DNA of 64,000 bases, taken from IMG/VR virus record IMGVR_UViG_3300021373_000005, one strand, 5' to 3'. Under the pieces are notes generated by a model. That model made no database searches, was not told where the DNA came from, and worked only from the letters and a program-made list of their open reading frames with translations. Numbering within the stretch: the stretch's first letter is position 1; each line of letters starts with the position of its first letter. Below are positions 1 through 64,000 of the stretch, one piece after another. Source of the stretch: a virus. The translations under genes were made by a program, and so were the position numbers.

Positions 1-1134
1 TTCAAGTTCTACGTTGACGGAAGATTAAATTATCATATTATTATTGACCCTGAGGATGTAAAGAAAGGTGTTTTAGAATTAAGATATGTTGACCCTCGTA
101 AACTAAAATTGATACGAGAAGTAGACAAGAAGAGTAAAGATAAGCATTCAGGAATACCTGTTAAGAAAGTTAAAAATGAGTATTATATGTATTCTGAAAA
201 CGGGTTTCAGAATGCGGGTACAGGAGCCGGTGGTACTTCAAGTACAACAGGTGTAAAGATTGCGAAGGACTCTATAGCAAGAGTAACTTCAGGATTGATG
301 AATGAGAATAACAGTTTAGTATTATCTCATTTACATCCAGCAGGTAAAGCTTTAAATCAGCTGAGAATGTTGGAAGATGCTGTTGTAATATACACGTTAA
401 CAAGAGCACCAGAAAGAAGAATTTTTTATATTGATGTAGGTAACTTGCCAAAGAATAAGGCAGAGCAATATCTTAGAGATATGATGGCTCGACATAAGAA
501 CAAGTTACAGTACAATTCAGAATCAGGACAGATTACTGATTCTCGTAAGATGCTAACAATGACTGAGGACTTTTGGTTCCCTCGTCGTGGTGGAGAAAGG
601 TCAACTGAAGTTGATACCCTCGCAGGAGGTAATGCACCAGGATTGAGTGGTAACGAAAACTTAGAGTATTTTCAACGCAAATTATATAAAGCGTTGAAAG
701 TACCTTTATCGCGTTTAGAACCAGAGGCAATGGCAACCTTCGGTAGAACATCAGAGATTACTCGAGATGAACTGAAGTTTGGTAAATTTATTAGAAGAAT
801 TCGTGCACGTTTCTCATGGATATTCAATATGGTATTAGAGAAACAATTAATTCTAAAAGGAATTTTAACACCTGAGGAATTTAACGAAATCCGTAATGAC
901 ATACGTTATGATTTTGTTAAAGATAATTATTTTGAGGAATTAAAGGAAGCTGAGATTCTGAGAGAAAGATTGAATACTTTAAGGGATATATCCGATTACA
1001 CAGGAAAGTATTTCTCTCATCAGTGGATTACTCAAAACATTCTGCAAATGTCTGAAGAAGATGCACAGAAAATGGAAGATGAAATTGCAGATGAAAAGGC
1101 TCAAGGTGGACATGCAGAAGATGATGCATATTAA
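1..1134 (+). CDS. gp20: Portal protein (T4 gp20-like), 5'-truncated by window edge
   Basis: Frame 1 is open from base 1 (FKFYVDGRLNYHIIIDP...ELRYVDPRKLK); motifs LRMLEDAVVIYTLTRAPERRIFYIDVGNLPKNKAEQYL and EDFWFPRRGGERSTEVDTLAGG are typical gp20; lies upstream of gp21-23. Confidence 0.97.
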   Translation, partial: FKFYVDGRLNYHIIIDPEDVKKGVLELRYVDPRKLKLIREVDKKSKDKHSGIPVKKVKNEYYMYSENGFQNAGTGAGGTSSTTGVKIAKDSIARVTSGLMNENNSLVLSHLHPAGKALNQLRMLEDAVVIYTLTRAPERRIFYIDVGNLPKNKAEQYLRDMMARHKNKLQYNSESGQITDSRKMLTMTEDFWFPRRGGERSTEVDTLAGGNAPGLSGNENLEYFQRKLYKALKVPLSRLEPEAMATFGRTSEITRDELKFGKFIRRIRARFSWIFNMVLEKQLILKGILTPEEFNEIRNDIRYDFVKDNYFEELKEAEILRERLNTLRDISDYTGKYFSHQWITQNILQMSEEDAQKMEDEIADEKAQGGHAEDDAY

Positions 1135-1137
1135 TAA

Positions 1138-1145
1138 TATAAATA
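1138..1145 (+). promoter_or_regulatory. T4-type late promoter TATAAATA
   Basis: Exact TATAAATA between portal stop and ORF 1179. Confidence 0.8.
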
Positions 1146-1178
1146 AAAGTATAGTGTAAATAAAACTAGGGACTAAAT

Positions 1179-2312
1179 ATGAAAAATTTTAAAGATCTCG
1201 TCTCAGAAATTGCTCAACCAAAAGCACCTGAAGAAAGACGCTTTAAGGACCAACATACAATTGAGGTGATTAAACACCCTGTTGCTCCTGACCACGTTTT
1301 TACTGGTGAGATTCCTGGCATAGGCAATGGTAAGCGACCTGCTGACCAAGAAGGTGATACGAGTTACGACTTAGCTTATAAAACTAAAGTTGCTCAAACT
1401 TTGCCACAACGTGCAGGTGCAGGTAAGCAAGTTGCTGAACAAAAATCTATTACAGAAATTCTTGGAGTCAATAAAAAGAAAGACGAAAAGAAAGATGACG
1501 AAGAATCAATGGAAGAAGAATTAAAGGCTTCTTGTGGTTGCGACGAATCTTGTGAACACTGTGGTGGAGAACATAAGGTTGAAGAAATCGGTAAAGAATG
1601 TTCTTGCTGTGGTAATGAGATTAAAGGTATTGAGGAAGGTGGTTGTTCAGGTGATAAGCTAAATGCTGAAAAGAAACCTGTTAAAAAGGCAGAAACTAAA
1701 GAATCAGAAACAGATTCTGCTAAAACTATCGAACCTGAAGTACAAAAGAAAAAAGTTTTAAAAGGTGATGGTAAACCTAAAACAGGTCCAACATCAGTCA
1801 CCATTAAAGATAGTAATGGTAAAACATTATCAATGACATTTAAAGAAATGTTAGCAAAAGTATCAACAGAGGAAGAATTGCTTGAAAGTCCCCAACAAGA
1901 AATTCCTATGATGATGAAACAACTACATTTCATTTGTTATGCCACTGAAGAAATCCAAGAATATCTAAAAATGGAAGGACAAGATCCTGAAGAATGGTGG
2001 CAAAATAAATTAGCAGAAGTATTTTCTAATGTTAAATCATTGTATGCTTATAGTAAAGGTGACCAAATGGTTAACGGTAAACCTTTATCAGCAGCAAAGA
2101 TGTATACAGCAGCTTATGAATCAATCGAAGCTGGTGAGTTTCAATTACAAAATGAAACAGTAATTGAAGTATCAGAAGAAGATGCTAACATTTTAAATAA
2201 TATGTTTGATGAATTAAATGAAACTAATACAACCGAAATGTATAACGTTCTAATCGCTGACGAAGCAGGTTATAACGAAATCCTTACATTTGCGAAGGAG
2301 AATCTACAATGA
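1179..2312 (+). CDS. Prohead core-associated polyprotein (C-terminus gp68-like), with Cys-rich segment
   Basis: Occupies the gp67/gp68 slot between portal and protease; N-terminus MKNFKDLVSE resembles T4 capsid-targeting sequences; Glu-rich linkers; 8-Cys cluster. Confidence 0.6.
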   Translation: MKNFKDLVSEIAQPKAPEERRFKDQHTIEVIKHPVAPDHVFTGEIPGIGNGKRPADQEGDTSYDLAYKTKVAQTLPQRAGAGKQVAEQKSITEILGVNKKKDEKKDDEESMEEELKASCGCDESCEHCGGEHKVEEIGKECSCCGNEIKGIEEGGCSGDKLNAEKKPVKKAETKESETDSAKTIEPEVQKKKVLKGDGKPKTGPTSVTIKDSNGKTLSMTFKEMLAKVSTEEELLESPQQEIPMMMKQLHFICYATEEIQEYLKMEGQDPEEWWQNKLAEVFSNVKSLYAYSKGDQMVNGKPLSAAKMYTAAYESIEAGEFQLQNETVIEVSEEDANILNNMFDELNETNTTEMYNVLIADEAGYNEILTFAKENLQ

Positions 2313-2986
2313 ATTTAATTACAGAATATACAGAAGATTCAGTAGAGGTAATTACAGAAGCTAAAGAAGACGGCAAAAAGAATTACTTTATTGAAGGAAT
2401 TTTCATGCAAGGCGATATTAAAAATCGCAATGGAAGAATTTATCCAAGTGCAACTTTAGAAAGCGAAATGGATCGCTATAATAAAGAGTTTATTGAAACT
2501 AAACGTGCTCTTGGAGAACTAGGTCACCCTGATGGTCCACAAATCAACGGGGATCGCGTTTCACATCTAATTACTGACATGAGACGAGATGGCAACGATT
2601 TTTATGGTAAAGCTAAAATCTTATCAACACCGATGGGGGAAATCGTTAAAAGCCTATTAGACGAAGGAGTAAAGATTGGAGTTTCGACTCGAGGTCTTGG
2701 TTCGGTCAAGGCAGGTAGAAATGGAGTTATGGAAGTGCAGAAGGATTTCCACCTTTCTACTGTAGATATTGTTACTGACCCTTCAGCACCAAACGCGTTC
2801 GTAAATGGTATCATGGAGAACGTTGAATATTACTACGATATCGCTTCTGGGAATTGGAGAGCTACTGAAGTTATTCAGGATATCCAAGAAGAAGTTGAGA
2901 AAAAGGTTAACAGAGTAGTAAAAACTATTGACGAAGCAACGGCAACAAGAATGTTTGAAACATTTATCCGTACTTTGAGAAATTAA
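2309..2986 (+). CDS. gp21: Prohead protease (T4 gp21-like)
   Basis: YFIEGIFMQGDIKNRNGRIYP, ALGELGHP (catalytic His), GVSTRGLGS (catalytic Ser), DIVTDPSAPNAFV. Confidence 0.97.
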   Translation: MNLITEYTEDSVEVITEAKEDGKKNYFIEGIFMQGDIKNRNGRIYPSATLESEMDRYNKEFIETKRALGELGHPDGPQINGDRVSHLITDMRRDGNDFYGKAKILSTPMGEIVKSLLDEGVKIGVSTRGLGSVKAGRNGVMEVQKDFHLSTVDIVTDPSAPNAFVNGIMENVEYYYDIASGNWRATEVIQDIQEEVEKKVNRVVKTIDEATATRMFETFIRTLRN

Positions 2987-2991
2987 CTTTT

Positions 2992-2999
2992 TATAAATA
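2992..2999 (+). promoter_or_regulatory. T4-type late promoter TATAAATA
   Basis: Exact motif upstream of scaffold gene; AAGGAG SD before 3063. Confidence 0.8.
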
Positions 3000-3062
3000 A
3001 AAACAGTCAAGTTTATTATAAAGATATTTGTAAATTAAAAACAAATTTAAAGGAGAAAAATA

Positions 3063-4046
3063 ATGGCAAACGTAGAAGAAAAATTCGTTGCTGATGATGG
3101 AGTCTCAATGGTCCCTGATGCTGTAACACCTGAAGGTGGAGAAGGTAAAAAGGACAAGCTGAAGAAGACAACAACTGACGAGCCAAAAGGAGCAGCTGAC
3201 GGTAAGAAAGTAGTTCCTGGTCAAACAGATGCAGGCAAGCCTGTACCTACTGCTGAAGAAACTGAAGTTGACGCTGAAGTTGAAACAGTAGAGGAAGTAG
3301 TTGTAGAATCTTCAATTGAGTCAATCATTGAAGGCGAAGATTTATCCGAAGAATTCAAAGGCAAGATTAGTCTTGTATTTGAAGCCGCATTAAACGAAGA
3401 AGTAAATAAAAGAACTGAGACAATTCGTGAAGAATTAACTAAGTCTTTAGACGAAGCATTGGAAGAAGCAGTAACTGAGAAATTAGATACCATTTCTGAG
3501 AATGTTGATAAGTATTTAGATTACGTTGTATCTGAGTGGATGTCTGAGAATGAAATCGCAGTCGAATCTGGAATTAAGGTTGAGATGGCGGAATCATTAA
3601 TGTCAGGTCTTAAGAACTTATTCGTAGAACATAATGTTACTGTTTCTGAAGAATCAGTTGACGTTGTGTCTAACTTAGAAGGACAAGTTTCTGAATTGGA
3701 AGGAAAAGCAAATGACCTCGTAAATGAGAACATTGAATTACAGAAAGAAATTCAAACTTTCAAAGCAGAACAAAAATTTGACGAACTTGCAGAAGGTTTA
3801 TCTGAGAATCAGGTAGAGCGTTTGAAAGTATTGTCTGAAAAGCTTGATATTGAAGATTTAGAAGCTTATGCAGAAAATCTTCAAGTAATTAAGGAGTCTT
3901 TCTTCAGCGACAAACCTATTGTAGAAAATAAGGATGTTCAAGAAGAAAATGACGAAATTATTCTAGAAGAACAGGAAGTAACTAAACCAGCTTCTGATTA
4001 CACTTCTATTAATGCTTTAGTTGAAGCTTTCAACACTAAGAAGTAG
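3063..4046 (+). CDS. gp22: Prohead core scaffold protein (T4 gp22-like)
   Basis: Acidic coiled coil with LSEEFKGKISLVFEAAL, VDKYLDYVVSEWMSENEIAVESGIKVEMAESLMSGLKNLFVEH; sits between gp21 and gp23. Confidence 0.93.
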   Translation: MANVEEKFVADDGVSMVPDAVTPEGGEGKKDKLKKTTTDEPKGAADGKKVVPGQTDAGKPVPTAEETEVDAEVETVEEVVVESSIESIIEGEDLSEEFKGKISLVFEAALNEEVNKRTETIREELTKSLDEALEEAVTEKLDTISENVDKYLDYVVSEWMSENEIAVESGIKVEMAESLMSGLKNLFVEHNVTVSEESVDVVSNLEGQVSELEGKANDLVNENIELQKEIQTFKAEQKFDELAEGLSENQVERLKVLSEKLDIEDLEAYAENLQVIKESFFSDKPIVENKDVQEENDEIILEEQEVTKPASDYTSINALVEAFNTKK

Positions 4047-4101
4047 AATAATTGAATTTGGTTTTTTAAATTAAATTTAAATTAAATAAAGGAGATCCAA
4101 A

Positions 4102-5412
4102 ATGGATAACTATACAAGACTAGTGGAAAAGTGGGAGCCAATTTTAGCGCACGAATCTTTTTCACCAATTAGTGATTCTCATAGAAGAGCAGTTACAGCT
4201 ACTATTCTTGAGAACACAGAAAAAGCACTAGCAGAAACTGGTGACTTATCTGCTAACATGACTAGCTTGCTTTCTGAAGCACCTACTAATGACGTCGGTA
4301 CAACCGGTGGATTTACAGGTGGTTCTGCTGCTGCAGGTCCTGGTGCAGGTTATGACCCAATTCTTATCTCATTGGTAAGACGTGCTGTTCCTAATATGAT
4401 CGCATACGATATCTGTGGTGTTCAGCCTATGACTGGTCCTACAGGATTAATCTTCGCAATGCGCGCAAGATATGGTTCACAAGGTGGTGCAGAAGCAATG
4501 TACAACGAAGCTGATACAGACTTCGCTGGTACAGGTACTCACGCTAATACTTTACCTGGTGGTTCTGTAACTACTGGTACAGGTATGACAACTGCAGCTG
4601 CTGAAGCCTTAGGCGACGGTGGTGGCACAAACTATGCAGAAATGGCATTCTCTATCGAGAAAGTAACTGTTGCTGCTAAGACTCGTGCTTTAAAAGCAGA
4701 ATACACAACTGAGCTTGCTCAGGATCTTAAAGCTGTTCACGGCCTAGACGCAGAAACTGAATTAGCTAATATTCTTCAAACTGAAATCTTAACAGAAATC
4801 AACCGTGAAGTTATTAGAACAATTTATGACGTTGCTGTTGTTGGTGCTGCTGGCGCTGCTACTCCGGGTACATTCGACTTAGACGTTGATGCAAACGGAA
4901 GATGGTCTGTTGAGAAGTTCAAAGGTTTAATGTTCCAAATCGAGCAAGAAGCTAACGCAATTGCTAAAGGAACAAGAAGAGGAAAAGGTAACGTTGTTAT
5001 TTGTTCTTCTGACGTAGCCTCTGCTTTACAAATGGCTGGTGTGTTGGATTACACTCCTGCTCTAAACTCTAACTCTCTAGAAGTTGATGACACAGGTAAT
5101 ACTTTTGCTGGTGTTCTTAACGGTAGATTCAGAGTATACGTTGACCCATTCGCAGGTGCTAACTACTTAGTAGTTGGTTACAAGGGTTCATCTGCATTTG
5201 ATGCAGGTTTATTCTACTGCCCATACGTACCATTACAAATGGTTCGTGCGGTTGGTGAAAACAGCTTCCAACCAAAAATTGGATTTAAGACACGTTACGG
5301 AATGGTTTCAAACCCATTTGCTCAAGGTGACGTTTCTAGCCAAGGTCTTGGAGCACTTACTGCTGATCTTAACAAGTACTACAGAAAAGTTACAATCGCT
5401 AACTTATTCTAA
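4102..5412 (+). CDS. gp23: Major capsid protein (T4 gp23-like)
   Basis: YDPILISLVRRAVPNMIAYDICGVQPMTGPTGLIFAMR, KTRALKAEYTTELAQDLKAVHGLDAE, FQPKIGFKTRYG; LSE/A maturation site near aa 59. Confidence 0.99.
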   Translation: MDNYTRLVEKWEPILAHESFSPISDSHRRAVTATILENTEKALAETGDLSANMTSLLSEAPTNDVGTTGGFTGGSAAAGPGAGYDPILISLVRRAVPNMIAYDICGVQPMTGPTGLIFAMRARYGSQGGAEAMYNEADTDFAGTGTHANTLPGGSVTTGTGMTTAAAEALGDGGGTNYAEMAFSIEKVTVAAKTRALKAEYTTELAQDLKAVHGLDAETELANILQTEILTEINREVIRTIYDVAVVGAAGAATPGTFDLDVDANGRWSVEKFKGLMFQIEQEANAIAKGTRRGKGNVVICSSDVASALQMAGVLDYTPALNSNSLEVDDTGNTFAGVLNGRFRVYVDPFAGANYLVVGYKGSSAFDAGLFYCPYVPLQMVRAVGENSFQPKIGFKTRYGMVSNPFAQGDVSSQGLGALTADLNKYYRKVTIANLF

Positions 5413-5457
5413 GAACTCGTTATAATAAGAAGAGTTTAGGTCAAACTAAACCACTTG

Positions 5458-5487
5458 AGAGGAATCCTTCGGGGTTCCTCTTTTTTT
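5458..5487 (+). terminator. Intrinsic terminator with cUUCGg loop after gp23
   Basis: AGAGGAATCC-TTCG-GGGTTCCTCT followed by T-tract. Confidence 0.9.
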
Positions 5488-5803
5488 ATTCCCAAATAAA
5501 ATTAGTCCAAGGTTCATAACAACCAGAAACTCCAATTGCTGAATTGTCACAACCTCTTGCATCATCCCATAGTTCTAAGTTAACTTTATCAAACATCTCT
5601 TTTGTAAGTTTAACCATAGGAACATTTTCCATAAAGATTGCTGATTCGTAATCAATCGACATAGGCTTAACACTAATATGATTTTCTCCAAACTCCTTAA
5701 TCATACCTACGTATCTTTTACCATCTTTAATAAACTGACACTGTTCAAAAGTATCTCCGAAAGTATCATTACCAAGTTTAGTCCATTTTTCAAATAATTT
5801 CAT
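5486..5803 (-). CDS. Hypothetical protein
   Basis: 105-aa ORF, translationally coupled to ORF 5803-6102. Confidence 0.7.
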   Translation of the reverse strand: MKLFEKWTKLGNDTFGDTFEQCQFIKDGKRYVGMIKEFGENHISVKPMSIDYESAIFMENVPMVKLTKEMFDKVNLELWDDARGCDNSAIGVSGCYEPWTNFIWE

Positions 5804-6102
5804 TAAGCAACCTCTCTATAACCAGCAGCTTTACCATAAAAGCCAAGTTTTTCTAATTTTAAAACAATTTCGTTAAAAGCCGCACCTTCAGAATCTTGCG
5901 GATAGATACCAACTGTCATTGGGTCATCAATGAATAATTGACATTGTTCCCAAGTTGGGTTTTGATTGATATAATCGTTGACGATTTTCTTTCCTTTTTC
6001 AAAAAGATTCTCATCTTTTGTTCTAACCTCAAAATCAACGATTTCGTAACCGTCCATTGTTAATGATGGTTCCGGTTGGTTTCCTAATATTCTTATTTCC
6101 AT
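5803..6102 (-). CDS. Hypothetical protein
   Basis: 99-aa ORF with AGGAG SD, directly downstream of promoter 6132-6160. Confidence 0.75.
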   Translation of the reverse strand: MEIRILGNQPEPSLTMDGYEIVDFEVRTKDENLFEKGKKIVNDYINQNPTWEQCQLFIDDPMTVGIYPQDSEGAAFNEIVLKLEKLGFYGKAAGYREVA

Positions 6103-6131
6103 TTAAACTCCTTTTTCCTTAATATACAATT

Positions 6132-6160
6132 ATTATACTCTATCTCACAACGAATGTCAA
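6132..6160 (-). promoter_or_regulatory. Sigma70-like early promoter
   Basis: TTGACA-17 nt-TATAAT on minus strand. Confidence 0.85.
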
Positions 6161-6183
6161 TAGTTTTATGAGAAAAAAGTGAA

Positions 6184-6402
6184 TTATTTTTTAGAGAAAT
6201 AGGAACGAATTAAAAAGATACGTGTATATGCTACAATAGTCATTACAGCAGTGACCAGAGTGCCCAGTATGACAGGGTCGGTTATACCAAACCGTTCTAT
6301 ATAGATATAGAGCAAAAAGAGGTTTAGGGGGTAATTTATGGCTAGGCCAGTTGCGATTTGAAATGAAGTTTCTTTGTGAATCTTTTTTGTCTCTGGTTTC
6401 AT
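6184..6402 (-). CDS. Small two-helix membrane protein
   Basis: 72 aa with two hydrophobic segments; preceded by two further 42-44 aa hydrophobic micro-ORFs read manually between ~6399 and 6658. Confidence 0.65.
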   Translation of the reverse strand: MKPETKKIHKETSFQIATGLAINYPLNLFLLYIYIERFGITDPVILGTLVTAVMTIVAYTRIFLIRSYFSKK

Positions 6403-6671
6403 AAGTATTTACCTACAAGATATCCTGCTAGGAATACAAACCAATCAAATATGAAATGCATTACAAAAGATAAAGCAAATATTTCTTTCCAATGTTTTTT
6501 ACATATATTTAAATATTCTGCTAACCGTTTCATACCATTGCTGTCCACAATAAATTCAAGCAACCTTTAGTAAAAGCTCCTTCATACCAAAGTATTAACA
6601 TTGCTAATATTGTAATTGCTGTAAAGCACCAAACGATTTCTCTTATTAATTGTATCATCTCTTTCATAATC

Positions 6672-6746
6672 TGGTAGCCCGTAGGAGAATCGAACTCCTG
6701 TTGCATGGATGAAAACCATGTGTCCTAACCACTAGACGAACGGGCC
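6672..6746 (-). tRNA. trnE: tRNA-Glu (TTC)
   Basis: GGCCCGT acceptor stem, anticodon arm CATGG-TT-TTC-AT-CCATG, GTTCGATT T-loop, encoded CCA. Confidence 0.97.
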
Positions 6747-6749
6747 GAA

Positions 6750-7412
6750 TAAAAAAACGGCGGACCTTCCATATACGCCTATCAAAGGTATGTTAAGATC
6801 CGCCTAGGTATTGAACTTCAGTGTCACAATCGTCATTTGGTCTTACTGCCTTTCTAAAGGACCTGATGACTAGTCAGGGGTTTCAAACTACCTTGGTGAT
6901 TAGAATACTTTGTTAACGTAATTCGTTAAATAGTGTAGAATTGTTAATCGTAGTATTCTAATCTAAAAAACTTAAAATTCGTAGGTACGTCTCTCGGACT
7001 TATCTGTTACTTGTTAACTCCAGTCTCGGAGGTAGCAAACTACCTCTATACCTAAAGGAGAAAGATCCTAGACTGCCGTCTTGTGTCGGTTTGGGTGCAA
7101 ACCTAAACCCTATCTCTTTCACAGTGCGCGGCTCGCAGCCGACTTCAGTATCGAGCGTTTCTTCATACACGGAGACGCTTTAATACCCACTCTATTGATT
7201 TCGTTCTGACCCGTATAATTACATGCATTCCTACATCGGCCTTCTCATTACTCTGTGAATATATCTGTTACGATGGGATATATTCAACAGCTTCAGCTGC
7301 CGGTCGGGTTGTCCACCTATATATTAGAGCCTTCCGATTGATAAGATCTTCTACTCGACTCAGGTTCTCTACTCACCGATTGTCTCTGTCGGTGGGGTGT
7401 TTCCCTCAATAT
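6750..7412 (-). ncRNA. Candidate large structured non-coding RNA (ROOL/GOLLD-like)
   Basis: ~660 nt without a credible ORF, bounded by promoter 7419-7447 and a hairpin plus U7 tract at 6751-6805; at least 8 hairpins; adjacent to a tRNA; family assignment is from recalled resemblance only. Confidence 0.65.
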
Positions 7413-7418
7413 GATACT

Positions 7419-7447
7419 ATTATACTATAGTTTCATTATGATGTCAA
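7419..7447 (-). promoter_or_regulatory. Sigma70-like early promoter driving the candidate ncRNA
   Basis: TTGACA-17-TATAAT; no ORF downstream for ~750 nt. Confidence 0.85.
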
Positions 7448-7466
7448 TAGTTTTTGTGAAAAAAGT

Positions 7467-7658
7467 TTAATTATTTGATAATATGAAATCTGCTACGTCA
7501 GAATCCTCGGTAGCTTCAACAATACAAGGAATTCCTCTTGCATCCATTTTATCAACAAAATCTCTTGCATGCTTATATCTCATCTCACCTTGGTCAATTT
7601 TTTCCATTGTGGATGGATTAATAATAGAGACATTAAATAATGTAAAATCGGTAATCAT
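7467..7658 (-). CDS. Hypothetical protein
   Basis: 63-aa ORF overlapping the upstream stop by 4 nt. Confidence 0.6.
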   Translation of the reverse strand: MITDFTLFNVSIINPSTMEKIDQGEMRYKHARDFVDKMDARGIPCIVEATEDSDVADFILSNN

Positions 7659-7843
7659 ACTTCAGCAATACTCGACTTATGAATTACAGTTGATTCCAAC
7701 CTACCATACTTATCGTATGTATATACAGTTTGTTGCTGATGATCTCCATGCACTTGAGTTGTTACTTTTACAACTCGCGTATCATATTCGACTTTGTTGA
7801 AATAATTGGTTGGCCACATTGGGCTGATAGGAGTAATTTCCAT
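7655..7843 (-). CDS. Hypothetical protein
   Basis: 62-aa ORF in a tightly packed run. Confidence 0.6.
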   Translation of the reverse strand: MEITPISPMWPTNYFNKVEYDTRVVKVTTQVHGDHQQQTVYTYDKYGRLESTVIHKSSIAEV

Positions 7844-8068
7844 TTAATCATTTTCCTTTTGCTCGTCGTACCATTTAACTAATTCTTGGTCATCTCCCAA
7901 TCCTTGAGTTCTAAGATAACCCATTTCAATTAGTGTATCAATTGTTTCTTGAGTGATTCTTTTTGAATGCTTAAATGAAGGAGGTTCATTTCTTGCCATA
8001 AACCATCCTACACAAGTAAATATTAAAGCAGTTAACCAATAAGTCCAATTATCCATACTAATCTCCAT
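7844..8068 (-). CDS. Hypothetical membrane-anchored protein
   Basis: N-terminal hydrophobic helix WTYWLTALIFTCVGWFM. Confidence 0.65.
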   Translation of the reverse strand: MEISMDNWTYWLTALIFTCVGWFMARNEPPSFKHSKRITQETIDTLIEMGYLRTQGLGDDQELVKWYDEQKEND

Positions 8069-8300
8069 GTCTTGCTAAGACTGCATCGATAATTCTTTCT
8101 TGTATTGATTGCGTGTCATCATCTAAATTAGATGGGTTAGTAATTGCACTATCATCTTCAGTAATAATAAAATCATTTTTAATAGCCATTTTATATATTT
8201 GGTTTTCTGTCATAGTTTCCAAACAAGCTATTAAAAGATCATTTTTATTAATGAAGCCTTTGTTCGCATCGTACATTAATTGCTCTGCTATTTGTTCCAT
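8058..8300 (-). CDS. Hypothetical protein
   Basis: 80-aa ORF with AGGAGA SD. Confidence 0.65.
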   Translation of the reverse strand: MEQIAEQLMYDANKGFINKNDLLIACLETMTENQIYKMAIKNDFIITEDDSAITNPSNLDDDTQSIQERIIDAVLARHGD

Positions 8301-8333
8301 AAGAACTCTCCTTTCTATATTGCTAATTATAAT

Positions 8334-8897
8334 TTAAGCAACTTCAGTCGCATTCCACCATTCAGGTATATCACGTTTTGACCATGTCATACTAAAACGA
8401 TTTTGCTTTGTATGATAAAACGCACGGTATGATTCTACCGCATTTTCAGATATGCACTCTGGGTTTGATGCCATCGCAAGTCTGAATGGTGTTCTTTTAT
8501 TTGACCTCTTTATATTTTCAGGAGGTGCCTTTAAGGCGTTTCTTAATTTGTTGTCGGTTGCATGTATCTTTCCATACCTATGTGTATATTCATCACACAA
8601 TGCAACAAAATGTTTATAGTGCCAATTATAGTTGGCGGTATTTTCTCTTGTCCAAATAGTACACGGATGATTGAAATGACATGCTTTATACAGTGTCCTT
8701 TCTCTTTCTTTATCTTCAAGATAAAAATATTGTAGCATAGAACCACTTCTTGAAGGTCTACGTTCCATTATACCGTCTAACATACGATGAGTTGTTGAAA
8801 GCATCTGTGCAGATTCAATAACCATCTTAACAACATGTTTATCACATTGCTGTTGTGCAGCTAATATCGGATCTTCATCTAAAATAAATAAATTCAT
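8334..8897 (-). CDS. Pyrimidine-dimer DNA glycosylase / DenV-related family protein
   Basis: MNLFILDEDP...CDKHVVKMVIESAQMLST, LYKACHFNHPCTIW, EYTHRYGKIH; start moved to ATG 8897 because the longer ORF-track start lies inside the promoter. Confidence 0.7.
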   Translation of the reverse strand: MNLFILDEDPILAAQQQCDKHVVKMVIESAQMLSTTHRMLDGIMERRPSRSGSMLQYFYLEDKERERTLYKACHFNHPCTIWTRENTANYNWHYKHFVALCDEYTHRYGKIHATDNKLRNALKAPPENIKRSNKRTPFRLAMASNPECISENAVESYRAFYHTKQNRFSMTWSKRDIPEWWNATEVA

Positions 8898-8904
8898 AGT
8901 GTCT

Positions 8905-8933
8905 ATTATATCAAAAGTTAAACTAAATGTCAA
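8905..8933 (-). promoter_or_regulatory. Sigma70-like early promoter (leaderless transcript likely)
   Basis: TTGACA-17-TATAAT, with ATG 7 nt after the -10 hexamer. Confidence 0.8.
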
Positions 8934-9210
8934 TAGTAAAAAAGCCTATTTCTTCAACACGGGCTTTTATGTATTCAGAAGCTTGTTCTAAACCTTTAAT
9001 CAGCGATGCTATATCTTCTTTATGATACTCTGCAAATTTATCTACTCCAGGTAATTTATAGCTTTCTAAATCACGGTCAATTAATTCTTTCCAAGTATGT
9101 ACTTCTTCCCATTCAGGCTCGCAATGGTCTTCAACATATATAGATTTTAAAATACCTTCCGGCCGAATCCAAGTACTATAATCAATCTCAAGCTCAACCT
9201 TCATATTCAA
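8923..9210 (-). CDS. Hypothetical protein
   Basis: 95-aa ORF, overlapping coupling with neighbours. Confidence 0.6.
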   Translation of the reverse strand: MNMKVELEIDYSTWIRPEGILKSIYVEDHCEPEWEEVHTWKELIDRDLESYKLPGVDKFAEYHKEDIASLIKGLEQASEYIKARVEEIGFFTIDI

Positions 9211-9412
9211 TTCCTAAGTGTTCACCTTTACTAAAATGATAGCCCATTGATATCATAAATTTTTCTAATACTTCAATCATATCATCTTTGCCCAAATCTT
9301 TTTCCATTATGTCAATGGTGATTCGCGTATTAATTGAACTTTTATCTTCGTATGGATGGCATATCAATTGAATATACGGTTTCTCTTCAGCAGGTTTATG
9401 ATTCCACGTCAT
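9194..9412 (-). CDS. Hypothetical protein
   Basis: 72-aa ORF with GAGG SD, downstream of tRNA-Leu. Confidence 0.6.
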   Translation of the reverse strand: MTWNHKPAEEKPYIQLICHPYEDKSSINTRITIDIMEKDLGKDDMIEVLEKFMISMGYHFSKGEHLGIEYEG

Positions 9413-9436
9413 TTACCTTTCCTCTTGTTATTAATT

Positions 9437-9523
9437 TGGTACCGCGAGTCGGACTTGAACCGACAAGGCCGTTAAGCCGAGGGATTTTAAGTCCCTTGTG
9501 TTTACCAATTTCACCACCGCGGC
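9437..9523 (-). tRNA. trnL: tRNA-Leu (TAA)
   Basis: GCCGCGG acceptor stem, anticodon arm AGGGA-CT-TAA-AA-TCCCT, long variable arm, GTTCAAGT T-loop, CCA end. Confidence 0.97.
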
Positions 9524-9580
9524 AAAAAGCTAAAGAAAAGCCTATCAGACGACAGGCTCTTCAGATTTGGTCAGAACGAC

Positions 9581-9856
9581 CTATGATGCGTTAAGCATGG
9601 TGGCTGGGACTCTCCAAGTACCTTGAGGAGTCGAAACCTTAATGTTCTTTTGCATTACTTTTTCAACAACTCCGGAGATTTTTTCTCCTGACCTATTTAC
9701 GAAGAATACGGAATCTCCAGTTGAGAAGTTTCCTGTTGCCATTTGAGCAACGTTAGTTTGATGTTGCTTGAACAAAGAAGCAACCATTTTAAAATCACCA
9801 CCTTCCATCTTAGAGAACAAAGTGTTGATTTGCGAGATTTCAGTTTTAGTTAACAT
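9581..9856 (-). CDS. Hypothetical protein with SH3/KOW-like C-terminus
   Basis: FSTGDSVFF...ISGVVEKVMQKNIKV...TWRVPATML beta-barrel pattern. Confidence 0.6.
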   Translation of the reverse strand: MLTKTEISQINTLFSKMEGGDFKMVASLFKQHQTNVAQMATGNFSTGDSVFFVNRSGEKISGVVEKVMQKNIKVSTPQGTWRVPATMLNAS

Positions 9857-9887
9857 AATATATTTCCTTTTTCCAATTTATAGAACT

Positions 9888-9916
9888 ATTATACTATAGT
9901 TTCTTTATGATGTCAA
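9888..9916 (-). promoter_or_regulatory. Sigma70-like early promoter
   Basis: TTGACA-17-TATAAT. Confidence 0.85.
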
Positions 9917-9924
9917 TAGTTTTT

Positions 9925-10116
9925 TTAAGAAATTTCATTTTCTTGAGAATAACGAATTTCAGCCAAATCAACTTTAAGCTCAGAAATCATTGCCAAAGTT
10001 TCAGGAGGGAAATAATCCTTCCCAAGGTGGCTGTTAAGAGATAACATTGCTGTTTCAGCTTCTTGTAAAGCTATTACCTTTCGGTCGATGTTTTGAACGT
10101 TTTCCATATTTTCCAT
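9925..10116 (-). CDS. Hypothetical protein
   Basis: 63-aa helical ORF downstream of promoter 10141-10169. Confidence 0.6.
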   Translation of the reverse strand: MENMENVQNIDRKVIALQEAETAMLSLNSHLGKDYFPPETLAMISELKVDLAEIRYSQENEIS

Positions 10117-10140
10117 CTCTGTTTCAATTATTGAATGTAT

Positions 10141-10169
10141 ATTATGGCAGGTTTATCTTGAAATGTCAA
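10141..10169 (-). promoter_or_regulatory. Sigma70-like early promoter (variant -10)
   Basis: TTGACA-17-CATAAT. Confidence 0.7.
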
Positions 10170-10205
10170 CAACTTTTTTCAGTTATTTTTAGAACTTTTT
10201 GTTAT

Positions 10206-10258
10206 ATCATTTGTGATTATTATTCACTCTAAAATGTCCTCTAGTAATCACAAATGAT
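10206..10258. repeat. Perfect 14-bp inverted repeat in the divergent intergenic region
   Basis: ATCATTTGTGATTA (10206-10219) / TAATCACAAATGAT (10245-10258). Confidence 0.85.
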
Positions 10259-10345
10259 CATAGTATATTGTATCATATGCCAGAGTTTGGGCCTTTAGAA
10301 GTGCCAATTTAAGCTTTATGGTTTCGTATTGGTATGTTCATTGTG

Positions 10346-10353
10346 TATAAATA
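10346..10353 (+). promoter_or_regulatory. T4-type late promoter heading the curli/cyclase cassette
   Basis: Exact TATAAATA 5 nt before ATG 10359. Confidence 0.75.
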
Positions 10354-10358
10354 ACGGT

Positions 10359-10655
10359 ATGGAAGAAATATTTCAACTAATATCTGACGTTGGTTTACCT
10401 ATTGCTGGCGCTCTTACAATGGGATTTTTTATATTCATTATTATTAAGCAAATCTTTGAAGGAATTATTGATAACATTGGTACACTAACAATGTTTGCCG
10501 AATCATTAGAGAACCGAGCAAGAACAATGTCAAATGAAATGGTCAAGATTGACCTTCTTGTTTCGAGTGCCTTAGGGTTAAACCCGGATATTGAAAGAGT
10601 GGCTCGTGCTGAAAATTTTGTTGAAGACGGAAAAGTTGACGTAAGAAGAGATTAA
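10359..10655 (+). CDS. Small membrane protein (N-terminal TM + coiled coil)
   Basis: ISDVGLPIAGALTMGFFIFIIIK; first ATG in frame at 10359; similar architecture to the next ORF. Confidence 0.75.
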   Translation: MEEIFQLISDVGLPIAGALTMGFFIFIIIKQIFEGIIDNIGTLTMFAESLENRARTMSNEMVKIDLLVSSALGLNPDIERVARAENFVEDGKVDVRRD

Positions 10656-10659
10656 AATA

Positions 10660-10932
10660 ATGGACATTGCGAATTTAGTTAATGAGTACGGCTTTCCTGC
10701 TGTGATGGTGGTAGGACTTGGGTACTTTGTATATTTTGTTTGGAGGTTTGTAAACGACAAGCTTCAGCCGGAAATTGATAAGCAACACATGGCTTTGATT
10801 AGGTTGATTGATAGAATGAGAATGCTTGACCAGGATCTTATAAGATTACAACAAAAGGTTGATGTTGTTCTCAAGTATAAAGAAATAGAAGAATTGAAGA
10901 AAAAAGGTGATAAAGATGGACAACAAGACTGA
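10660..10932 (+). CDS. Small membrane protein (N-terminal TM + coiled coil)
   Basis: VNEYGFPAVMVVGLGYFVYFVW then helical RMLDQDLIRLQQKV. Confidence 0.75.
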   Translation: MDIANLVNEYGFPAVMVVGLGYFVYFVWRFVNDKLQPEIDKQHMALIRLIDRMRMLDQDLIRLQQKVDVVLKYKEIEELKKKGDKDGQQD

Positions 10933-11434
10933 TAAAGGTTTATTGTACTTAGGATGGTTTATTGTAATAATGTATCTGTTTTTAGCAGCAGGTAAAGCAT
11001 ACGGAGAACCTATCGTACACAAATTTAAAAATCCAAGTTTCAGCGGTGTTGGAACTGGTGCTCATTATCTCACTATCGAGAATCAAGAACATTCACGTAA
11101 GAAAGCAATCAAAGATGCTCTTGAAGCTGCAGAAAGAGCTGCACAAAGAGAATTAGATAATTCTACTCTATCAAAGTTTATTCGTAACTTGGAAAGTAGA
11201 ATTTATGCTCAGTTAGCAAAACAGTTAGTAGACAATATGTTCTCTAACGATGATGCAGTAAGATTTGGATCTTTTACATTGGAAGGTTCAGTCGTAACAT
11301 ATGAAGTCATTACAAATGCAGACGGTACAGAATTTATTAAGATGACAATCGTTGATGAGAATGGAACAACAACAGTAATTGAAATCCCAGTAGGTACAGG
11401 AAACTTTGGAAGTGAGAATCCAGATGGCGGCTAA
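10916..11434 (+). CDS. csgF: Curli assembly factor CsgF-like protein
   Basis: Signal peptide, then IVHKFKNPSFSG, LSKFIRNLESRIYAQLAKQLVDNMF, G-F-L-G-VTY; immediately upstream of csgG. Confidence 0.8.
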   Translation: MDNKTDKGLLYLGWFIVIMYLFLAAGKAYGEPIVHKFKNPSFSGVGTGAHYLTIENQEHSRKKAIKDALEAAERAAQRELDNSTLSKFIRNLESRIYAQLAKQLVDNMFSNDDAVRFGSFTLEGSVVTYEVITNADGTEFIKMTIVDENGTTTVIEIPVGTGNFGSENPDGG

Positions 11435-12386
11435 ATTATTATCTGCATTTCTGTCAACATTAATTTTAGCAAGTTGTGCACAAATGCCACAATGGTCGGA
11501 AGGACCTGCGAATTGTGAATACGGACAAGGAAGATTTGCACAAGGATTTAATACCGATTTTGATAATGATGGTATTATAAATGATGATGCTTTAAGTTTT
11601 GGAAAACAACTATATACCGGTACTCGTAAGTATATTGAAACAAAACAGATTTGTATAGAACAACCTGAGGTTGTAAAGTTACCTGCATATATTGATTTAC
11701 TGAATTTACCACCTGCAGAAAATATGCCTGTGGTTGCTGTTTACAATTTTATAGATAAAACAGGTCAAAGAAAGGATTCAGTTACAGGACAAAGTTTCTC
11801 CACTGCGGTAACACAAGGTGGAACAGAATTATTAATAGACGCTCTGAAAACGGCAGGTGGTGGAACCTGGTTCAGAGTTGTAGAAAGACAAGGGATTGAT
11901 GCTCTTGTTAGAGAAAGACAGATTATTCGTTCAGGCCGTGATGAAGCGGCAAAGAAACTGGGCGAAGAACCAAAAGGTGTCGGACCATTATTATTCGCAG
12001 GAATGATAATTGAAGGAGGCATCATTGGTTATGATAGTAATGTAAAAACCGGAGGCCGCGGAGCTAGAACTTTAGGTATTAGCTTTAGCCGTCAGTATCG
12101 TCAAGATGTAGTCACAGTATCTGTGCGTGCAGTTTCGGTTCTTACAGGTGAGATATTATTAAATGTCCAAGCAAAGAAATCAATACTGAGTTACGGCTCA
12201 GGAGGAGACGTCTTCCGCTTTATAGAGCAAGGAACTCAATTGATTGAATACGAGGACGGACTTGGAAATAATGAGAGTGTGACATATGCGGTACGAACAG
12301 CAATTGAAGCTGCCGTGCTAGAGATGGTATACCAGGGCGACCAACGTGGCTTCTGGACTATTAACAATAAAATAGAGGAAGAATAA
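11424..12386 (+). CDS. csgG: Curli secretion channel CsgG-like lipoprotein
   Basis: Lipobox ILASC; PVVAVYNFIDKTGQRK, FSTAVTQGG, WFRVVERQGIDALVRERQIIRS, IIEGGIIGYDSN, NESVTYAVRTAIEAAV. Confidence 0.93.
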   Translation: MAAKLLSAFLSTLILASCAQMPQWSEGPANCEYGQGRFAQGFNTDFDNDGIINDDALSFGKQLYTGTRKYIETKQICIEQPEVVKLPAYIDLLNLPPAENMPVVAVYNFIDKTGQRKDSVTGQSFSTAVTQGGTELLIDALKTAGGGTWFRVVERQGIDALVRERQIIRSGRDEAAKKLGEEPKGVGPLLFAGMIIEGGIIGYDSNVKTGGRGARTLGISFSRQYRQDVVTVSVRAVSVLTGEILLNVQAKKSILSYGSGGDVFRFIEQGTQLIEYEDGLGNNESVTYAVRTAIEAAVLEMVYQGDQRGFWTINNKIEEE

Positions 12387-13120
12387 TGAAAAAAATATTA
12401 GGCCTATCTTTATTATGTTTATTCTCTTTCAATAGTTTAGTGTTTGCGCAAGCAACTGATGACAATGAAATCAACATCGAACAGGATGGTGATACTCTTA
12501 CTTTGTATATTGACCAATATGGTTATGGTAACAAAATAGGATTGGATAATTTCAGTTCAAGCTCAAGTGCTATGCCTATTACTGGTTCATCGTTAACATT
12601 TAACATTGACCAAATAGGAAATGAAAACTTGTTCTTTGGTACTTATGTCGGTGACAGTACAACTGTTAACGCTTTATTTACTGGAGATTCTAACTCTTGG
12701 GATTGGAACGTAGGTTATATTGGTTCATCTGATACTTCAACAATTGATGTTGATATTACTGGTGATTCAAATACTATGGACTTTGACCAAGGTTATAACG
12801 CAAGTGCTGAAAGATTAGATCTTGACTTAACAGTTATTGGAGACAGTAACATTTTTGATGTTGACATTGATGTCGACGACGCAATATGGAATATGGATAT
12901 TACTGGTGGAAGTAATAATATTAATACATTACAGAAGGACGGTGCTGAGCATGAAATTAACTTGACTCACGTTGGTTCATCTGCTGATATTGATATTAAC
13001 CAAATCAGTGGTACTTGTCCTACAGGTGTTTCTACTTGTAATGGAATAATTACTTTGGACATAGATTCTGAAAATGCGACAATTCAAATTAATCAGAAAG
13101 ACAGTTCAAACGACTCTTAA
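12386..13120 (+). CDS. Secreted curlin-like repeat (beta-solenoid) protein
   Basis: Signal peptide; NEINIEQDG, DQYGYGNKI and repeated I/T-x-G-D/G-S-N-x-x-D-x-D units at ~23-26 aa spacing. Confidence 0.7.
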   Translation: MKKILGLSLLCLFSFNSLVFAQATDDNEINIEQDGDTLTLYIDQYGYGNKIGLDNFSSSSSAMPITGSSLTFNIDQIGNENLFFGTYVGDSTTVNALFTGDSNSWDWNVGYIGSSDTSTIDVDITGDSNTMDFDQGYNASAERLDLDLTVIGDSNIFDVDIDVDDAIWNMDITGGSNNINTLQKDGAEHEINLTHVGSSADIDINQISGTCPTGVSTCNGIITLDIDSENATIQINQKDSSNDS

Positions 13121-14243
13121 TTTAATTCTGTGTTCGACACTGCTACTTACTTCGGGAGTGGCATTGTCGAGCTCGGATCCTATTGGAGCAATCGTTGAAC
13201 ATAAAGGTTCAGCTTCTTTAATTAGAGAAGCAGGTGAAGAGCTTGTTGTTTCTGGTGCATTTGTTCCAGAAGTTGAAATGAACGACACGGCCGAAACTGA
13301 GAATGGCCGAATGCTTATTCAGTTCCTTGATAAAGCAGAACTCAGTTTAACAGAAAACACAAAGGTATACATAGACAAAGTATACTACGACCCAGATCCA
13401 AGTAAATCAAAAATGACAATGCGTATGGCATTAGGCACAGCTCGATTTGCGTCTGGTCGTTTAGGAATGGTCAATAAGAATAACATTGACATTTCAACAC
13501 CCACGGCAACGGTATCAGTTCGTGGAACAGATTTCACAACAACCATTGATGAGTTAGGAAGATCACTTGTAATACTTTTGCCTGACCAATATGGTAATCC
13601 TTCAGGTATTATTGACGTAACAAACAACGGTGGGACAATAAGATTAGAGGAAGCCTACGCTGCCACAATGGTAAGTAGTCTCGATACTCCACCTACAAGA
13701 CAAATCACAATGCAAGGTATTACACCTTCTATGATTGATAATATGTTTATTGTATCACCACCTCCTGAAGTAAAGGAAGCTATTGAGGAGGAAATACAAG
13801 ATGATGCAAACCAAGACCAAGGATTACTTGATATAGATTTCTTAGAGTTTGATGGATTGGATATTGATTATCTTGAAGATGATGCATTAGAATTTTCAGA
13901 GCTTGACATTGATTATCTTGATGTTGATTTTTTAACAGACTTATTGGATGTAGTTGAAGAACTTGTAAAGACAACCGTTAAACTTGACGATAGTGCAATC
14001 GCAGGTTCTTCATTAGGGGCAGAGTTGCGTGGAGCAACTTTTGGATTAAATGCAGATTCACAATATAACATTTTTGAACAAAGTGGAAGGATTGTATTTT
14101 ATAGAGATGTAAATGGTGTTATTAATATTTCTTTAGCATCTGATGCATCCGTAAAGATTGACACTTCAGTTGACGGATACGAAGGAATTATTGACCTCAA
14201 CCAAGGACAAAATTCTATTATTATAATTAGACAAGGAGGATAA
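13074..14243 (+). CDS. FecR-domain periplasmic protein
   Basis: Signal peptide; D-x-x-ETENGRMLIQFLDKAELSLTENTKVYID, TPTATVSVRGTDF; highly acidic linker aa ~235-290. Confidence 0.8.
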   Translation: MRQFKLIRKTVQTTLNLILCSTLLLTSGVALSSSDPIGAIVEHKGSASLIREAGEELVVSGAFVPEVEMNDTAETENGRMLIQFLDKAELSLTENTKVYIDKVYYDPDPSKSKMTMRMALGTARFASGRLGMVNKNNIDISTPTATVSVRGTDFTTTIDELGRSLVILLPDQYGNPSGIIDVTNNGGTIRLEEAYAATMVSSLDTPPTRQITMQGITPSMIDNMFIVSPPPEVKEAIEEEIQDDANQDQGLLDIDFLEFDGLDIDYLEDDALEFSELDIDYLDVDFLTDLLDVVEELVKTTVKLDDSAIAGSSLGAELRGATFGLNADSQYNIFEQSGRIVFYRDVNGVINISLASDASVKIDTSVDGYEGIIDLNQGQNSIIIIRQGG

Positions 14244-14251
14244 ATAATATT

Positions 14252-15037
14252 ATGAAAGACGAAAATGAAAAAAGAGCGTGGGAGATGTTTCGTAAATCAA
14301 TCGGCCCACACATTTGGACTAGTAATGATTTATTCGTATTCTTTGGCGCAGGATTGTTATTTGGTATTCTAATGACCTTGCCATTAGTTGCTTTAGCAGA
14401 TAATGTAATAACAATAGAACAAACTGGTGATAATTTAAATTTAGAGATTCAGCAATACGGTGCTGATAACGAAATTAAAATGTTGGACCAATATTCGTAT
14501 ATTAATGCATCGTCACTTGATTTATTAGTTGTTCAATATAATACCACAGGTCTTGATAACACAATAGTATTTGATGAAATCAGTGGAACAGGTAATGAAA
14601 TTAAATTAGGTCAAGGTGTTGCTTTTGATAACACCACACAAGGTTGGAACTATGATGGTGCCGAAGGCGGTGGTCATTATATGGAAATAGATTTATATGG
14701 TAATGATAACTTTGTTGAATGGCATCAAACAAATCAAAGTGATGCAACTGACGGACATGATTTTAACTTACATGTTGCTGGGTCCGATAATTGGATAGAT
14801 GGAAGACAACAATCTTCAGGTGCAAAAGAAGCAAACATTACACTTTACAATTCAGACAATACTTTAACATTCAGACAAAAAGGTGCCAACGCAAACCATA
14901 CAGCAAATATTACTTTAGACGGTATTTACGGAACGGATGCGCTTATCAGACAAAATAGCACAACCAATCAAACATATAACTTATCAGTGGATTGTTATAC
15001 AGTTGGTGGTTGCTCAGTAAGTGTGTTACAAGAATAA
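14252..15037 (+). CDS. Second secreted curlin-like repeat protein
   Basis: Hydrophobic signal region ending LVALA; NVITIEQTGDN, QQYGADNEI, LYGNDNFVEWHQ, AGSDNWIDGRQ repeats. Confidence 0.7.
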   Translation: MKDENEKRAWEMFRKSIGPHIWTSNDLFVFFGAGLLFGILMTLPLVALADNVITIEQTGDNLNLEIQQYGADNEIKMLDQYSYINASSLDLLVVQYNTTGLDNTIVFDEISGTGNEIKLGQGVAFDNTTQGWNYDGAEGGGHYMEIDLYGNDNFVEWHQTNQSDATDGHDFNLHVAGSDNWIDGRQQSSGAKEANITLYNSDNTLTFRQKGANANHTANITLDGIYGTDALIRQNSTTNQTYNLSVDCYTVGGCSVSVLQE

Positions 15038-15345
15038 TGGAATTAGATATTTACGGAAACCCAGTAGGAACAGTATATCGAGAAGATGTATGTCCGCCTG
15101 AATTAGTTTGTGTTCCAAGAGAAACTTTAGATGAAATGTTATACGGTGTCGATATGGAATATGTCGAAGAAACTGGAACAATCCAACCAATGGGTGACGC
15201 CGAAGCAATTATTGATTTCACAACAGATTTATTATTTTTAGATATTTGGACTATCTTAAACATGGCAGTCCCTCTTACTATATTTGCTGTTTATGGTTTG
15301 ACATTATATGCAGCAGTAAAGTATATTCAAAAGAAGTTTAGTTAA
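15037..15345 (+). CDS. Small protein with C-terminal TM helix
   Basis: TAATG coupling at 15035-15039; hydrophobic C-terminus. Confidence 0.65.
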   Translation: MELDIYGNPVGTVYREDVCPPELVCVPRETLDEMLYGVDMEYVEETGTIQPMGDAEAIIDFTTDLLFLDIWTILNMAVPLTIFAVYGLTLYAAVKYIQKKFS

Positions 15346-17385
15346 ATGAAAATATTAACCAAGTGGTGGACAGTCCTTTTGACCATCACAGGATTTGCCT
15401 GCCTACATATAGCAAATCCAGATTTTATACAGAGCATAGAGTATTCTTATTATGACTCCTTACAGCAAGCGAAAGAAGTTGAAGCAATTGAAGACATTGT
15501 CCTCGTCAACATCGATGAAACAGCAATCGCTGCCGAAGGTCAGTATCCGTGGCCTCGTGGTTCTGTTGCTGATTATATACGGAACGGTCCTGACGATAGC
15601 TTATATGTCCTTAATGTAATATACTCTGAAGAAGACAGATTCAAAGAAGATCATCTACTCGCGGAAGCAATGGCTGAAAAGGCGGTTGTTCTTGCGTCCG
15701 CTCCTTCACAACAAAAATCAGGTGGAGTCGGTACCTTTGTAGGTGTTGCCACCTTTGGAGAACAAAATGAAAATTGGTTATACGAATTTCCTGGACTATT
15801 GTACCCTGTGGAATCTCTTTCTTCTTGGGCTTTTGGTGTTGGCGCCACTGTTGCTGTTCCTGACGCACCAACCGGAGTCGTGCGTAGAGCACCACTCGTG
15901 GTCAAAGCAGCCGGGAATGCCTACCCATCTCTCGCACTCGATACATTACGAGTGTACACCGGTGAACCAAGTTACCAAATGAAAGTAGGCTCCAATGGAG
16001 TCGAATGGATTCGTATGGGTCGTCAAGATCCTATCACAACAAATAGTTTCGCTGAATTACCTATTGCTTTTTGGAATCAATTTGAAACACAATCTATAAC
16101 AGAACCACTACCAAGTGGAAAGGTATTAATATTTGGTGTAACTGCAGAAGGTGTTTCTAATCCAGTTTCAACCCCAACGGGTGCAATGTATCCCCACGAA
16201 GTTCAAGCTCACCTAATTCAGACCGTCCTTTCAGGAGTTGAAATACAGATTCCCGACTGGAAGCCAATAGCCGAGCTCGGTCTTCTGGTCTTACTGAGTC
16301 TAGGTATCCTTGGAGCGGTCTATATCTTGCCCACAACTCTTGCGGTGATAATGAGTTTAATTCTGATTGGCGCCTCTTATGCATTAAGCCGTTATCTGTG
16401 GAATGATTTAATCTTTTTAGATGCGACCTTAAGTTCATTTGCTTCCTTAGTAGTTTTTGCTCAATCAAGTTTCAACAAATACTATTTAACATTTTTAGAA
16501 AAGCGCGCAATAATGAAACAATTTGCTGGTTATTGTTCGCCTGAAGTGGTTACTATTTTACAACAAAATCCTTCACTTGTCAAGGATGGAATGAAAAAAG
16601 ATGTAAGTATTGTCTTTTCGGATCTTCGAGGATTTACTCCTTTGGGTGAAAGCTTTGGAGATGACGTTAAAGGACTGACTACATTGATGAATGGTTATAT
16701 GGATGCTATTACACAACCTGTTCTAGATGCAAATGGAATGATTATCAAATACATTGGTGACGCAAGTATGCATATACATAATGCTCCGATGGAAGATGAT
16801 GACCACGCAAAGACGGCAGTAATGACAGGTATTAATATGTTACGAGCAGTGGATAAATTTAATGATAAGATTACAAAAGAGGGAAGACCTCCGATTGGTA
16901 TGGGGGCTGGTATTAATAGTGGTTTGGGTTATGTTGGTGAGATGGGTTCTACAAGTCGACATAGTTATGACATCCTTGGAGATGCTGTTTCAACGGCTGC
17001 ACGAATTGAGTCTAAATGTAAAGAATACGGATGTTTACTTTTATTAGGAGAAGAAACAGTTAGGAGATGTAATCCTGAAGAATTCCTTTTCTTAAAAGTA
17101 GATGATCTTGCGGTCAAAGGTAAATCAGTTGGTGTTGGAATATATACAGTTCTAGATTTACAAAAAGATAAATACAATAAACCAGCAGAGATGCACAAAG
17201 CAATGCATTCAAATTATCAAAAGCAAAACTTTGATAAGGCGATAAAAATATGTAATGACCTCATGGATTGCTTTGAAGGACAAATGCAAGGTTATTATAA
17301 AATGTGGATTGAGCGTTGTGAGTATATGAAAACGCAAGATCTTCCGAAGGACTGGAATGGAGTTTTCATCGCGACCACTAAGTAG
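15346..17385 (+). CDS. CHASE2-domain class III adenylate cyclase
   Basis: N-terminal TM, CHASE2 (IVLVNIDE...GQYPWPR), 3 TM helices, cyclase motifs FSDLRGFT, KYIGDA, GAGINSG, YDILGDAVSTAARIES, C-terminal WNGVFIATTK. Confidence 0.92.
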   Translation: MKILTKWWTVLLTITGFACLHIANPDFIQSIEYSYYDSLQQAKEVEAIEDIVLVNIDETAIAAEGQYPWPRGSVADYIRNGPDDSLYVLNVIYSEEDRFKEDHLLAEAMAEKAVVLASAPSQQKSGGVGTFVGVATFGEQNENWLYEFPGLLYPVESLSSWAFGVGATVAVPDAPTGVVRRAPLVVKAAGNAYPSLALDTLRVYTGEPSYQMKVGSNGVEWIRMGRQDPITTNSFAELPIAFWNQFETQSITEPLPSGKVLIFGVTAEGVSNPVSTPTGAMYPHEVQAHLIQTVLSGVEIQIPDWKPIAELGLLVLLSLGILGAVYILPTTLAVIMSLILIGASYALSRYLWNDLIFLDATLSSFASLVVFAQSSFNKYYLTFLEKRAIMKQFAGYCSPEVVTILQQNPSLVKDGMKKDVSIVFSDLRGFTPLGESFGDDVKGLTTLMNGYMDAITQPVLDANGMIIKYIGDASMHIHNAPMEDDDHAKTAVMTGINMLRAVDKFNDKITKEGRPPIGMGAGINSGLGYVGEMGSTSRHSYDILGDAVSTAARIESKCKEYGCLLLLGEETVRRCNPEEFLFLKVDDLAVKGKSVGVGIYTVLDLQKDKYNKPAEMHKAMHSNYQKQNFDKAIKICNDLMDCFEGQMQGYYKMWIERCEYMKTQDLPKDWNGVFIATTK

Positions 17386-17986
17386 TTTATTACTAGGATT
17401 TCTTTTATTAGCAGTCCCGGTCTCAGCCTTTGTTCCAAAGGACCCATTTATTTCTGAAATCTCAGAAGCACGAAAAGAACTTATCAAAATGGGGCATGCA
17501 GCTCCTTACAATCAATTAACAGTTAAGAGAGTCGTAGTTGGTAAAGCAAGAGTAATGCCAAATGGTGCTATTGTTAATCTACCACACGGTCCTGATATGG
17601 TTCCCTCTTTTTACGCCTTACAACACGACCCAAAATGGCAAGTAAAAGAAGAACATAAATACTCAATAGACCACTGGACCGAAAATGAAAAACAAATCAT
17701 AGATATACTTTTTTGGTCTGCTCAAGTACTTGATGTCTATTCAACTTATCGTGGATTAAAATATGATTGTATAACCGAAGCAAATCCATTACTACCAGAA
17801 GTACCTGAGATACATGAAATGGTAGGAATAAAACTTTTTGTTATTGGTGGACTTGGCGCTTTGTCATCTGGTGATGAAAATTTTTGGTATGGATGGAAAC
17901 TTGGCGCAGGTTTAACAACAACTGCAGTTACATTAAATAACTTTAGGCTTTTAAGAAAAGCTGAAGGTCGTTGTAATAGACGTTAA
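17357..17986 (+). CDS. Membrane protein (DUF5658-like)
   Basis: Signal peptide; LDVYSTYRGL...EANPLL motif and C-terminal hydrophobic helices. Confidence 0.55.
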   Translation: MEFSSRPLSSLLLGFLLLAVPVSAFVPKDPFISEISEARKELIKMGHAAPYNQLTVKRVVVGKARVMPNGAIVNLPHGPDMVPSFYALQHDPKWQVKEEHKYSIDHWTENEKQIIDILFWSAQVLDVYSTYRGLKYDCITEANPLLPEVPEIHEMVGIKLFVIGGLGALSSGDENFWYGWKLGAGLTTTAVTLNNFRLLRKAEGRCNRR

Positions 17987-17987
17987 G

Positions 17988-18013
17988 AAAAGGACCCATT
18001 ACTGAGTCCTTTT
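17988..18013. terminator. Bidirectional intrinsic terminator at convergent junction
   Basis: AAAAGGACCCA-TTAC-TGAGTCCTTTT; on minus strand the stem has a G-U pair and a GTAA (GNRA) loop; A/T tracts on both sides. Confidence 0.85.
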
Positions 18014-18025
18014 AGTTTTGTTGTC

Positions 18026-18139
18026 TTAACCGAGTTGAGAGATGCTGTAAACCATTACGCCCATAAAGGTCGCAACTAATAAACACTCGACACAAATCTC
18101 ACCATCTAAATTAAGACTAAGTTTTCTTAGCCTATTCAT
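18026..18139 (-). CDS. 37-aa hydrophobic micro-ORF
   Basis: Manually read MNRLRKLSLNLDGEICVECLLVATFMGVMVYSISQLG; AAGGAA SD. Confidence 0.55.
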   Translation of the reverse strand: MNRLRKLSLNLDGEICVECLLVATFMGVMVYSISQLG

Positions 18140-18152
18140 AGTAGTTCCTTTT

Positions 18153-18278
18153 TCAGTTTGAGTTTTGCTTTTGTCGAGCTTCGAGCCAGAGCGCCTGTCG
18201 TATCTCGTACATAGGATTATGTTTGAGATGTAAGTATGACATGAATAAGGTAAATGGAATTAAAATTAATAACTCCAT
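18153..18278 (-). CDS. 41-aa micro-ORF
   Basis: MELLILIPFTLFMSYLHLKHNPMYEIRQALWLEARQKQNSN; TAATG coupling to the upstream ORF. Confidence 0.55.
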   Translation of the reverse strand: MELLILIPFTLFMSYLHLKHNPMYEIRQALWLEARQKQNSN

Positions 18279-18370
18279 TACCTACCTGTATGCCACGGTT
18301 GAACCCAATACTTAAAGAACGTTCTTGTCCACCCACGAGTGAAAAATTTACGTATTCCTTTAAATAACAT
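18278..18370 (-). CDS. 30-aa basic/aromatic micro-ORF
   Basis: MLFKGIRKFFTRGWTRTFFKYWVQPWHTGR; AGGAG SD. Confidence 0.55.
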   Translation of the reverse strand: MLFKGIRKFFTRGWTRTFFKYWVQPWHTGR

Positions 18371-18440
18371 TTGGGCTGACTCCTAATATTGAAACACAAA
18401 AAATACTAACGAGAACAAAAAGCTCAAATCGTTCTTGCAT
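18360..18440 (-). CDS. 26-aa hydrophobic micro-ORF
   Basis: MQERFELFVLVSIFCVSILGVSPNVI; follows the EF-hand gene, overlaps the next micro-ORF. Confidence 0.4.
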   Translation of the reverse strand: MQERFELFVLVSIFCVSILGVSPNVI

Positions 18441-18451
18441 TTTTTCTTTCA

Positions 18452-18706
18452 TTATTTTCCTTTAGGACAGTTACTTCTTATAATATACTCAGAAGCTTTT
18501 TTAGCTTCTTTTTTGTCTAAGAAGGAGTCTCTGTTTTTATCAGCGTGTTTAAAAAGAGATTCTTTTACTACACAACCTGACGCTTTTAGCTCAGGTACAC
18601 TGATTAGATTGTCACCATTTAAATCAAATCGTTCCATTCTCCAGTCAGCGTATGCTGGGATTGCGATTAAGCATGCAATCAATGCTGTCATAATTTTGTT
18701 CATCAT
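18452..18706 (-). CDS. Secreted EF-hand protein
   Basis: Signal peptide (AYA cleavage); two EF-hand loops DLNGDNLISVPE and DKNRDSFLDKKE. Confidence 0.8.
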   Translation of the reverse strand: MMNKIMTALIACLIAIPAYADWRMERFDLNGDNLISVPELKASGCVVKESLFKHADKNRDSFLDKKEAKKASEYIIRSNCPKGK

Positions 18707-19000
18707 TGTTCCTAAATATATATAAGCAATCTGTTATTCCAATCGCTTACAATTGTATATATAACCGGAATTGATAATGTATTATAAAAATATGAAATAA
18801 TTGTAATATTTTACAGAAATGTTACATCTTGTAAAAAATTCCTTCTTCCTCAGAGATACACTCATCATAAAACTTTTTAAGAGGTTCATATTGATTACGA
18901 ATCTGAACTGGCATTACACCACCAGAATCTATAACCCACTGAATCTCTCTTGCTAATTTTCTTGCGAGTTGTATTTCTTTTATGATTCTTTCGTCCATAA

Positions 19001-19384
19001 TTATTGCTTAAACGCTGATATTGCTTTAATCTTAAGGTCGTTAGTCAGCGTTATTAAATCTACGACTTTAAGTGTTTCGTGGTTCTCCGCGAAATCATTT
19101 GTTGGGTCAAGACCTTCAGTGATTACTTCAATCGTTAACAATGCACAAACATTATTTCCGTCAATAATAATCTCTTCAGGAATAGCAGTGATCCTCAATA
19201 CAGAATTAAAGATTTGTTCGTTTGCTCTACATACAGGCAATAAACCTTCAGCAGATATATCCCAATCTGTCAAAGTAACATCTTTATCAAACATTTTCTC
19301 TAAGGTATCAATATCCTTATTACTAAATGCGTCAAAGTATTTACGAATTACATCTTCTCTTGTTGCTTGTTCAATAACACTCAT
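19001..19384 (-). CDS. SnoaL-like / NTF2-fold protein
   Basis: VIRKYFDAFSNKDIDTLEKMFDKDVTL...IIIDGNNV...VVDLITL...KIKAI; ATGA coupling at 19384. Confidence 0.8.
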   Translation of the reverse strand: MSVIEQATREDVIRKYFDAFSNKDIDTLEKMFDKDVTLTDWDISAEGLLPVCRANEQIFNSVLRITAIPEEIIIDGNNVCALLTIEVITEGLDPTNDFAENHETLKVVDLITLTNDLKIKAISAFKQ

Positions 19385-19695
19385 TTTAAGTCTCTCCAAT
19401 CTTTCAACCATTTAGAACCATCACGTTCAGCATCTAAAAATACTGCATTCGTAAATGCAATAGGTAATAGAACACCAATATGAACAACGATACTTGTTAT
19501 AGTAGAATAACCTAACCATCCCATATAGTAAGATGCAACAAATCCAAAGTACACCGACCACATAGTAAACAATACCAACATAAAGTAGGTTTGTAAACTT
19601 GGATCTGGAATAAACCTCAAAGGATTATACTTGGCATTCATTACAAGCCTCCAACTATCCACAACAAATAAAATTACTTTCTTCAACATATTCAT
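19381..19695 (-). CDS. Membrane protein
   Basis: YNPLRFIPDP followed by two TM helices. Confidence 0.75.
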   Translation of the reverse strand: MNMLKKVILFVVDSWRLVMNAKYNPLRFIPDPSLQTYFMLVLFTMWSVYFGFVASYYMGWLGYSTITSIVVHIGVLLPIAFTNAVFLDAERDGSKWLKDWRDLK

Positions 19696-20012
19696 GCTAC
19701 ACTCCTTACATGTTTACAATCACCACGGAACTGAAATCCTTTACAGTTACATTTTCCGTCGATAATATAATAAGTATTCCCATTACTTCCTGGAACAGGA
19801 ATACCTCCGAGATTATTCTTTTCTTGATAATCTCCAACCTTTACAAACTTACGTCTTGACTTTGAAAACTGCTTAAGTGGATTTTTAAATACTTTAAGTT
19901 TACCACCTGCAGCTTGATGAGCAATTAAATGCCCAGCTTGATTTACATGATAGAAACCATTATTGATTTTCATATCATTCCAATCAGTGACTTCTTTCAA
20001 AATCTCAATCAT
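19692..20012 (-). CDS. SWIM zinc-finger protein
   Basis: YYII...CNCKGFQFRGDCKHV (C-x-C...C-K-H). Confidence 0.8.
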   Translation of the reverse strand: MIEILKEVTDWNDMKINNGFYHVNQAGHLIAHQAAGGKLKVFKNPLKQFSKSRRKFVKVGDYQEKNNLGGIPVPGSNGNTYYIIDGKCNCKGFQFRGDCKHVRSVA

Positions 20013-20220
20013 TCATAAACTCCTCAATAAGATCTCCGCCTGCTGTATTGAACCACACTGCACCTTTATGAATATAATCTATTGCATAATAGAGTGGTGT
20101 CCAAATAAGAGCCAAAGGAACGACTAATAACAATTTACTAACTCGTTTCCAATTCACTGACTTAATACTACTTACAACAGCGTCAGCTGCGGTAGTATAA
20201 TAATCAATAAGAGGTTTCAT
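20005..20220 (-). CDS. Hypothetical membrane protein
   Basis: Single hydrophobic helix; coupled ORF run. Confidence 0.6.
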   Translation of the reverse strand: MKPLIDYYTTAADAVVSSIKSVNWKRVSKLLLVVPLALIWTPLYYAIDYIHKGAVWFNTAGGDLIEEFMND

Positions 20221-20435
20221 GTATTATCTCCGTCAAAATATTTTACTTTACTCTTATCAAACACTTTATGATAAGTTTTATTTAAAAGACCACCTTTTTC
20301 CCAAAGTAAAGGGATATGTTTCTTTGCGTCCTTCTCAACAGACATGTGACATCCGATATAAGTAAGAACTAGTGCAACTAAAAGTAATGCACCTGCGAAT
20401 ATTTGATTTAATATATCTTCCATTATTTTACCCAA
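20217..20435 (-). CDS. Hypothetical membrane protein
   Basis: Single hydrophobic helix; coupled ORF run. Confidence 0.6.
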   Translation of the reverse strand: MGKIMEDILNQIFAGALLLVALVLTYIGCHMSVEKDAKKHIPLLWEKGGLLNKTYHKVFDKSKVKYFDGDNT

Positions 20436-20623
20436 ACCTTATTATACTTAGTAGGCATATTCTCACAAGAGAACAATTCTTCAGTATAATTTATTACTTT
20501 AACACACTCGTTAGTCGAATGTGATACATGTACATCAGGAATATCTGTATGTACTAAGATAGCAAACACAAAAACGCATGATATGATTGCCATTGAAATA
20601 GCAGTGTATAGAATATCTTTCAT
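20423..20623 (-). CDS. Hypothetical membrane-anchored protein
   Basis: TM helix plus two Cys; coupled ORF run. Confidence 0.6.
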   Translation of the reverse strand: MKDILYTAISMAIISCVFVFAILVHTDIPDVHVSHSTNECVKVINYTEELFSCENMPTKYNKVWVK

Positions 20624-21126
20624 TACGCTGCCTCCAAAAATGATTGAAGTTGTTCAGAGGAAAGCAGAGCACCATCCTCCATCTTAAACTGACAGAAGTA
20701 ATCTTCTCTCTCACATCTAGGCAAGGCAGTCCAGGTCTCAACCTTTTCGGCAATTTCAGACCTCATGTAGCCATACTCCGGGTCGTTCTTATAGACCCTC
20801 TTTGCGAAAGCAAGATCACCACTAGGCCTCATATTGAGGTAAGTAGGAGTCTCCCAAGGCTGAATGTGATCCTCGAGTTTGAAGTCAGCTTCATCAACGA
20901 CTTCCATATCAAGAATGTATTCCATAGAAGCATCGTTGCTATAAGTGACCATCGCCTCAAGCTTATCCCAGAAAGTTGAAAGCTGAGCCTGGTCAGCGGT
21001 AACATCATTAACGATGTAGGTGTCACCACCCTTGAACTTCCAATAGGCATCAGCGCCTGTGCCGAGGGTACCATCCTCGTTCCAAGCGTAGTTTTCTTTG
21101 TATTGAGTTTGAATAACGATTTTCAT
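20623..21126 (-). CDS. Hypothetical early protein
   Basis: KIVIQTQYKENY...YWKFKGGDTYIV; start set at second ATG because the upstream 18 nt belong to the duplicated leader. Confidence 0.75.
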   Translation of the reverse strand: MKIVIQTQYKENYAWNEDGTLGTGADAYWKFKGGDTYIVNDVTADQAQLSTFWDKLEAMVTYSNDASMEYILDMEVVDEADFKLEDHIQPWETPTYLNMRPSGDLAFAKRVYKNDPEYGYMRSEIAEKVETWTALPRCEREDYFCQFKMEDGALLSSEQLQSFLEAA

Positions 21127-21163
21127 ATTTTCCACCTTTTCCATAATTTATACAACTATTATA
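21122..21163. repeat. 42-bp exact repeat (promoter -10 + leader + start codon), copy 1
   Basis: Identical to 23274-23315. Confidence 0.9.
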
Positions 21164-21186
21164 ATACATTCATAATGAAATGTCAA
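21158..21186 (-). promoter_or_regulatory. Sigma70-like early promoter
   Basis: TTGACA-17-TATAAT. Confidence 0.85.
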
Positions 21187-21308
21187 TAGTTTTTATGAAA
21201 ATAAACTAACTTTCTTCATCCTGTTCTTTATCTCTAATCTTTTCAACGATTTGAATAAGATCTTGGATTTCTTCCGCATCCCTTTGCGTATCAAGTTCAA
21301 TTTCTATC

Positions 21309-21671
21309 TTAATTTTCATAGCTTCTTCCTTGCTTCCACATAGCGTCAGTTAGGTACCTATGAATATAGACATCAACTGCACCAGCATTTTCCATTCCAC
21401 CAATTACATCACCGAAAGAAGTATAACCTACTTTTCTTCCAGTCCTTGCATTAGTAATTTTATTAATTGGCTTTCTTGCTTTCAGAGTAGTTCTGAATCT
21501 GATATCTCTACCTCTTTGGTCCTTTGCTTTGTAATACTTTAGTTCAGCATTCATGCTTTTCACAACATCTTTAATTGCATCAACCTCAAGCATATCACCA
21601 GCACATTGCGTACTGAATGTTCCTACATAAGCAGGAGTTCTTGGTTTTCCGTTAGCATCAAATTTTATCAT
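21309..21671 (-). CDS. Hypothetical early protein
   Basis: 120 aa, AAGGA SD, own promoter. Confidence 0.75.
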   Translation of the reverse strand: MIKFDANGKPRTPAYVGTFSTQCAGDMLEVDAIKDVVKSMNAELKYYKAKDQRGRDIRFRTTLKARKPINKITNARTGRKVGYTSFGDVIGGMENAGAVDVYIHRYLTDAMWKQGRSYEN

Positions 21672-21699
21672 AATATATCCTTATTTAATTTATACAACT

Positions 21700-21728
21700 A
21701 TTATACCATAGTTTCATTATGATGTCAA
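21700..21728 (-). promoter_or_regulatory. Sigma70-like early promoter
   Basis: TTGACA-17-TATAAT. Confidence 0.85.
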
Positions 21729-21767
21729 TAGTTGTATAAGATTAAATTCCATGAAAATGGAAGCCGC

Positions 21768-22724
21768 TTACGCAGCCTCCGCCATTTCAACTGCGATGTT
21801 GAGAGCATCAAGCTTTCTTTTCGCGTTATGTCCAAACCAAGCAGCCTCAGCTCTTGTATCAGCAGACCTTCCCATTTCATGGTCAGTCATATATGTTACT
21901 GCGTTATAAGCATTCCACCATGTTCCTGGTGCAAACTCAGCTCCTGGTTGAGTATCAACAATTTCCAAAGCTCTTTCAGCAGTTCTTGATAGAACCTTGT
22001 CCTTCTGATTTGAAGTACCAAATACTTGAGCAAGGAATGTCTTGAATGCAGAATCATTATACCTTTTAGAACCAAGGAACTCTGCAGCTTCTTTGAACTG
22101 TTCTACTCTGTTATGAGAAATACCAAGTAACTGCTTAACAGTATCAGCATTGAACTCAGACCTGTGAGACATTCTTACAGCAGGTTGACCTTTTTCAGTC
22201 AAAGCCATAGACAATGTGTTATTACACACAACTCTTGTCATAATAAACTTAACGTCAATAGATTTTCCATATACATGAGGATTAGAGAATAAAAGATAAC
22301 CTTTTACTTCATCACCATTAAATAAGGAAAAACCATCTTTGACATCAGCGGCTGCGAATACCATTTGACCATCTTTCAATGACCCTGCAGTATCCATGAC
22401 CATGTCACCGTTAGCAACGAATTCATTAAAGAACTCAAATGCTTCCAAGTTTTGACAAGGTTTCCAGTTACCTGAAACATTCGTCAAGATTTTTCCATCA
22501 GTATCACGAACTAACGCTTCCTGACCTGTCTCAATCTTTTCACCGTTAAGTTCAATGAAAGATTTTTGCTTTGAAACTGTCCAATCAAGATTAGCAGCTT
22601 TCATCATTTCTATCGGAGTCATATCATCCGATACCGGAACACCTAGACCGTGCCAAGGGATTCCTTTACTTTCACGATAAGCCATTGCGGCTTGACCGTT
22701 TACCATTTCTAATTCATGTGCCAT
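21768..22724 (-). CDS. DUF932/DUF945-family phage/plasmid protein
   Basis: MAHEL...MAY...PWHGLG, ETAG-like DTAGSLKDG, GYLLFSNPH, RVVCNNTL, GTWWNAYNAVTYMTDH. Confidence 0.85.
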   Translation of the reverse strand: MAHELEMVNGQAAMAYRESKGIPWHGLGVPVSDDMTPIEMMKAANLDWTVSKQKSFIELNGEKIETGQEALVRDTDGKILTNVSGNWKPCQNLEAFEFFNEFVANGDMVMDTAGSLKDGQMVFAAADVKDGFSLFNGDEVKGYLLFSNPHVYGKSIDVKFIMTRVVCNNTLSMALTEKGQPAVRMSHRSEFNADTVKQLLGISHNRVEQFKEAAEFLGSKRYNDSAFKTFLAQVFGTSNQKDKVLSRTAERALEIVDTQPGAEFAPGTWWNAYNAVTYMTDHEMGRSADTRAEAAWFGHNAKRKLDALNIAVEMAEAA

Positions 22725-22746
22725 AGTTATACTCCTTTTCCATTCA

Positions 22747-22905
22747 TTAGTTATTAAAATTCTCAGTCCAAGCTTTGAAGATCTCGTAAGATTCTCCTTT
22801 GCTTAAACCAAACTCATCCTGAAGCACCTTAGGAGCGCCGAACATATTAATAGTTCCTGACTCCCTCAGAGCATCCAAAAATTCAAAATATTCATTAAGC
22901 GACAT
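22747..22905 (-). CDS. 52-aa hypothetical protein
   Basis: Manually read MSLNEYFEFLDALRESGTINMFGAPKVLQDEFGLSKGESYEIFKAWTENFNN. Confidence 0.65.
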   Translation of the reverse strand: MSLNEYFEFLDALRESGTINMFGAPKVLQDEFGLSKGESYEIFKAWTENFNN

Positions 22906-23278
22906 CAGAAAGAACTCCTGTAATTCCTAGTAACTTGAAACCCCAATCACAAACAATGTAATGATCTCCTGTGTCCTTCTCTACGATGATATCACCGACT
23001 GAAGTACTGTGACCAGGTTGGATTGTGAACACTGCATCAGGTTCGTCCCATAGGTTAGTGATTTTAAATACGTGATCCAAGCTTTGCGCTTGAACTTCAA
23101 AGCAGTCTTTGTAGAAGGGAAGACTGTTTATGTCGAAAGTATCTTCTTCACTGAAGTGCATAGTTTCGAGCTTTGCTTTCCAAGCTGGTGATTTCTCCTC
23201 AGCTCCACCCCAACCATAAAGGTTTGGGTATTCTTTTTCAGATTCTGGGATCTGAATTTGTTTAACGATATAATTCAT
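22895..23278 (-). CDS. YodL-like domain protein
   Basis: SLDHVFKITN...HSTSVGDIIV...YIVCDWGFK. Confidence 0.55.
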   Translation of the reverse strand: MNYIVKQIQIPESEKEYPNLYGWGGAEEKSPAWKAKLETMHFSEEDTFDINSLPFYKDCFEVQAQSLDHVFKITNLWDEPDAVFTIQPGHSTSVGDIIVEKDTGDHYIVCDWGFKLLGITGVLSDVA

Positions 23279-23315
23279 ATTTTCCACCTTTTCCATAATT
23301 TATACAACTATTATA
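23274..23315. repeat. 42-bp exact repeat, copy 2
   Basis: Identical to 21122-21163. Confidence 0.9.
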
Positions 23316-23338
23316 CTCTATCTCATAACGAATGTCAA
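23310..23338 (-). promoter_or_regulatory. Sigma70-like early promoter
   Basis: TTGACA-17-TATAAT; spacer differs by 1 nt from that at 6138-6154. Confidence 0.85.
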
Positions 23339-23343
23339 TAGTT

Positions 23344-23673
23344 TTAAGCAACTTTTTTCACAAAATTTGCATTTTTGTTATACCTACCTCTACCAGAGTA
23401 TCCAACAAGGTTAACTGCTTCTCTAGGAGATAGTTCGTTTGAAACTTTAAGGTATTCCTCAACAGTATAGTTATCAACTAGACAATTAATCCATGACTTG
23501 TAAGGAAAAGATCCATATTTGTTTCTTGCGATAAAAGCAGGCTTTACTTTACCTACCCAAGAAGGGTGACAGTCAGGATGGACTTCATCCATTGTTTTAG
23601 AACCGACATAATCGCCTCTATACATTAAATACATACCATCCCAGGTAAATTGGTTCTTGTCAAATTTAGTCAT
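23344..23673 (-). CDS. Hypothetical early protein
   Basis: MTKFDK start with AAGGA SD downstream of promoter 23706-23734. Confidence 0.7.
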   Translation of the reverse strand: MTKFDKNQFTWDGMYLMYRGDYVGSKTMDEVHPDCHPSWVGKVKPAFIARNKYGSFPYKSWINCLVDNYTVEEYLKVSNELSPREAVNLVGYSGRGRYNKNANFVKKVA

Positions 23674-23705
23674 AATTTCCTTTCCTTTTTTCATTTTATA
23701 CAACT

Positions 23706-23734
23706 ATTATACACCATCTCATAAAGAATGTCAA
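23706..23734 (-). promoter_or_regulatory. Sigma70-like early promoter
   Basis: TTGACA-17-TATAAT. Confidence 0.85.
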
Positions 23735-23805
23735 TAGTTTTTATGAGAAAAAATGAATTATTTTGGAATATGGATAGAACTAAAAGGAATAAGGAGATCC
23801 AGTCG

Positions 23806-24336
23806 TTATTTAACTGGATCCCAGGATTCGTCAAGCATTGATTGCGCTTGACCTTTAAGGATTGGGTCTGCCTTCGTTAAAACATCCATCATATATTGTT
23901 TTTCATACTTATATGCTTTATGGAAGAACTTTTGGTCATGTGGGATAATAGTTTGACTGTTGTGAATTAAGTCGGCAACTTTTATCGTTTGACTTTCAGC
24001 AGGTCCTAGAGCAAAATGGTCTGCATCCATTTTCTTGCGGAACGCACGGTTCCCATCTTCCTTTTCGGAAACGTTTGTGCAATAGTGAACATATTCTGCT
24101 ACTGTGGTACCAAATGTATCTTTGATTTCTCTAAATGTAACAGGAGTATCTTCAACTACGTCGTGAAGTAAAGCAGCAGCAATCATCTCAGGAGTATGTT
24201 CTACTGTCTCTACTATTTTTGAAACGCCAATAGGATGTATGGAGTAAGGTTCTCCTGTATACTTCCGTCTTTGACCATCGTGTGCACGAATGGCCAACAT
24301 TAACGCTTCTTGAATTAATTTTGTATCTTTAATCAT
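23806..24336 (-). CDS. HD-domain hydrolase, RelA/SpoT hydrolase-like (small alarmone hydrolase)
   Basis: AIRAHDGQRRKYTGEPYSIHP, AALLHDVVEDT, IKVADLIHN. Confidence 0.85.
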   Translation of the reverse strand: MIKDTKLIQEALMLAIRAHDGQRRKYTGEPYSIHPIGVSKIVETVEHTPEMIAAALLHDVVEDTPVTFREIKDTFGTTVAEYVHYCTNVSEKEDGNRAFRKKMDADHFALGPAESQTIKVADLIHNSQTIIPHDQKFFHKAYKYEKQYMMDVLTKADPILKGQAQSMLDESWDPVK

Positions 24337-24345
24337 AATTCAGCT

Positions 24346-24374
24346 ATTTTAATCTATTTTCTTTATGATGTCAA
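24346..24374 (-). promoter_or_regulatory. Sigma70-like early promoter (near-leaderless)
   Basis: TTGACA-17-TAAAAT; ATG 9 nt after the -10 hexamer. Confidence 0.7.
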
Positions 24375-24387
24375 TAGTTATTTATTA

Positions 24388-24735
24388 TTAATGTAATACT
24401 TGACTACCTTCTGCCACTAATCCATCAATCATATCAAATGTTTCTTCTCCATGTCCTGACTTGATTATGTCAACAACAGTAGGAAATTCTGACTCTGTTT
24501 CAACTTCAAGTGTTGAAAGCTGTCTTTGCTTTCTTGGAGGAAACATATCAGTTATATAATGATGAGCTGCACGTTCAGTTTTAAATGAGCAACATGTAGT
24601 TAAGCCAAAAGGATTGTTCGCAGCAAAGCATGCATATATTCTACCATCCTCTTCCATACCTAAGTCATATCCGTTATATGTCCCTAAGAAAACTCCCATG
24701 TTAATATCAGAGATTATGTACCTTTTCTTTTTCAT
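24388..24735 (-). CDS. Hypothetical protein
   Basis: 115 aa, overlaps the upstream nuclease gene. Confidence 0.65.
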   Translation of the reverse strand: MKKKRYIISDINMGVFLGTYNGYDLGMEEDGRIYACFAANNPFGLTTCCSFKTERAAHHYITDMFPPRKQRQLSTLEVETESEFPTVVDIIKSGHGEETFDMIDGLVAEGSQVLH

Positions 24736-25399
24736 ATAATTCTTTATATGTTTCCCTTACAGCTTTAAAGTGGTCAATGTAATCAGTCGTATTAAATTCG
24801 AAGATTTGTGGATCTTCATTATCAACACCAATAAAGACAACACCTTTTTTAATTTGAGTACCTGTCATTTCCTCAAATGCTTTTGCATAAAATGCAACTT
24901 GCATATAATAATTGAGAATCCATTCTTCTTTCTTAAGTTTTCTTGATGTCTTAAAATCAATGACAGCAAGTTCACCTTCCCATTCTCCGATACAATCTAC
25001 TTGCCCAGCAGTTTGTAATTCGTTAGAATATAAGAAACATTCTTGGTACCATATATTATTTATCTTATCATCAAGAACTGGTTTCATCTTATTAAACATA
25101 TCAATGTTCGCAGGCATATGTTTCTTTTTATAATCTGGATCGTTATCCAAATAATCTTCACATAGTTTGTGTACTGCAGTTCCACGACGTGCGGCTTGAG
25201 AAGAGATACGATTTGCTTCTTCTTCTCCGACTCGTTTACGCCATGCCATTAGAGATTCTTTTCCAAGAATACCTAATACTGTTGTGACTGAAGGATAACC
25301 TTCACCCGATGGAGTTTGGTAAATACGTTTACCGTCTACATTTGCTCGTGTAAGTTTTTCGAGGACTGGTGCCTCTGAATTGTGTTCAAATAATTTCAT
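24707..25399 (-). CDS. PD-(D/E)XK (Cas4/RecB-like) exonuclease
   Basis: YPSVTTVL, RGTAVHKLCE, AGQVDCIG...VIDFKTS, YYMQVAFYA. Confidence 0.88.
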   Translation of the reverse strand: MKLFEHNSEAPVLEKLTRANVDGKRIYQTPSGEGYPSVTTVLGILGKESLMAWRKRVGEEEANRISSQAARRGTAVHKLCEDYLDNDPDYKKKHMPANIDMFNKMKPVLDDKINNIWYQECFLYSNELQTAGQVDCIGEWEGELAVIDFKTSRKLKKEEWILNYYMQVAFYAKAFEEMTGTQIKKGVVFIGVDNEDPQIFEFNTTDYIDHFKAVRETYKELYEKEKVHNL

Positions 25400-25415
25400 A
25401 ATATAATCCTATGAA

Positions 25416-25444
25416 AGGTTGGGGATCCGAAGATCCCCTTCCTA
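25416..25444 (-). other. cUUCGg hairpin without U-tract between phoH and exonuclease
   Basis: GG-AA-GGGGATC-TTCG-GATCCCC-AA-CC. Confidence 0.7.
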
Positions 25445-25449
25445 GTTTG

Positions 25450-26211
25450 TTAGGCAGTCATTGCTAAAGGCGGCCTATATGATTGTTTCTCCTTTGCTAT
25501 AATATATTCTTTTACTAAACCACTTCTTACGATATCTTCAATTCCAAATTGAACTATCTTAAAGGAATGGTCCATCCTTTTTAATACATTAATAAAGTCG
25601 GTAAGACCGGATGTATCATTCCGATTCCTACTCCCAGCAAGATCATCTTGCGCTGTGTCACCACAGAATATGATTCTCGATGTTTCACCTACACGAGTAA
25701 TAATACTATCTAACTCGTGATATGTCATACTTTGACATTCATCTACAATAATAATAGAATTATCAAATGTAAGTCCGCGAACGAACGATGATGTCATAAA
25801 TTTGACGGAATGCTTTTGTTTTAGTATCTCCCAAGCATCTCCTCTGCCAAATAAGTTATTTACAATATCAGCATAAGGTACTGAATAGACGGCTTCTTTT
25901 TGAGCCTGGGTACCTGGCATAAAGCCTTGTTCCCGTGTCTGAACCGCTGAACGGACAATTATAACTTGGTCATAATTATCATCATTTAAAATGTCACTTA
26001 AACCAAGATATAATCCACACATTGTTTTTCCTGTGCCTGCTGTTCCGATAGCAGCGATATTATATCCAGCATTATAGCTGTCGAACATATCCTCTTGAGT
26101 CGTGGTCATTGGGGAAATATTTCTCATTGAGAATTTTGTATCCAAAGTTCCTTTTTGTTTCCTTTTCAATAACCTTTTCTCTTTTGGTGATAAACGACGC
26201 TGTCTTGACAT
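25450..26211 (-). CDS. phoH: PhoH-like ATPase
   Basis: GTAGTGKT P-loop, IIVRSAV, GFMPG, FVRGLTFDNSIIIVDECQ, IIFCGDTAQDD, DIVRSGLVKEYI. Confidence 0.95.
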   Translation of the reverse strand: MSRQRRLSPKEKRLLKRKQKGTLDTKFSMRNISPMTTTQEDMFDSYNAGYNIAAIGTAGTGKTMCGLYLGLSDILNDDNYDQVIIVRSAVQTREQGFMPGTQAQKEAVYSVPYADIVNNLFGRGDAWEILKQKHSVKFMTSSFVRGLTFDNSIIIVDECQSMTYHELDSIITRVGETSRIIFCGDTAQDDLAGSRNRNDTSGLTDFINVLKRMDHSFKIVQFGIEDIVRSGLVKEYIIAKEKQSYRPPLAMTA

Positions 26212-26258
26212 AATTAATCTCCTGTTTGCATCAACTATGGAGATAACAAAAATCTCAA

Positions 26259-26504
26259 TTATTTCCAGTCGTTGATTTTGTTTCCTGTGTATGATTTGTT
26301 TTCCTTCATAGACGAAAGTAAATCACGAAAACCTTGGTCAGGTTTCATTCGACCAAGGCGCGCAGCATCAATCACGGAGTTGCCGCTAGAAATTATTGTT
26401 TTAAGATGGGGGTTTTCTTTGAGGTAATCTTCGCGAGCTGAGATCTTCATGAACTTCTCGAATTGCTCGCCTGTGTTTGTATCTTCAAATGTATACGTAG
26501 GCAT
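26259..26504 (-). CDS. FmdB-like small protein lacking the Cys knuckles
   Basis: MPTYTFEDTNTGEQFEKFM; common T4-like neighbour of phoH. Confidence 0.65.
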   Translation of the reverse strand: MPTYTFEDTNTGEQFEKFMKISAREDYLKENPHLKTIISSGNSVIDAARLGRMKPDQGFRDLLSSMKENKSYTGNKINDWK

Positions 26505-26533
26505 TTAGTATCCAATCCTATATTGCATATTTT

Positions 26534-26541
26534 TATTTATA
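26534..26541 (-). promoter_or_regulatory. T4-type late promoter TATAAATA
   Basis: Exact motif upstream of 26504. Confidence 0.65.
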
Positions 26542-35625: not shown

Positions 35626-35735
35626 TAGTTAATTTCATTATTTTTTACCATCAAAATAATCAGTCATCCATACAGCTGCATACCATGACGCGACAGGAAT
35701 GACAAATAAAAGGATTATTGAAAAATGCCAGTATG

Positions 35736-36218
35736 TCACTCATATTTACCAGAAGCTACATACTTATTATATGTATCTTCGTTAATAAGTCCTTCGGAAA
35801 GAATCCTTTTACGATTCTCTAAATGTTGTTTTTCAACATCGTCCTTACTTCCACCGTGGTATTCAACTGCATGACCTTCTTTGACCATGATTTCAGTTAC
35901 TCGACAGACACGATCATCAGCATGATAATATACATTAAAGTCACCAAGGATACGACCAAACTTACCTTTAGCATCTTCTCCTCCTCGTCCTTTAAATGTT
36001 TTTAATACCACATCAGATTTTAATAATTCTTTTAATCTTTTCTTTGCAGCGAGTCCGAAAAGTTTTTCAATTTTGTTTCGAGTTCTGGATTCTGGTGTAT
36101 CAATTCCCATAATACGAACACGCTCGTTGCGAAGCCAAACGCCAAACCCCAAATCAATATCGACATCTACTGTATCTCCATCCACTACTTTAATTAATTT
36201 TGCTTTATACTCATACAT
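35736..36218 (-). CDS. Thermonuclease (SNase-like) family nuclease
   Basis: KVVDGDTVDVDIDLGF, RVRIMGIDTPE, KFGRILG. Confidence 0.9.
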   Translation of the reverse strand: MYEYKAKLIKVVDGDTVDVDIDLGFGVWLRNERVRIMGIDTPESRTRNKIEKLFGLAAKKRLKELLKSDVVLKTFKGRGGEDAKGKFGRILGDFNVYYHADDRVCRVTEIMVKEGHAVEYHGGSKDDVEKQHLENRKRILSEGLINEDTYNKYVASGKYE

Positions 36219-36220
36219 TT

Positions 36221-36667
36221 TTAATCTTCCTTTTTAGTCATCTTTTCTAACCATGACTCATTACGACCTGCTTTCTTTTCTTCCCAATCTTGTATTGCTC
36301 TTTTAATTGAATCTTCTGCTAATACAGAACAATGAATTTTGATTGGAGGTAATTCCAAAGCATCGGCTATTTCTTTATCTTTAATATTTTTTGCTTCTTC
36401 AATCGTCTTACCAATTAACATCTCAACAAACATACTGCTTGAAGCAATAGCAGATCCACATCCATAAGTTTTAAATTTAACATCTTCGATGACTTCAGTC
36501 TCAGGATTCAATTTCAAATCCAATTTCATAACATCACCACAAGCAGGTGCACCTGTTAACCCAGTAGCAACATTAGGATCGTTAGGGTCAAACCTTCCGA
36601 CTCCATGCGCTGATGGATTATTGGTTACTGCTTCGAATCTTTCTATAACTTTTTTAGAATAAGGCAT
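36221..36667 (-). CDS. iscU: Fe-S cluster scaffold IscU/NifU-N
   Basis: GAPACGDVMKL, FKTYGCGSAIASSS, LELPPIKIHCSVLAEDSIK (3 Cys). Confidence 0.95.
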   Translation of the reverse strand: MPYSKKVIERFEAVTNNPSAHGVGRFDPNDPNVATGLTGAPACGDVMKLDLKLNPETEVIEDVKFKTYGCGSAIASSSMFVEMLIGKTIEEAKNIKDKEIADALELPPIKIHCSVLAEDSIKRAIQDWEEKKAGRNESWLEKMTKKED

Positions 36668-36671
36668 ATGT

Positions 36672-36764
36672 TTATTTATTACGATTACACCATACACGTA
36701 CCCACCACTTGAAGTACTTTCTTCCTTCTCCGTAGGCCGCTGATGCTAATCTGTTATAAATCAT
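36672..36764 (-). CDS. 30-aa basic/aromatic micro-ORF
   Basis: Manually read MIYNRLASAAYGEGRKYFKWWVRVWCNRNK; ATGA coupling to the upstream gene. Confidence 0.55.
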   Translation of the reverse strand: MIYNRLASAAYGEGRKYFKWWVRVWCNRNK

Positions 36765-37354
36765 TTCTGAACATAAAGTATATCTTTGTGAGCTGCCATG
36801 ATTTCATTTCTTTCTCTTGCCCATTCAGCTCTTGGTGTTGACTTTTCATATCCTTCGTGATTCTGATATATGTTCTCTGCTCCTATACCATCAAAGCCTA
36901 ATAGTATAATTGTATTGAACCAACCAGATTCACATGCTCTTAATAATGCTCTTGAACCAGAACTGATTTGCATTTCAGGCATTGTCTTAACCATGTCTTC
37001 ATCATCTGTCCAAGTAACATATGTAAATTCATCAGAACCTGATACGACACAAGTTTGACGATCTTCTCTGTCATTTGAAATAACAGGCTTGCCTAATTGT
37101 TTTGCTAAGTTATAACCTTCGTCACCGGGAAGAGTTTCCCATTCAGAAAAGTAACAAAGATTTTCTTTACAATATCCTGACTTATAAATTAGATGCTGCA
37201 TATATACATCAACACAAACTAATGCATCAGGCTTTTCTTTATATGCGCCATTACACCCGTACACAAATGCGTCAGGATATTCTTTTCGGTAATTGACTCC
37301 CATACGAGATTCACCATTACCTAATATAATACAAGTTCTATTTCCCTTGTCCAC
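36761..37354 (-). CDS. GT29/DUF115-like Rossmann-fold protein
   Basis: CIILGNGESR, VYGCN, ISSGSRAL, IILLGFD. Confidence 0.6.
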   Translation of the reverse strand: MDKGNRTCIILGNGESRMGVNYRKEYPDAFVYGCNGAYKEKPDALVCVDVYMQHLIYKSGYCKENLCYFSEWETLPGDEGYNLAKQLGKPVISNDREDRQTCVVSGSDEFTYVTWTDDEDMVKTMPEMQISSGSRALLRACESGWFNTIILLGFDGIGAENIYQNHEGYEKSTPRAEWARERNEIMAAHKDILYVQK

Positions 37355-37481
37355 GATACCTCTTAAAAGATCTTTTCTTTGATTTGTTCATAGTCGCCAT
37401 TGACTTTGGACGTTTACCAATTGAAGTACCTTTCTTAATTCCTTCGTGAACAGTTGAATATGCGCTACTTTTTAATGCCAT
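37338..37481 (-). CDS. 47-aa Lys/Arg-rich peptide
   Basis: MALKSSAYSTVHEGIKKGTSIGKRPKSMATMNKSKKRSFKRYRGQGK; AGGAGA SD. Confidence 0.65.
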   Translation of the reverse strand: MALKSSAYSTVHEGIKKGTSIGKRPKSMATMNKSKKRSFKRYRGQGK

Positions 37482-37490
37482 AATATTCTC

Positions 37491-37724
37491 CTATTCGTTA
37501 TAATTAATACTGCTTGTTACTTTTTGTTTTTGGAACTCAGGATCTTCTCTCCATTCTTTCCAAACTTGTTCTGTAATTGGTTCTTGTGCTTTAAGACAAT
37601 AGTAGGTGGTAATTCCACCAAATACCATAGGACATAAGAATACGGCAAGTAATCCTAATTGTCCAATCCCAGCTTCAAAAAACTGAGTAAGTGCTATCAT
37701 CATTACATCATTGTTTATTTCCAT
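37491..37724 (-). CDS. Small membrane protein
   Basis: Hydrophobic N-terminal half. Confidence 0.6.
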   Translation of the reverse strand: MEINNDVMMIALTQFFEAGIGQLGLLAVFLCPMVFGGITTYYCLKAQEPITEQVWKEWREDPEFQKQKVTSSINYNE

Positions 37725-38878
37725 TTTGTTGGGTCCTCTAATATATCAATAATTCTTTCCCCCAAGTCAATGAAATCTTGTTCTTTATAGCCTCTTGTTG
37801 TTTCGGCTGCGGTACCTAAACGAATACCACTTGTTTCTTTAAAGTTTCTCGGATCATTTGGAATACCATTTTTATTACAGGTAATTCCATGCATCTCTAA
37901 TGTATCGGCAGCTTCTCTTCCACTTAATTCAGATTGAACTAAACTAACAAGAATGATATGAGAATCAGTTCCGCCTGTTAGTACTTCTAATGTTTTTGCT
38001 TTATTTAATGTTTCAGCAAATGCTTTTGCGTTACTCACAACTTGAGCAGAGTATTCTTTAAACTCTGGAGTATTTGCTTCAATAAATGCTTGTGCCTTTG
38101 CTGCGATAATATTCATTAATGGACCACCTTGTGTTCCTGGGAATACTGCACCATTAATCTTTCTTGTATAGTCTGGGTTATTCCATAGGATAATTCCACC
38201 ACGAGGACCACGAAGTGTTTTATGAGTTGTAGAAGTAACGAAATCAGCATAAGGTACAGGACTATCATATACACCACCAGCAATCAAACCTGAATAGTGA
38301 GCCATATCAACCATTAAGTAAGCTTCAACTGACATAGCAATATATTTCATTCTTTCCCAATCAATTTGTCTTGGATATGCAGAGGCACCTGCGATTAACA
38401 TTTTAGGTTTATGTTCTTGTGCTAATCTTTCGACTTCATCGTAATCAATCATACCCCATTCATCAACACCATAAGTATATGAATTGAACCACTTACCTGA
38501 GATAGTGACAGGAGCACCATGAGTTAAATGACCACCGCTTGCTAAATCCATTCCAAGAATTGTATCACCGGGTTCAAGGAATGCTTTCATAATCGCAAGG
38601 TTTGCGTTTGCTCCACTATGTGGTTGAACATTCGCAAATTCACAACTGTATAATTCTTTTAGTTGGTCAATTGCGATTGTTTCTATTTCATCCATGAATT
38701 CACAACCATTATAATAACGTGCTCCGGGATAACCTTCTGCATATTTGTTTGTAAATTCAGAACCACACATTTTCATTACCGCCTTTGAAGCAAAGTTCTC
38801 TGAAGCGATTAATTCAATAGTTCCTTTTTGTCGTGCAAGTTCCTTTTGATAAATTTTATTGATTCTTTCGTCTAACAT
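37715..38878 (-). CDS. glyA: Serine hydroxymethyltransferase
   Basis: IELIASENF, NKYAEGYPGARYYNGC, NVQPHSGANAN, GGHLTHG, TSTTHKTLRGPRGG (PLP Lys), SGIRLGT. Confidence 0.97.
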   Translation of the reverse strand: MLDERINKIYQKELARQKGTIELIASENFASKAVMKMCGSEFTNKYAEGYPGARYYNGCEFMDEIETIAIDQLKELYSCEFANVQPHSGANANLAIMKAFLEPGDTILGMDLASGGHLTHGAPVTISGKWFNSYTYGVDEWGMIDYDEVERLAQEHKPKMLIAGASAYPRQIDWERMKYIAMSVEAYLMVDMAHYSGLIAGGVYDSPVPYADFVTSTTHKTLRGPRGGIILWNNPDYTRKINGAVFPGTQGGPLMNIIAAKAQAFIEANTPEFKEYSAQVVSNAKAFAETLNKAKTLEVLTGGTDSHIILVSLVQSELSGREAADTLEMHGITCNKNGIPNDPRNFKETSGIRLGTAAETTRGYKEQDFIDLGERIIDILEDPTKWK

Positions 38879-38881
38879 GAT

Positions 38882-39118
38882 TTAGATTTCACTCATCCTA
38901 TATTGATTTGATTTAATAAAGTCGTAATAAGTACCGATATAGTTATCGTCTTCGAATATTTGAGGAATAACATTTGTACTTATATTTTGTTCACGGAGTA
39001 TATTATAATACTTTTTCATTCCAATGTCAAGGAATTTATACTCTCCATACCATTTTTCTGCATATTGCTTTGCCTTGTCGCAGAATGCGCAAGATCTTGT
39101 TCCATATATGTAAATCAC
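38882..39118 (-). CDS. Glutaredoxin
   Basis: CAFC active site, VIPQIF, YIGTY. Confidence 0.85.
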   Translation of the reverse strand: MIYIYGTRSCAFCDKAKQYAEKWYGEYKFLDIGMKKYYNILREQNISTNVIPQIFEDDNYIGTYYDFIKSNQYRMSEI

Positions 39119-39447
39119 GGCTTAGGTGTTTCGTCTTTCCATTTATTAATGAAGTCTAATATCTTAGCTTGAGACCATTCTTTAAAAATCTCAGGAGAAT
39201 TATCTTCTGCGAATAATTGTAATACCTTTTCAGTATCAACTAAATCCACATTTGTAATTGTTTCACCTAACCATCTTTGACTGAATTCTTTTACTTCTTC
39301 AGTCGTCACAGCGTCAGACGCCCATTCTTTAGCAAGCTTATCAGTTAATTTAACTTCTTCGTTCCAAGCTTGCATTTCGCTCTTGGGTACAACATATCTT
39401 TGTTTAAAAACAGATATCGTATCTACCACAACATATTCACTTTTCAT
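39115..39447 (-). CDS. Hypothetical protein
   Basis: 110 aa, GAGG SD. Confidence 0.7.
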   Translation of the reverse strand: MKSEYVVVDTISVFKQRYVVPKSEMQAWNEEVKLTDKLAKEWASDAVTTEEVKEFSQRWLGETITNVDLVDTEKVLQLFAEDNSPEIFKEWSQAKILDFINKWKDETPKP

Positions 39448-39711
39448 ATTTACCTCTAAATGTATAAAAGTCCAATAAAGAACCCTATGTTAAGTCCTAT
39501 TGAACACGCCAAAATAAAATCTTTATTAAACTCGTCCTTTTTCTCGACGAACTCTATCGTTGTATGCTCCTGCTGCCATTGCATCAGCTGCGTCCTCTAC
39601 GGCGCTTGGCTTAATTTGTTTCCTGTCAGCAATTGGAGCGCCTATTTCCCTAGCATAAACAGTCTTGCCCTTATCTGGGCTTTCGTATATCATTGCCATT
39701 TTATAGTTCTC

Positions 39712-39897
39712 CTACACAAATTGATGTATTGTCCAAAAGGACAACATCATAAATCCAAATACACAAACTTGTATCACACTTGCGTATGCTACTTGTTTCA
39801 TTGGATGAATTTCAGTTAACTTTTCAACCATTGATTCATCAGGTGAAAGGTTAACCGCCTGGAGGATTTTCTCCTCAGTACTTTTTGTCATTATCAA
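39712..39897 (-). CDS. Small membrane protein
   Basis: C-terminal hydrophobic helix. Confidence 0.55.
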   Translation of the reverse strand: MIMTKSTEEKILQAVNLSPDESMVEKLTEIHPMKQVAYASVIQVCVFGFMMLSFWTIHQFV

Positions 39898-40159
39898 TTC
39901 TTCTCATTATTTTATTAATAACGTTTTCTGCTTCCGGATATTCGTCCATCATATCTACCACTTTGTCAATTATATCCAAATCTTGTAGCATATCGTTTCT
40001 TCTTTCAAGCCAGGCTTTCTGTTGTTCGTATGCTCTACGTTCTTGCTCAAGATAATGCATATCATGTAACTTTTTAACGAATGCATTAATGCGCATCCAT
40101 TTATGATAGTCTATGTGTCCGTCTTTATCGAACGGTAGTTTATCGTTATCTCCACTCAT
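39875..40159 (-). CDS. Hypothetical protein
   Basis: 94-aa helical ORF. Confidence 0.65.
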   Translation of the reverse strand: MSGDNDKLPFDKDGHIDYHKWMRINAFVKKLHDMHYLEQERRAYEQQKAWLERRNDMLQDLDIIDKVVDMMDEYPEAENVINKIMRRIDNDKKY

Positions 40160-40167
40160 ATATCTAT

Positions 40168-40584
40168 TTATTTAAATAAACCTATTTTCTCACCAGCTTT
40201 TATTCTACGGTCATATTCTTCCGGTGTGTCTGGAAATCTAAAGCCCCAATATGCACCAAATGCCATAAAGGAACCAGAATACATTATTGCTTTCCAATTA
40301 CCTGTGAACACAATCATCAGTAATAAAGCCAATGCCATAAAGCCTAACATTGTGTATTTTGCTTTTCTTGGAAATACCTTTTTGGTTTCCCAATTTGTTA
40401 AAAACGGACCAAACAGTTTATGATTGTATAACCAAGTATGCATTCTATCTGAACTCTTAGCAAAGCAATACGCTGCGAATACGGCAGGAATACTAAAAGG
40501 AATACCTGGCATCACTACACCAATGTAAGCAACTCCTAAACTTAAAAATCCTAATCCACCCCATAATAATTTTTTTATATTCAT
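40168..40584 (-). CDS. YbaN / DUF454 inner-membrane protein
   Basis: LGVAYIGVVMPGIP, CFAKSSDRMHTWLYNHKLFGPFLTNW. Confidence 0.88.
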   Translation of the reverse strand: MNIKKLLWGGLGFLSLGVAYIGVVMPGIPFSIPAVFAAYCFAKSSDRMHTWLYNHKLFGPFLTNWETKKVFPRKAKYTMLGFMALALLLMIVFTGNWKAIMYSGSFMAFGAYWGFRFPDTPEEYDRRIKAGEKIGLFK

Positions 40585-41420
40585 ATTTTTCTTCTATTTA
40601 ATGTTGTTGTTAATCCGCTGCGCTTTTCTTCGATTTCCATATTCATTACTTGGGCTTCATCAACTAAAGGTTTAGCAGGACGTTCTCGGTCTCTTTTGAA
40701 TGCTGCAGTTGATACAATCAACAACATAATCGCAAGAGGGTCAAATACAAAGATGATAGTTAAGATAACCCAGCGGACAGCATTGTCATACATTGACTCT
40801 GCTTCTTCACCGTATATCATATCAGCAATATATTTTACAGGACCTAGTTCAGCTTCTTGTTCTAATTGTAATCTCTGAATAGGCATCTTCTGTTCGTTTA
40901 AAGAAACAATCTCTCCAACCAATATATCTATATCAGCATTGATATTATTTCTTTCTTCTGTTTGTACTCGGTTCACATAATTACGATCTTCAGGTTTACT
41001 TGTTTGTAATACATAATCTAAATTTTCTAATCTTCCTGTAAGATTGTCCAATTGTAATTGTTTGCCTTCTAACCTCTTGTCAACAATACTTGCTTCAAGA
41101 GAGTAACTATCTGATGTGACTGCACTGTCAATATGAGCTTTGGAAAGGAATCCAAATATACCCATACTTGTAATTAACATAAGTACCACGACAGCGGTGG
41201 TGAAATACGCTCGGACTAAATTATTGATTCTGTCCCATTCATAATGGAGCCAGGCTGCTGATACAACTTTACCAAATTCTAATATACTTGCCATGAAAGC
41301 AATTGATAAAGCAGCACCACTGAATATTGTCATCAGTCCTATAATACTAAAATACGCAGCTGTTCCTGCGAGTGATAATGATGTAAATAGTGTTAACCAT
41401 TTCATGTTGAATACCTCCAA
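40581..41420 (-). CDS. Multi-TM + coiled-coil protein
   Basis: AAYFSIIGL, LEFGKVVSA, TSMGIFGFLSKAH, ELGPVKYIA, IIFVFDPLAI. Confidence 0.75.
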   Translation of the reverse strand: MEVFNMKWLTLFTSLSLAGTAAYFSIIGLMTIFSGAALSIAFMASILEFGKVVSAAWLHYEWDRINNLVRAYFTTAVVVLMLITSMGIFGFLSKAHIDSAVTSDSYSLEASIVDKRLEGKQLQLDNLTGRLENLDYVLQTSKPEDRNYVNRVQTEERNNINADIDILVGEIVSLNEQKMPIQRLQLEQEAELGPVKYIADMIYGEEAESMYDNAVRWVILTIIFVFDPLAIMLLIVSTAAFKRDRERPAKPLVDEAQVMNMEIEEKRSGLTTTLNRRKI

Positions 41421-41965
41421 TTCACATCACTGTGTTTTTGTTCGTCTGCACGGACATGTAATATCATATCTCTCAAAGTTGCATCTTTGTCCATTGTGTA
41501 ATAATTTATTGCTAACCTTGGTGCTTTCGGATTGTCTATTTTTCCATCGTCTATTAATTTTATATATTCTGTATAACTTTTAACAGCTTCTTCCTCAAAG
41601 TAATGTACCATACGATGAGCGGTCTTTGGAAAGAATACATACATAAGGAAATAGAAATTCCAAAAGATACCTTGAGCTGCTAATATTAATAATCTTTCAA
41701 ATAAGTTTGGCTTTGCGATTTCAATAAAGAACATTAAATGCATTCTTTCGTTTTCAGCTTCTTCAAGTAATTCACGAATCATTGGTCCGTATCCAGTTTT
41801 CATTTGTCTTAAACTTTTCAAATGAATCCACATACCTGCGACCATACCAGGTACACCTGCTATAGTTTCTAGAACAACTGCTCTATGACCATATCTTTTG
41901 GCAAAGAATGTATCGGCAAAGAACCGAAAAAACTTTGTCATACTTTTTGCTACAGTGTCCTTCAT
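41402..41965 (-). CDS. aox: Alternative oxidase (AOX; diiron ubiquinol oxidase)
   Basis: All four AOX iron-binding motifs: [36 protein letters not shown]. Confidence 0.92.
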
Positions 41966-43164
41966 TCGTATTCTTTAAATGTTTCCTTTAAAGCAAGAAC
42001 TAAATTTTCCATCATACCATTGGTGTGAAGTGGAGTTGGTGTAATTCTAAGCCGCTCTGAACCCACATCGACTGTTGGGTAATTAATAGGCTGAACATAT
42101 ATTCCATAATCGTTTAACAACTTATCTGACATAATTTTGCATTTCTTTGCATCTCTTACCATAACAGGTAATATATGAGTGCAACTATTTCGATGTAATT
42201 CTATTTCGTTTTCTTCGAATAAATTTCTTAATGTGTTTGCTCGTTCTTGATGTTGTTCTCTTAACTCATTATGTTCTTTTAAATAACGAATTGAAGCAAT
42301 TGCTCCTGCACACATAACAGGACTTAAACTTGTTGTAAAAATAAATCCTGAGGCTACGGAGCGAATGGCATCGAGAACAATACTATCACCAGCAATATAA
42401 CCACCGTGACAACCAAACGCCTTTCCAAGTGTTCCATTTATAATATCTACTCTATCGGAGAGTCCTAACTTTTCGCAGTACCCAGCTCCTGTGTCACCAT
42501 AAAGTCCTACTGCATGAACTTCATCAATATATGTAATTGCATTATACTTATCAGCAAGATCACATACTTCTTTGATTGGTGCAACATCTCCATCCATACT
42601 ATATACGGATTCAAATACAATACACGGAACTTGATTATTCATTTGCGCTGTTTGTAACGCAAGCTCAAGTTCGTCCATGTTATTGTGTTCCCAAATTATC
42701 TTATCAGCTCTTGAATGTTTAATACCCATAATCATAGAAGCATGATTTTTATTGTCGGATATAAAACAGATATTTGGTATAATACGGCTCAGTGCAATTA
42801 ACGTCCACTCATTAGCAACATAAGCAGAAGTAAATAATAAACCTTTTTCTTTCTGATGAAGGTCAGCTAAAACATTTTCAAGAGTAACATGATAATGAGA
42901 GGTACCGCCGATATTGCGAGTACCCCCACTACCACTTCCTGTTTTCTCTAACGCAGTTGCCATCGCATCGATGACATACTTGTTCTGTCCTTGACATAAG
43001 TAATCATTAGAACACCAATTGACAATTGTCTTAGGTGAATATTTAGAATACCATGTTGCCTTAGGAAAGTTTCCTCTCTCCCTTACAATGTCGTTAAAGA
43101 CTCGATACTTCCCTTCATTTTTGAGAGTATCAACTACGTCTTGAAAGTATTTCTTGTTTATCAT
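41962..43164 (-). CDS. hemA: 5-aminolevulinate synthase (Shemin/C4 pathway)
   Basis: [59 protein letters not shown] (PLP Lys), QPINYPTV...RLRITPTP. Confidence 0.93.
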
Positions 43165-43173
43165 TTCTACGCC

Positions 43174-44382
43174 TTAAGCTGCGTAGGCATCATCCCAGTT
43201 TCCTGATAATCCAGCAACCTCATATTCGGTTACACGATTTTCAAAGAAGTTTGTATGGTCGGCACCATTCAGTACCCATTCTAACCAAGGTAATGGATTT
43301 TCTTTAACCTTGAAATTAGTTTTCATGCCTAACTGTAATAATCTTCTGTCTGTTATATACCTTATATATTGTTTTACTTCGGATTTTTCCAGACCATCAA
43401 TTTCACCCATCTCGTAGGCAAGGTCAATGAACTTATCTTCAAGATTTACAATGTCTTTTGACATTTCATAAATTTCTTTTTTGAACTCATCGTCAACAAC
43501 ACGACTATGTTCTTTTACAAATGCTTTAAATAATTTAGAGTTACCTTCAACGTGAATTGATTCGTCTCGTATACTCCATTCAACTACTTTACCCATACCT
43601 TTCATTTTACCGAAACGTTGAAAGTTAAGTAACATAACGAAAGAAGCAAATAAAGCAACACCTTCATTAAATACAGATTTTGCTAAAGCAAGACCAAGAC
43701 CACGTAATGTTGCATTGTCTGCCTTTCTCATATAATCAATCTTATCTGCCATTTCAGAATATTCCAAGAATGCATGATATTCAGAATCAGGCAAACCTAG
43801 TGTTTCATTCAACAATGCATAAGCTCTTTGATGAATACCTTCTCGAGCAGCAAACGATCCTAACATATTACGAATTTCATTATTCTTAAACTTAGGAATA
43901 AATTGGTCGTAATAGTTTTGACCTACTGCTACATCTGATTGTGTAAACAGTCTTAATACATTTGTAATATAATCTTTTTCAACTGGTGTAATCTTTCCAC
44001 CTTTCCAATCTGCTACGTCTTCAGACAAATCAAGTTCATCTTCAATCCAATGAGCCTTTTCATGTCTTGTTGTAATTTCAACAGCCCAAGGATAATGAAA
44101 CGGTTTATATGTTTCACTAAACTCTAAAAGACCACCTTGTTTCTTTACAAGTTTATCTGAGATTGCCATTAAATCATTATATGTACCAATATGCTCATCG
44201 TTAATAAAGATCTGAGGTACTGACCTTACTTCTTTTCCATTACTAAATTTTTGATAAAATGCCAATCTTTGTTCTTCGTCATCTAATACAACTTGTGTAT
44301 ATCCGAATCCGTGTTGTTTAAACCATGCCTTTGCCTTTTCACAAAAAGGGCAATTTGATTTGGTATAAATTAGTACTTCCAT
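43174..44382 (-). CDS. nrdB: Ribonucleotide reductase class Ia beta subunit with N-terminal glutaredoxin fusion
   Basis: IYTKSNCPFC...SVPQIF Grx domain fused to HWIEDE, EGIHQRAY, EGVALFASF, SIRDESIH; start reassigned to ATG 44382. Confidence 0.93.
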   Translation of the reverse strand: MEVLIYTKSNCPFCEKAKAWFKQHGFGYTQVVLDDEEQRLAFYQKFSNGKEVRSVPQIFINDEHIGTYNDLMAISDKLVKKQGGLLEFSETYKPFHYPWAVEITTRHEKAHWIEDELDLSEDVADWKGGKITPVEKDYITNVLRLFTQSDVAVGQNYYDQFIPKFKNNEIRNMLGSFAAREGIHQRAYALLNETLGLPDSEYHAFLEYSEMADKIDYMRKADNATLRGLGLALAKSVFNEGVALFASFVMLLNFQRFGKMKGMGKVVEWSIRDESIHVEGNSKLFKAFVKEHSRVVDDEFKKEIYEMSKDIVNLEDKFIDLAYEMGEIDGLEKSEVKQYIRYITDRRLLQLGMKTNFKVKENPLPWLEWVLNGADHTNFFENRVTEYEVAGLSGNWDDAYAA

Positions 44383-44401
44383 TTTCTTTCCTGTTTTTCT
44401 A

Positions 44402-46192
44402 TCATCCTTCGCAGGCGATGCACTCATCTTGTTGTTCCTCCGAGCCGTTGCTGAACTTAATTGAGTCTGGGTTAATAATATCATCTAACTTTTCGCGTTC
44501 CACTTTTTGGGATACGTTTTCTGCACGGTTAGATGTTTCTGTTCTTAAATAATATAATCCTTTACACCCTTGCTTCCATGCTTGATAATGGGCTTCGTGT
44601 AATTCTTTCTTTGTTGCTCCAGCTGGGAAGAAGAGATTAAATGATTGACCTTGACATAGGTACTTTTGTCTATCTCCTGCTAACTTAACTAAGGCTAACT
44701 GATTTAATTCAATTGCTGTTAAGAATACTTCTTTTACGTGGTCATGTAAAAAATCTAGGTGTTGCACTGAACCACCGTTTGTAATAATGGTTGACCATAC
44801 GTCATCTGTATTCTTACCAATTTTTTCCAATTCTGCTTCGAGATATGGATTTTTATTTAGGTGACTTCCCACCCTTGTTCTAGAAGTAAATGCATTTGCT
44901 TTCCAAGGTTCAATACTTGGTGAAGTGTTTACAATCATAGAACTATTTGCATTAGGTGCAATTGCTAACATATGAGCATTACGACGACCTGTTCCTTTCA
45001 TATCAGGAGCTTCACCTCGACGCTTACCCATTTCTAAAGTAGCTGCTAATGATTCTTCTTTAATATGTTTAAATATTGCATCATTAATACCGACAGCCTG
45101 TTCACAGTCAAATGGTACTGAATGCTTTTGTAGATACGAATGAAAACCCATCGCACCTAAACCTAATGATCTTTCTTGTGTTGCTGAAAATCTTGCTTTA
45201 CTGATTTCATCTCCTGCGTTATCAATAAAGAACTGTAATACATTGTCTAGGAATACAATAAGGTCTTTAACCATTGGTGTTCCTACCCACGCATCATACT
45301 TTTCTAAATTAACAGAAGATAAACAACATACTGCTGTCCTTTCTTCAGAGGTCACTAAATGAATTTCATTACATAGGTTAGACCCCTTAATGGTTAAACC
45401 CATTGCTTTCTGTGCATCAGGTAATGCACGGTTTGCTGTATCAATAAAGTTAAGATAAGGTTCACCTGTTCTATATCTTGTTTCTAAAATCAACTCCCAC
45501 AGTTTACGAGCAGGCATTGTTTCACGAACAGATTTATCATTAGGGTCTAGTAAATCCCATTGAGCACCTGCCTCTACTGCTTCCATAAATTTATCTGTAA
45601 GGTTAACCGCATGGTGTAAATTTAAATTTTTACGATTCACGTCACCTGTAGGTATACGCATATTAATAAATTCTACAATGTCAGGATGGTCAACATCCAT
45701 ATAGGCTGCATAAGAACCTTTTCTAGTTCTTCCTTGACGATAAGCAACCATGTCAGCATCAACTGTATGTAAGAAAGGCATAGGACCTGGAGCCTTTTTA
45801 GATACTGCACGAATATCAGACCAATGACCACCTACTCCACCACCTTTAACAGATAACCATCTTAGCTCTGCGGTATGGTCTATGAGACCGTCTAATGTGT
45901 CTGGTACATAGGTAAGAAAGCAACTGATTGGTAATGCCTTGGCTTTTTCTCCTTTTAGTGGTGCATTTGAAAGCACAGGAGATGCATACATAAACCAACC
46001 TTTAGAAACATAGTCGTAAATTCTTTGTGCAAGTTTTAAATTACCACCACAAAAAGCAACAGCTGCACGAGCAAAAGCCATCTGAGGAGACTTTTCATCT
46101 TCTCTACAATAATAATCTTTTAAGAGCTTAAACGACTGCTCAGATAATTCCTTATCTCTTTTTGTTTCTATTTCTATACCTAAATGCTGCAT
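44402..46192 (-). CDS. nrdA: Ribonucleotide reductase class I alpha subunit
   Basis: LPISCF, SNLCNEI, VCCLSSVN, AIAPNANSS, KGLYYLRT, C-terminal CIACEG. Confidence 0.96.
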   Translation of the reverse strand: MQHLGIEIETKRDKELSEQSFKLLKDYYCREDEKSPQMAFARAAVAFCGGNLKLAQRIYDYVSKGWFMYASPVLSNAPLKGEKAKALPISCFLTYVPDTLDGLIDHTAELRWLSVKGGGVGGHWSDIRAVSKKAPGPMPFLHTVDADMVAYRQGRTRKGSYAAYMDVDHPDIVEFINMRIPTGDVNRKNLNLHHAVNLTDKFMEAVEAGAQWDLLDPNDKSVRETMPARKLWELILETRYRTGEPYLNFIDTANRALPDAQKAMGLTIKGSNLCNEIHLVTSEERTAVCCLSSVNLEKYDAWVGTPMVKDLIVFLDNVLQFFIDNAGDEISKARFSATQERSLGLGAMGFHSYLQKHSVPFDCEQAVGINDAIFKHIKEESLAATLEMGKRRGEAPDMKGTGRRNAHMLAIAPNANSSMIVNTSPSIEPWKANAFTSRTRVGSHLNKNPYLEAELEKIGKNTDDVWSTIITNGGSVQHLDFLHDHVKEVFLTAIELNQLALVKLAGDRQKYLCQGQSFNLFFPAGATKKELHEAHYQAWKQGCKGLYYLRTETSNRAENVSQKVEREKLDDIINPDSIKFSNGSEEQQDECIACEG

Positions 46193-46207
46193 TCTCTGCT
46201 CCTGTTA

Positions 46208-46876
46208 TTATTCTTGTAAATATTCTTGTGATAAAGGAAATATTTTAGATATTGCTTCAGCAACTGCACGTGCGAGTTCAATGTGTTCAAGTTGTGTACC
46301 ATTTCCACTTCGTAATTCAATATAATGAATCCATGATCTTAATGTACCATTTACATATAATCTTGAAACTGTATTTCCTTCAGGCAACACTGCTCTTGCT
46401 TGTTCTTTCGCAATACCTTTATCAATTGCCCAGTTATATAATTCTTTTGCTTGACGTATAAATGCTAATTGCTTCATACGAAAGTCTTCGTTAATTCTTC
46501 GATGTAATTCATCATCCCAATCTACAGGGATTGAGTTTTGTCTATTCTTTGGATCTTGTAATCGAGCTTCACGTGCCACAAATTCTAAATCTTCAGTTGG
46601 GTCAGCATATCTTTGACTGAACTCCTGAAAAGAAAAAGAACGATGTCTTAGTAATTGGCGTGCAATATCTCGTGTCGTTTCAATTTCCAAACAAGCACTC
46701 ACCATTTCAAATGGAGACCAATGCTTATGTTTAGCAAGGTACTTCAAAAGTTTTTCAGATGTTTCTTTATTGTTTTGATTATTAGGATTGCTTACTCTCG
46801 CACAATAAGCAACTAAGTCCTGAGCTGATTCGTTGTACTCAGGGGATTGACTATAACTAATCAATTTAACCTTCAT
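46208..46876 (-). CDS. thyX: Flavin-dependent thymidylate synthase
   Basis: HWSPFEM, RQLLRHRSFSFQEFSQRY ThyX motif, EQARAVLP, LRSWIHYIELR. Confidence 0.96.
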   Translation of the reverse strand: MKVKLISYSQSPEYNESAQDLVAYCARVSNPNNQNNKETSEKLLKYLAKHKHWSPFEMVSACLEIETTRDIARQLLRHRSFSFQEFSQRYADPTEDLEFVAREARLQDPKNRQNSIPVDWDDELHRRINEDFRMKQLAFIRQAKELYNWAIDKGIAKEQARAVLPEGNTVSRLYVNGTLRSWIHYIELRSGNGTQLEHIELARAVAEAISKIFPLSQEYLQE

Positions 46877-46879
46877 TAT

Positions 46880-47902
46880 CTATGTCCTTCTCCATTGTTG
46901 AAATTTCAATTTAGCCTCTAAACCTTTATATGTAATTGTTCTCATTAAACTCTCAACACAACTAATTTTACCTGAGAGTACCATTTCATTAATATCCTTT
47001 CCTTCAATATCATTAGGCCATATTACAATCTGATGACCCATGTCAATAATTTTTTCCATACGCTTATGAATCTCGCGATTACGAGGTTCGGCGTCAAACA
47101 CAAAGACGGCATTCCCTACATGGTCAAGTGCATTCGTATTGCCATCGGCTCCTGCCATCGCAACAGCGTTTGATAAAAACATACTATCCAACGCACCTTC
47201 GACCACGTAATACTTTTCTTTAAAGTTTACTTTGTCGAGTCCAAATATTTTAGGTACTTCATCAAACATGATGGTAATATACCTAAGGCCCTCAGGGTCA
47301 AACCCTCGAGCTGAAACTCCGAAACATTTTCGGTCTTTGTCTAAAAAAGGAATAACTAAGCGAGGCTCGTCTTTCTTTACGTTCTCGAACTTATTTGGAA
47401 TGATTCCGTTAATCCATTCTTTAAATCTTGGTGCGAAATAAAGACGGTAATGATGCTTAGAAGGAATACTCCTTTTATCTATATATTTCTTTACTGGGTG
47501 ATTATAATCGAGTTGACTGATTTTTTTTAAGTTTTTTAACACATCTCTGTGAGAGAAATTTGGTTGCTCAAACTTCGTCTGCTCTAGAGTTGATGTTTCT
47601 GTTGAAATCGTATTATTGGCTTTACCGATAAATTTTTCGGCAACATAATCATTATATGCTAAAGGGTCGACCACCCTGAGAAAATTGGAAAAGGAATGAC
47701 TTGCTCCACAATTGTGACAATAATAGAACAAGGAGTTATCTTTCTCAAGGAGCCAACCACGAGCTTTTGATTTGGATTTTTTTGAATCGCCGCATATAGG
47801 ACAACGAAAGTTGATTTTCATCGGAGAGCGGTTTGTAATCTTGTATCTGTCCAATCGCCCTGCTAATTGCTGGGCATACTGAATCTCCACAAAGTCAAGC
47901 AT
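46880..47902 (-). CDS. gp61: DNA primase (T4 gp61-like)
   Basis: NFRCPICGDS...YYCHNCG zinc finger, RLVIPF, VVEGALDSMF, VFDAEPRN, KDINEM. Confidence 0.95.
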   Translation of the reverse strand: MLDFVEIQYAQQLAGRLDRYKITNRSPMKINFRCPICGDSKKSKSKARGWLLEKDNSLFYYCHNCGASHSFSNFLRVVDPLAYNDYVAEKFIGKANNTISTETSTLEQTKFEQPNFSHRDVLKNLKKISQLDYNHPVKKYIDKRSIPSKHHYRLYFAPRFKEWINGIIPNKFENVKKDEPRLVIPFLDKDRKCFGVSARGFDPEGLRYITIMFDEVPKIFGLDKVNFKEKYYVVEGALDSMFLSNAVAMAGADGNTNALDHVGNAVFVFDAEPRNREIHKRMEKIIDMGHQIVIWPNDIEGKDINEMVLSGKISCVESLMRTITYKGLEAKLKFQQWRRT

Positions 47903-47942
47903 AATATAAAATCCAAATGTTTATAATTTAATCGTTGCGACT

Positions 47943-47971
47943 ATTATAATACAATTTGTGAAGGATGTCAA
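47943..47971 (-). promoter_or_regulatory. Sigma70-like promoter for the primase-thyX-nrd unit
   Basis: TTGACA-17-TATAAT. Confidence 0.8.
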
Positions 47972-47974
47972 TGG

Positions 47975-48505
47975 TTATTTCTGAAATATTACAGAAAGGT
48001 CAGCATAATTTAATATGAAAGTAATAATAGCAAATGCTCCTAACATCCACCACTTCAAATTTTCAAGTGCTCTAATCTGCTGTTCTTGTATGGCCACTTT
48101 ATCTTTAACGTCACGTACTATATTATCAATAATTGCTAAAGTTTCATTATGTCTTTGTTCATGAGCACGCCTTGTTTCTTCTGCCATTAAACGATGCTGT
48201 TCTTTACCCTCGGTCATTGCGGATAGCATCTCTTCTTTAAAGGCCTGCTTATATTCGTCGAGTTCTTCTTTCATGGCAAGCCTTGCTTCCATGTTCATTC
48301 GACGTTGGTCTTGTAATCTTTCATCCATAAATTCTAGTTTGGATTGAAAGTTTTCCATAATCTGTGCCTGTACTGCCAAGGACTTAGCAATATCTTGCAT
48401 TCCTTCAACGGCATCATCTACTTTATCAAAGAATTTTCCAATGGATTGAATGTCTTTTTTGATTAAAGCAATGTCGGTCTTGACGTGATTGAGGTCGTCA
48501 GACAT
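47975..48505 (-). CDS. Coiled-coil protein with C-terminal TM (possible holin/lysis accessory)
   Basis: Long heptad region ending LKWWMLGAFAIITFIL; follows the spanin genes. Confidence 0.5.
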   Translation of the reverse strand: MSDDLNHVKTDIALIKKDIQSIGKFFDKVDDAVEGMQDIAKSLAVQAQIMENFQSKLEFMDERLQDQRRMNMEARLAMKEELDEYKQAFKEEMLSAMTEGKEQHRLMAEETRRAHEQRHNETLAIIDNIVRDVKDKVAIQEQQIRALENLKWWMLGAFAIITFILNYADLSVIFQK

Positions 48506-48526
48506 ATTTACTCCAGTTATATGGTT

Positions 48527-48567
48527 ATTATATCACAGAATCCATTATATGTCAATGGATATTTATA
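48527..48567 (-). promoter_or_regulatory. Tandem late (TATAAATA 48560-48567) and sigma70-like (48527-48555) promoters
   Basis: Both motifs exact. Confidence 0.7.
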
Positions 48568-48595
48568 ATTAAGAAGGTACGAATTTAAGATTAAA

Positions 48596-49144
48596 TCAAT
48601 TATTATCTGATTTATTTTGAATCGCAATACCCGCCGCGGGTTCGTCGTCAATAGTTACATTTCGATAATATACAATTACTTCTCCAAGCTCTCGTATATA
48701 TCTTCTAAGTTCTTGTGTATTCTTCGACATCAATTGATAGTCTCCAACAGTCATTGCTACAAACACCACATCACCGTTGTTCTTCTTTTTCATGTCGTCA
48801 AGGAATTTGTCAAGGTAAGTATAACCTACGGGCCAGTCAGGGTTATCGCGCCCTTCAAGAGGGCAGTCCTTTGGTCGTTTAAATTGCTCAACACCTTCGT
48901 CATTAAATTTTGGAGGGTCGTATTGAATTGTAGCTTTACACGGATTTGTAATAACCGCTTCAGATACAACATACCATTTAGGATCGTTTAATTGAATAGG
49001 ACGTGGTAGTGTTGGTTGAATAATCTCAATCTTAATTGGTTTAGTGACAATCTCAACTTCTTTAGTACCAAATAGATTACCTAAGGTACTACAACCGCTA
49101 AGGAACGTCAGGAGCGTCAAGCTCGCTAATAGCTTTGCTGTCAT
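48596..49144 (-). CDS. Outer-membrane lipoprotein, o-spanin-like
   Basis: Lipobox FLSGC, Pro-rich segment, overlaps the upstream TM/coiled-coil gene. Confidence 0.7.
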   Translation of the reverse strand: MTAKLLASLTLLTFLSGCSTLGNLFGTKEVEIVTKPIKIEIIQPTLPRPIQLNDPKWYVVSEAVITNPCKATIQYDPPKFNDEGVEQFKRPKDCPLEGRDNPDWPVGYTYLDKFLDDMKKKNNGDVVFVAMTVGDYQLMSKNTQELRRYIRELGEVIVYYRNVTIDDEPAAGIAIQNKSDNN

Positions 49145-49481
49145 TCTCTATGTCCTCAAATACTGCGGCAGTACCATTATTGAATCTTATTTCCATAAGA
49201 CCAGGTTTGGCAACTGCAAGTTTGTCAAAATTGTGTCGAGCAAATATAGCAAGATACTCATCCTTCTCTTGCTCTATTTGATTATAATTACGTTGAAGGT
49301 TAGATAACGATTGACCTTGTTTTTCATAAGATTCTTGCATAGCAGCCAATGTTGCCTTCTGTTCTTCAACAGCGGCTTCAAGTTTTACTGCGTTCTCTTT
49401 AAGAGTTATGTTTTCGTTATATAACCAGTATGAACCTAAACCAAGAACCAATATAATTCCGATGAATAATTGGTTAAACAT
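49098..49481 (-). CDS. i-spanin-like protein
   Basis: N-terminal TM plus periplasmic coiled coil; KPGLMEIRFN. Confidence 0.7.
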   Translation of the reverse strand: MFNQLFIGIILVLGLGSYWLYNENITLKENAVKLEAAVEEQKATLAAMQESYEKQGQSLSNLQRNYNQIEQEKDEYLAIFARHNFDKLAVAKPGLMEIRFNNGTAAVFEDIENDSKAISELDAPDVP

Positions 49482-49483
49482 TT

Positions 49484-49684
49484 TTAGTCTTCTTCAGATT
49501 GTTCAGCTTCTGGTTCTGCAGCAAGGTCAGCTGCCATTTCAACTTCAGGATATTCCTGAGTCATGTCTTGATACTTTTGATTTAATGCAGCTCTTACTCG
49601 AGTTGTCATTTCAGAATCAAAAGCTTTCTTAAGGTTAAGTGGATTGTTATCCAACGCGTTAGCGATTATATCATTTACTGGCAT
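49484..49684 (-). CDS. Small prohead core protein (gp67-like, tentative)
   Basis: IIANALDNNPLNLKKAFDSEMTTRVRAAL pattern with acidic tail; late promoter upstream. Confidence 0.45.
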   Translation of the reverse strand: MPVNDIIANALDNNPLNLKKAFDSEMTTRVRAALNQKYQDMTQEYPEVEMAADLAAEPEAEQSEED

Positions 49685-49717
49685 TTTATGTTCTCCATAC
49701 TATATTGTTAGTAAAAT

Positions 49718-49725
49718 TATTTATA
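49718..49725 (-). promoter_or_regulatory. T4-type late promoter TATAAATA
   Basis: Exact motif overlapping the lysozyme stop. Confidence 0.7.
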
Positions 49726-50188
49726 CATTTTCTAAACGAACCATTAATCTTTCGGCTCGGTTAGTAACTTGTTTGTGCCATCGAGAATCTCTACCCTCAA
49801 CAGCGGCTTCTTTCCAATCTCCTTTGAGAATGGCTTCATGCATTTTCTTAAATTTGCTTAGTCTTGTTCTTCCCATGTTGAACATCATATTAACTAAGAT
49901 TTGTTGTACTTCATCAGGTAGGTCTCCGAAGACTCCTTCTTCATACAATTTTTCGCATTCACTGATTGCGATATCTAAATCCTTCTCGAAACATTCTTTT
50001 ACTCTGTCTTCGTCAACAGGTGTACCAACTTCTGCTCCGTGTTCTGGATCTGATTCTAATACTAGGTGACCAACTCCAAAAGTAGGATAACCTAGATGGT
50101 CAAGATAAACTTCATTAACGACGCCTTCGTCAATTTTCAATTGTTCAAAGACAGCTTCTCTGTCTAATTTTGTATCTCTAAAAAACAT
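49721..50188 (-). CDS. Phage lysozyme (T4 lysozyme-like muramidase)
   Basis: LKIDEG...YLDHLGYPTFGVGHL (E-8aa-D-5aa-T triad), LVNMMFNMG, DSRWHKQVTNRAERL. Confidence 0.92.
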   Translation of the reverse strand: MFFRDTKLDREAVFEQLKIDEGVVNEVYLDHLGYPTFGVGHLVLESDPEHGAEVGTPVDEDRVKECFEKDLDIAISECEKLYEEGVFGDLPDEVQQILVNMMFNMGRTRLSKFKKMHEAILKGDWKEAAVEGRDSRWHKQVTNRAERLMVRLENV

Positions 50189-50199
50189 TTTGTTCCTCT

Positions 50200-50550
50200 C
50201 TATGTTAACGTCGTTATATCAACAGCAGATGTACCTTGAAATTCTAAAAGGCTTGCTACTATACTTTCCGCGTTATCTTTAATAGTATTATCATAATATG
50301 TATCACCGCCTGCATACTCATATCCCCATAAAGCAATGTCAACTGCAGTATTTGCTGTAGATACTTTTTCTATTTCTGAGTTGGCAAGATCTTCAGCACT
50401 CAATACAGCAACCATAGGTTGTACTGCATATACTGAACTTCCGACTGCCACATCATAAGTTTTAACATTAAGTGTTACTTTCTTAATTGTGTTGTCTGAG
50501 TCAAATTTTAATACTTCAGCTAACTCAAGTACCTTATCATAACTAGGCAT
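50200..50550 (-). CDS. Hypothetical late protein
   Basis: 116 aa in a late operon. Confidence 0.7.
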   Translation of the reverse strand: MPSYDKVLELAEVLKFDSDNTIKKVTLNVKTYDVAVGSSVYAVQPMVAVLSAEDLANSEIEKVSTANTAVDIALWGYEYAGGDTYYDNTIKDNAESIVASLLEFQGTSAVDITTLT

Positions 50551-50555
50551 AATTA

Positions 50556-51020
50556 TTACTTATAGTTATAGTTACCATCCCAATCAGTTCTTGGGAAATT
50601 AGCAAAAGATTTTAATTTACCTAACTCCGTTACCATATCGCTAAAATCTATATCATCTTCTGTTTTACCGCTTGGTAATTTTGGATTCTTACCTGGCATT
50701 CCTGGATATATATCTAATGCGAAATCTAAGTTACCATCACCAACTTTCAATCTGTTGTCTTTGGCATCACTCATAGGTCCAATTAAAACTTCTTGTTCAT
50801 TATATCTAAGTCCTAGTTTTCTAAAATGCTTTTCTACAATTTTTAAAGCAGTTTTAATATCTTTAATAACAGGTGCTGATACATTATCATCATGCATAGC
50901 TTCCTGCTTCAATTTAAACTGAGCTCTAAATCCTGTAAGCTTAGCACCAGGAAATGGTGGCCTAGGTAATTTAAAAGTTTCAGCCAAATGGTTTTGTTCC
51001 CATTGTTTGAAAGATTTCAT
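50556..51020 (-). CDS. Putative internal head protein
   Basis: N-terminus MKSFKQWEQNHLAE; AGGAGA SD. Confidence 0.55.
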   Translation of the reverse strand: MKSFKQWEQNHLAETFKLPRPPFPGAKLTGFRAQFKLKQEAMHDDNVSAPVIKDIKTALKIVEKHFRKLGLRYNEQEVLIGPMSDAKDNRLKVGDGNLDFALDIYPGMPGKNPKLPSGKTEDDIDFSDMVTELGKLKSFANFPRTDWDGNYNYK

Positions 51021-51042
51021 TTCTATCTTCTCCTTTTTTAAA

Positions 51043-51801
51043 TTAGCCTGCAGCCGAACTCATTGCTTGCTTAGCTGCAGCACGCTCTTTATCGCGTTCT
51101 TGTTTACGTTTCTCACGCTCTTTTTCAACTTCATCTTGATTCTTTTGCCTTTCGGCTTCAGCGGCGTGCTTTAATTTAATTCTTTCTTTTTCCTTGTCTT
51201 GACGATCCTTCATCAATTCAAGTTCAGATGCTTGCCTTGCCTTTAATTGAGCTTGAGCAACTGCATCTTCTTTAACATTTACCGTACCCATAATATCTCG
51301 AATACGTTTCTTGTGTTTCTTTTGATTCTTTTTAGAAACTCCTGGTTCTCCGTCAGGACCTACTCCTAATCCGGCAATATTTCCACCGCCGACATTATTT
51401 ACAGGTTCTTCTTCCATTTCGCGTTTTGCTGCTTCAGCAATAATCACGCCGTTCTCTTCCAAGAATCTTTCTAAAGCCAAATCTAAATCTTTTTCAATAG
51501 ATGCTTCAGTTAAATAATTTGTAGCTTCAATTCTTTGCTCTTCTTTAATTAACCAAAGAGCTGCGGCATAACTTGCTAATTTTGTTTGACCGCCTGGTAA
51601 TTTACTTAAAAGCTTTTTGATATTTAATATCATTTGGTCAAATACACCAAAAGCTTTCTTTTGCTCATTCTTACCAAAGTCCTTGCGTTTAATTAAGATA
51701 TTACCTTTTTCGTCGATAATACCCAATTTATACGCAGGCCAAGTATTAAAAGGTTTTACTAACCTCTTAATAAAAGAATATGCTAAGAATAAATCTACCA
51801 T
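51043..51801 (-). CDS. Conserved T4-like virion-associated protein with charged C-terminus
   Basis: VDLFLAYSFIKRLVKPF...AYKLGIIDEKG, KLASYAAALWLIKE, EEEPVNNVGGGNIAG. Confidence 0.75.
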   Translation of the reverse strand: MVDLFLAYSFIKRLVKPFNTWPAYKLGIIDEKGNILIKRKDFGKNEQKKAFGVFDQMILNIKKLLSKLPGGQTKLASYAAALWLIKEEQRIEATNYLTEASIEKDLDLALERFLEENGVIIAEAAKREMEEEPVNNVGGGNIAGLGVGPDGEPGVSKKNQKKHKKRIRDIMGTVNVKEDAVAQAQLKARQASELELMKDRQDKEKERIKLKHAAEAERQKNQDEVEKEREKRKQERDKERAAAKQAMSSAAG

Positions 51802-52176
51802 TTATATTTCCTTTAACCTTAGTTCGATAAGTTCATCTCCTACAATAGAATTAGAATTTATCATCAATCCATCATATATTAATACCTCAGGCATATAGTT
51901 CAAATATTCCACGAACGGTTTTAAAAATTCGTGATATTCATGCAGCCGCATAAATAACATATTTGTTGCCGTAGGACCAAACACATTGAATATTACAATG
52001 AGATGGTTCAGAATTAACCTTTCCTTTAAATCGCCATCTTGACGATAACGACTAAAGAGCTTACGCAAATATTGAAAGCGTTTAATATCTTCTTCAAACT
52101 CTGACATCTCAGTACACTGAGGGTTGTCATAGTTCTTCATCGCGTATAGCAGAAAGGTTGATTCTGTCAAATTCAT
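51802..52176 (-). CDS. Conserved T4-like hypothetical protein
   Basis: LLYAMKNYDNPQC, EFEEDIKRFQYLRKL, ERLILNHLIVIFNVFG. Confidence 0.8.
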   Translation of the reverse strand: MNLTESTFLLYAMKNYDNPQCTEMSEFEEDIKRFQYLRKLFSRYRQDGDLKERLILNHLIVIFNVFGPTATNMLFMRLHEYHEFLKPFVEYLNYMPEVLIYDGLMINSNSIVGDELIELRLKEI

Positions 52177-52202
52177 AACAATAAAAGGCTAACTATTTAG
52201 AA

Positions 52203-52499
52203 TTAGCTGTCAGCTACAACTGTATCGTCACCTGTACCACTTACACCTAAGTCACCAGCATCTCCTGCAGATACCTTCATAGGTACCAAACACTCTGCAT
52301 AATGACGACCGTTTGATGTGTGATACAACCACCAACCTGGACCTTTAAGTCCTTTAGCTCTGTTAGCAGCAACACCTGCCTCTGTCAAGTCAACGAATAC
52401 TGCGTTGTCTTTATCATGAGACTTGTTAGTGTTATCTGAACTATCTTCGAGCCACTTAGGTACTGAAGCTACTGCGTCTGTTTTTCCCCATAGTGCCAT
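52203..52499 (-). CDS. Conserved hypothetical virion protein
   Basis: MALWGKTD, GLKGPGWWLY, RHYAECLV. Confidence 0.75.
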   Translation of the reverse strand: MALWGKTDAVASVPKWLEDSSDNTNKSHDKDNAVFVDLTEAGVAANRAKGLKGPGWWLYHTSNGRHYAECLVPMKVSAGDAGDLGVSGTGDDTVVADS

Positions 52500-52544
52500 T
52501 GTTATCTCCTTGTTTTTATTTTATTAACGTTAATAATAAATTTT

Positions 52545-52784
52545 TTATTTTAGAACTTTGTAAAGTTCATCAACTAAATCAGCTTTCTTTTTACGTTTGT
52601 CTAATTCAACGCCTGCTTTACGACCTTCTGCCTCAAGCCCAGCTTTTGTTAGTTTACCTAACGCAGCTTTAGTAACTTTAGGACCTTTAGCAACAGCAGC
52701 CTTCTTCGGCTCCTTTACTGGGTCTATTTTAGCAGGAGTTTCGTTTAGACCAAAAAGCTTTTTAATCCAATCAATCAAAAACAT
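52545..52784 (-). CDS. Small basic protein with LEM/SAP-like C-terminus
   Basis: LTKAGLEAEGRKAGVELDKRKKKADLV. Confidence 0.7.
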   Translation of the reverse strand: MFLIDWIKKLFGLNETPAKIDPVKEPKKAAVAKGPKVTKAALGKLTKAGLEAEGRKAGVELDKRKKKADLVDELYKVLK

Positions 52785-52809
52785 AATTTACTCCTATTAT
52801 ATAATAGAA

Positions 52810-53661
52810 TTAACTGCCGCAGTTGCTAGCAGCTAATTTCTTTTTTGCTTTAGGCTCGAGAGTATCTGAAGCTTCAGTATCCTCGGCCTTTTCGTTATCT
52901 CCTTTCCAGTTTGCATCGATGTAATTAAAGAATTCTTTCTTCTTCTCATCATCAAGCTCTGCTGGAGATTCGACTCCAAATTTTTTCAAAGCAGATTGAA
53001 AGAACTTTTCGTATTCTTCCTTATCTCCAGATTCAGCCTCTAATCTAGCCATAATCTTTTGTTCAATCTTGCTTTCAATAATTTCTTTCCAACTCATTGT
53101 TGTCTCTTCCGCAATAGTACTAATTCCTTGTGGGAAAAACTTCTTGGCAGCTGATGCATTGTTAAGTAAGGTATATACATCAATAGCAAACTGTTTCATT
53201 TTGTCAGAAGCATTATTCCATACATCTTTATCTCCAGATAACTTATGTGCCACGATCTCCGCAACTCCATACGCATAATGAGCTGCACCACATAATTGAG
53301 CTAAAAGAAATAATTCTTTTGGATTTTTTGGTACTCCTCTAAGACCGTTAACTTTGTACTTGGCATTTAATTTTAGTACTGTTTTTATATCAAACATAAA
53401 CGAAACAGAACCAAAGTTACTTCCGCCTCTATTAGACATATTGAAGTGATTAATATAGCCTCTTGGACTTACAATATAACCATCGGTTTCTGAGTCATCC
53501 ATATCTTCTTCGTCAAGATAAAAACTAAAATCGTCAACATCCAAGACCTTCTTGGACATCCATGAAGGCCACCCTGATTTGCCGATTCCTGCTTCTTTTA
53601 TTCCGTCGCCACTATCAAGTGGTCCTTTGACGGTCTTACCGTCGTAAATTCCTATTGCCAT
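52810..53661 (-). CDS. Two-part late protein (variable N-terminal domain + conserved C-terminal module)
   Basis: Internal MSWKEIIE at 53097 then YEKFFQSALKKFGVESPAELDDEKKKEFFNYID. Confidence 0.7.
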   Translation of the reverse strand: MAIGIYDGKTVKGPLDSGDGIKEAGIGKSGWPSWMSKKVLDVDDFSFYLDEEDMDDSETDGYIVSPRGYINHFNMSNRGGSNFGSVSFMFDIKTVLKLNAKYKVNGLRGVPKNPKELFLLAQLCGAAHYAYGVAEIVAHKLSGDKDVWNNASDKMKQFAIDVYTLLNNASAAKKFFPQGISTIAEETTMSWKEIIESKIEQKIMARLEAESGDKEEYEKFFQSALKKFGVESPAELDDEKKKEFFNYIDANWKGDNEKAEDTEASDTLEPKAKKKLAASNCGS

Positions 53662-53698
53662 TTTTAATTTCCCTTCTTTATAAGTTGTTTAATATGTT

Positions 53699-53706
53699 TA
53701 TTTATA
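53699..53706 (-). promoter_or_regulatory. T4-type late promoter TATAAATA
   Basis: Exact motif upstream of 53661. Confidence 0.7.
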
Positions 53707-53974
53707 ACAATTTAGTAACTCTGATTTCCAAATTGTTTACACCTTTAATTAATCTATGATATTCGCCTTTTCTTATTGTAAAGCCAATACCGGGTTTTAA
53801 TAATACAGGTAAAGATCCTTCAGGCTGAAATTGCCATCCATCTCCACTCAACACTTCAATAATTCTATCTTCATTGTCTCTATGCCAAACAAACTCTTCA
53901 TCGGGTTGTTCAACATCAAAGATACGAATATCTTCTTTATCTATATATGGCTTACCAGAAATAATCTCCGCCAC
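53702..53974 (-). CDS. Cupin-fold small protein
   Basis: EFVWHRD...GWQFQ...IRKGEYHRLIKG; start uncertain (GTG 53974 chosen). Confidence 0.7.
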   Translation of the reverse strand: MAEIISGKPYIDKEDIRIFDVEQPDEEFVWHRDNEDRIIEVLSGDGWQFQPEGSLPVLLKPGIGFTIRKGEYHRLIKGVNNLEIRVTKLL

Positions 53975-54323
53975 CCTTGAGTCCCAATTCGTTTGCGTAC
54001 TTAGGTAATCGACAGGCCCAATACCCCGCAGACATTTTATCTGTTTTAGTATCGCAATTGTGTCTTGATGCAAAATTCTTTGCTGCCTCTCTATCATTAA
54101 TTTTTGCTGTGAGGCCACCTTTTTCATCACCAAACTCAATCTTTTTGATATTACCTGTGTCAGGGTTTCTAACATAGACAACATATTTCTTATCTCCACT
54201 TGAACGTTTTGGTTTATTTAATTCAGGTTCTTCGTCAAGCTCAATCATTGGAGTTTCTAAAGGAACTGTAACTCCTTCGTATAGTCCGAAGTTTTCGTAT
54301 TTCCAATCTGCTATCTTTTTCAT
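53952..54323 (-). CDS. Conserved hypothetical late protein
   Basis: LNKPKRSSGDKKYVVYV...FGD...FASRHNC...AGYWACR. Confidence 0.75.
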   Translation of the reverse strand: MKKIADWKYENFGLYEGVTVPLETPMIELDEEPELNKPKRSSGDKKYVVYVRNPDTGNIKKIEFGDEKGGLTAKINDREAAKNFASRHNCDTKTDKMSAGYWACRLPKYANELGLKGGGDYFW

Positions 54324-55768
54324 TAGTGATCCGATGGGTCGTTTCTTGCTGTTTTGTTTGATAATATAAATCGTCTATTTGGATTAATAGCAACTTTAAA
54401 CTTTGTCAATAACTTTCTATTTACCAACATCTCTGATGCTGTATCTTTTAATGATAATGCAATTTCAGCAATGTGCTTCTTATTATTAAAATATATCTCA
54501 TGTTCAATAACAGGCCTTTCATCAAATGGTTTTTGACCTCTCATTGGTTTTGAGATGTATAATAATTTGTCTTCAAACTTATATCCGTTTTTAGTCCAAG
54601 TGACTTTATTGTTTTTCACTTCCATACTATCAACGTGTAGCATACTTGCCTTTGCACTATTTCCTGTATCAAACTTTGCACGGACAGGATTCTTTTCCAT
54701 ACCTTTGAATATAATCGTTTCTATATATCCTGCTTCTTGTCTAAATACAGGTCTTCTATTGACATCTTTGGAAAAGAATTGTATAATCTTTTCTAATACT
54801 TGCTTGTCGCTTATCTTACCTTGCCTTTCTTCGGTCCAAGGATCATATCCTTCAAAGTGAGAACGAATACCAGGTGAACCATTTACTTCCAAGATATAAG
54901 GTTTGCCGTCAACCATTGCATGGTCAACTCCACAATACATTGCACCACTTGCACGAGCAGCCGCCTTAATTACATTAATTTCATTCTTTGATAAATTATA
55001 TGGTTCTGTTCTTGCACCTAAATGAACATTGTTTCTGAAGTCTTTGTTTTCTTTTTCTCGAATTCTTTCTGCTGATGCTAATATTTTACCACCAATAACA
55101 AGAGTACGAATATCAGAATTCATTTCTTTAAATTCTTGTAATAACAAATCAGCGTCGTATTTCCATAAAGCTTGACATACACCTTTGAGAGATGATTCAC
55201 TATCAACCTTCATAACACCAACACCTTGTGTACCTTTTAGTGTCTTTACAATAACAGGGTACTTGCCGCCTATTCGTTTATGTGCATCTTCAATGGATTG
55301 CTCATTTGATATAATAGATGTTTTTGGAATTGGAATATTGTTTCTTTCCATCATTAACGCATTGGACATTTTGTTATCACAAACTAACATTGAATCCAAA
55401 TCATTAACAACTAAGAAACCAATATCCTGTAAAGAAGAAACCATTGATTGGGAGGATAAAGTTTCAATGGCTCCTGCTCTAACAAAGATAATTGAGTTAT
55501 GTGTTTCTATTTCGATGTCTGTATCTTTTCCGTCAATATTACGAATCTTTACTTTACCGATTTCAATATCAGCACCGGCAATCCAAGCTTTCTTAACATC
55601 AACGAAATCATATTTAATATTACGTTTAGTACATACCTCTTCCATTAGGCCTGCGAAAGTTTTTTCACCTTCACCTGAACCTAATACAACACAATGCAAT
55701 TCCTCGTAAGAAAGAACGGAGGTTTCTTCTTCAAGGACTGCGCTTCTGTATTCAGATATAGACTTCAT
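54323..55768 (-). CDS. RimK-like ATP-grasp ligase fused to a retropepsin-like (DTG) protease domain
   Basis: CDNKM, YPVIVKTLKGTQGVGV, LLQEF, DFRNNVHLG, GVDH...LEVNGSPG; C-terminal AKFDTGN...MLVNR. Confidence 0.85.
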   Translation of the reverse strand: MKSISEYRSAVLEEETSVLSYEELHCVVLGSGEGEKTFAGLMEEVCTKRNIKYDFVDVKKAWIAGADIEIGKVKIRNIDGKDTDIEIETHNSIIFVRAGAIETLSSQSMVSSLQDIGFLVVNDLDSMLVCDNKMSNALMMERNNIPIPKTSIISNEQSIEDAHKRIGGKYPVIVKTLKGTQGVGVMKVDSESSLKGVCQALWKYDADLLLQEFKEMNSDIRTLVIGGKILASAERIREKENKDFRNNVHLGARTEPYNLSKNEINVIKAAARASGAMYCGVDHAMVDGKPYILEVNGSPGIRSHFEGYDPWTEERQGKISDKQVLEKIIQFFSKDVNRRPVFRQEAGYIETIIFKGMEKNPVRAKFDTGNSAKASMLHVDSMEVKNNKVTWTKNGYKFEDKLLYISKPMRGQKPFDERPVIEHEIYFNNKKHIAEIALSLKDTASEMLVNRKLLTKFKVAINPNRRFILSNKTARNDPSDH

Positions 55769-55788
55769 AATATTAATTTCAAAAGATT

Positions 55789-56859
55789 TTACTTCTTACG
55801 CTTATGCGCAGGAAGGCTTGCATCTAATGCAGCTTCAACTTCTTTATACTGTCTGATATATTGTAAGGATCCATATTGCACCTTATTTAATTTAGCAAGT
55901 TCTCTTTTGACCTTTGGGTCTTTAGATTGCTTCATATCAGGTAAACCGTATCTTGCATTCAATTCATTAAGAGTATCACCTTCTTGTTCAAAATGAGCAT
56001 TAAGAACAATATCAATAAAGTCTTCAGCATCGTCTTTGCTTCGAACTTCACCGTTATCCATTGCCCAAGCTAATAGTTCGTCTTCAACATTTTTAGGTAA
56101 ATCTTTACGACCTTTTTGGAATGCATCAATATCTCTTTTATGTTTCTTAACTAATTTGCGCCAATCGGTTGCACGCAATCCAAACATAGATTCGAGTTCT
56201 CTCATACCTTCAAGTAATTCAGGAAAAAGATCTTTAATATCTTCATCGTCCATTGCGTATGCATCACCTTGTAAGAACTTAACAATATCGCCTTTCTTAC
56301 CAGTAACGTCAGCCATTTGACGACCTGTCTTTTTAATTTTGATATTGTATTCTCTTTGCGATTGGTTAATATCAGATGAACTTCCAATGTAGTCAATATC
56401 AATCGTAGTTGTTTTATTTGGACTTCTTAATCTTAATCTTTCGGCCAATACAGATTCGTCCAAACTAATTGTAACTTCTTCGTTAACGTCATCTTTTGTA
56501 AATACGTACTTACCGCCTTTCATTTTCATAGTTGATAATTGTCTAACATCAACCGTATCATTCTTAAGTCTTGGATGTTGCTTACGGAATTGTTTTACTG
56601 CATCCTGTTGGTCTTTGGCTGTTATCTTTTGAATAAGATCTTTACCTTGAGGACCTGCTTTATCAACTTTAATTACAAATTCTTTTTCTTGTAATTCAAC
56701 TGACTCGTTGTGCGGGTAACCTTTTAATGGTTCCTTTTCTGGAACAAGCTGGGCTTTAATCTTTTCATATGCTAACTTAGCAAGCTTTTCTCTAAATTCT
56801 TTTGTGCGACCATCAATAACTTTTTTGATTTCCGCATCCATTCTTTCTTTTCTATCCAC
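55789..56859 (-). CDS. Glu/Lys-rich multi-module late protein
   Basis: DGRTKEFREKLAKLAY and modules separated by V/L-x-E-E or L-x-E sites. Confidence 0.7.
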   Translation of the reverse strand: MDRKERMDAEIKKVIDGRTKEFREKLAKLAYEKIKAQLVPEKEPLKGYPHNESVELQEKEFVIKVDKAGPQGKDLIQKITAKDQQDAVKQFRKQHPRLKNDTVDVRQLSTMKMKGGKYVFTKDDVNEEVTISLDESVLAERLRLRSPNKTTTIDIDYIGSSSDINQSQREYNIKIKKTGRQMADVTGKKGDIVKFLQGDAYAMDDEDIKDLFPELLEGMRELESMFGLRATDWRKLVKKHKRDIDAFQKGRKDLPKNVEDELLAWAMDNGEVRSKDDAEDFIDIVLNAHFEQEGDTLNELNARYGLPDMKQSKDPKVKRELAKLNKVQYGSLQYIRQYKEVEAALDASLPAHKRKK

Positions 56860-56860
56860 G

Positions 56861-57307
56861 TTATCCTCCGAATTCGTGTCCTGCGACTCTCTTCATTTGT
56901 TTCTTAAACTCAGCAAAGTCAGGTTTATTTTTATATAATTTGATTGATAGATGGTCTTTATCCTTGCCTTTAATACGCCAATTATAACCATCATTTTTAT
57001 GTTCAGGTTTTGTTGTCTTTACGACGCGTCTTTTGAATCCATCTTCCCACGATTCGGATCCTTCAGTAACTTGCTCATGTAAACCATCAGTTGCTTTTAA
57101 CCATTTCACAAGGTTATTGGTATTGCCACCATCGTCAACACTTAAGTAATAATAGTTACTTTGAGTTTCACTATCTGTTTTTAATTTAAAACTTTTAGCT
57201 AGTTTTTCTGCCTTATCAAGGTTTACTGCTTTATCAAACACAAACCTATGAGTCATTTCAGATACTGTTTCATCAATAGATTCCAAAAAGTCCCTGAAAG
57301 TTTTCAT
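56861..57307 (-). CDS. Putative internal head protein
   Basis: N-terminus MKTFRDFLESIDE; C-terminal ESWEDGFKRRVVKTTKPEH module. Confidence 0.65.
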   Translation of the reverse strand: MKTFRDFLESIDETVSEMTHRFVFDKAVNLDKAEKLAKSFKLKTDSETQSNYYYLSVDDGGNTNNLVKWLKATDGLHEQVTEGSESWEDGFKRRVVKTTKPEHKNDGYNWRIKGKDKDHLSIKLYKNKPDFAEFKKQMKRVAGHEFGG

Positions 57308-57777
57308 TATACTAATTTAACTCCGTAAACAAATCCTTTACCGTTTGCCATATTTCTCATATGAGCTTCGGCATAATATTCATCAATAGGATCTCTGCCT
57401 GGGAAATCATCAGTACTATCAAACTTTTTGAAATTGTCTGCTGTTATTTTTGAATATTTTGTTCTATCTTTTGCTGTTCTTGATGCTTCTCTAAACATCA
57501 TTTTTACATCACTGTCAGAGTAACCTGATTCATCTTCATCAAAAGTATATATGGCAATATCGCCTTTATAAGTTACTTCTGCAGAATCAGTATCAATATC
57601 AAGTAAAGCACCTAGATTATATCCAATGCTATCTAAAGCCATTTGGTCAAACTTTTGGAGGTTGCCACGAAAGCCTTTTACTTGAACGGAAATATTAGTA
57701 CCGCGTGGTCCTACTTCCATTAATTTTCTAGTTTCATTATTTCTTACTTCGGCTAACGCCTCTCTTAGTGTTTTCAT
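57307..57777 (-). CDS. Putative internal head protein
   Basis: N-terminus MKTLREALAE; TAATG coupling. Confidence 0.6.
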   Translation of the reverse strand: MKTLREALAEVRNNETRKLMEVGPRGTNISVQVKGFRGNLQKFDQMALDSIGYNLGALLDIDTDSAEVTYKGDIAIYTFDEDESGYSDSDVKMMFREASRTAKDRTKYSKITADNFKKFDSTDDFPGRDPIDEYYAEAHMRNMANGKGFVYGVKLV

Positions 57778-58742
57778 TATAGTCTTACCTTACTCATAAA
57801 TTTTTGGAATCTAAGTAAGTCTTCTTTACCGATAAAGATATCTCCGTCTCTTACATTCACAAAGTTAATTGAATATAATCCGCTTGGATATTTTAGAATC
57901 TCAAATTTAGAATCACCTACAATTCTTTCGCCTTTACCAGGTCTTGAGAAACTTACTTCTTCTATAGATTCTTGAAAGTCAACATCTTCATCAAACATAC
58001 CTGATGCTTTCATCATGGCAAGTGCGTCTTTCTTTGCCTTATCAGCATTCTGTTTGTTAATCTTTTCAACCGCTTTCTTAATCATAGCAAGTCTTTTCTT
58101 TTTATCTCTTTCAGACATTGCTTCTTGAACTACCTCAGTACCTTCTGCGATTAGTTTACTAACAGTCATGCCGCTTTTAAGATTACCTTTGCTATCTGTT
58201 GCCTTAGGATACATTTTAGCAATTAAGGCATTATAGCCTACAAGTACATTTAATATATCAGCTTGGATTTCCTCTGTTGAAATACCTTTAATTACTTTCT
58301 TAACTGCACCAAGATTACCTTGGTTAAGAGCACGTGCTACTGCTTGATAGTCTTTCTTATCTTGACCTGTTTCTTTTTGGGAAAGTCTTGCCATATTCTT
58401 TTGAGCAAGATCTAAATCCTGAGCATAGTTTTCTTCTTGTACCTCGTCTTTAAGACCACCCATCATTTTGCCATACATATTCTTTTTAGCAGAACTATGA
58501 GACATGCTTGAACGTGATTTACCTGAAGCTTTGCGTTCACGTTCTTTATCCTTTTTGATTTCGGCGGCAGTAGGTTTGCGATACGCTTCGTCTATACCTT
58601 GTAATACGTCCTTAAAAGTTTTCATCTTTTTTCCTTTAGTAATCTCTTGTCCTGGAGTGTCCTTTTGTAATCTTGCTCGAGCCTTATCAGTTCCCCAATC
58701 ACCAGCCCCACCAGTTTCGTTTAATTTATTTATACTATCCAT
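57777..58742 (-). CDS. Multi-module late protein with internal MKTFKDVL start
   Basis: NETGGAGDWGTD module, then SD-preceded ATG at 58625. Confidence 0.7.
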   Translation of the reverse strand: MDSINKLNETGGAGDWGTDKARARLQKDTPGQEITKGKKMKTFKDVLQGIDEAYRKPTAAEIKKDKERERKASGKSRSSMSHSSAKKNMYGKMMGGLKDEVQEENYAQDLDLAQKNMARLSQKETGQDKKDYQAVARALNQGNLGAVKKVIKGISTEEIQADILNVLVGYNALIAKMYPKATDSKGNLKSGMTVSKLIAEGTEVVQEAMSERDKKKRLAMIKKAVEKINKQNADKAKKDALAMMKASGMFDEDVDFQESIEEVSFSRPGKGERIVGDSKFEILKYPSGLYSINFVNVRDGDIFIGKEDLLRFQKFMSKVRL

Positions 58743-60518
58743 TTATTTAACTTTATCAGCCAAGTCTTTATCAGCTTTACCCCAAGTGCCTGGTGATTTT
58801 GTTGCGAAACTATTCACTCTTGCCAATCCCCACTGAACAGGAGTTGTACCAGGTCTGTGACCTGTTCTCCATGCAGCAACACCTCTATCAAATACTTTCT
58901 TTAATATTGCGTAAGGCATTCCACTCTTTTCTGCTTTATCTTTTAAAGATTTTTCAGGATTTGATTTTTCACTAACGAATTCTACTTGCTCAATTAAACT
59001 TTCCAATTCACGGATTCTTTGTTCTGTTATTTCAGCTTCGACTTCGGCTCTTGATTTTTCTACGGCTTCTATTTCCTTTGCCTTTCCATACATTTTAAAT
59101 CTATAGTCAAAGTTAACTGTATTATCTTGTCTTAATAATTGATGAGGTCTTTTTAAACCTGCACGTTCTAAATTACTTTTAACTGCTTCACCAAACATTT
59201 TCTTAAATTTATTTGAATGCTTAGATGGTTTTGTTTCGGCAGTTGCATCACCAGGAGCAGGTTCATATGCTTTTGGATTATCATCATCCATTTTTGATTG
59301 CTTTGCGAATTGCGCTTGACGCTTATCTTTTGTTGAATTACCTAAACCTTTATAGTATCCAGGTGATTGCTTTTGTTTCTTTGATTCTTTATCGTCTTCT
59401 TTTTGTAAACGTTCTTGGATAGAAGCTGCTCGATATAAATCTGGATTAACTTCTTCATTTGCATGTCTTAATGCTTTTTGAACTTCAGGATGTTTGGAAA
59501 GGTTTCTTTTGAGTTTATCAATTTCTTTCACTGCGTAATTCATATTGCCTGAAAGGTCTAATGCTAATTCAATTCCTAACTTAACTTTGTCGTCTCGATT
59601 GGCTGCAGACTTTGCTCTAGGATTATTTTTATAATATTGAGCAACTTCAGCACCTGTTAATTTTGTCTTACCCATAGGTGATAAAGGATCTACTTTACCA
59701 TCCTTTACTCTTTCAGCAAGGAATTGGTCCACATTATAATTTAATTCTTCGTTAATACGTAATCCTTTACGAACATCGTTAAATAAAGATTTAATAAGGT
59801 TTTCGTTTCTTGTAGGTACACCTTTTTTGAAACTTGCATAATCGTTATCTGCAGCATATGCTCTCATCTTACTTGCTGACATTCCTGAAACATCATCCAT
59901 GTCAGGATCTCTATCACCTGCAGATACAACTTCAATAGAATCAAAAGTATAATCTTTTCCGTTATATTTTTGTAAGAGAGTATTAAATTCGCCTATGCGA
60001 TCTGAACCTACAACCACGACGAGCCTTGAATAACTTTTCTGTAATTCTTTTGCTACTTCGATGATTGTCCTTGCATTAGATTTTACAACATACTTCCGGC
60101 CGAACAGGGATTGTCCATATTTTAATTTTTGGTCGTATGTTAAAGGATTTTTCTTTGCATCTTGTGTTTTTGAAAGGTATACTAGCGGGGTACCTTTTTC
60201 ATCAATGGCAACAGAAATAATTTTATTTACAAGTTTTTCATGGCCTACCGTCGGAGGGTTCATTCTACCAAATGTGATAACTGCGGTTCCTGAAACAGCC
60301 TCTTTGATTGTAGGTTCGGTATCGACATATTTGTCTGCGTCAAAAGATTTTGATGAGTCCTTTTTAACAATACCTTTACCGGTATCTTGGTCTTTCTTTT
60401 TATCTTTACGCTTTTTAATATCTTTATTATCAGTGTCTTTGATATTATCAAGGTCTCTTTGGTCATCAACAGATGCCGCTGATGGCGATGTCGTATCTTT
60501 TTCTAATAAGCTTGACAT
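58743..60518 (-). CDS. Cytidylyltransferase-like (HxGH) domain polyprotein
   Basis: AVITFGRMNPPTVGHEKL, VVVVGSDR, VSAGDRDPD...MSASKMR; C-terminal modules YYKGL...AYEPAPGD and GVAAWRTGHRPGTTPVQWGLARVNSF. Confidence 0.8.
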   Translation of the reverse strand: MSSLLEKDTTSPSAASVDDQRDLDNIKDTDNKDIKKRKDKKKDQDTGKGIVKKDSSKSFDADKYVDTEPTIKEAVSGTAVITFGRMNPPTVGHEKLVNKIISVAIDEKGTPLVYLSKTQDAKKNPLTYDQKLKYGQSLFGRKYVVKSNARTIIEVAKELQKSYSRLVVVVGSDRIGEFNTLLQKYNGKDYTFDSIEVVSAGDRDPDMDDVSGMSASKMRAYAADNDYASFKKGVPTRNENLIKSLFNDVRKGLRINEELNYNVDQFLAERVKDGKVDPLSPMGKTKLTGAEVAQYYKNNPRAKSAANRDDKVKLGIELALDLSGNMNYAVKEIDKLKRNLSKHPEVQKALRHANEEVNPDLYRAASIQERLQKEDDKESKKQKQSPGYYKGLGNSTKDKRQAQFAKQSKMDDDNPKAYEPAPGDATAETKPSKHSNKFKKMFGEAVKSNLERAGLKRPHQLLRQDNTVNFDYRFKMYGKAKEIEAVEKSRAEVEAEITEQRIRELESLIEQVEFVSEKSNPEKSLKDKAEKSGMPYAILKKVFDRGVAAWRTGHRPGTTPVQWGLARVNSFATKSPGTWGKADKDLADKVK

Positions 60519-60551
60519 TAATATTTTCCTAAATTTAATTTGCTAGTACTT

Positions 60552-61238
60552 TTATTTATAATATTTTGCGAATGTGTCAATAAATTTATAGTTTCTGTTC
60601 GCAGATTGACTCCAAATCGTAGATTCTCTTAAATATCCTATAGCAGGTGTTGGTGACATAATTGCTAAAGGTACCTTTGTTCTGCGTTGTCCTTTAATGA
60701 AATACGCATTATCAACAGCACCTAATATACCGCGTCTTTCTATTTCTGTTATAAGTCTCTTTGCTGTTAATTTTGTCATCATATATGCATGAGCGCCTTC
60801 GTGCCCAGCAACAGGTATTAATTCTCTAGGTTCGTTCTTGGCATCTAAAAATCTATAATCATGATAGTTAGGTAATTTATAACCAAGCGCAACGATTAAG
60901 TTATCAGGTACATGTATATCTGGCTTATAATACATTATTGCATCATGTTCTAATACAATACCAACTTCATCATCACCATCAGCAATCTTTTTCCATATTG
61001 CTCCATGTCCAGCTGAACAAATGTTTGCCTTTTGATGTTGGTTTGGATTATCAATCTCCATCATAGGTTCGTAAAACTTCATACGAATACCAGTTTCACA
61101 CCAAGCCATACGACCTGTGCAATTAGACCAACCATCAAAATATTCCCAATTCAAATCAATCACATCACAAGTTTCAGCACACATCTTTGCGTACTCGTGA
61201 GACTTCGGATCATCATGTCTTAGGATATATGCTTTCAC
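60552..61238 (-). CDS. GT25-like glycosyltransferase
   Basis: ICSAGHGAIWKKI, IVLEHDA, GAHAYMMT. Confidence 0.7.
   Translation of the reverse strand: MKAYILRHDDPKSHEYAKMCAETCDVIDLNWEYFDGWSNCTGRMAWCETGIRMKFYEPMMEIDNPNQHQKANICSAGHGAIWKKIADGDDEVGIVLEHDAIMYYKPDIHVPDNLIVALGYKLPNYHDYRFLDAKNEPRELIPVAGHEGAHAYMMTKLTAKRLITEIERRGILGAVDNAYFIKGQRRTKVPLAIMSPTPAIGYLRESTIWSQSANRNYKFIDTFAKYYK
60553..60560 (-). promoter_or_regulatory. T4-type late promoter TATAAATA
   Basis: Exact motif upstream of 60518. Confidence 0.75.
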
Positions 61239-61894
61239 TTTGTTAATTCTTCATATGTTTCAAAATCTAATTTAAAATGATTACGTAAACTATTCATTAC
61301 TTCATCATCAAATTCAATCTCTGCGTGACGGTCTTTTCTAAATCCTGACTTATGTCTTGGCATTGGATGTTTTACTTCTATATTTAAATCTTCCATCAAT
61401 TTGTTAAGTTCTGTTTCTAAATTTTCGTATAACCAAAACTCACCACGTAATTTACCTTCATACATTAATAAATCTGTTTGTTTAAGCATTGTATTATATT
61501 CACGTCTTAACGAATATCCGTCAGGCGAAAATGATTTGTATTCTTCAAGAGTAGCAACTGTATTTGGTGCCCACCACTTTTTCATAAAATAATAAAAACT
61601 TTTTTGTCTATCTACAGGATTTCTTAATACACTAATACAACGATAGTTCATTATAATATCAGGTGTAATTACTCCTTCACGAATTAAATCATTTAAGCTA
61701 AAATGAAAATATTTAAAAGGACGATTACGATTTACAATATGTTCGTTTAAAGTACCAGGAATTCCTGTATCATCAATCTCTGTATAGATTGCATCAGGGT
61801 CATCAACATTTTTAATTAAAAATTCAGATAAACTACTACTGCCTGTCTTTGGCGTTCTTAATACTAAAATTTTATACTTCTTTGATAAGTACAT
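61235..61894 (-). CDS. Sulfotransferase-family protein
   Basis: LRTPKTGSSSL (5'-PSB loop), SVLRNPVDRQKSFYY (3'-PB motif), LYENL. Confidence 0.8.
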   Translation of the reverse strand: MYLSKKYKILVLRTPKTGSSSLSEFLIKNVDDPDAIYTEIDDTGIPGTLNEHIVNRNRPFKYFHFSLNDLIREGVITPDIIMNYRCISVLRNPVDRQKSFYYFMKKWWAPNTVATLEEYKSFSPDGYSLRREYNTMLKQTDLLMYEGKLRGEFWLYENLETELNKLMEDLNIEVKHPMPRHKSGFRKDRHAEIEFDDEVMNSLRNHFKLDFETYEELTK

Positions 61895-62557
61895 TTACAC
61901 TCCTTGCGAATAATCTTTTAACCACGGCATTCCACCATCAAGCGCAGTTGAACCCCAATGTTGTTCTGCATAAACTTTATCAGGTCCTACATATCTTGGA
62001 TAACCTTGCCTATACCATTGAGGTATGAAATAATGTGATGGAAAAATATGTAGCTTGTCTCTATTAAAATCTAATAACCTTGCTAGGAAAAAGTTTCCTG
62101 TTGATTCATGAGGCTTTTCGTGTAATTGTGCTGGTCTTAATTGGTGTAAGTTTCTTAGAATCATATCCAAGAATTTATTACCTGGGTTTGCTGCCATGAT
62201 TGGTGATATTGATTTTGGTAATACTCTTTCACATTCATATACAGTATAAGCTAACTTTGGGTCTTGAACAAATAACTCAGATACATCGTGTAAACATTCT
62301 GAATCTGCTTCAGGCCAAAATCCACCTCTCTCATAAATTAACTCATAACGAATTAAATCAGCAACACCTGCCCAAGTACCTCTTCGATAATATTCTTCTA
62401 TTAAATGTTGATTATACCATTTACGATTGTGTAGCATTTCATCGGTGAATATACTATATTCCCAATCTGGCATTTTCTCTTTCCAAGTATTCATCCACTT
62501 TAATGGAGGATCTTTAGGACCAATCCATATATGGGTCATCTTCTTTTCAATATTCAT
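61895..62557 (-). CDS. GT32-like (DxD sugar-binding) glycosyltransferase
   Basis: HIWIG, WEYSIFTD, ADLIRYELIYERGGFWPEADSEC, AEQHWGST; start reassigned to ATG 62557. Confidence 0.8.
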   Translation of the reverse strand: MNIEKKMTHIWIGPKDPPLKWMNTWKEKMPDWEYSIFTDEMLHNRKWYNQHLIEEYYRRGTWAGVADLIRYELIYERGGFWPEADSECLHDVSELFVQDPKLAYTVYECERVLPKSISPIMAANPGNKFLDMILRNLHQLRPAQLHEKPHESTGNFFLARLLDFNRDKLHIFPSHYFIPQWYRQGYPRYVGPDKVYAEQHWGSTALDGGMPWLKDYSQGV

Positions 62558-62726
62558 AACGCCACGTCCAAGCACCTGCACCTATATAACTATCTCTTAC
62601 ATAGCCTGCTAATTCCATCGCAAGATCTTCGTCAATACCTTTTTCCTGAGCCCACTTTACAATATAGTAAGTTCTGAGTTTAGGGTCTATGTCTTTAAAT
62701 TTTTCTACAATCTTTTCAATATTCAT
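62547..62726 (-). CDS. 59-aa hypothetical protein
   Basis: Manually read MNIEKIVEKFKDIDPKLRTYYIVKWAQEKG...; coupled on both sides. Confidence 0.5.
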   Translation of the reverse strand: MNIEKIVEKFKDIDPKLRTYYIVKWAQEKGIDEDLAMELAGYVRDSYIGAGAWTWRYEY

Positions 62727-63256
62727 AATCGCTGTATATACCTCATTGCCGCTCGAGCGTTATCTTCGGACTGTAATTTTATATATTGAATATCCAGAGT
62801 TTCAAATTGATTCACAATAGCAGCATCAATTTCTAATGATTCTTCAAGATCTTGTGCACGACCTTTTTGTTCAAAATCACCTTGACGACCTAACATAAAA
62901 TTAATATTTGTCTTATATAAATTATAACACTCTAAAGCCATCTTGTCAATTATATCTGAATATAAACTTTCACCATAACGACCGCGATATATTGGACTTA
63001 ACAAGACAGGACTATCAGTAATAATATAATCTACTTTATCAGCTAATCGTAATATCTTTCTATGTTGATGTCCAAGAACCCAGAGTTGGTCTTGAAGCAT
63101 TGGAATGTTACCTTCCCAAACACATTCTTTAGCAAACTCATCTGTCAGTTCAACATTATAGCCTGCGATTTTCATATTGTAAAACAATCCTGCGGCAGCA
63201 GTAGATTTACCTGAACCCGGTCCTCCGTAGAAATTAATGACCGTCACGTTTTTCAT
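62723..63256 (-). CDS. P-loop kinase (NadR/AAA_28-like)
   Basis: INFYGGPGSGKST, ITDSPVLL, GRAQDLEES. Confidence 0.8.
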   Translation of the reverse strand: MKNVTVINFYGGPGSGKSTAAAGLFYNMKIAGYNVELTDEFAKECVWEGNIPMLQDQLWVLGHQHRKILRLADKVDYIITDSPVLLSPIYRGRYGESLYSDIIDKMALECYNLYKTNINFMLGRQGDFEQKGRAQDLEESLEIDAAIVNQFETLDIQYIKLQSEDNARAAMRYIQRL

Positions 63257-63258
63257 TA

Positions 63259-63852
63259 TCAGTTTCCTTTTATTACAAATCGTTCCTGCGAAAAATATTT
63301 CTGCTTTGCATATTCTTCTTCAAATTTAAAGTTATGTCGATAAAAAGAATCATACCTTTGATTATCAACACTATTATGTTCGTGTGAAAAAGTTTTTGTT
63401 CTTTTAAAATCCATTCCATATACTGTTACCCATCTAGGATTATATTCGTTAAGTAAATATAATAATATGGATCCTGCTGAAGGATTACCTAATTCTTTTT
63501 TACACCTTTTCTTTATATCAGCACCAAACACTACATCGTCTAACTCAAACGCTCTATCTGCATTTGCTCCTAATAAGTTAAGTTTATGATATTTGCCTGA
63601 AGAAAAGAACTCGTCGGTTCTTGGTCCTCGGTATTGTTTTTGAGAAGTGATAAATTTTAGAACATCCCAGAATGCCCATATAGTATTCCGAGAGCCATGA
63701 GAATGGCGGTTATTATCGTAATAAATTGCCGTGTCGTTAATTCTTATAACAACGTCGTGATCATCTATTTCACTTCCGTATTGATAATCAAACAAACTTT
63801 GGCTGTTTCCAACCAAGGCGACTGTCTTTTTATCAATAAGATCTTTCATCAT
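63259..63852 (-). CDS. GT29 (sialyltransferase-fold)-like protein
   Basis: VALVGNS...GSEIDDHDVVIRIN (sialylmotif-L-like), PSAG, VYGMDF. Confidence 0.75.
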   Translation of the reverse strand: MMKDLIDKKTVALVGNSQSLFDYQYGSEIDDHDVVIRINDTAIYYDNNRHSHGSRNTIWAFWDVLKFITSQKQYRGPRTDEFFSSGKYHKLNLLGANADRAFELDDVVFGADIKKRCKKELGNPSAGSILLYLLNEYNPRWVTVYGMDFKRTKTFSHEHNSVDNQRYDSFYRHNFKFEEEYAKQKYFSQERFVIKGN

Positions 63853-63866
63853 AAACCATAATGTAT

Positions 63867-63895
63867 ATTATATCAAAGTTAGGAGGTTATGTCAA
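63867..63895 (-). promoter_or_regulatory. Sigma70-like promoter for the glycosylation cluster
   Basis: TTGACA-17-TATAAT. Confidence 0.8.
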
Positions 63896-64000
63896 CTATT
63901 ATGGTGTACCTTGTGAATTACGATAATCATAAAAGTCTTTATTGATTTCGCCGTTCACCAAAGTCTTTCCTGGCTTCCTACATTTGATATAAGTTTGAGT

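Follow-up and report, generated by a model that had tools for sequence, protein, structure and literature searches.

The window analysed here, a 64,000-nt stretch of viral DNA (IMG/VR record IMGVR_UViG_3300021373_000005), carries portal, protease, scaffold and major capsid genes that match those of marine T4-like phages, and the DNA of its capsid gene is ~74% identical to that of Pelagibacter phage HTVC008M and Methylophilales phage Melnitz. Convergent with the major capsid gene lies a minus-strand block of small early genes, and within this block is the gene of a large, putative non-coding RNA, which is preceded by its own promoter and followed almost directly by a tRNA-Glu (Table 1). Perfect early promoters recur in this part of the window, with four of them located within 4 kb. 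The overall gene order is shared across the contexts in which relatives of the RNA are encountered: a run of small genes is followed by the RNA, then by tRNA-Glu, hemC or nothing, then by the gene of a DUF7220-like membrane protein and finally by the convergent capsid gene.

Table 1. Features of the RNA locus, in coordinates of the window; nt numbers count along the RNA.
Feature	Position	Strand	Remarks
Sigma-70-type early promoter	7447-7419	minus	-35 at 7447-7442, -10 at 7424-7419
Whole non-coding RNA	7412 to 6751/6747	minus	predicted start; family conservation, no conserved ORF, covariation
Domain 1 (D1), RNA nt 1-220	7193..7412	minus	universal core; closed by P1 (nt 2-7 with nt 215-220)
Elements of D1	7374-7394; 7326-7362; 7253-7290; 7223-7236	minus	capped helix; helix pair; long hairpin; GGAA-tetraloop hairpin
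Domain 2 (D2), RNA nt 227-432	6981..7186	minus	closed by long-range helix, 7170-7178 with 6987-6996
Hairpins of D2	7147-7169; 7128-7143; 7088-7109; 7029-7046	minus	inner helices 15-23 covary
Domain 3a (D3a)	6899..6962	minus	12-bp stem S1 (6951-6962 with 6899-6910), capped by nearly invariant ~40-nt core, 6911-6950
Palindromic hairpin in D3a core	6913-6929	minus	AAUU-N loop
Domain 3b (D3b)	6806..6893	minus	four-way junction; hairpins 6862-6878, 6849-6860, 6819-6848
Terminal long hairpin and U7	hairpin 6804-6759; U7 6757-6751	minus	8/14 stem pairs covary
tRNA-Glu (UUC)	6746-6672	minus	predicted to be co-transcribed; ARAGORN, Rfam 62 bits

An earlier reading of this DNA, made from the sequence without database searches (hereafter the sequence-only reading), had singled out a perfect sigma70 promoter at this locus, and the assignment holds: TTGACA and TATAAT, separated by a 17-nt spacer, match the consensus at 12/12 positions. 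All 20 distinct upstream regions of relatives share this geometry, with TTGAC[A/T], a 17-nt spacer, TATAAT and a further 6 nt leading up to a conserved A, and it stays constant among them as the spacer sequences differ. Conservation across the RNA family begins exactly at 7412, the seventh nucleotide past the -10 hexamer. A start of the RNA at 7412, as predicted from promoter geometry and the onset of conservation, is well supported, since 20/20 upstream regions place the first conserved base 6 nt past TATAAT. The RNA is accordingly placed, by prediction, among the transcripts made early in infection. Its strand had been questioned in the sequence-only reading, which noted G-U pairs in several stems on the plus strand where the minus strand had A-C mismatches. 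With just 4 G.U against 1 A.C, the window's own copy has too few wobble pairs to decide the strand, which explains this caveat. The doubt is fair for the single copy, but promoter and tRNA both have the minus orientation, as do the terminators in relatives, and we consequently take minus to be the strand of the RNA. Among the consensus pairs across the family, G.U cells also exceed A.C cells on the minus strand (174 vs 44), a count that is only supportive, as the structure was itself derived on that strand.

The RNA gene does not appear to encode a protein. No ORF longer than 56 aa is present within 6750-7410, and the longest ORFs change frame, place and strand among 24 relatives, with none conserved; coding potential was rejected on these grounds, in agreement with the earlier claim of ~660 nt lacking a credible ORF. 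We infer a length of 662 nt if the RNA is terminated at U7 (6751) and of 666 nt if RNase P cuts it free just ahead of the tRNA (6747). The hairpin and U7 were likewise correctly described in the sequence-only reading as lying four bases ahead of tRNA-Glu. No promoter occurs between the RNA and tRNA-Glu, where the 4-nt gap leaves no room for one, and among family members the gap is 4-13 nt and similarly free of promoters. While tRNA-Glu is found 3' of the RNA in most lineages, the sequences at this junction differ in informative ways. In three variants (L012, L014 and L109) the U run is absent, yet the RNA runs directly into the tRNA, whereas four others (L020, L048, L068 and L079) have an extra, true terminator after the terminal hairpin. 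Because the U run is not conserved, the terminal hairpin appears to belong primarily to the fold, with the U7 of the window's copy acting as no more than a leaky stop. Given the U-less hairpins that lead into tRNA and the separate terminators used elsewhere, the RNA very probably shares a primary transcript with tRNA-Glu, from which RNase P would separate the two.

As a single sequence, the RNA folds modestly better than its shuffles (z = -2.8 on the minus and -4.5 on the plus strand), and the case for its structure therefore rests upon the comparison with relatives. The basis of the consensus structure is an alignment of 24 family members (A2), on which RNAalifold places 113 pairs, with compensatory change in 59. 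In the 158-pair consensus of ~30 helices, 95.3% of the cells are paired, compared with 34-39% when the partners are slid by 1-3 columns. Changes on both sides of a pair occur across these homologous phage loci in 79/158 pairs vs 15-23 in the slid-partner controls, the covariation score is 0.293 vs 0.03-0.06, and none of 500 column shuffles reached the observed values. The helices that the sequence-only reading had listed at 7257-7285, 7029-7046, 6862-6878, 7088-7109, 7154-7179 and 7372-7396 are all present, each with compensatory change in relatives, as is its 12-bp stem, which we place at 6899-6962. RNAalifold additionally pairs 6955-6959 with 6937-6941, a solution that was rejected for its competition with this better-supported stem. 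A scan of covarying column pairs for pseudoknots returned only 2-bp coincidences. An alternative pairing of nt 14-17 with GGUG at nt 96-99 was also noted, and it derives from one lineage alone. Many loops, including the GGAA tetraloop, are constant on stems that vary. Constant loops on covarying stems commonly betray tertiary contacts or the binding of a partner, and this RNA presumably engages in one or the other. Comparative analysis consequently depicts a real, intricately folded, non-coding RNA built from three independently closed domains.

D1 is present in every promoter-bearing member, and its helices 3, 5, 8, 11 and 12 covary. Its closing helix P1 is invariant in 24/24 members, which places it beyond a covariation test. 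The covariance model of the D1 region (R1) identifies one copy in the window, at 119 bits and E = 1.5e-25. As a separate observation, the 5' end of the RNA can alternatively pair with a second AUCAAU site within D1. In D2, the long-range closing helix exhibits compensatory change in 5/8 pairs, one of which occurs as CG (11), GC (8) and AU (4). Stem S1 of D3a is found in every type, with a different sequence each time and always 1-2 nt from the core. The stem of the palindromic hairpin within that core is identical in 22/22 sequences as its neighbours covary (helix 25), an invariance that also leaves it beyond a covariation test. For D3b, a structure drawn by hand upon alignment A4 has compensatory change in 26/43 pairs and 96.5% pairing, compared with 32-43% for slid partners; the covariance model R2 was built from the same alignment.

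Exact-pattern scans of IMG/VR and JGI metagenomes yielded 56 related loci, which comprise 34 distinct sequences of 371-771 nt. All 56 are located on contigs of uncultured marine T4-like phages from IMG/VR or metagenomes. Even in the nearest relative record, where the copy is 93% identical, compensatory changes are already present. Not every pattern was equally useful: TTAACGAATTNCGTTAAC also occurs in 24 unrelated contigs, inside a capsid-like gene, and these chance matches were discarded, while an exact pattern taken from a variable hairpin gave no match. Beyond the metagenomes, blastn of three variants against 50,697 GenBank phage records returned only tRNA-Glu or terminator matches, and a 17-mer scan of 185,579 prokaryote genomes (one per species) gave 36 chance matches, none of which is the RNA. 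In HTVC008M and Melnitz, which are cultured relatives, models R1 and R2 obtained only matches with E = 0.06-0.7, which we treat as noise. To judge from these contigs and their genes, the carriers belong among the uncultured T4-like phages of marine waters and are relatives of pelagiphage HTVC008M and OM43 phage Melnitz.

The relatives also reveal a striking modularity. D1 and D2 occur together with a terminator of their own (L026, L065 and L198-L212), D1 and D3 occur without D2 in a 371-nt mini variant (L023), D1, D2 and the tRNA occur without D3 (L213), and D3 and the tRNA occur without D1 (G004, which is negative with R1 and scores 157 bits with R2). Other members are mosaics of types (L020 and L079). 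D3 is missing from 14 distinct variants and is, of the three domains, the one most frequently found next to the tRNA. On the strength of these comparisons, the RNA is assigned to a family, so far uncatalogued, of large non-coding RNAs that are modular and highly structured and have lengths of about 370-770 nt.

One feature of the family that we consider new concerns an additional hairpin within the first helix of D1. This hairpin is found in 21 of the 34 distinct variants and is absent from the window's copy. Its stems covary and fall into five stem types. Its loops, of 7-8 nt, read AAUGCAA, AAACGUA, UUCGCGA, AGUCGCGA and CUCGCGG, and can be summarized as AAUGCAA, AAACGUA and N-UCGCG-N. Each of the loop cores, UGCA, ACGU and CGCG, is self-complementary, and they occupy the same loop positions between flanking purines. 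The chance of three self-complementary cores is (1/16)^3 at a fixed position, or ~0.01 if any loop window is allowed. Two different cores can be found on the same stem (L023 vs L122), and in another pair of variants (L202 vs L203) the promoters are identical and the whole D1 hairpin is swapped. By this sequence comparison, then, relatives of the RNA carry a D1 hairpin in which one palindromic loop core is switched for another. The palindromes represent three loop classes in related sequences and hence few independent events. Complete members have both palindromic hairpins (D1 and D3a) in 7 cases, D1 only in 14, D3a only in 12 and neither in 0, counts that are confounded by ancestry. The tetraloop hairpin of D2 was considered as a partner for the loop of the D1 hairpin and rejected, as L202 and L203 share the former and differ in the D1 loop; this lack of covariation argues against an intramolecular partner at that site.

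Palindrome switching of this type was taken by Kretsch et al. 2025 as support for symmetric kissing loops in L9.3 of OLE and L21a of GOLLD (PMC12286853). By the same logic, the loops of the relatives suggest that the RNA may pair with copies of itself, and we regard self-association somewhere in the family as an even prospect. For the window's own copy, which has no D1 hairpin, self-association is doubtful. Among its loops, only the invariant AAUU loop and a CUAG not kept in relatives are self-complementary, which leaves the D3a hairpin with its AAUU loop as the only serious candidate, and four A-U pairs in a 5-nt loop make for poor kissing-complex geometry.

Based upon these features, the best overall explanation, which we hold with somewhat better than even confidence, is that the locus encodes an uncatalogued, trans-acting, self-associating, architectural phage RNA that is made early and usually together with tRNA-Glu. 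Host sigma-70 RNA polymerase would initiate at A7412 from the invariant consensus early promoter, and the transcript would fold into its three independently closed domains. Transcription would then either stop at the last hairpin and U7 or read through into tRNA-Glu, in which case an RNase P cut at the tRNA 5' end would free both the RNA and the tRNA. The freed RNA is envisaged to act in trans in an architectural capacity, with its invariant loops on covarying stems making tertiary contacts. At least in the relatives with a D1 hairpin, the RNA may further pair with its own copies via self-complementary loops, as do GOLLD, ROOL and OLE.

The main rival to this explanation, unlikely on present evidence though far from negligible, is a protein-binding scaffold, sponge or decoy, in which the invariant loops and the ~40-nt D3a core would bind a phage or host protein to form an RNP like that of OLE and OapA. 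Candidate partners would include the small membrane protein encoded next to the RNA and host factors of RNA processing or defence. Loops held invariant on covarying stems are as expected of such an RNA, and the D3a hairpin stem, which is identical in every sequence amid covarying neighbours, points to a sequence-specific reader. Furthermore, the DUF7220-like membrane protein, which has 72 aa and basic ends, is the most conserved neighbour (40/55 contexts), and it is detected in three RNA-bearing records and undetected in HTVC008M and Melnitz, both of which lack the RNA. However, shared gene order in a single phage lineage may be all that links this protein to the RNA, the matches to DUF7220 fall short of Pfam's cut-off and the comparison amounts to 3 vs 2 records. 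In addition, a Pfam search of ten flanking proteins found no RNA-binding or RNA-related domain. A scaffold or decoy would also be compatible with self-association, and both could hold.

It is considerably less probable that the RNA is a giant cis-acting leader or attenuator controlling passage into tRNA-Glu, or into hemC in L143 and L023, where it might sense a tetrapyrrole-linked metabolite. The position of the terminal hairpin and U run, 4 nt ahead of tRNA-Glu here and ~12 nt ahead of the hemC start in L023 and L143, would be apt for such a role, as would the absence of a separate tRNA promoter. Glu-tRNA and HemC also both belong to tetrapyrrole synthesis by the C5 pathway. Nevertheless, at least 13 short forms end at a strong terminator that is followed by a new promoter, the four variants with an added true terminator face a convergent gene, and a termination switch is not conserved, as the three variants without a U run attest. 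Moreover, 660 nt is far above any known aptamer plus expression platform, and the hosts, if they are SAR11-like Alphaproteobacteria, would make ALA by the Shemin route without tRNA-Glu.

More improbable still is a ribozyme that processes, for example, itself or the tRNA precursor. Large size, a conserved core, invariant junction nucleotides within covarying helices and the physical link to a tRNA would all suit a catalytic RNA, but the tRNA is missing from many members, and different lineages dispense with different domains, as a single catalytic core would rarely allow. Searches of Rfam 15 (4227 families, at gathering thresholds and at E<=10) are similarly unfavourable, as they gave no RNase P, group I/II intron or self-cleaving ribozyme match at E<=10. 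Among the other families searched, including tmRNA, 6S, riboswitches, OLE, HEARO and raiA, only tRNA passes. Weak matches to HrrF, mir-4677, STnc and similar unrelated small families have E>0.05, far under gathering, and were set aside as noise.

The same searches speak to the central proposal of the sequence-only reading, which had likened a block of the minus strand to ROOL and the RNA as a whole to ROOL or GOLLD. Neither the ROOL model (RF03087, 574 positions, gathering threshold 99.1 bits) nor the GOLLD model (RF02032, 416 positions, 150 bits) has a match even at E<=10 in window positions 6400-7800, eight other members or five member-bearing phage records. The 14 control genomes on which the ROOL model was run all lack ROOL, so that this run had no positive control, and cmscan did detect tRNAs in the same runs. 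RF01998 is not a GOLLD model and represents group-II-D1D4-1, a group II intron fragment family. The perceived resemblance to ROOL thus finds no support, and of the ROOL/GOLLD-like description what stands is a large, ORF-free, promoter-driven and structured RNA beside a tRNA. A very divergent member of ROOL or GOLLD is scarcely credible: although the RNA is, like them, encoded by phages next to tRNAs, ornate and within the range of 400-800 nt (PMC12286853), such a member would have to escape both models in every sequence searched and to have its conserved and variable halves opposite to those of GOLLD. We conclude that this is almost certainly a real structured non-coding RNA family that is neither ROOL nor GOLLD.

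The general setting is nonetheless of the ROOL type, in that a T4-like phage encodes an RNA of 662-666 nt with no conserved ORF and an adjoining tRNA-Glu, a setting common to unrelated RNA classes. In informal terms, the RNA has the attributes of a large ornate phage RNA: it exceeds 400 nt, has covarying helices, multiple domains and no ORF, is phage-borne and is linked to a tRNA. It can be considered of the same informal kind as ROOL and GOLLD and not a member of either, because no model matches and the conserved and variable halves are reversed relative to GOLLD. Non-coding RNAs of bacteria or phages that exceed 400 nt and are known to be both ornate and supported by covariation are very few, namely OLE, GOLLD, ROOL, HEARO and raiA. 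Each such large RNA has opened a new question as to what RNA does without protein, and the present family adds another, with very strong comparative support and from a numerically important group of marine phages. The natural deletion variants (D1+D2, D1+D3 and D3 alone) map those parts that would fold and persist independently. The switching of self-complementary cores makes self-pairing a directly testable hypothesis, and transcripts of 371-771 nt are small enough to be made in vitro and studied by mass photometry and cryo-EM. A second, unrelated phage lineage is thereby opened to tests of whether RNA-only assemblies beside tRNAs are a general product of phages.

A more ambitious possibility, which we offer as speculation and consider improbable as a whole, is that the family represents a further independent class of self-assembling, RNA-only particle that is produced in the first minutes of infection by abundant T4-like phages of the ocean from exchangeable domains and DIS-like cassettes, whose cores would direct assembly with their own kind. 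If so, variants with UGCA, ACGU and CGCG cores would each assemble only with their own kind. Such particles might conceivably be tied to tRNA-Glu and the supply of the haem pathway, since the place immediately 3' of the RNA is taken in some members by tRNA-Glu and in others by hemC.

Several known RNAs offer points of comparison. The T4 stable RNAs C and D (species 1 and 2) are non-coding RNAs of the tRNA cluster that are co-transcribed and processed with phage tRNAs. They resemble the new RNA in this respect but are only about 120-140 nt in length. The HIV-1 DIS loop has two purines, a self-complementary core and a further purine, and its natural variants swap GCGCGC for GUGCAC. The D1 hairpin of the relatives is alike in loop layout, with cores of four to six nt in 7-8-nt loops and no such hairpin in the window's copy, and the analogy is one of mechanism only.

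OLE is a chromosomal, non-phage RNA of anaerobic extremophile Firmicutes. It is a structured RNA of ~600 nt whose homodimer is held by several contacts, one of them a palindromic kissing loop (PMC12286853), and its working partners are small membrane proteins with genes close by (PMC3413148). The situation is reminiscent of OLE and OapA in that the most conserved gene beside the new RNA encodes a small membrane protein, and a partnership between this protein and the RNA would be pure conjecture. ROOL assembles as an RNA-only octameric cage and is known from Firmicutes hosts and rumen samples. With ~580 nt, it is likewise ornate, ORF-free, encoded by phages or prophages and often near tRNAs, and it multimerizes via kissing loops and A-minor contacts (PMC12286853). 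The new RNA differs from ROOL in giving no model match, in its hosts and in its domain plan. GOLLD is a giant phage-associated RNA, some copies of which are marine metagenomic and adjoin tRNAs; its 3' region is universally conserved and its 5' region less so, and its switching loops carry GGCC, GAUC and AGCU (PMC12286853). In the present family it is the 5' D1 that is nearly invariant and universal in promoter-bearing members, whereas the 3' D3 is optional. Despite this reversal, the switching of palindromes in the loops of GOLLD follows the same logic as the UGCA, ACGU and CGCG cores of the relatives that carry the D1 hairpin.

Among the genes neighbouring the RNA, the best conserved encodes a DUF7220-like membrane protein, present in 40 of 55 contexts, and matches to DUF7220, all sub-threshold, were obtained in three RNA-bearing records. 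The protein has no match in HTVC008M or Melnitz, two cultured relatives that are also without the RNA. In two lineages (the related loci L143 and L023), it is hemC rather than tRNA-Glu that lies directly behind the last hairpin and U7 of the RNA, and hemC is followed by the DUF7220-like gene that the window also carries. Tetrapyrrole synthesis is served by both Glu-tRNA and HemC, and the alternation of tRNA-Glu and hemC behind the RNA may be either meaningful or a coincidence. On the upstream side, a 199-aa protein is retained in 26 contexts.

The association with tRNA-Glu is also found for a portion of the RNA. On G004, a 137-kb phage contig, domain 3 occurs alone (~270 nt) directly upstream of tRNA-Glu, while domain 1 was not found anywhere on this contig with R1, our covariance model for that region. 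Therefore, domain 3 can persist by itself next to the tRNA. In the window, the second tRNA, tRNA-Leu(UAA), is likewise located immediately behind a terminator-like hairpin, and upstream there is an ORF of 91 aa with a perfect promoter (9916-9888, minus). Hairpins directly before tRNAs thus seem to be a recurrent arrangement in the genome to which the window belongs. The promoter is one of four perfect minus-strand examples that together span less than 4 kb (window 6132-9916); promoter-like sites totalled 24 versus 15.8 expected.

Features at and around the RNA and its related loci
Feature	Location	Strand	Remarks
tRNA-Leu(UAA)	window 9437-9523	-	
Terminator-like hairpin	window 9562-9535	-	before tRNA-Leu(UAA)
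Perfect promoters (starts)	window 9916, 8933, 7447, 6160	-	TTGACA-17-TATAAT
199-aa protein	window 8334-8933	-	pyrimidine-dimer DNA glycosylase PF03013, sub-threshold (21.8 bits vs cut-off 23)
DUF7220-like protein	window 6184-6402	-	two-helix membrane protein, 72 aa, basic ends; sub-threshold matches
hemC	L143:1373-2215	+	porphobilinogen deaminase, PF01379, E = 4e-56
Domain 3-only copy	G004:C1:79230-79374	-	L195; also L124, L135, L142
Capsid-like gene with D3a pattern	L113, L116, L117, L120 and about 20 other loci		protein begins MSFDVSSLTNYVNEQ

The 18-nt pattern of the D3a hairpin, part of domain 3, was also encountered in IMG/VR contigs of no relation, where it falls in the first codons of a capsid-like gene; such hits were rejected as chance coding matches and not copies of the RNA.

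Within domain 1, the long hairpin is flanked by purine-rich strands, GAA on one side and AGUA on the other (window 7237-7302, minus), which look like a candidate loop-E/sarcin-ricin module. The sequence-only reading had noted a resemblance to ROOL, naming GOLLD beside it. In Rfam, GOLLD has the accession RF02032, and RF01998 belongs to group-II-D1D4-1. The loop-E-like flanks may be the source of the ROOL impression.

Follow-up and report, generated by a model that had tools for sequence, protein, structure and literature searches.

A curli-type export cassette with a FecR-domain protein and a CHASE2 receptor cyclase in an ocean T4-like phage

Background

The pelagimyophage 'T8SS/curli' cassette, a late operon of ocean T4-like phages, has been described by Zaragoza-Solas 2020 (PMC7029224), Buchholz 2022 (PMC9004378), and Wittmers 2022 (PMC9599517), and its CsgF, CsgG, CsgA/B, FecR, and cyclase components were all named by Wittmers et al. 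in mSystems. Annotated copies of it exist in Pelagibacter phage HTVC008M (gp014-019) and in Methylophilales phage Melnitz (gp99-104), in which two small upstream genes precede those of CsgF, CsgG, a curlin-like protein, FecR, a second curlin-like protein, and the cyclase. In podoviruses, the curli regions do not invariably include FecR and the cyclase (PMC9599517). In S. meliloti, clr, cyaD1, smc02177, which encodes a FecR-domain protein, and smc02178 bear consecutive locus tags (PMC5498481). The CyaD1 adenylate cyclase (SMc02176) is constitutively active without CHASE2, which is therefore an input or inhibitory domain, and smc02177 is dispensable for perceiving the plant signal (PMC5498481). 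A Burkholderia FecR-CHASE2 kinase operon ('BiofilmReg') affects biofilm (PMC5192318).

The window analyzed here, a stretch of 64,000 nucleotides from IMG/VR record IMGVR_UViG_3300021373_000005, carries a member of the published pelagimyophage cassette. The first-pass annotation had presented it as novel and had credited marine phages with 'partial csgF/csgG sets' only, while the entire cassette, FecR and cyclase included, had already been reported there.

Organization and conservation of the operon

The cassette forms a single block of + strand ORFs (10359-17986) with - strand ORFs on either side, as had been claimed, and positive GC skew within the window is restricted to 10-18 kb. Its features are as follows.

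10346..10353, + strand: T4-type late promoter box, TATAAATA, read from the sequence and kept among related loci
10359..10655, + strand: sTM1, 98 aa, N-terminal TM helix and coiled-coil tail (hydropathy; phrog_18771, 4e-23)
10660..10932, + strand: sTM2, 90 aa, paralog of sTM1 (phrog_18771, 3e-26)
10916..11434, + strand: CsgF homolog with signal peptide (Pfam CsgF, 1.2e-16)
11424..12386, + strand: CsgG lipoprotein, extended by ~75 aa at its N-terminus (Pfam CsgG, 5.8e-52)
12386..13120, + strand: curlin-like acidic beta-solenoid protein 1, secreted (Curlin_rpt, 7e-4; NCBIfam CsgA, 4.8e-6)
13074..14243, + strand: periplasmic FecR-domain protein (Pfam FecR, 1.8e-9; AF2 model)
14252..15037, + strand: curlin-like acidic protein 2, long N-terminal signal or anchor (Curlin_rpt, 0.016)
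15037..15345, + strand: variable accessory gene for a 102-aa protein that has a TM helix at its C-terminus (hydropathy)
15346..17385, + strand: receptor cyclase with TM, periplasmic CHASE2, ~3 TM, class III cyclase, and C-terminal helical tail (CHASE2, 2.4e-29; Guanylate_cyc, 1.1e-16)
17357..17986, + strand: 209-aa protein with signal peptide, borderline DUF5658 (Pfam, 1.8e-5)
17988..18013, no strand: hairpin between convergent genes, bordered by an A-run and a U-run, terminator-like in both directions (folding)

Pfam reproduces all domain calls of the first-pass annotation in 10346-18013, with DUF5658 borderline (25.8 bits, cut-off 25.2), and the topology it assigned to the cassette proteins agrees with hydropathy and signal peptide analysis. 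The proposed T4 late promoter also stands. The box at 10346-10353 lies 5 nt 5' of the ATG at 10359. Of 66 distinct related loci, 46 have TATAAATA upstream of the orthologous first gene, usually at -13, and 54 do so when the box is given as NATAAATA. TATAAATA occurs 10 times in the window, a count not above chance (8.6 expected), with all copies on the coding strand. With the box so close to the ATG, the cassette mRNA is possibly leaderless or near-leaderless. At the other end, the suggested bidirectional terminator corresponds to the hairpin at 17988-18013 (-9.8 kcal/mol, z = -2.6) between convergent ORFs, which a consensus terminator scan did not pick up because of its loop length.

The window has the gene set and gene order of the HTVC008M and Melnitz cassettes, but its cassette runs opposite to the flanks on both sides, is equipped with a late promoter box of its own, and contains in addition the DUF5658-like gene and the gene of the optional 102-aa tail-anchored protein. 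For the window CsgG, identity is 52% with the HTVC008M protein, 47% with the Melnitz protein, and as much as 99% with proteins from IMG/VR contigs. In each of the 32 distinct viral loci whose flanks are complete, the same eight genes occur in identical order; cyclase and FecR thus accompany csgFG throughout rather than rarely, and the view that the ten cassette genes behave as one unit is supported. Strict order over CsgG identities running from ~99% down to ~61% argues for co-function. The DUF5658-like gene is present in 26 and the 102-aa gene in 9 of these 32 loci, and the 102-aa protein returned no family match in Pfam, PHROG, and NCBIfam profile searches. A CsgF-CsgG-curlin-curlin-FecR-cyclase array also occurs in two Caulobacteraceae MAGs, where its surroundings are those of a bacterial chromosome; FecR follows both curlin genes there and the small TM pair is missing, the rest being kept.

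This pair, single-TM paralogs of ~90 aa that head the cassette in 32/32 full-flank loci, is a phage-specific addition. The 'histidine kinase' label of Wittmers et al., taken to designate these two genes, is not supported, as a Pfam search returned a kinase domain for neither of them and no match of any kind for sTM1. An Atlas search with sTM2 gave the weak leads YvrJ (0.87) and Holin_BhlA (0.86), the latter score being under the tool's trust level.

The curli-type export genes

The window CsgG matches E. coli CsgG structures at 1.9e-46. It has in common with the E. coli protein the CsgG domain, the lipobox (L-A-S-C), and Phe56 of the constriction, whereas Asn55 and Tyr51 are changed and the N-terminal extension is added. 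CsgF shares its domain with the E. coli protein, and the mature N-terminus behind its signal peptide contains the short motif F-K-N-P-S-F; signal peptides are also found on both curlin-like proteins and on the FecR protein. In contrast, E. coli CsgE, CsgC, and CsgD have no counterpart in the cassette: a Pfam search of 10346-18013 found none of them, in line with the first reading.

The two putative substrates resemble the E. coli subunits as secreted Q/N/G-repeat beta-solenoids, but are ~220 aa long and very acidic (pI ~4), with a terminal Cys pair. By sequence, their curlin similarity is weak, as the Curlin_rpt values listed above indicate. For protein 1 (pI 4.05), the family profile reports curlins as its top two PDB matches (8c50, 1.9e-4; 8enq, 2.2e-3), and its AF2 model (pLDDT 85, pTM 0.80) is matched best, out of 48,161 chains, by Pontibacter CsgA (Z 17.9), although beta-solenoid fold matches are promiscuous. 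Protein 2 matches the Cur1/Cur2 family HMMs across loci, and its HTVC008M counterpart combines Curlin_rpt (5e-8) with a PA14 domain.

These genes have been read as a device for coating infected cells with curli-like fibres, serving aggregation ('sibling capture') or a superinfection shield, with FecR and the cyclase only tuning expression or export (PMC7029224, PMC9599517); in a variant, FecR might be a periplasmic adaptor replacing the absent CsgE. The complete minimal T8SS with two signal peptide-bearing substrates, the carbohydrate-binding PA14 domain, which fits an adhesin, and the lack of CsgE agree with this published proposal. However, cells infected with Melnitz were not seen to clump by Buchholz et al. 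(PMC9004378), timing is already set by the late promoter, transcriptional tuning by cAMP needs a receptor that our searches did not bring to light (see below), and in a profile comparison the FecR C-terminal domain is not similar to curlins (hhalign probability 2.7%). We therefore regard fibre formation as the main role as rather unlikely, if worth keeping in mind.

The FecR-domain protein and the receptor cyclase

The FecR protein is composed of a signal peptide, the FecR fold, an acidic linker of LDIDYL repeats, and a C-terminal seven-strand beta domain. Residues 68-223 of its AF2 model (pLDDT 83) match the C-terminal signalling domain of PupR (6ovk) with a VIA Z of 15.0, a periplasmic fold common to FecR/PupR anti-sigma signalling. 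Unlike those regulators, the phage protein has a signal peptide only and no cytoplasmic anti-sigma domain, and neither an ECF sigma factor nor a TonB-dependent transducer was found in the cassette by Pfam search. The iron regulator label of the literature is not supported, as FecR-CHASE2 pairs recur in Alphaproteobacteria: a FecR-domain ORF lies within 5 kb of CHASE2 at 8 of 20 loci, and csgG, csgF, or a curlin gene at none of the 20 loci examined. Since the pair recurs without csgG, the phage protein is more likely, judging from sequence, the periplasmic partner of the cyclase than an iron regulator. Bacterial neighbours come in an adenylate-cyclase version (locus L114) and a histidine-kinase version (L104). 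A search starting from FecR domains found a neighbouring CHASE2 gene in only 2 of 69 bacterial loci, so that the pairing is specific to a subset of FecR proteins. By analogy, a FecR-to-CHASE2 relay would fit a real bacterial gene neighbourhood and is supported to that extent.

As in the window, a CHASE2 class III cyclase adjoins a periplasmic FecR-domain protein at the S. meliloti CyaD1 locus. That locus is devoid of CsgG and curlin genes, however, and places the Crp-type reader Clr beside the cyclase, whereas the phages and most SAR11 genomes yielded no such reader. Burkholderia 'BiofilmReg' and P. aeruginosa PA4035/PA4036 likewise have a periplasmic FecR-domain protein directly beside the CHASE2 sensor; in contrast to the window, it bears a LysM domain, no secretion channel is present, and the output is a histidine kinase and response regulator instead of a cyclase.

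All 42 phage copies of the cyclase retain the metal-binding Asp pair, the Lys, and the Arg without change. In the clade of the window, the specificity Asp is kept but Ser stands in for the catalytic Asn; in the other clade, it is the specificity Asp that is replaced by Ser. Both activity and product are therefore uncertain. The cNMP-binding domain PF00027 is absent from all five near-complete or complete cassette-bearing phage genomes. Of 61 Pelagibacteraceae genomes, only 2 encode it, and only 3 encode PF00211. This scarcity of receptors weakens a classical cAMP-CRP output, and together with the Asn to Ser change it weakens the cAMP signal that the first-pass annotation had put forward.

FecR and the cyclase could also be a host-takeover enzyme pair, manipulating nucleotide pools or second messengers or interfering with cyclic-nucleotide defence, and be linked to the T8SS genes by nothing more than a common operon. 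The stand-alone bacterial pairs, the podovirus curli regions that do not always have these genes, and the two divergent active-site types held in the same slot speak for such independence. Nevertheless, the FecR gene separates the two curlin genes in 32/32 full-flank viral loci, the joint arrangement extends to the Caulobacteraceae chromosomal copy, and gene order is strict across divergent loci, which makes this separation improbable.

Possible role in infection

Least probable, and quite doubtful, is the published lysis-timing scheme (Buchholz 2022, PMC9004378), in which CsgG/CsgF have taken on a new role as a pinholin-like device or a gated pore in the outer membrane, the two small TM proteins are holin/antiholin-like, and the sensor-cyclase sets lysis time: the late promoter, the invariant leading position of the pair with its weak Holin_BhlA lead, and the partly altered constriction suit it, but no Pfam holin match was obtained at E <= 0.1, the curlin-like cargo genes, of which a bare pore needs none, are as conserved as the pore, the Caulobacteraceae copy dispenses with the pair, and CsgG, being located in the outer membrane, cannot depolarise the inner membrane.

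The two-module make-up of the cassette is demonstrated by sequence, profile, and fold evidence, and the earlier statement that its parts span every envelope layer holds. Our preferred reading, to which we give an even chance of being right, is that a curli-type export module is joined to a FecR/CHASE2-cyclase module that reports an envelope cue to the cyclase; the absence of clumping in Melnitz infections counts against it as well. Any tie to lysis timing or superinfection is pure inference. Under the preferred reading, the cassette would be transcribed from its conserved late promoter, and the CsgG lipoprotein channel and its CsgF cap would form the export apparatus, whose likely cargo, the two Sec-exported curlin-like proteins, would reach the surface of the infected cell. 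The FecR-fold protein, as putative periplasmic partner of the CHASE2 receptor cyclase, may pass on an envelope cue; the state of export or assembly of the curlins at CsgG is the most plausible candidate. In response, the cyclase would produce a cyclic nucleotide in the cytoplasm at a late stage of infection. Trans-envelope signalling, as proposed for the cassette, is plausible.

Layout and conservation of the cassette

The window overall is that of a T4-like myophage, which encodes a major head protein, a scaffold protein, NrdA/B and a ligase. Its ORF listing and GC skew delineate a + strand block at ~10.35-18.0 kb with - strand flanks on either side, as the first-pass annotation had described from the sequence, and the domain calls made at that stage are reproduced by Pfam. 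The ten genes of this cassette encode, in order, two small transmembrane (TM) proteins (sTM1 and sTM2), CsgF, CsgG, a first curlin-like protein (Cur1), a FecR-domain protein, a second curlin-like protein (Cur2), a 102-residue protein, a CHASE2 cyclase and a DUF5658-like protein. Its landmarks are as follows:

10346-18013, + strand: the whole cassette
10346-10353, at the head of the + strand block: TATAAATA box, 5 nt ahead of the first ATG
15346-17385, + strand: CHASE2 cyclase gene
17988-18013, between convergent genes: hairpin (-9.8 kcal/mol, z = -2.6)

The copy number of TATAAATA across the window is at chance level, and the box is kept upstream of the orthologous first gene in 46 out of 66 distinct loci that are related to it, position -13 being the most frequent. 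Because of this conservation, a predicted late promoter at the cassette head receives strong comparative support, and the message is possibly leaderless. The cassette as a whole is probably expressed late. The hairpin at the other end was not picked up by a simple consensus terminator scan. A 38-codon ORF (18027-18140, - strand), below the 40-residue cut-off of the ORF listing, converges on this terminator hairpin.

Eighty IMG/VR loci fetched by CsgG were scored by tblastn and by HMMs made from the window's proteins. The order sTM1, sTM2, CsgF, CsgG, Cur1, FecR, Cur2, cyclase is common to all 32 distinct loci with sufficient flank; the cyclase and FecR genes therefore accompany csgFG throughout, and the rare co-occurrence that the first-pass annotation had held would speak against its proposal is not what these genomes display. 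Of these loci, 26 also have the DUF5658-like gene, and nine have the gene for the tail-anchored 102-residue protein. The cassette is real and co-conserved, and it is already known and published. Annotated versions in the Pelagibacter phage HTVC008M and the Methylophilales phage Melnitz, the latter with 69% DNA identity over the cyclase gene, list CsgF, CsgG, a curlin-associated protein, a FecR or hypothetical protein, a curlin or hypothetical protein, and an adenylate cyclase. The CsgF/CsgG operon of pelagimyophages was reported by Zaragoza-Solas et al. (2020; PMC7029224), who put forward "sibling capture", while Buchholz et al. (2022; PMC9004378) put forward a role in lysis timing and did not see clumping. 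Wittmers et al. (2022; PMC9599517) described CsgF, CsgG, CsgA/B, FecR, an adenylate cyclase and upstream "histidine kinase" genes in podo- and myo-pelagiphages, and detected cassette genes in metatranscriptomes as well as at each of the 65 GOV2.0 stations. By published survey, the carriers are abundant phages of SAR11 and OM43. CHASE2 is unmentioned in the main text of these three papers, and the words "transmembrane" and "promoter" are absent from PMC9599517; the idea of trans-envelope signalling goes beyond all three.

The curli-type export module

Three hallmarks of type VIII (curli) secretion are present in the cassette: the outer-membrane lipoprotein channel CsgG, the cap protein CsgF encoded next to it, and secreted subunits with curlin repeats. 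CsgG is assigned by Pfam (5.8e-52), possesses a lipobox cysteine and matches E. coli CsgG over residues 85-319 (1.9e-46). At the constriction, Phe56 of the E. coli protein is retained, and Asn55 and Tyr51 are altered. The lipobox is separated from the CsgG domain by an extension of ~75 residues (window 11475-11700), with two cysteines and a D-N-D-G-I-I-N-D-D stretch resembling a calcium-binding loop. The csgF gene overlaps the start of csgG, and its product, with a signal peptide, covers 127 of the 132 positions of the Pfam CsgF profile (1.2e-16); phmmer returned no match for it among PDB sequences.

Cur1 and Cur2 each carry a signal peptide and are very acidic (pI ~4) with a C-terminal cysteine pair; both match Curlin_rpt (Pfam) weakly, and Cur1 also has a weak NCBIfam match. 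A profile of the curlin-like family retrieves both solved curlins as its top two PDB hits (8c50, 1.9e-4; 8enq, 2.2e-3). The AF2 model of Cur1 is a confident β-solenoid (pLDDT 85, pTM 0.80), for which VIA-align against 48,161 representative chains gives Pontibacter CsgA as top match (Z 17.9), followed by generic β-helices (Z 16); a Foldseek search with the same model returned no significant match. The HTVC008M counterpart of Cur2, gp018 (L002:10638-11963), contains a PA14 domain (2.7e-6) ahead of its curlin repeats (5e-8), a domain content that suggests a carbohydrate-binding surface fibre. Among the ten ORFs of the cassette, no Pfam family corresponds to CsgE, CsgC or CsgD. In this the cassette differs from the gammaproteobacterial curli type, which has all three, and resembles alphaproteobacterial type VIII secretion systems (T8SS), which likewise lack them (PMC9599517).

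The FecR-domain protein and the CHASE2 cyclase

The FecR-domain protein (Pfam FecR, 1.8e-9) has a signal peptide. In its AF2 model (pLDDT 83), a signal helix is followed by the FecR fold, then by an acidic linker modelled with low confidence, and at the C-terminus by a seven-stranded β domain. VIA alignment superimposes the FecR fold of this model on the C-terminal signalling domain of PupR (6ovk; Z 15.0, rmsd 2.5 Å over 135 residues). The linker (window 13827-13920) holds three LDID[FY]L repeats and is very acidic, and the motif is conserved across the family. The C-terminal β domain returned no match in a whole-model structure search, which barely probes that part. It was also considered as a curlin-like cap and rejected, hhalign giving a probability of 2.7% and a match of just 18 columns at the last strand. 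Another match, with the cell-surface anchoring domain 5ix9 (Z 6.6), falls within the N-terminal subdomain and is too weak to be retained. A word-index homolog search with FecR returned close phage copies only.

The periplasmic FecR fold is common to the cassette protein and to FecR-type anti-sigma factors. However, only ~33 N-terminal residues, forming the signal peptide, precede the periplasmic part, and the cytoplasmic anti-sigma domain and TM anchor are absent; the protein is therefore not a FecR-type anti-sigma factor. Such a system also comprises an ECF sigma factor and a TonB-dependent transducer, whereas Pfam analysis of the cassette finds neither sigma factor nor TonB-dependent receptor domains.

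Bacterial loci offer another setting for a FecR domain. CHASE2 occurs in 63 of 151 sampled Alphaproteobacteria, and 20 alphaproteobacterial CHASE2 loci with ~5 kb of flank include eight with a FecR-domain ORF within 5 kb, directly adjacent in three; csgG, csgF and curlin-like genes are found at none of the 20. A FecR-domain gene directly adjoins a CHASE2 cyclase gene at one comparison locus (L114) and a CHASE2 histidine kinase gene at another (L104). In the reverse direction, just 2 of the 69 FecR loci examined in bacteria have a CHASE2 neighbour, and it is only the CHASE2-based survey that shows the association clearly. In S. meliloti, clr, cyaD1 (encoding a CHASE2 cyclase), smc02177 (FecR domain) and smc02178 bear consecutive locus tags, and CyaD1 devoid of CHASE2 is constitutively active (PMC5498481). 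Similarly, in Burkholderia and P. aeruginosa a FecR-domain protein is encoded beside a CHASE2 kinase, the operon being one that has been linked with the formation of biofilms (PMC5192318). On account of this bacterial module, in the sampled loci as in the published systems, the phage FecR protein is more plausibly interpreted as partnering the CHASE2 cyclase in the periplasm than as regulating iron.

The cyclase comprises CHASE2 (residues 17-319) and a Guanylate_cyc catalytic domain (residues 417-594), both assigned by Pfam, with hydrophobic stretches N-terminally and within residues 306-373. The resulting order, TM, CHASE2, ~3 TM and catalytic domain, is the architecture of CyaD1-like CHASE2 receptor class III adenylate cyclases. 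A complete class III active site comprises two metal-binding aspartates, a Lys/Asp specificity pair and an Asn/Arg transition-state pair, and we take these roles to apply to the aligned positions of the phage proteins. Both metal-binding aspartates, the specificity lysine and the arginine are invariant in 42 phage copies. The clade of the window's cyclase (14 copies) is of K/D type, with the specificity aspartate present and the catalytic asparagine replaced by serine, while the other clade (28 copies, including the HTVC008M-like ones) is of K/S type, with the asparagine kept and the specificity aspartate replaced by serine. Two active-site types thus occupy the same slot of the cassette.

The small membrane proteins

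sTM1 (98 residues) and sTM2 (90 residues) are paralogs, both belonging to phrog_18771; in each, a single TM helix at the N-terminus is followed by a helical tail. The genes upstream of csgF have been labelled "histidine kinase" (PMC9599517). This label finds no support for sTM1 and sTM2, which are equated with those genes by position only and are devoid of a kinase domain: neither HisKA/DHp nor HATPase_c was found, Pfam at E <= 0.1 gives only a chance-level DUF1206 hit, and NCBIfam returns no match. Atlas weakly relates the small TM proteins to Holin_BhlA (PF10960), with a score of 0.86 from 165 features in common, which is under the level at which the tool is trusted, and also weakly to YvrJ; Pfam reports no Holin_BhlA match in either protein at E <= 0.1. 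At two related loci (L089:9562-10201 and L090:4376-5263), the pair is not at the operon head but downstream of the cyclase gene, encoded on the other strand. It accompanies the cassette, its position not being fixed. Of the other accessory proteins, the 102-residue one has a C-terminal TM helix as its anchor, and the DUF5658 match is borderline in Pfam.

Chromosomal copies and the direction of transfer

A genome scan seeded with a narrow FecR alignment identified eleven loci with a whole cassette, nine of them AT-rich and in unrelated MAGs and two in Caulobacteraceae; a scan of genome contigs with the cyclase alone returned no match. The nine AT-rich contigs (L083, L086-L093) carry MAG labels as diverse as Pelagibacter, Flavobacteriaceae, Legionellales, Pirellulales, Rhodobacteraceae, Polynucleobacter and Bacteroidetes, and in all likelihood represent phage DNA assigned to these MAGs through binning errors; the flanks of one, L093, consist of PHROG families. 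The two Caulobacteraceae MAG copies (L084:6981-13076 and L085:7079-13136, on contigs of 82 and 32 kb) have the order CsgF-CsgG-curlin-curlin-FecR-CHASE2 cyclase without the small TM pair. Because they sit between ordinary bacterial metabolic genes (methylmalonyl-CoA mutase, acyl-CoA dehydrogenase, amidohydrolase and DsbA-like genes), the joint arrangement of T8SS, FecR and cyclase does occur in a bacterial chromosome, although rarely, and contradicts the published claim that bacterial T8SS operons lack FecR and cyclase.

Among 401 sampled Alphaproteobacteria, a single genome had a FecR of the cassette type, and so did a single one of 301 genomes from the same order. The GC content of the two chromosomal cassettes is 0.44-0.54, against 0.56-0.59 for their flanks. 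In the cyclase tree, the Caulobacteraceae copies and phage contig L093 together form the sister group of the remaining phage copies, and in a quick, poorly rooted CsgG tree they fall among the phage copies. Taken together, the two tree placements, the rarity of cassette-type FecR and the lower cassette GC lean towards transfer from phage to bacterium.

The output of the cyclase and the meaning of the cassette

A CyaD1-like system would be expected to include a cAMP receptor, either Crp or another protein with a cNMP-binding domain. This domain (PF00027) was detected in 0 of 5 complete or near-complete cassette-bearing phage genomes and in only 2 of 61 Pelagibacteraceae genomes, a family to which the host of the window's phage need not belong. 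Class III cyclases are present in only 3 of the same 61 genomes, and control genomes were positive in each of these searches. Non-canonical receptors may exist, but a classical cAMP-CRP output of the cassette is unlikely.

The cassette is best accounted for as the fusion of a curli-type module for export with a FecR/CHASE2 sensor-cyclase pair of bacterial type, which would monitor an envelope cue. The identity of the parts we regard as secure, with little room for doubt; how the export module and the sensor-cyclase pair might be coupled we put forward tentatively, as somewhat less probable than otherwise. The trans-envelope sensing and cAMP signalling proposed in the first-pass annotation would agree with how FecR pairs with CHASE2 and with how the genes are interleaved, but no reader of the signal is visible. 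In its most integrated form, the cassette would build a single machine, in which the acidic FecR-like protein would take the place of CsgE at the periplasmic mouth of CsgG. There it might sense the passage of the curlin-like subunits, their assembly outside, or a disturbance of the surface by contact or by a second phage, and would switch the CHASE2 cyclase to match. The cyclic nucleotide would then be read by an unrecognised phage-encoded receptor, setting a late-infection decision in hosts that would themselves be devoid of cAMP signalling. We consider this full scheme improbable.

The question of what the cassette does becomes more testable with three observations: FecR and the CHASE2 cyclase are best read as a bacterial-type sensor pair, the so-called "kinase" genes encode tiny membrane proteins, and a recognisable cAMP receptor is absent from the phages and from typical SAR11 genomes. 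The chromosomal copy in Caulobacteraceae may provide a non-phage setting in which to study the cassette as a unit.
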